Positions 1 through 12,041 of a DNA stretch of 12,041 nt are shown here, in pieces; position 1 is the first letter of the stretch, and every line of letters begins with the position of its first letter. The notes below the pieces were generated by a model. The model did not search any database. It had not been told where the DNA came from and saw only the letters and a program-made list of their open reading frames with translations. The stretch is taken from positions 1 to 12,041 of the forward strand of contig DATFXE010000259.1 in NCBI GenBank assembly GCA_035258585.1, given 5' to 3'. The translations under genes and the position numbers were made by a program. The DNA is from Roseiflexaceae bacterium (GTDB lineage: Bacteria; Chloroflexota; Chloroflexia; Chloroflexales; Roseiflexaceae).

Positions 1-2
1 GC

Positions 3-410
3 CCCTACCAGGACCGTGGCCCACGCCGTGACGACCGCCCAGCAGATAATCGTGGGTCGCGCCGTGACGACCACTCATTCGATAGCGGCGGTTCACGCCG
101 TGACACAATACGCGGCGGCGCGGGCGATTCGTACAATCGCCCGCGGCCCGAGCAGCCGGATAATGATCCGAACTTGCGCGGAGATAATCGGCCTGAGCCG
201 GGAAACGAGCGTTTGCCGGAGCGGAATTTTCGTGAGGAGAAACGCGGTCCAGGGCGCGAGTGGCACGAGCGCTCCGAGCAGGAGAAGCGCGATCGCCCAG
301 CCATGCGCGTCTCGCGACCTCGCTTTGGCGATCGGAGCGGCACGACCAGGCGTGTTGGCTTCCCATTCCGTCCGCGGCCGCCACGCGACGAGGAGGACGA
401 TAAGCGCTAG
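3..410 (+). CDS. 3' end of an upstream gene (5'-truncated by the window edge). It encodes an Arg/Asp/Glu-rich low-complexity tail with repeated GSRRDD/SRRDT units. This may be the C-terminal extension of a DEAD-box RNA helicase or another RNA-binding protein.
   Basis: Frame 3 is open from the window start to TAG at 408-410. The nucleotide repeat cgccgtgacgacc occurs at 22-34 and 60-72, with a variant at 95-105, and gives the peptide repeats. The composition is charged and RG/RD-rich, typical of disordered RNA-binding tails. No upstream domain is visible. Confidence 0.4.
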   Translation, partial: PYQDRGPRRDDRPADNRGSRRDDHSFDSGGSRRDTIRGGAGDSYNRPRPEQPDNDPNLRGDNRPEPGNERLPERNFREEKRGPGREWHERSEQEKRDRPAMRVSRPRFGDRSGTTRRVGFPFRPRPPRDEEDDKR

Positions 411-432
411 TTCCCAATGGGGAAGTTTATTC

Positions 433-497
433 CACAGTTTGAATAGTGCGTAGTGCGTAGTACACAAGGCTACGCACTACGCACTGTTCAAACTGTG
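433..497. terminator. Long inverted repeat with a 28-bp stem (433-460 pairs with 470-497, one mismatch) and a 9-nt loop tacacaagg. It lies between two convergent genes and is a putative bidirectional transcription terminator or protein-binding palindrome.
   Basis: Read directly: ccacagtttgaatagtgcgtagtgcgtag / ctacgcactacgcactgttcaaactgtg are reverse complements except A/G at one position. Each arm contains the tandem heptamer gtagtgc x2. The + gene ends at 410 and the - gene ends at 529. The stem is AT-rich and no U-tract is present, so this is not a canonical intrinsic terminator. Confidence 0.45.
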
Positions 498-528
498 TAG
501 GGACTTCCGCCACGCCCGACGACAGGTC

Positions 529-1269
529 TTATGTCGTGCTGCGGCGCGAGAAATCGGCGGTCCAGTAGTAGTGGTTGTCGGTCGAATCATCGGCATTATA
601 GCAATAGCCGGCGCCAACCTCGCGCTGATCGGCATCGAGAATGTTGCGGCGATGCCAGCCATCGGGCGGCTCATCCATCCACAGCGCAACTACCGCAGCC
701 GGGTCGGCCAGACCGGCGGCTATGCTCTCGCTCGGCCATTCCCAAGGCGGGTTGGCACCCTCCAGGCGCTGAGCAAGCGTTCGCCCATCGGAGGAGGTGT
801 GCGAGATCATCCCATGTGCGGCCAGATCGCAGCTGTGCGCGCGCGCCGCAGCGCTTAACTCGGGGTTATGTAGATATGGCGGCAGGCCATTCGCAGTGCG
901 CACTTGGTTGATCGAGGCTACCAGTAGCGCCTCCAGCGCTGCTGGATCATCGCCCAGCACTGCGGTCGCCTGTATCAGCGGCGGCGTGGTGGCAGCCTGC
1001 GGAGATGCTGCATCATTCGGTGGAGAAGTGGGCGCACTGGCAGCCGCCACGCCAACAGACAACACAGGCGATGGCGTAGGCGTGAATGGGATGACTCGAT
1101 CCGCAATTGGGTGCTGGACAACCTCAGCGGTTGGCAGCGCGCTGATTGAGGATGTCCCAGCCGGCGTTGCGTTGATCTCGGGCCGAGTCGATGATATGTC
1201 GGAAGGTGTGCCACACGCAACCGATACCTCAACCGCCAGGAACAGGATCAACCAACCACGGATGCGCAC
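529..1269 (-). CDS. Secreted CAP-domain protein (SCP/PR-1/YkwD-like, PF00188 family). It has an N-terminal signal peptide or lipobox-like VACG and a Pro/Thr/Ser/Ala-rich linker.
   Basis: Translation contains the CAP hallmark WMDEPPDGWHRRNIL...EVGAGYCY and the C-terminal YYWTADFS. The N-terminus MRIRGWLILFLAVEVSVACG is hydrophobic. The PTPSP/APTSPP linker is low complexity. Confidence 0.8.
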   Translation of the reverse strand: MRIRGWLILFLAVEVSVACGTPSDISSTRPEINATPAGTSSISALPTAEVVQHPIADRVIPFTPTPSPVLSVGVAAASAPTSPPNDAASPQAATTPPLIQATAVLGDDPAALEALLVASINQVRTANGLPPYLHNPELSAAARAHSCDLAAHGMISHTSSDGRTLAQRLEGANPPWEWPSESIAAGLADPAAVVALWMDEPPDGWHRRNILDADQREVGAGYCYNADDSTDNHYYWTADFSRRSTT

Positions 1270-1283
1270 GATCAGCCTCCTTG

Positions 1284-1862
1284 CTAGCGCGATCCGAAAT
1301 CTTGAGTCCAGTAGTAGCGAAACGGACCGCCGAGCTGGCCGTTATCCATTCGCACATTGGATTGATCGTCCGGCTGCTCGTAATAGCCGACGCCAATCTC
1401 ACGCAACTCACAATTCAGAATGTTTGCTCGATGTTCCGGGCTGGTCATCCAACCGGCGACGACCTCTTCAGGGCTGGCTGGGCCGGCTGCTAGATTCTCG
1501 GCTAGCTGCGCGTAGTTATAGCCCGTCGCCACGATCCGGCTGACCATCGTCGAGCCATCGGAGCCGCTATGGCTGAACAGATTGCCCAGCGCCATATCCT
1601 GGCTGTGCGCGCTGGCGGCGGCAGCTAGCTGCGGCGAGTGCACCAGCGGGATAGGACACCCATGTTGCCGTCGCTGAGCGTTGGTCAGATCAATCACTCG
1701 CTGCTCGATCGAGGGCCCCGCGCGCGACAGCAGCGGCAGATACACGCGGAAACCATTCGACGCGGCGCGCCCGCTCGTCGGCATAATTATAGCCATGCTA
1801 AGCAGGAAGAGAGCGGCAAGCAGGCAGGCCAAACGCAGCATGTAGCAGGCTCGAAGGAGCAT
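1284..1862 (-). CDS. Secreted CAP-domain protein (YkwD-like), a paralog of the downstream gene.
   Basis: Motifs WMTSPEHRANIL, EIGVGYY and C-terminal YYWTQDFGS. It has a hydrophobic N-terminal signal or anchor LACLLAALFLLSMAII. A GGAG RBS (rc of 1868-1871) lies 5 nt upstream of ATG (rc of 1860-1862). Only 14 bp separate it from the next CAP gene, suggesting an operon. Confidence 0.8.
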   Translation of the reverse strand: MLLRACYMLRLACLLAALFLLSMAIIMPTSGRAASNGFRVYLPLLSRAGPSIEQRVIDLTNAQRRQHGCPIPLVHSPQLAAAASAHSQDMALGNLFSHSGSDGSTMVSRIVATGYNYAQLAENLAAGPASPEEVVAGWMTSPEHRANILNCELREIGVGYYEQPDDQSNVRMDNGQLGGPFRYYWTQDFGSR

Positions 1863-1915
1863 GAGATCTCCAAATATGGAGCGGCAAGATCAGCGCGGGT
1901 CGTTCGATGCCCCAG

Positions 1916-1944
1916 ATTATACAAATTTTTAACCATTTGAGCAA
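1916..1944 (-). promoter_or_regulatory. Sigma70-like promoter on the minus strand for the CAP-gene pair: TTGCTC -35 (rc of 1939-1944), 17-nt spacer, TATAAT -10 (rc of 1916-1921).
   Basis: Read on the reverse complement: ttgctcaaatggttaaaaatttgTATAATctgggg. Spacing is 17 nt. The predicted TSS is about 46 nt upstream of the ATG at 1862, and the RBS GGAG follows. Confidence 0.45.
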
Positions 1945-1977
1945 TAGTACACGAGTACCAAGGCGAGGAGCAAACGG

Positions 1978-1986
1978 TGATACAAT
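1978..1986 (+). promoter_or_regulatory. Extended -10 promoter element TGaTACAAT on the + strand, divergent from the CAP promoter, likely driving alkA.
   Basis: ggTGATACAATcagc at 1978-1986 fits TGnTAnAAT. No good -35 is present (ccaagg at the 17-nt position). alkA GTG start is at 2051 with AGGG 6 nt upstream. Confidence 0.35.
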
Positions 1987-2050
1987 CAGCGGAAGGTTTT
2001 GGAGCAACACCAAGCAGTCTATTGGAGAGCCACTCTAGATAGGGTACCGT

Positions 2051-2968
2051 GTGCCACAGACAATATTCTCGCTCGCGCCGCTTGCCCCTTTCCGGCTGGA
2101 CCTGACCGTATGGGCATTGCGCCGGCGTCCGCATAACGCCGTAGATCTTTGGGATGGGCAGACCTACCGTCGGGCCATCGTAGCTGACGACAAACCTATT
2201 GCGATTGAGGTTATTCAGCGTGGCAGTCTCGATACACCGCAGCTCCACGTCACTGCTACAGGTGCTGATGTCTCTCCGGACGGGACAGCGGTCACCAATG
2301 TTCTTCGGCGGCTGCTCGGTTTCGATATTGACCTGACGGCTTTCTATGAATTCGCCGCCTCCGATCAGCATCTCGGTCCCCTGGCATCTCGCTTCCGGGG
2401 CTTTAAGCCGCCGCGCTATGCTACTCTCTTCGAGGCATTACTGAATGGCATCGCCTGCCAGCAAGTAACGCTGAATTTGGGTATCCAGTTGCTCAATCGG
2501 CTTGCAGCTACATGCGGTGTCGCGCTCGCAGATCACAATCCGCCACTGTTTACACTCCCTCAGCCCGAAGGGCTGGCTGAACAGAGTTCTGAGACATTAC
2601 GCTCGTTGGGATTCAGTTGGCAGAAAGCCCAGACCATGCTCGACCTCTCAAGGGCGCACCTTGAGGGAAGATTATCGTTTAACGACCTGGATGCCCTCGA
2701 TAACGAAGCGATCGTCGGCTACTTACGGCAGTTCCGGGGTATCGGCCGCTGGACCGCGGAGTATGTTCTGCTTCGAGGATTGGGTCGGGTCGACGTCTTT
2801 CCGAGTGGCGACTCCGGCGCACGCAACAGCTTGCGGCGATGGCTCGACCTCGATGCCTCACTTGATTATGCGGGTGTTTCTCAAACGATCGACCCGTGGC
2901 GAGCCTATGGAGGGCTGATTTATTTACACCTATTACTCAAGGGAGTGGCTGACGCGCATCCTCTATAG
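2051..2968 (+). CDS. alkA: DNA-3-methyladenine glycosylase II (AlkA-like; AlkA N-terminal domain plus HhH-GPD domain).
   Basis: The helix-hairpin-helix Gly/Pro-rich loop region GIGRWTAEYVLLRGLGRVDVFPSGDSGARNSL contains the catalytic Asp, typical of AlkA. The N-terminal beta-rich AlkA_N-like region and the length of 305 aa also fit. GTG start with AGGG RBS. Confidence 0.85.
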   Translation: MPQTIFSLAPLAPFRLDLTVWALRRRPHNAVDLWDGQTYRRAIVADDKPIAIEVIQRGSLDTPQLHVTATGADVSPDGTAVTNVLRRLLGFDIDLTAFYEFAASDQHLGPLASRFRGFKPPRYATLFEALLNGIACQQVTLNLGIQLLNRLAATCGVALADHNPPLFTLPQPEGLAEQSSETLRSLGFSWQKAQTMLDLSRAHLEGRLSFNDLDALDNEAIVGYLRQFRGIGRWTAEYVLLRGLGRVDVFPSGDSGARNSLRRWLDLDASLDYAGVSQTIDPWRAYGGLIYLHLLLKGVADAHPL

Positions 2969-3080
2969 CAGTTAGGCATGTGGCAGGAGGCAGTAAGCAG
3001 TTGCGTTCTACGCGCTACAATGCGTTTCTCGCCTATGCATGAATGCTCAACTGTTTTGCTATCTGCTCTATAAAGCAGAT

Positions 3081-3668
3081 TCAAGATCCGTTGGCATGAG
3101 CAGCTCTAAAGCAGCCCGCGATATGGTCGTTTACCATCCCCACGCTCTGCATCAAGGCATAGCACATCGTCGGCCCTACGAACGCAAAACCATGCTTACG
3201 CAGGTCTTTGGAGAGCCTAATTGAAAGAGGGGTTTGCGCTGGTATGGCTGCTAAGGTCGCAGGTGGTGGCTGCTGGAGCGGTGCTCCATCGACAAATGAC
3301 CACAGGTACCGATCAAACGTGCCTATCTCCCTCTGCACGTTCAGAAAGCAGCGCGCGTTGCGGATCGTCGCTTCAATTTTCAGCCGATTCCGGATGATGC
3401 CCGTATCAGCCATAAGCCGCTCTACATCCGCAGCTGTGTAGGCAGCAACGCGCTCGACATCCCAGCCATCAAACGCCCGGCGGAAGTTCTCGCGCTTTCG
3501 TAGGATGGTGACCCAGGACAAACCAGCTTGAAAGCTTTCTAACATGAGGCGCTCAAACAGGGCAGCTTCATCGTGGCATGGGATACCCCACTCCTGATCG
3601 TGATAGGCCACCATCAGTGGGTCGGTGGTAGCCCAGCCGCAGCGCATGAATTCAGTGTCGTTGCTCAT
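3081..3668 (-). CDS. tag: DNA-3-methyladenine glycosylase I (Tag).
   Basis: Translation RCGWATTDPLMVAYHDQEWGIPCHDEAALFERLMLESFQAGLSWVTILRKRENFRRAF matches the Tag family signature, including the Zn-binding Cys/His. RBS GGAG sits about 10 nt upstream of ATG. Confidence 0.88.
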   Translation of the reverse strand: MSNDTEFMRCGWATTDPLMVAYHDQEWGIPCHDEAALFERLMLESFQAGLSWVTILRKRENFRRAFDGWDVERVAAYTAADVERLMADTGIIRNRLKIEATIRNARCFLNVQREIGTFDRYLWSFVDGAPLQQPPPATLAAIPAQTPLSIRLSKDLRKHGFAFVGPTMCYALMQSVGMVNDHIAGCFRAAHANGS

Positions 3669-3703
3669 ATCACACTCACTCCATCATCGAAAGGAACGGC
3701 GGT

Positions 3704-3709
3704 ATTATA
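3704..3709 (-). promoter_or_regulatory. Possible -10 hexamer TATAAT (minus strand) for tag, immediately downstream of the pspC terminator.
   Basis: The reverse complement of 3704-3709 is TATAAT. It lies 36 nt upstream of the tag ATG. No recognisable -35 is present because that position overlaps the terminator stem. Confidence 0.25.
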
Positions 3710-3710
3710 A

Positions 3711-3751
3711 CTAACTAAAAAGCGGATGCGCGAGTACACTCACGCATCCGC
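3711..3751 (-). terminator. Rho-independent terminator of the PspC-domain gene: a GC-rich hairpin followed by a U-tract.
   Basis: Minus-strand read: gcggatgcgtgagtgtactcgcgcatccgc followed by TTTTTAGTTAGTT. The stem is 9 bp perfect plus 4 more with one mismatch. It lies 23 nt after the pspC stop at 3774. Confidence 0.65.
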
Positions 3752-3773
3752 CCGAACGATCGGTCCGCAGTCA

Positions 3774-4064
3774 TTACGAATTGAACATCCCGCGTACGCG
3801 CTGCACCATCGACTCAGCTATCGATCGCATCTCATCGACATTCTCGCGCACCTGCTCGCGGGCATCCACGGCGGTGCTGTCCTCGTTGGGCACAAGCAGC
3901 CACAGCGCCAGATAGAGCATGAACCCGAAGCCGTTCAGCAATGCGAGCGCCAGTAGAACGATCCGCACCAGCAGTGGGTCGATATTGAACATTGCGGCCA
4001 GACCGCCGGCCACACCGGCGATCATCCGGTCGTTGCGGCTGCGAACTAAACGCTTGCCCTGCAT
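3774..4064 (-). CDS. PspC-domain membrane protein (phage-shock-protein C family, stress-responsive).
   Basis: N-terminal RLVRSRNDRMIAGVAGGLAAMFNIDPLLVRIVLLALALLNGFGFMLYLALWLLVP is the canonical PspC domain, an amphipathic region plus a TM helix. RBS GAGGTG sits 6 nt upstream of ATG. Confidence 0.75.
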   Translation of the reverse strand: MQGKRLVRSRNDRMIAGVAGGLAAMFNIDPLLVRIVLLALALLNGFGFMLYLALWLLVPNEDSTAVDAREQVRENVDEMRSIAESMVQRVRGMFNS

Positions 4065-4116
4065 AAGTACACCTCATAACATATGTCGGAGCGCGCTTCG
4101 CCTCCGGCAGACTACG

Positions 4117-4136
4117 CGTCGTATATGCCTACGACG
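4117..4136. promoter_or_regulatory. Palindrome CGTCGTA-n6-TACGACG in the divergent pspC/ASCH intergenic region. Candidate operator.
   Basis: Seen directly: cgtcgta tatgcc tacgacg, 7-bp perfect arms. It is located between the divergently transcribed genes and overlaps the likely promoter zone of both. Confidence 0.3.
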
Positions 4137-4151
4137 TGCCAAGGAGCTGGA

Positions 4152-4562
4152 TTGTTGCGAACACACCTCGCGATCATGGTCGAGCCGTATTTGACGCGCG
4201 TGCTGGCGGGCGAGAAGACGATCGAGTCTCGCTTTTCGCGCAGCCGCATTCCTCCATACGGCTGTGTCGCGGCCGGCGACCTGATCTGGCTCAAGCGCGC
4301 GGGCGGGCCAGTGCTGGCCAGCGCGCGGGCATCCGAGGTGCGCCAGTATAGCGGGCTGAGCGGGAAGCAGGTGGATGCGCTGCTGGCGCGCTGGGGTCCC
4401 GAGCTGAATCTAGAAGCAGACTTCGCCGCACGCGCGCGGGAGTGCCGTTACGCCACGCTTATCTGGCTCGGCGAGATCGTTCTGCTGCCGGAGCCGCAAG
4501 CCTACAGGCGGCGTGGCCGGCAAGGGTGGGTGCACGACACCGATTTCCCACGGATTATATAG
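4152..4562 (+). CDS. ASCH-domain protein (PUA-like fold).
   Basis: Translation MVEPYLTRVLAGEKTIESRFS...GDLIWLKRAGG matches the ASCH domain N-terminal motif (GxKTxExR). The likely start is TTG at 4152 or 4155, preceded by AAGGAG at 4141-4146. The six-frame track's ATG at 4083 would overlap the pspC promoter region. The C-terminal codons overlap the left arm of an inverted repeat. Confidence 0.6.
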   Translation: MLRTHLAIMVEPYLTRVLAGEKTIESRFSRSRIPPYGCVAAGDLIWLKRAGGPVLASARASEVRQYSGLSGKQVDALLARWGPELNLEADFAARARECRYATLIWLGEIVLLPEPQAYRRRGRQGWVHDTDFPRII

Positions 4563-4599
4563 ATTGCCGCTGAATAATCCGTGTAATCAGTGGGAAATC
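4542..4599. terminator. Nested inverted repeat between convergent ASCH and ctp genes. Outer 10-bp arms are gatttcccac/gtgggaaatc and inner 7-bp arms are ggattat/ataatcc. Putative bidirectional terminator or binding site.
   Basis: Arms are exact reverse complements. The ASCH stop TAG (4560-4562) sits in the loop. The ctp stop is at 4609-4611. No U-tract on either strand. Confidence 0.4.
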
Positions 4600-4608
4600 C
4601 GCGCCCTA

Positions 4609-5880
4609 CTACTTCCTCGCCACTGCATTCAAGACTTCAAGTGCGCGCACGAGTTGCGCGTCACTGCTATGGAGCAGCGCCTGGGGATCGAGCTGGGCCG
4701 CGTTAGCCGGCGAGAGCGGCACGACATCGGGCGACAGGCTAATCAGTTCATCAGGCTGGACGCCCTTGCCGCGCACGATTTCGCCGTTGGGCGTGAGCCA
4801 CTGAGTCGTTCCGATCCGTACTTGCGCCCCGTCGTCGAGGTTGAACGTCCGCAGTACAGTCGCGGTCCCAAACGTCGGCTCGCCGATCAGCCGCGCGCGC
4901 TTGGCGTCCTTCAGGGCGCCGGCCAGTATCTCCGCTGAGCTGGCGCTGTTGCTGTTCACCAGCACCACCACGGGGATGTCGAGCGCCACGCCGCCGGCCG
5001 CCGTCTTGTAGGGAGTGCGCGAGCCGGAGCGATCCTGTTCGAGCAGCACTGTCGTATCGGCTGGCAAAAACTGGCTGGCCACGCCGATCAGCTCGTTCAC
5101 GTAGCCGCCCGGATTATTGCGCAGGTCGAGCACGATCGAAACGGCGCCCTGCGCCTTGGCATCGGTCAGCGCCTGTTTGACCTCGTCGCCGGCGCGCTCG
5201 GCGAACTGGTTGAGGTGGAGCAGCGCGACCTTGTTTTGCAACATGCGCCAGGAGACGCTCGGCATATTGATATTGGCGCGCGTTATCGTCACATCCTGCG
5301 GCTGAGTATCGCCGGCGTGCTGAATCGTCAGCGTGACGCGGGTGCCTTTCGGGCCGCGCACGCGATTGCGCAGCTCCGAGACGCTGATACCGTGGACATC
5401 CTCGCCGTTAATCTTGAGGATCAGATCGTTTGGGCGCAGGCCGGCCTGCTCAGCCGGCGAGCCCTCGATCGGCTGGATGATCAGCGGCTGTCCATCCTTG
5501 ACATCGATATAGGCGCCGATCCCCTCGAAATGACCGGAGAGCTCTTCACGCTCGGCCTTGGCCACATCCGGCGGCAGGTAGCGGGTATGGCCGACATCGC
5601 CAAGGCTGTCGAGCATACCCTCGATCGCGCCATCGGTCATCTTCTTTGGATCGGCGGCGGCAGGATCGACATATTCGTTGCGCGCGAGATCCCAGGTCTT
5701 CCAAAAATTCTCGAAGCTCGTGCAGACTTCGGGCGCTTCGGGGCAGGGGCTAGGAGCCTTGAACCACAGCGTCCCGAAATAGCCGCCGCCGAGGCCGATG
5801 ACCAACGTCAGGCCCAGCATCGGCATGATCAGCCAGATCGGCAGCTGAATGCGCAATAATCGTGAAAAAAACTCTCGCAT
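4609..5880 (-). CDS. ctpA: C-terminal processing peptidase (S41 family, tail-specific protease) with an N-terminal membrane anchor and a PDZ domain.
   Basis: PDZ region GIGAYIDVKDGQPLIIQPIEGSPAEQAGLRPNDLILKINGEDV. S41 catalytic region LVNSNSASSAEILAGALKD...RLIGEPTFGTATV with the Ser/Lys dyad context. N-terminal TM helix. Confidence 0.88.
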   Translation of the reverse strand: MREFFSRLLRIQLPIWLIMPMLGLTLVIGLGGGYFGTLWFKAPSPCPEAPEVCTSFENFWKTWDLARNEYVDPAAADPKKMTDGAIEGMLDSLGDVGHTRYLPPDVAKAEREELSGHFEGIGAYIDVKDGQPLIIQPIEGSPAEQAGLRPNDLILKINGEDVHGISVSELRNRVRGPKGTRVTLTIQHAGDTQPQDVTITRANINMPSVSWRMLQNKVALLHLNQFAERAGDEVKQALTDAKAQGAVSIVLDLRNNPGGYVNELIGVASQFLPADTTVLLEQDRSGSRTPYKTAAGGVALDIPVVVLVNSNSASSAEILAGALKDAKRARLIGEPTFGTATVLRTFNLDDGAQVRIGTTQWLTPNGEIVRGKGVQPDELISLSPDVVPLSPANAAQLDPQALLHSSDAQLVRALEVLNAVARK

Positions 5881-5905
5881 CTTTTATTCTCGGGCGTAAG
5901 CCCTG

Positions 5906-5947
5906 GTTGTCAATGGTCAGTTGTCAGTGATCAGTTGTCAGTCGTGG
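5906..5947. repeat. Tandem heptamer array (period 7, consensus GTNRTCA; also readable as about 3 copies of a 14-mer GTTGTCAGTGATCA) in the fmt-ctp intergenic region, in the ctp 5' region.
   Basis: gttgtca atggtca gttgtca gtgatca gttgtca gtcgtgg. The 14-mers at 5906-5919 and 5920-5933 are 12/14 identical. The array contains TGATCA and TTGACA-like (minus strand) motifs. Confidence 0.5.
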
Positions 5948-5965
5948 CCGGCAACTGCTCGATCT

Positions 5966-5974
5966 GTAGTATAC
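5966..5974 (-). promoter_or_regulatory. Possible extended -10 promoter TGgTATACT (minus strand) inside the fmt-ctp spacer, which would give ctp its own transcript with a roughly 90-nt leader containing the heptamer array.
   Basis: The reverse complement of 5966-5974 is TGGTATACT (TGnTAnAnT). No -35 is present. The alternative is read-through from fmt. Confidence 0.3.
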
Positions 5975-6011
5975 CATTGTGGCGCAAGGGATGGGATGAG
6001 TGGATGGTTAG

Positions 6012-6950
6012 TTACTCGCCTAAGCGCGCGTCCTCGATCTCCCGCAGGCCGCGCCGCCAATCGGCGGCGCCAAGCTGGCGCTTGCCGGATGGCTGGACGG
6101 TCAGCAGCTCCAGGGCGCCCGCCCCTGTTGCCACCCAGACCCCTTGATCCTCCCGCAGCAGCGTGCCCGGCGCCGCCGCGCCTGTCCATTCGGGGTGCGC
6201 GCGCGCGGCAATGATCTTGAATGGCTGGCCGCGCCAGCTGGTCTGCGCGCCGGGCCAGGGCTGGTACGCGCGGGTCATTCGCTCGATGTGGACGGCGTCG
6301 GCGCTCCAATCGATCGCGCCATCTTCCTTCTTCAGCATCTTCGTGTAGGTCGCCTGGCTATCATCCTGGGGGCTGGGCGTCAGCTGGCCCTCAGCGTAGC
6401 GCGCCAGCGATTCAAGCAGCAGCGCCGAGCCGATCCTGAACAGCGCCTCGGTCAACTCGTCGCTGCGTGCGTCGGGGGGCAGGGGCACGCGCTGCTGCGC
6501 CAGGATCGGGCCGCTGTCCATCTTGGCGTCCAGCAGGATCACCGTCACACCTGTCTCTGTATCGCCCGCCAGGATGGCGCCGGGCACCGGCGTGGGCCCG
6601 CGGTGGCGCGGCAGCAGCGAGGGGTGAATATTCACATAGCCGAGCGGCGGAATGGCCAGCACGTTCTTGCGCAGGATCTCGCCGTATGCCGCTACGACAC
6701 CTACATCTGGATGCAGCGCCGCCAACTGCTCGACCGCGGCCGGGTCGCGCAGCGTCTCGGGCTGGAACACCGGAATGCCCAACCGGATGGCCACACGCTT
6801 GACCGGAGGCGGCTCGGGGGCGCGCCCACGCCCAAATGGCCGATCCGGCTGTGTCACAACACCCACGACCTCGTAGCGCGGATCGGTGGCCAGCGCCTCA
6901 AGCGGGATAGCCGCGAACTCCGGCGTGCCAAGAAAGATGACTCGGATCAC
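6012..6950 (-). CDS. fmt: Methionyl-tRNA formyltransferase.
   Basis: N-terminal IRVIFLGTPEFA, the formyltransferase core HPSLLPRHRGPTPV (N/H/D catalytic context), and the C-terminal Fmt domain. I place the start at GTG (rc of 6948-6950), giving MIRVIFLGTPEF, with GGGAGAG RBS 5 nt upstream. The six-frame track's ATG at 6977 would overlap that RBS. Confidence 0.88.
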   Translation of the reverse strand: MIRVIFLGTPEFAAIPLEALATDPRYEVVGVVTQPDRPFGRGRAPEPPPVKRVAIRLGIPVFQPETLRDPAAVEQLAALHPDVGVVAAYGEILRKNVLAIPPLGYVNIHPSLLPRHRGPTPVPGAILAGDTETGVTVILLDAKMDSGPILAQQRVPLPPDARSDELTEALFRIGSALLLESLARYAEGQLTPSPQDDSQATYTKMLKKEDGAIDWSADAVHIERMTRAYQPWPGAQTSWRGQPFKIIAARAHPEWTGAAAPGTLLREDQGVWVATGAGALELLTVQPSGKRQLGAADWRRGLREIEDARLGE

Positions 6951-7036
6951 AATATCTCTCCCACTGTCGAGCTTCAAATCTTACGCCGGTCCCGGTCAAA
7001 AGCTGTTACACCCGCGGCAGTACCGTCGTCGATGCC

Positions 7037-7051
7037 TCTGTTCCGAACAGA
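7037..7051. promoter_or_regulatory. Palindrome TCTGTTC-c-GAACAGA upstream of fmt (minus) and upstream of the ADH promoter (plus). Candidate operator.
   Basis: 7-bp perfect arms with a 1-nt centre. The same half-sites CTGTTCC/GGAACAG form the stem at 10396-10435. Confidence 0.3.
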
Positions 7052-7103
7052 AAAGCCAAATACCGCTGCGAAAACCGAGCCTATGAACACATGTCAGACA
7101 CTA

Positions 7104-7132
7104 TTGCATCCGCCGTGCCGCCTGTAGTATAA
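7104..7132 (+). promoter_or_regulatory. Sigma70-like promoter TTGCAT-17-TATAAT for the ADH-SPFH-PfkB operon.
   Basis: TTGCAT at 7104-7109, a 17-nt spacer, TATAAT at 7127-7132. The ATG is at 7259 with GAGG RBS 5 nt upstream. The 5' UTR is about 120 nt. Confidence 0.55.
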
Positions 7133-7258
7133 TGCAACAACGCGGCGCGGCATAGCGCAATCCAATGCGCCGTTTTGCTTCGAATAGTATACCGTTCTTC
7201 GCGCGCGGCGTCCAAGCGCTTGTGCCGCCGCCAGAACTGCTGGCCGTGTGAGGCAGCT

Positions 7259-8260
7259 ATGCAGGCACTCCTCTTCGATGGTCAGCTTCGGCTGGCGAAT
7301 GATTATCCCGAACCGACTCTGGCCCCTGGCGAGGCGCTGATTCGCCCTTCACTCGTCGGCATCTGCAATACCGATATCGAAATCACCCGCGGCTATATGG
7401 GCTTTCGCGGCGTGCTCGGGCATGAGTTCGTCGGCGTCGTCCAGGCCTGCGCCGACCGCGGCTGGCTCGGCCGGCGCGTGGTGGGCGAGATCAACGCGGC
7501 CTGCGGGCGCTGTACCGTCTGCGCGCGCGGCGACCAAAGCCACTGCCCGGAGCGCACGACACTCGGGATCGATCGGCGTGACGGCACAATGGCCGAGCTC
7601 TTCAGCCTGCCGCTCGCCTGCCTACACGAGGTTCCAGCCGGCGTGCCCGACGAGGCGGCCGTCTTCGCCGAGCCATTGGCGGCGGCGCTCGCGATTCTGG
7701 AACAGTCGCACGTTCGGCCGACCGAGCGCGTAGCGGTGGTGGGCGACGGCAAGTTAGGGCTACTGTGCGCTCAGGCATTGCGCCTGCCCGGCTGCGAGGT
7801 CGTGGTGGTCGGGCGGCACCCCGAGCGCTGGGAACTGCTGCATCAGTTAGGGGTTGCAACCGTCCACGTCAGTAGCTTGGACCAAAGACCAAAGACCAAA
7901 GACGAAACACAGATTGGTCTTTGGTCTTTGGTCCTTCGTCCTTGGTCATTTGACGTTGTCGTGGACTGCACCGGCCAGCCATCCGGCCTCGCGGTGGCGC
8001 GCGATCTGGTGCGGCCGCGCGGGCGCCTGGTCCTCAAGAGCACCTTCGCCGCTGAGTCCGGGATGAATCTGAGCAGGCTGGTTGTGGACGAAGTGCAACT
8101 GCTGGGGTCGCGCTGCGGGCCGTTCGCCCCGGCGCTGCGCCTGCTCGAGCGCGGGCTTGTGCAGGTACAACCGCTGGTGGCTGGCCGCTTCTCGCTGCGT
8201 GAGGGTCTCAAAGCCTTCGCGGCGGCCAACCGCCGCCTGAAAATACTACTGGAGATCTAG
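7259..8260 (+). CDS. Zn-dependent medium-chain dehydrogenase/reductase (alcohol, threonine or sorbitol dehydrogenase-like).
   Basis: Catalytic Zn ligands in GICNTD and GHEFVG. Structural Zn Cys4 in CGRCTVCARGDQSHC. Rossmann motif VAVVGDGKLGLL. Start chosen at ATG 7259 (MQALLFDG...) with GAGG RBS, rather than the track's 7175. The variable segment between the two Rossmann strands is encoded by a palindromic heptamer-repeat element (see the repeat feature). Confidence 0.8.
   Translation: MQALLFDGQLRLANDYPEPTLAPGEALIRPSLVGICNTDIEITRGYMGFRGVLGHEFVGVVQACADRGWLGRRVVGEINAACGRCTVCARGDQSHCPERTTLGIDRRDGTMAELFSLPLACLHEVPAGVPDEAAVFAEPLAAALAILEQSHVRPTERVAVVGDGKLGLLCAQALRLPGCEVVVVGRHPERWELLHQLGVATVHVSSLDQRPKTKDETQIGLWSLVLRPWSFDVVVDCTGQPSGLAVARDLVRPRGRLVLKSTFAAESGMNLSRLVVDEVQLLGSRCGPFAPALRLLERGLVQVQPLVAGRFSLREGLKAFAAANRRLKILLEI
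7879..7950. repeat. Palindromic tandem-heptamer element embedded in frame within the ADH CDS: (GACCAAA)x3 GACGAAA - loop cacagatt - (GGTCTTT)x2 GGTCCTT CGTCCTT GGTCATT. A 19-bp perfect inverted repeat (7879-7897 / 7916-7934).
   Basis: Read directly. ggaccaaagaccaaagacc and ggtctttggtctttggtcc are exact reverse complements. The reading frame stays open and encodes SLDQRPKTKDETQIGLWSLVLRPWS. Confidence 0.6.
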
Positions 8261-8261
8261 T

Positions 8262-9425
8262 ATGTCGATCAAGAATGCCGCGGTGACAAGCATACTGGCG
8301 CTGATGTTCCTCTCGCTGCTGACGATCTACATGATCAGCACACCTAGCCCGCTGATCACATTTCTAAGCGTTCTGATCATGTTGGTGGCCCTGATCATGG
8401 CCCAGAGCCGCAGCTGGCGCGATATCGGCATCCTGGCGTCTGTATCGGTGATCGTCTCTATGGTCGCGATTGGGCTGCTTGCCAGCGCGCGGTTGGGCCG
8501 CCTGGGAACGCTGATCGTCCTGCTGCTGTGGGGATTACTGCTGTTCGCGCTGTTCACGTGGGCACGGCGCACGATCATTCCACTGCCGCGCGATCGGGCG
8601 ATCTTGATTCAAAATACCTTTACCGGCCAGGTTCACCTCGCCGACGGGCCGATCGCTGCCCCGAACGTGCCGCTTATGGAGCGGATCATCGCAGTTATCC
8701 CGCTCTACGAGCTGCATGAGGACCTGACGGTAGCGACTATCAATGCCAGCGCGCCGCAGAATGTGGACGAGATCAAGGTGCACGTCAACTACAAGGTTGT
8801 CGACCCGCTTCTCGCGGCACAAGGCATACCAAAGCGCACCCTGGCCCAGGAGACGCTGGCCAAGGAGATGAACCTTAACGTCGAGGAGGCGCGCCGAAAT
8901 CCGGTCTTCTGGGAGCGGCTGCTTGGCGATCAAATGCGCCATGAGGCCGAGGAGATCACGCGCGAAGTATTTTATCGCAACGCATTCGCTCAGAATGTTC
9001 TCGAAATATACCGCAACCGGGCGGATCTGGCCCAGGAGATCAGGGAGCGCTTGAATCCGTATGTGCAGCGCTGGGGCACACGCGCGCGGCTGCTGGAGAT
9101 CGACAGCGTCAAGGTCGATCGCGAGATTATTAGAGCAATCAACAAGGATGCAGCTCGCGAGGATGAGACCAAGCTGCGAGAGATCGAGGCCAAACGCGAC
9201 GCCACGCGCGTTCGCGCCGTCCTCGGCGCCGAGGCAGAGGTCGAGGGTGAGCGCATCAAAGCGATTATCGCGGCGCTCAAGGAAGCCGGGGTCGAGATCA
9301 CGCCCGAGGTGCTGATTGGCGCGATCAACGCCGCATCCGATTGGCAGATCGAGGGTGACTTCGGCCTGCTGACGGAGAATCCGATACAGATACCGCCGGG
9401 TGTCATGCCGCACGAGAAAAAGTAG
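8262..9425 (+). CDS. SPFH/Band-7 domain membrane protein (stomatin/flotillin/HflC-like) with four N-terminal TM helices and a C-terminal Glu/Ala/Arg-rich coiled-coil region.
   Basis: Four hydrophobic helices in residues 8-100. The SPFH-like core is PLMERIIAVIPLYELHEDLTVATINASAPQNVDEIKVHVNYKVVDPLLA. The coiled-coil EA-rich tail is REIEAKRDATRVRAVLGAEAEVEGERIKAI. The ATG at 8262 is 1 nt after the ADH stop, indicating translational coupling. Confidence 0.7.
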   Translation: MSIKNAAVTSILALMFLSLLTIYMISTPSPLITFLSVLIMLVALIMAQSRSWRDIGILASVSVIVSMVAIGLLASARLGRLGTLIVLLLWGLLLFALFTWARRTIIPLPRDRAILIQNTFTGQVHLADGPIAAPNVPLMERIIAVIPLYELHEDLTVATINASAPQNVDEIKVHVNYKVVDPLLAAQGIPKRTLAQETLAKEMNLNVEEARRNPVFWERLLGDQMRHEAEEITREVFYRNAFAQNVLEIYRNRADLAQEIRERLNPYVQRWGTRARLLEIDSVKVDREIIRAINKDAAREDETKLREIEAKRDATRVRAVLGAEAEVEGERIKAIIAALKEAGVEITPEVLIGAINAASDWQIEGDFGLLTENPIQIPPGVMPHEKK

Positions 9426-9428
9426 CCC

Positions 9429-10376
9429 ATGGAGCATATCGCCAACAGCAACGGGTTGTTCGAAGTGGTCGTCGTCGGCGCGGCGTGCCTTGATGTCAAG
9501 GGCCGCCCGCTTGGCGATATCGTCGCCGGCACATCCAACCCCGGCGTCGTTCAGATCAGCGTGGGCGGCGGCGCGCGCAACGTCGCCGAGAATTTGGCGC
9601 GCCTGGGCACGTCCACCGCACTGCTCAGCGTGGTCTGCCAGGATGATTTTGGCCGTACGATCATTCGCCAGACCGAGCGGGCCGGTGTGAACACCGACCA
9701 TGTGCTGATCAGCTGCGATCAGCATTCTGCGGCCTATATGGCACTGCAAAGCGCCGAGCGCACGCTGCTGGTGGCGCTGGCCGATACCGTTGCCACCGGG
9801 GCGCTTACGCCCGAGTACATCGGCGATCACGCCAGCATGCTCGAGCAGGCGCGTATGGTGGTGATCGACGCGAACGTACCGCTTGAGACGGCCGAGACGC
9901 TGCTGTCGATCTGCGGCGCGGCGGGCGTGCCGGTGGCTTTGGAGCCGGTGGCCTACGCACCGGCGCTGCAATACCGCGAGCTGGCCGGCGCATTCTATCT
10001 TACGACGCCGAATGGGGTGGAGGCCCAGGCGCTGACCGGCCTGCCGGTGGCCAACACCGAGCAGGGCGCACTTGCCGCCAAACAGCTGGTCGCGCTGGGC
10101 GTCCAGATTGCGATCATCACGCTTGGAGATGCCGGGCTGGTGTATGCCACACCTGAGGCCAACGGCTATGTGCCATCGATCGAAGGCGAGATCGTCGACC
10201 CGACCGGCGCCGGCGACGCGCTGACCGCCGCGGTCGTGTATGCGTTGCTGAACGATATTCCAGTGGATGAAGCCGTGCGCTTGGGGGTCAGCGCCGCGAC
10301 CCTCACGCTGGCATCGACTGATACGGTGCGGCAGGATCTGAGCTTGGAAAGCTTGTATGCGCAACTGGTGATTTAG
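9429..10376 (+). CDS. PfkB-family (ribokinase-like) carbohydrate/nucleoside kinase, pseudouridine-kinase (YeiC/PsuK)-like.
   Basis: N-terminal VVGAACLDV, the GGGARNVAENLARLG motif typical of YeiC-like kinases, and the C-terminal PfkB signature DPTGAGDALTAAVVYALL. The start is 3 nt after the SPFH stop. Confidence 0.8.
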   Translation: MEHIANSNGLFEVVVVGAACLDVKGRPLGDIVAGTSNPGVVQISVGGGARNVAENLARLGTSTALLSVVCQDDFGRTIIRQTERAGVNTDHVLISCDQHSAAYMALQSAERTLLVALADTVATGALTPEYIGDHASMLEQARMVVIDANVPLETAETLLSICGAAGVPVALEPVAYAPALQYRELAGAFYLTTPNGVEAQALTGLPVANTEQGALAAKQLVALGVQIAIITLGDAGLVYATPEANGYVPSIEGEIVDPTGAGDALTAAVVYALLNDIPVDEAVRLGVSAATLTLASTDTVRQDLSLESLYAQLVI

Positions 10377-10395
10377 GAAATAGGATACAGGGGAC

Positions 10396-10435
10396 AGGGA
10401 ACAGAGGCAAGCACCCCACCTACGTCCTGTTCCCT
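10396..10435. promoter_or_regulatory. Hairpin or inverted repeat AGGGAACAG-n22-CTGTTCCCT between the PfkB stop and the GGDEF gene. Possible terminator or operator.
   Basis: 9-bp perfect stem, extendable to 12 bp with one mismatch. The long 22-nt loop and absent U-tract argue against a canonical terminator. It shares half-sites with the 7037-7051 palindrome. Confidence 0.3.
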
Positions 10436-10467
10436 ATCACCTATCACCTGTCAACTGTAACCTACAA
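10433..10467. repeat. Five tandem heptamers (CCTATCA CCTATCA CCTGTCA ACTGTAA CCTACAA) abutting the ATG of the GGDEF response-regulator gene.
   Basis: Read directly. Period 7, consensus CCTRTCA. The last unit overlaps a TACAAT hexamer at 10463-10468. No Shine-Dalgarno sequence lies between the array and the ATG at 10469. Confidence 0.45.
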
Positions 10468-10468
10468 T

Positions 10469-11794
10469 ATGACAAAACGCATCCTGATAGCGGACGATGA
10501 GCCGAACGTGCGACAATTGCTCGAACTGGTATTGCACGGACAGGGCTATGAGGTCGCGCTTGCCACCAATGGCGCTCAGCTTGTGCGGATGGCCCAGGAA
10601 CGTGTCCCCGATCTGGTGCTGGTTGACCTTATGATGCCACAACTGGACGGCTATGAGGCCATTCGGCAGCTGCGCAACGATACCCGCACCGCGCATTTGC
10701 CGATGCTGATTCTGACAGCCAAATCTACGCTTGAGGATGTGGTGATCGGGTTCGAGACCGGCGCCGACGATTATATCACCAAGCCCTTCAACATTCCCGA
10801 ACTGCTGGCGCGGATCAAAGGCCATCTGCGCCGGGCCGATCAGCCTCCGGTCCGCAACCCGCTCACCGGCCTGGCCGGCAACACGCTGCTGACAGAGGAG
10901 CTGAAGTACCGGCTCAAGAAAGCTGAGCCTTTCGCCTACCTTTATGCCGATCTCGACAATTTCAAAGCCTTCAACGACACCTACGGCCCGGCCCGCGGCG
11001 ATCGGGTGATCACCCTGATGGCCGACGTGCTGACCGACGCAGTGCGCACACACGGCTCCAGCGGCGATTTTATCGGGCATGTCGGGGGCGATGACTTCGC
11101 GATTCTCACGACGCCAGACATGCTGGATATGCTGTGCCAGACGATTATCAGCATCTTCGATCAGCGTGTCCGGCTGCTGTATGATCCGGAAGATCTCGAG
11201 CGCGGGTATCTTCAGGGCTCGGATCGCCAGGGTGTTCCGCGCCGCTTCCCGATCATCTCGATCTCGATCGGCGTCGCCACCAACCGCCACCGCAGCTTCG
11301 CCGATTACGAAGAGCTAAGCCGCGTCGCGACCGAGATGAAGCAGTTCGCCAAACAGGAGCCCGGCAGTTTCTACGCCGTCGACGTGCGTGGCCGGCGCGA
11401 TCAGCACGTACCAGACGAACGGCGCGGCAGCAAGGTGCCAACCGTGCTGGTGGTGACGCAAGAATCCGAGCTTCGGAAGTTCTTGCGAACGGCGCTGAAG
11501 GAAGCCGGATACCGCGCGCTCGAAGCGCCGGGGGTGCCGGAAGCCAACGCGCTGCTGACATATGAGCCCGACCTGTCGCTGATCATCGCCGATACGCGGC
11601 TGGGCGATCAGCTATGGGAGATGGCCGATACATTGAGCGCCGAGATGCCGACCGTGCCGCTCACTGCCATCTCGATCGAGGAGCGCGACGAGCAGGCCGG
11701 TCGCGCCCATGGCGTGCGCGTTTTTCTCCGGCAGCCATTCCAGGAACAGCAGTTTCTGGACTTTGTCATTCAGTTCGCGCCCGCGCATGAGTGA
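10469..11794 (+). CDS. Response regulator with an N-terminal receiver (REC) domain, a GGDEF (diguanylate-cyclase-like) domain carrying the non-canonical A-site GGDDF, and a C-terminal degenerate receiver-like domain.
   Basis: REC: ILIADDEP...LVDLMMPQLDG...LTAKS...KPF with phospho-acceptor Asp and Lys present. GGDEF: NPLTGLAGN...YADLDNFKAFNDTYG...GHVGGDDFAIL. There is no RxxD I-site (SSGD instead). The C-terminal domain (PTVLVVTQESE...LIIADTRL...LRQPF) lacks the acidic pair and the conserved Lys. Confidence 0.85.
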   Translation: MTKRILIADDEPNVRQLLELVLHGQGYEVALATNGAQLVRMAQERVPDLVLVDLMMPQLDGYEAIRQLRNDTRTAHLPMLILTAKSTLEDVVIGFETGADDYITKPFNIPELLARIKGHLRRADQPPVRNPLTGLAGNTLLTEELKYRLKKAEPFAYLYADLDNFKAFNDTYGPARGDRVITLMADVLTDAVRTHGSSGDFIGHVGGDDFAILTTPDMLDMLCQTIISIFDQRVRLLYDPEDLERGYLQGSDRQGVPRRFPIISISIGVATNRHRSFADYEELSRVATEMKQFAKQEPGSFYAVDVRGRRDQHVPDERRGSKVPTVLVVTQESELRKFLRTALKEAGYRALEAPGVPEANALLTYEPDLSLIIADTRLGDQLWEMADTLSAEMPTVPLTAISIEERDEQAGRAHGVRVFLRQPFQEQQFLDFVIQFAPAHE

Positions 11795-11835
11795 TGTGCT
11801 ATTCCTACATCATGAGTCATCCCGTATTTAACACG

Positions 11836-11891
11836 ATGGCTGCAAGGGCGTGGGAATGCGCCGCAGCGCGTTCCCACGCCCTTGCAGCCAT
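11836..11891. repeat. Perfect 21-bp inverted repeat (atggctgcaagggcgtgggaa / ttcccacgcccttgcagccat) with a 14-nt GC-rich loop, 42 nt downstream of the GGDEF gene stop. Candidate terminator, structured RNA or protein-binding palindrome.
   Basis: Arms are exact reverse complements. It is followed on + by an A-tract (aaaataaag), not a U-tract, so the orientation is atypical for a + strand intrinsic terminator. The annotated 72-aa minus ORF spanning it is probably spurious. Confidence 0.5.
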
Positions 11892-12041
11892 AAAATAAAG
11901 CCGGCAGAGTGGAATGCTGCGAGGGCAACGATATGAGATATGCTGCATCACAATGCCCAAAGATCCGTTTGTAGAATTCGGGATGACTCTTGGTGGGGCT
12001 CGGGGGCGGCGCCGGATACCTCTGGGTGTGAGCACCCGGCC

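What the first reader, a model, noticed from the sequence alone, without database searches (positions are those of the whole stretch)
5906..10467. Three separate tandem heptanucleotide arrays (STRR-like) at gene 5' ends and inside a CDS
Period-7 tandem arrays occur at 5906-5947 (GTNRTCA x6, in the ctp leader), 7880-7950 (GACCAAA/GGTCTTT palindrome in the ADH gene) and 10433-10467 (CCTRTCA x5, abutting the GGDEF gene ATG). Several units share a TGTCA/GGTCA core. Heptamer tandem repeats are well known as STRR elements in heterocystous cyanobacteria (for example STRR2 TTGGTCA) but not, to my knowledge, in high-GC non-cyanobacterial genomes. Three arrays in 12 kb suggests a genome-wide family, possibly with regulatory or recombinational roles.
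Basis: partly seen in the sequence, partly recalled or inferred. Interest (0 to 1): 0.55.

Follow-up and report, generated by a model that had tools for sequence, protein, structure and literature searches.

The report
Heptamer-repeat hairpins, some translated
The window, from a Roseiflexaceae (Chloroflexota) bacterium, carries four fast-evolving arrays of 7-base repeats, three of them folded-back hairpins; one is read in frame inside an alcohol dehydrogenase gene, and its encoded peptide recurs in at least eleven unrelated protein families.

Summary
The window has 5 period-7 arrays at TRF score >=36, against 0.017 expected.

Three of the four elements are inverted pairs of arrays, so each is a hairpin with a heptamer-built stem. 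The DNA is Roseiflexaceae. In 187 kb from close relatives, period 7 dominates (19 arrays/100 kb). Arrays are about 20-fold denser between genes than inside them.

They turn over quickly: 47% of the differences between two near-identical relatives fall in 2% of the sequence, including a 7-nt indel.

The ADH element lies in frame in a low-confidence surface loop. Near-identical ADH genes carry unrelated repeat families there, with sharp boundaries. The encoded peptide (DERRKTKDE...SSFVLRPSS) also occurs in ABC-F, NRPS and nine other protein families.

Most likely these are non-essential, slippage-driven repeat hairpins homogenised or copied between loci. I found no description of the translated, dispersed form, which resembles Rickettsia palindromic elements. 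Function and any mobilising enzyme are unknown.

The parts
433..497 (.). Heptamer-repeat hairpin between the convergent RluB-like gene (ends 409, +) and the CAP-domain gene (529-1269, -). Arms are 433-460 and 470-497; the stem contains TAGTGCG x2.6 and its complement CTACGCA x2.3.
   Evidence: TRF rows 444-461 and 470-485. Inverted repeat I1, 28 nt, 96% complementary. RNA fold -51.9 kcal/mol, z = -12.2. No T-run, and not called terminator-like. Relatives have unrelated non-heptamer palindromes at this site. The same unit recurs in L084 at a non-orthologous site.
5906..5947 (.). Unpaired direct array GTTGTCA ATGGTCA GTTGTCA GTGATCA GTTGTCA GTCGTGG, with a 14-nt higher-order period. It lies between the fmt stop and the ctp ATG. 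On the ctp sense (minus) strand it reads TGACAAC/TGATCAC.
   Evidence: TRF. No complementary partner within 90 nt. Weak fold, z = -2.45. An 18-nt identical stretch, CAGTGATCAGTTGTCAGT, is shared with the ADH cassette of relative L092. The minus-strand TTGACA at 5913-5908 plus 16 nt plus GAGAAT is promoter-like, but the scan total is at chance level. Absent at the orthologous site in L083, L087 and L088.
7879..7952 (+). In-frame heptamer-repeat hairpin inside the Zn-ADH CDS. Left arm (GACCAAA)x3 + GACGAAA at 7879-7910; loop CACAGA; right arm TTGGTCT TTGGTCT TTGGTCC TTCGTCC TTGGTCA at 7914-7952. It encodes DQRPKTKDETQIGLWSLVLRPWS. It is a variant of family F1 (GACGAAA/TTTCGTC).
   Evidence: TRF. 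Inverted repeats I2/I4/I5. ORF reads through. RNA fold -39.3 kcal/mol, z = -7.5. AF2: residues about 209-230 are coil with pLDDT 51-63, between strands 200-203 and 231-236. Orthologues carry 0 to about 50 aa at this position. The right arm is in 7-nt register with the native FDVV codons TTTGACG TTGTCGT (read directly).
7856..7948 (+). Variable cassette of the ADH gene: the codons between 'LG(I/V)' and 'FDVVVDC'. It comprises about 24-30 nt of non-repeat sequence plus the hairpin, and is replaced as a block between otherwise near-identical orthologues.
   Evidence: coordinates; pairs 97-98.7% identical outside the cassette carry different families. (L081 vs L092). L170 vs L096 share 95.2% nt identity upstream, the cassette is unalignable, and identity resumes at TTCGAYGTCGTT.
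10382..10467 (+). Imperfect heptamer hairpin filling the pfkB-GGDEF spacer. The purine-rich left arm (GGATACA GGGGACA GGGAACA G) is at 10382-10404. The right arm (CCTGTTC CCTATCA CCTATCA CCTGTCA ACTGTAA) is at 10427-10467 and runs into the conserved CCTACAAT-ATG.
   Evidence: TRF 10433-10464. Inverted repeat I8, 23 nt, 78%. RNA fold -30.2 kcal/mol, z = -3.6. Relatives carry arrays with different units and copy numbers at the same spacer: L082 CCGTCAC/CCATCAC x7, L086 GAATTAG x3 / TCATACT x4 / TTCATAA x6, L081 a 14-mer, L083 none.
7259..8260 (+). Host gene: Zn-dependent alcohol dehydrogenase (MDR family). It remains intact despite the insert.
   Evidence: Pfam ADH_N and ADH_zinc_N. 120 orthologues at up to 98% identity, named Roseiflexaceae where a name is given.
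4609..5880 (-). Context gene: S41 C-terminal processing peptidase (ctp). The 5906-5947 array lies 26-67 nt upstream of its ATG.
   Evidence: Pfam Peptidase_S41 and PDZ.
10469..11794 (+). Context gene: response regulator with a GGDEF domain. The 10382-10467 element abuts its ATG.
   Evidence: Pfam Response_reg and GGDEF.

Best explanation
These are members of a lineage-wide population of hypermutable short-unit repeat arrays (7 nt, sometimes 8 nt) in a Roseiflexaceae genome. They resemble cyanobacterial STRRs in form, and most are organised as two inverted arrays that make a hairpin.

Shown:
- They occupy DNA that tolerates them: any kind of intergenic spacer and, in frame, permissive surface loops of proteins.
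- They change by gain or loss of whole units and by spread of a variant unit through an arm (concerted evolution), at roughly 40 times the rate of the surrounding sequence.
- The same unit families recur at unrelated loci and in unrelated proteins.

Inferred:
- Arrays are seeded from native flanking sequence and expand by replication slippage.
- The inverted partner arises by intrastrand template switching or fold-back copying.
- Dispersed arrays are kept similar by ectopic short-patch conversion, or by occasional copying between loci.
- At the ADH site, whole cassettes are exchanged by homologous recombination through the conserved flanks.
- No function is required for their persistence. Any effects are incidental: stable RNA/DNA hairpins at gene ends and in leaders, -35-like TTGACA copies upstream of ctp, and extra peptide loops.
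For: Real and period-specific: 5 arrays observed against 0.017 expected. In the clade, 36 arrays at period 7, 4 at period 8 and 0 at periods 5-6.

Hairpin organisation: 28/69 arrays have a >=12/14 complementary tandem partner within 90 nt, against 4.4% for shuffled units. Folds have z = -12, -7.5 and -3.6.

Neutral-space occupancy: about 20-fold denser in intergenic DNA. Found in codirectional (13/43), divergent (4/12) and convergent (2/9) spacers. The ADH insert sits in a low-pLDDT loop.

Slippage and homogenisation: between L089 and L090, 28 of 59 differences over 8.2 kb fall in two heptamer hairpins (165 nt). These include a 7-nt TCGTCAC indel and the changes GACGAAA GACGAAA GACGACA -> GACGACA x3 and TTCGCCC -> TTCGTCC.

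Arms homogenise independently: in L088 the left arm is GACCAAC x4 and the right arm GTTCGTC x4.

Flank seeding: arrays are in 7-nt register with the native TTTGACG TTGTCGT (FDVV codons) and with the conserved CTACAAT-ATG.

Cross-locus families:
- In L088 the ADH and ABC-F inserts share both arm units, including the same arm mismatch.
- L086 shares GGTGACAC, TTTTGCA, GGAGACAA and CCCTTCAC between sites.
- The window array at 5906 shares 18 nt with the L092 ADH cassette.
- The F1 peptide occurs in >=11 protein families.
- Loops between the arms are not conserved, which fits conversion of the repetitive parts only.

High-GC contigs from the IMG/VR viral collection are also dense in such arrays, consistent with a cellular process acting on any resident DNA.
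Against: - No slippage event was seen between two near-identical assemblies: L084 and L085 differ by 13 SNPs in 21 kb and have no indels.
- Slippage alone explains neither the preference for 7 nt nor the birth of the inverted arm.
- The F1 arms are conserved (DERRKTKDE / SSFVLRPSS) across proteins and across ADH lineages that are only 71-88% identical. That is hard to reconcile with very fast neutral turnover and hints at copying from conserved sources or at selection.
- 592 of 1172 heptamer classes are stop-free in all six frames, so the coding filter alone does not explain recurrence.
- ADH cassette families are nearly random with respect to the core phylogeny: 37/71 nearest neighbours share a family, against a permutation mean of 28. 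That needs recombination or re-insertion, not just in-situ drift.
- Template switching and ectopic conversion are inferred, not observed.
Confidence: 0.55

Rival explanations
1. The hairpins are non-autonomous mobile elements (RPE-, REP/REPIN- or MITE-like). A dedicated enzyme, such as a hairpin-recognising Y1 transposase (RAYT) or another transposase, inserts them into new sites including coding loops. The heptamer structure is a property of the element family.
For: - The same F1 architecture (about 3 units, a loop, about 3-4 complementary units) is found in frame in >=11 unrelated protein families, and up to 10 times in one NRPS.
- Families F1-F4 are shared between the ADH and ABC-F hot spots.
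- In L088 the ADH and ABC-F copies share the same arm imperfection.
- Cassette replacement has sharp boundaries in genes that are 95-99% identical elsewhere.
- F1-like hairpins and dense period-7 arrays occur on contigs from the IMG/VR viral collection.
- RPEs set a precedent for in-frame palindromic insertions (PMC10969869).
Against: - Loops and internal sequence are not conserved between copies.
- Unit number and unit sequence vary continuously.
- I saw no obvious target-site duplication or terminal inverted repeats other than the arrays themselves at the L170/L096 boundaries. This was not tested systematically.
- Arrays are in register with native flanks.
- Many arrays are unpaired direct arrays.
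- No transposase is present in the window.
- The exchanged ADH cassette includes about 30 nt of homologous but diverged coding sequence. That looks allelic rather than insertional.
Confidence: 0.2
2. The arrays are functional cis-regulatory elements selected for their effect on neighbouring genes. The possibilities are RNA hairpins acting as terminators or stabilisers, leader structures controlling translation of ctp and the GGDEF regulator, or tandem binding sites for a heptamer-reading protein.
For: - Very stable hairpins sit at a convergent gene end (433-497) and in a leader abutting an ATG.
- The purine-rich left arm and pyrimidine-rich right arm of the GGDEF element resemble SD and anti-SD sequences (read directly).
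- There is a -35-like TTGACA in the ctp-proximal unit.
- Heptamer arrays affect expression in Nostoc recF/recO, and G-rich heptamers do so in Xanthomonas/E. coli reporters (bioRxiv 10.1101/2022.06.06.494920; PMC4692102).
- Some spacers (pfkB-GGDEF, AT3-DUF8198) hold arrays in most relatives.
Against: - Unit sequence, copy number and even presence are not conserved at orthologous sites.
- There is no preference for a gene-orientation class.
- Arms drift out of complementarity (L088, L086).
- The same families sit inside coding loops, where regulation of a neighbour is implausible.
- 433-497 has no U-tract.
- The promoter scan total equals chance (4 found, 3.7 expected).
- No Rfam family matches.
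Confidence: 0.13
3. The ADH and ABC-F loop cassettes are a selected diversity or contingency system. Discrete allele classes would be maintained by balancing or diversifying selection, or expression would be switched on and off by 7-nt frameshifts.
For: - Discrete families (F1-F4) are distributed almost independently of the core gene tree and persist across lineages that are 70-90% identical.
- Flank divergence appears elevated next to the cassette.
Against: - All of the roughly 240 ADH and ABC-F homologues examined are in frame. No frameshifted alleles were seen.
- The hosts are cytoplasmic housekeeping enzymes with no obvious target of diversifying selection.
- The encoded peptides are simply translations of the repeats.
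- The insert is predicted to be disordered.
- L084 and L085 are identical at the arrays.
Confidence: 0.05
4. Chance low-complexity sequence or an assembly artefact.
For: The window is MAG-like; the only exact-match look-up I ran, for Tag, found a single short Logan contig. Repeats are prone to mis-assembly.
Against: - 5 arrays observed against 0.017 expected.
- The same elements sit at the same codon in independent assemblies from ENA, JGI, NCBI and Logan.
- Reading frames are preserved.
Confidence: 0.01

Closest known systems
Cyanobacterial STRR sequences
   Same: Tandem heptanucleotide units, many arrays per genome, mostly intergenic, a few preferred unit families per genome, and function unknown. 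The unit GGGGACA here and in Oscillochloris L003 differs by one base from the GGGGACT/GGGGATT arrays of Nostoc (PMC4692102).
   Different: The host is Chloroflexota at about 61% GC, not a heterocystous cyanobacterium. The dominant units differ (GACNAAN, GGNGACA, GTYRTCA, TAGTGCG). About 40% of arrays are paired into hairpins. Octamer variants exist. There are documented in-frame copies in conserved enzymes.
Heptanucleotide SSRs reported in other bacteria: general over-representation (Mrazek et al. 2007, as cited in PMC4692102), Xanthomonas GGGAATC arrays, Geobacter metallireducens GGGACCG x4 elements, Beggiatoaceae/Bacteroidetes TAACTGA arrays
   Same: Period 7 is the modal long-SSR period. 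Arrays are enriched between genes and vary in length and sequence between close relatives. Some inverted pairs occur (Xanthomonas) and some copies are intragenic (Geobacter: 49 inter- and intragenic sites; PMC2700814).
   Different: Those reports describe one dominant unit per genome and mostly direct arrays. Here there are many unit families, and a hairpin is a common architecture. I also show cassette-like replacement at a fixed codon and the same translated family across many proteins.
Rickettsia palindromic elements (RPEs)
   Same: Palindromic elements inserted in frame into many unrelated housekeeping genes, translated, and located where the protein fold tolerates them (PMC10969869). That compares with ADH, ABC-F, NRPS, DHODH, MnmA and the other hosts here.
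   Different: RPEs are about 100-150 bp with conserved full-length family sequences. These elements are about 60-170 bp, built from tandem 7/8-nt units, conserved only in the arms, variable in copy number, and hypermutable.
REP/REPIN elements with RAYT transposases; MITEs
   Same: Short, dispersed, hairpin-forming, mostly extragenic repeats with genome-specific sequence families.
   Different: There is no conserved non-repetitive hairpin sequence. I noticed no TIR/TSD signature. No RAYT or transposase can be linked with the available data.

Membership tests
Cyanobacterial STRR | Tandem repeats of a 7-nt unit | tested here: met
   TRF period 7 at 444-485, 5906-5942, 7880-7952 and 10433-10464.
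Cyanobacterial STRR | Many dispersed copies per genome, predominantly intergenic | tested here: met
   Tested in 187 kb of close relatives, not in the source genome itself: 19.3 arrays/100 kb, about 20-fold intergenic enrichment, and 19/64 spacers occupied.
Cyanobacterial STRR | Unit matches the STRR1/2/3 consensus (CCCCAGT, TTGGTCA, CAACAGT; from memory) | tested here: not met
   The window units are TAGTGCG, GTTGTCA/GTGATCA, GACCAAA/TTGGTCT and CCTATCA/CCTGTCA. Only single copies equal TTGGTCA (7944-7950). GGGGACA is one base away from the complement of STRR1.
Cyanobacterial STRR | Host is a (heterocystous) cyanobacterium | tested here: not met
   The closest ADH homologues (up to 88% identity) are named Roseiflexaceae or Chloroflexota.
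Prokaryotic heptanucleotide SSRs (general class) | Period 7 over-represented relative to neighbouring periods | tested here: met
   In the clade: 36 arrays at period 7, 4 at period 8, 0 at periods 5-6. In distant phyla: 42 at period 7, 7 at period 8, 2 at period 6.
Prokaryotic heptanucleotide SSRs (general class) | Unit-number and unit-sequence polymorphism between close relatives | tested here: met
   L089 vs L090: a 7-nt indel and unit homogenisation, with 47% of differences in 2% of the sequence. No change was seen between L084 and L085.
RPE-like in-frame palindromic elements | Palindromic element inserted in frame in unrelated genes and read through | tested here: met
   ADH, ABC-F, a membrane protein and an aminotransferase at DNA level. 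NRPS, GT87, P-type ATPase, DHODH, MalT-TPR, GH43, MnmA, FAD oxidase and P22_AR_N at peptide level.
RPE-like in-frame palindromic elements | Insert lies at a structurally permissive (surface) position | tested here: met
   AF2 model of the window ADH: the insert is coil with pLDDT 51-63, flanked by strands with pLDDT >=90. The other hosts were not modelled.
RPE-like in-frame palindromic elements | Copies share a conserved full-length family sequence | tested here: not met
   Only the repeat arms are conserved. Loops differ in length and sequence in every copy.
MITE | Terminal inverted repeats plus target-site duplication at precise insertion boundaries | tested here: inconclusive
   I noticed no obvious duplication at the L170/L096 and L081/L092 cassette boundaries, but this was not tested systematically. 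The inserts are old, and no empty or filled pair of a recent insertion was available.
REP/REPIN-RAYT | Associated RAYT (Y1 transposase) gene in the genome | not testable with these tools
   Only 12 kb of the source genome and up to 21 kb per relative are available. None is present in the window.
Intrinsic terminator | GC-rich stem followed by a U-run downstream of a gene | tested here: not met
   433-497 is not among the terminator-like calls, and no T-run follows it.
Phase-variable contingency SSR | Intragenic SSR whose unit changes shift the frame and switch the gene off and on | tested here: not met
   All 120 ADH and 120 ABC-F homologues examined keep the frame across the insert.
Known RNA families (Rfam) | Match to a curated covariance model | tested here: not met
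   No hit at gathering thresholds anywhere in the window.

The most novel reading that the evidence does not exclude
The hairpins are an undescribed class of element: palindromes built from tandem 7/8-nt units that a dedicated activity writes or moves. That activity might be a hairpin-specific transposase, or a slipping and template-switching polymerase or reverse transcriptase. It would act on any resident DNA of certain Chloroflexota (and, patchily, other phyla and their phages). It would repeatedly re-target the same permissive loops of housekeeping proteins, so that near-identical genes carry interchangeable, translated cassettes. If true, this would also point to the long-unknown origin of cyanobacterial STRRs and of the general bacterial excess of heptamer repeats.
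Probability: 0.2. Interest if true: 0.85.

Novelty: new variant of a known kind. Interest (0 to 1): 0.58.

Why it matters
Heptamer repeats have been recorded in bacteria since 1990, and their excess was noted in 2007, yet neither their origin nor their function is known. This clade offers an unusually tractable view for four reasons:

- The arrays are dense.
- Their turnover is visible between near-identical genomes.
- They occur as hairpins.
- They are recorded in protein sequence, which makes them searchable across billions of proteins.

Three consequences would follow if the dispersed, translated form is general.

- It is a bacterial source of new peptide loops in conserved enzymes, including NRPS adenylation domains.
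- It is a confounder for gene calling, orthology and MAG assembly.
- It gives a handle for finding the responsible machinery, by profiling array density against gene content.

If instead the arrays are only slippage products, the result still corrects the assumption that such arrays are a cyanobacterial peculiarity.

Tried and rejected
- Rfam at gathering thresholds: no family anywhere in the window.
- Promoter and terminator scans: totals at chance level, so the TTGACA/GAGAAT site at 5913-5886 is only a lead, and 433-497 is not terminator-like.
- L084 vs L085 (same species): no array polymorphism, so hypermutability had to be shown with L089/L090 instead.
- Hypothesis that the ADH insert families simply track phylogeny through in-situ gradual evolution: rejected by the nearest-neighbour test and the DNA breakpoints.
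- Hypothesis that the coding filter alone explains recurrence of F1: weakened, because 51% of heptamer classes are stop-free in six frames.
- Sharing of single 13-mers between window arrays and other loci: about 4 expected by chance per array in 2.2 Mb, so these were discarded. Only the 18-nt match to L092 was kept.
- Same-genome comparison of ADH and ABC-F inserts: convincing only for L088. Two other probable same-contig pairs (P0052/P0170 and P0106/P0122) do not share a family.
- Alignment of the L088 ADH and ABC-F elements: homology is confined to the arms, so a copy-paste origin is not proven.
Cluster look-up gave only JGI metagenome sources.
- Two ABC-F contig look-ups returned no DNA.
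- A strict F1 DNA pattern found nothing in viral contigs. A degenerate version found 6.
- Exact F1 DNA arrays occur only in ADH within the fetched loci.
- Literature searches for heptanucleotide repeats or STRR in Chloroflexi, and for the F1 peptides, found nothing.
- G-quadruplex reading: the window arrays have too few G-tracts (read directly).

Full report
**1. What is in the window**

The window is about 61% G+C. Its genes are:
- two CAP-domain genes (529-1269 and 1284-1862, minus strand);
- AlkA (2051-2968, +), Tag (3081-3668, -) and PspC (3774-4064, -);
- an S41 peptidase, ctp (4609-5880, -), and fmt (6012-6977, -);
- a Zn-dependent alcohol dehydrogenase, ADH (7259-8260, +);
- an SPFH protein (8262-9425, +) and a PfkB kinase (9429-10376, +);
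- a response regulator with a GGDEF domain (10469-11794, +).

PspC is assigned from the Pfam calls on the syntenic 96-aa gene in the Logan contig and in relatives. I did not scan it myself.

The closest ADH homologues that carry a name (up to 88% identity) are called Roseiflexaceae or Chloroflexota bacterium. Gene order fmt-ADH-SPFH-PfkB-GGDEF-TPR is conserved in the relatives I fetched.

**2. The observation**

Five rows reach score >=36. In 300 first-order Markov (dinucleotide-frequency-matched) randomisations of the window the expectation is 0.017 per window.

Three of the four elements are inverted pairs:
- 433-497: 28-nt arms, 96% complementary.
- 7879-7952 in ADH.
- 10382-10404 paired with 10427-10449: 78% complementary.

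They fold far better than shuffles, with z = -12.2, -7.5 and -3.6.

The array upstream of ctp is unpaired (z = -2.45) and has a 14-nt higher-order period.

The ADH ORF reads through its hairpin and encodes DQRPKTKDETQIGLWSLVLRPWS. This is exactly the translation of (GACCAAA)n and its complement.

**3. A lineage-wide population**

I assembled 187 kb from close relatives (loci L081-L096, L109, L118 and L121). Among arrays with score >=40 and >=3 copies:

| Period | Arrays |
|---|---|
| 7 | 36 (19.3 per 100 kb) |
| 8 | 4 |
| 5-6 | 0 |
| 9-12 | 4 |

.

In eight annotated loci (127 kb, 10.8% intergenic), arrays are about 20-fold denser between genes than within them once the ascertained ADH site is set aside.

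19 of 64 intergenic spacers carry an array, with no preference for orientation: codirectional 13/43, divergent 4/12, convergent 2/9.

28 of 69 arrays have a >=12/14 complementary tandem partner within 90 nt, against 4.4% for shuffled units.

In more distant genomes period 7 is still the modal tandem period: 42 arrays, against 7 at period 8 and 2 at period 6. The distribution is patchy. 48 of 62 distant loci have none, while a few have 3-8, including a Planctomycetota MAG (L054) and, from the other-Chloroflexales group, Oscillochloris (L003).

This agrees with published statements that heptameric SSRs are over-represented in many bacteria. It also agrees with case reports in Xanthomonas, Geobacter, Beggiatoaceae and Nostoc (PMC4692102, PMC2700814, PMC4679880, bioRxiv 10.1101/2022.06.06.494920).

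**4. How the arrays change**

*Orthologous spacers.* The same spacer holds arrays with different units and copy numbers in different relatives, or holds none. At pfkB-GGDEF:
- the window has GGGACAG/CCTRTCA;
- L082 has CCGTCAC/CCATCAC x7;
- L086 has GAATTAG x3, TCATACT x4 and TTCATAA x6;
- L081 has a 14-mer;
- L083 has nothing.

The AT3-DUF8198 and fmt-ADH spacers behave the same way.

*Rate of change.* L089 and L090 differ at 59 alignment columns over 8.2 kb. 28 of those fall in two heptamer hairpins totalling 165 nt. The changes include:
- a 7-nt TCGTCAC deletion with accompanying changes in the opposite arm;
- homogenisation of GACGAAA GACGAAA GACGACA to GACGACA x3;
- TTCGCCC changed to TTCGTCC.

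That is a roughly 40-fold local excess, and the changes are of the slippage or conversion type.

*Arms.* Arms can homogenise independently. In L088 the left arm is GACCAAC x4 and the right arm GTTCGTC x4, a systematic mismatch.

*Register with the flank.* Arrays are in 7-nt register with native flanking sequence. The ADH right arm continues into TTTGACG TTGTCGT, the FDVV codons. The GGDEF array continues into the conserved CTACAAT-ATG. This suggests seeding from local proto-repeats, which is an inference.

*Other palindromes.* Non-repetitive perfect palindromes also turn over completely at orthologous gene ends.

**5. The ADH insert is a replaceable cassette**

Among 120 orthologues, the loop between 'LG(I/V)' and 'FDVVVDC' ranges from 0 to about 50 extra residues.

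At DNA level every insert I could read is an inverted 7- or 8-nt array.

The inserts fall into discrete families:

| Family | Units | Encoded peptide |
|---|---|---|
| F1 | GACGAAA / TTTCGTC | DERRKTK...SSFVLRPSS (the window carries the variant GACCAAA) |
| F2 | GGAGACAA | DKETRRQ...LPVSLS |
| F3 | GTCNGTG / CGGACNA | ESVV..PSSV...RTTDNGQ |
| F4 | not determined | NDERGTMK...SSFIAHRSS |

The families do not follow the gene tree. The nearest core neighbour has the same family in only 37 of 71 cases (permutation mean 28, maximum 44). Proteins that are 97-98.7% identical outside the loop carry different families.

L170 (F1) and L096 (F2) are 95.2% identical over the 708 nt upstream. They are unalignable for about 90-120 nt, then identical again from TTCGAYGTCGTT. 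The left break falls right after CTGGGCATC. L081/L092 behave alike.

The cassette includes about 30 nt of non-repeat coding sequence that co-varies with the family.

An AlphaFold2 model (mean pLDDT 85) places the window's insert in a coil with pLDDT 51-63, between two confident Rossmann-fold strands.

**6. The same families occur elsewhere**

*Within one genome.*
- In L088 the ABC-F gene has an in-frame hairpin whose two arms (CGACCAG / CGTTCGT) match the two arms of that genome's ADH insert, including the same arm-to-arm mismatch. An aminotransferase gene in L088 carries CGTTCGT as well.
- L083 has an in-frame hairpin in a membrane protein.
- L086 reuses GGTGACAC, TTTTGCA, GGAGACAA and CCCTTCAC at several sites.

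*At a second hot spot.* 120 ABC-F homologues show a second hypervariable hot spot at the start of ABC domain 2. It carries families F1-F4 and a fifth, GAACCAA (QNQEPRTK...FSVLGS).

*Between genomes.* The window's ctp-leader array shares an 18-nt identical stretch with the F3 ADH cassette of L092. About 0.004 such matches are expected by chance.

*Across protein families.* I searched a profile of the F1 peptide against 1.84 billion representative proteins and found 67 hits at E <= 1e-3. The hosts are:
- NRPSs, with the insert in two known variable loops of the adenylation domain and up to 10 matched stretches in one protein;
- GT87, a P-type ATPase, dihydroorotate dehydrogenase and a MalT-like regulator;
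- GH43, MnmA, an FAD oxidase and a P22-antirepressor-domain protein;
- many short ORFs.

Arms are conserved in these hits and loops are not.

Only 51% of heptamer classes are stop-free in all six frames. This shows the coding filter is too weak to explain the recurrence.

*Viral-collection contigs.* F1-like hairpins and very dense period-7 arrays also occur on 60-66% GC contigs from IMG/VR, for example 9 arrays in 3 kb.

**7. Interpretation**

The best-supported reading is that these are non-essential, hypermutable short-unit repeat hairpins.

Shown:
- rapid change by whole units;
- occupancy of tolerant DNA;
- recurrence of families across loci.

Inferred:
- seeding from local flank sequence and expansion by slippage;
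- creation of the inverted arm by template switching;
- maintenance of families by ectopic conversion or occasional copying;
- cassette exchange through the conserved flanks.

The main rival is a dedicated mobile element of the RPE or REPIN type. The breadth of hosts and the sharp cassette boundaries favour it. The non-conserved loops, the continuous unit variation, the register with native flanks and the absence of any TSD or transposase evidence count against it.

A regulatory function is possible for individual copies: hairpins at gene ends, the GGDEF leader, and the -35-like TTGACA upstream of ctp. It is not supported as the reason the family exists, because nothing is conserved at orthologous sites.

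Phase variation and artefact explanations are rejected.

**8. Novelty**

Heptanucleotide SSRs in diverse bacteria are known. In-frame palindromic elements are known from Rickettsia (PMC10969869).

I could not find the following described in the searchable library:
- the combination seen here: palindromes built from tandem heptamers, dispersed in frame across many protein families, and replaced as cassettes between near-identical genes;
- any account of such arrays in Chloroflexota.

The library lacks most subscription-journal papers, so prior description cannot be excluded. I therefore class this as a new variant of a known kind.

Noticed in passing
window 7104-7258: The ADH gene has a conserved promoter-like TTGCAT-18 nt-TATAAT (about 7104-7133) followed by a roughly 125-nt leader. 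The leader is nearly invariant across relatives that differ elsewhere. It contains a small hairpin with a T-run (7155-7170 + CGTTTTGC). There is no Rfam match, and the consensus fold shows only weak covariation.
   Followed up: partly
window 5967-5975 and 7185-7193: The motif TAGTATACC (minus strand GGTATACTA, a -10-like TATACT, with TG upstream at the ctp copy) occurs upstream of both ctp and fmt. It is conserved at both places in relatives L082, L083 and L087. It is probably the real promoters, which would put the 5906-5947 array in the ctp 5' UTR.
   Followed up: partly
window 4542-4599, 11836-11891, 3720-3753: Long, near-perfect non-repetitive palindromes sit at the 3' ends of ctp, the GGDEF gene and Tag/PspC (24-26-nt arms; only 3720-3753 has a T-run). 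Where I compared relatives (downstream of the RluB-like gene, and 3' of ctp), the orthologous sites hold unrelated palindromes or heptamer hairpins. Palindrome turnover is therefore not limited to repeat arrays.
   Followed up: partly
window 4065-4608: The window has a 544-nt spacer between PspC and ctp, containing a 159-aa ORF (4083-4562, +) with no Pfam match. Relatives have only 159-356 nt here. A Logan contig of the same organism calls a 136-aa gene on the opposite strand.
   Followed up: no
L086:1954-2088, 9639-9802, 11132-11272: One relative uses 8-nt units extensively: GGAGACAA x8 in ADH, and GGTGACAC x6 and x13 in two spacers. It strings several arrays with gradually morphing units (GGTCGCA -> TCACGCA -> TTACGTA -> TTTTGCA) from stop codon to RBS. 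The same composite flanks both sides of an aminotransferase gene.
   Followed up: partly
L054 (Planctomycetota MAG), L003 (Oscillochloris sp. ZM17-4), L048, L060, L074, L075, L165: Dense period-7 arrays, often in inverted pairs, appear in a minority of genomes from several unrelated phyla, while most genomes in the same sample have none. The patchiness suggests a lineage-specific cause.
   Followed up: partly
L171-L176 (IMG/VR contigs): High-GC contigs from the IMG/VR viral collection carry F1-like hairpins ((GACGAAT)n...(TTCGTCA)n) and up to 9 period-7 arrays in 3 kb, some read through by long ORFs.
   Followed up: partly
P0241, P0247, P0251 (metagenomic NRPSs): Besides F1, NRPS adenylation-domain loops carry another translated heptamer family, DCRLQIADC...QSAICNLQSA, whose peptide periodicity implies (GATTGCA)n and its complement. 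Several modules of one protein carry different families at the same two loops.
   Followed up: partly
window 1-409 (+), L087:2-391: The C-terminal tail of the upstream RluB-like pseudouridine synthase is a low-complexity R/D-rich region with approximately 11-residue repeats (RRDDRPxDNRG). I did not test whether this derives from nucleotide repeat arrays.
   Followed up: no
L169:9081-9109 (Kouleothrix sp. MAG): The ABC-F hot spot holds a degenerate AGAACCG x4 hairpin, but the surrounding 20 kb has almost no other heptamer arrays. Relic inserts may therefore outlive the activity that made them.
   Followed up: no
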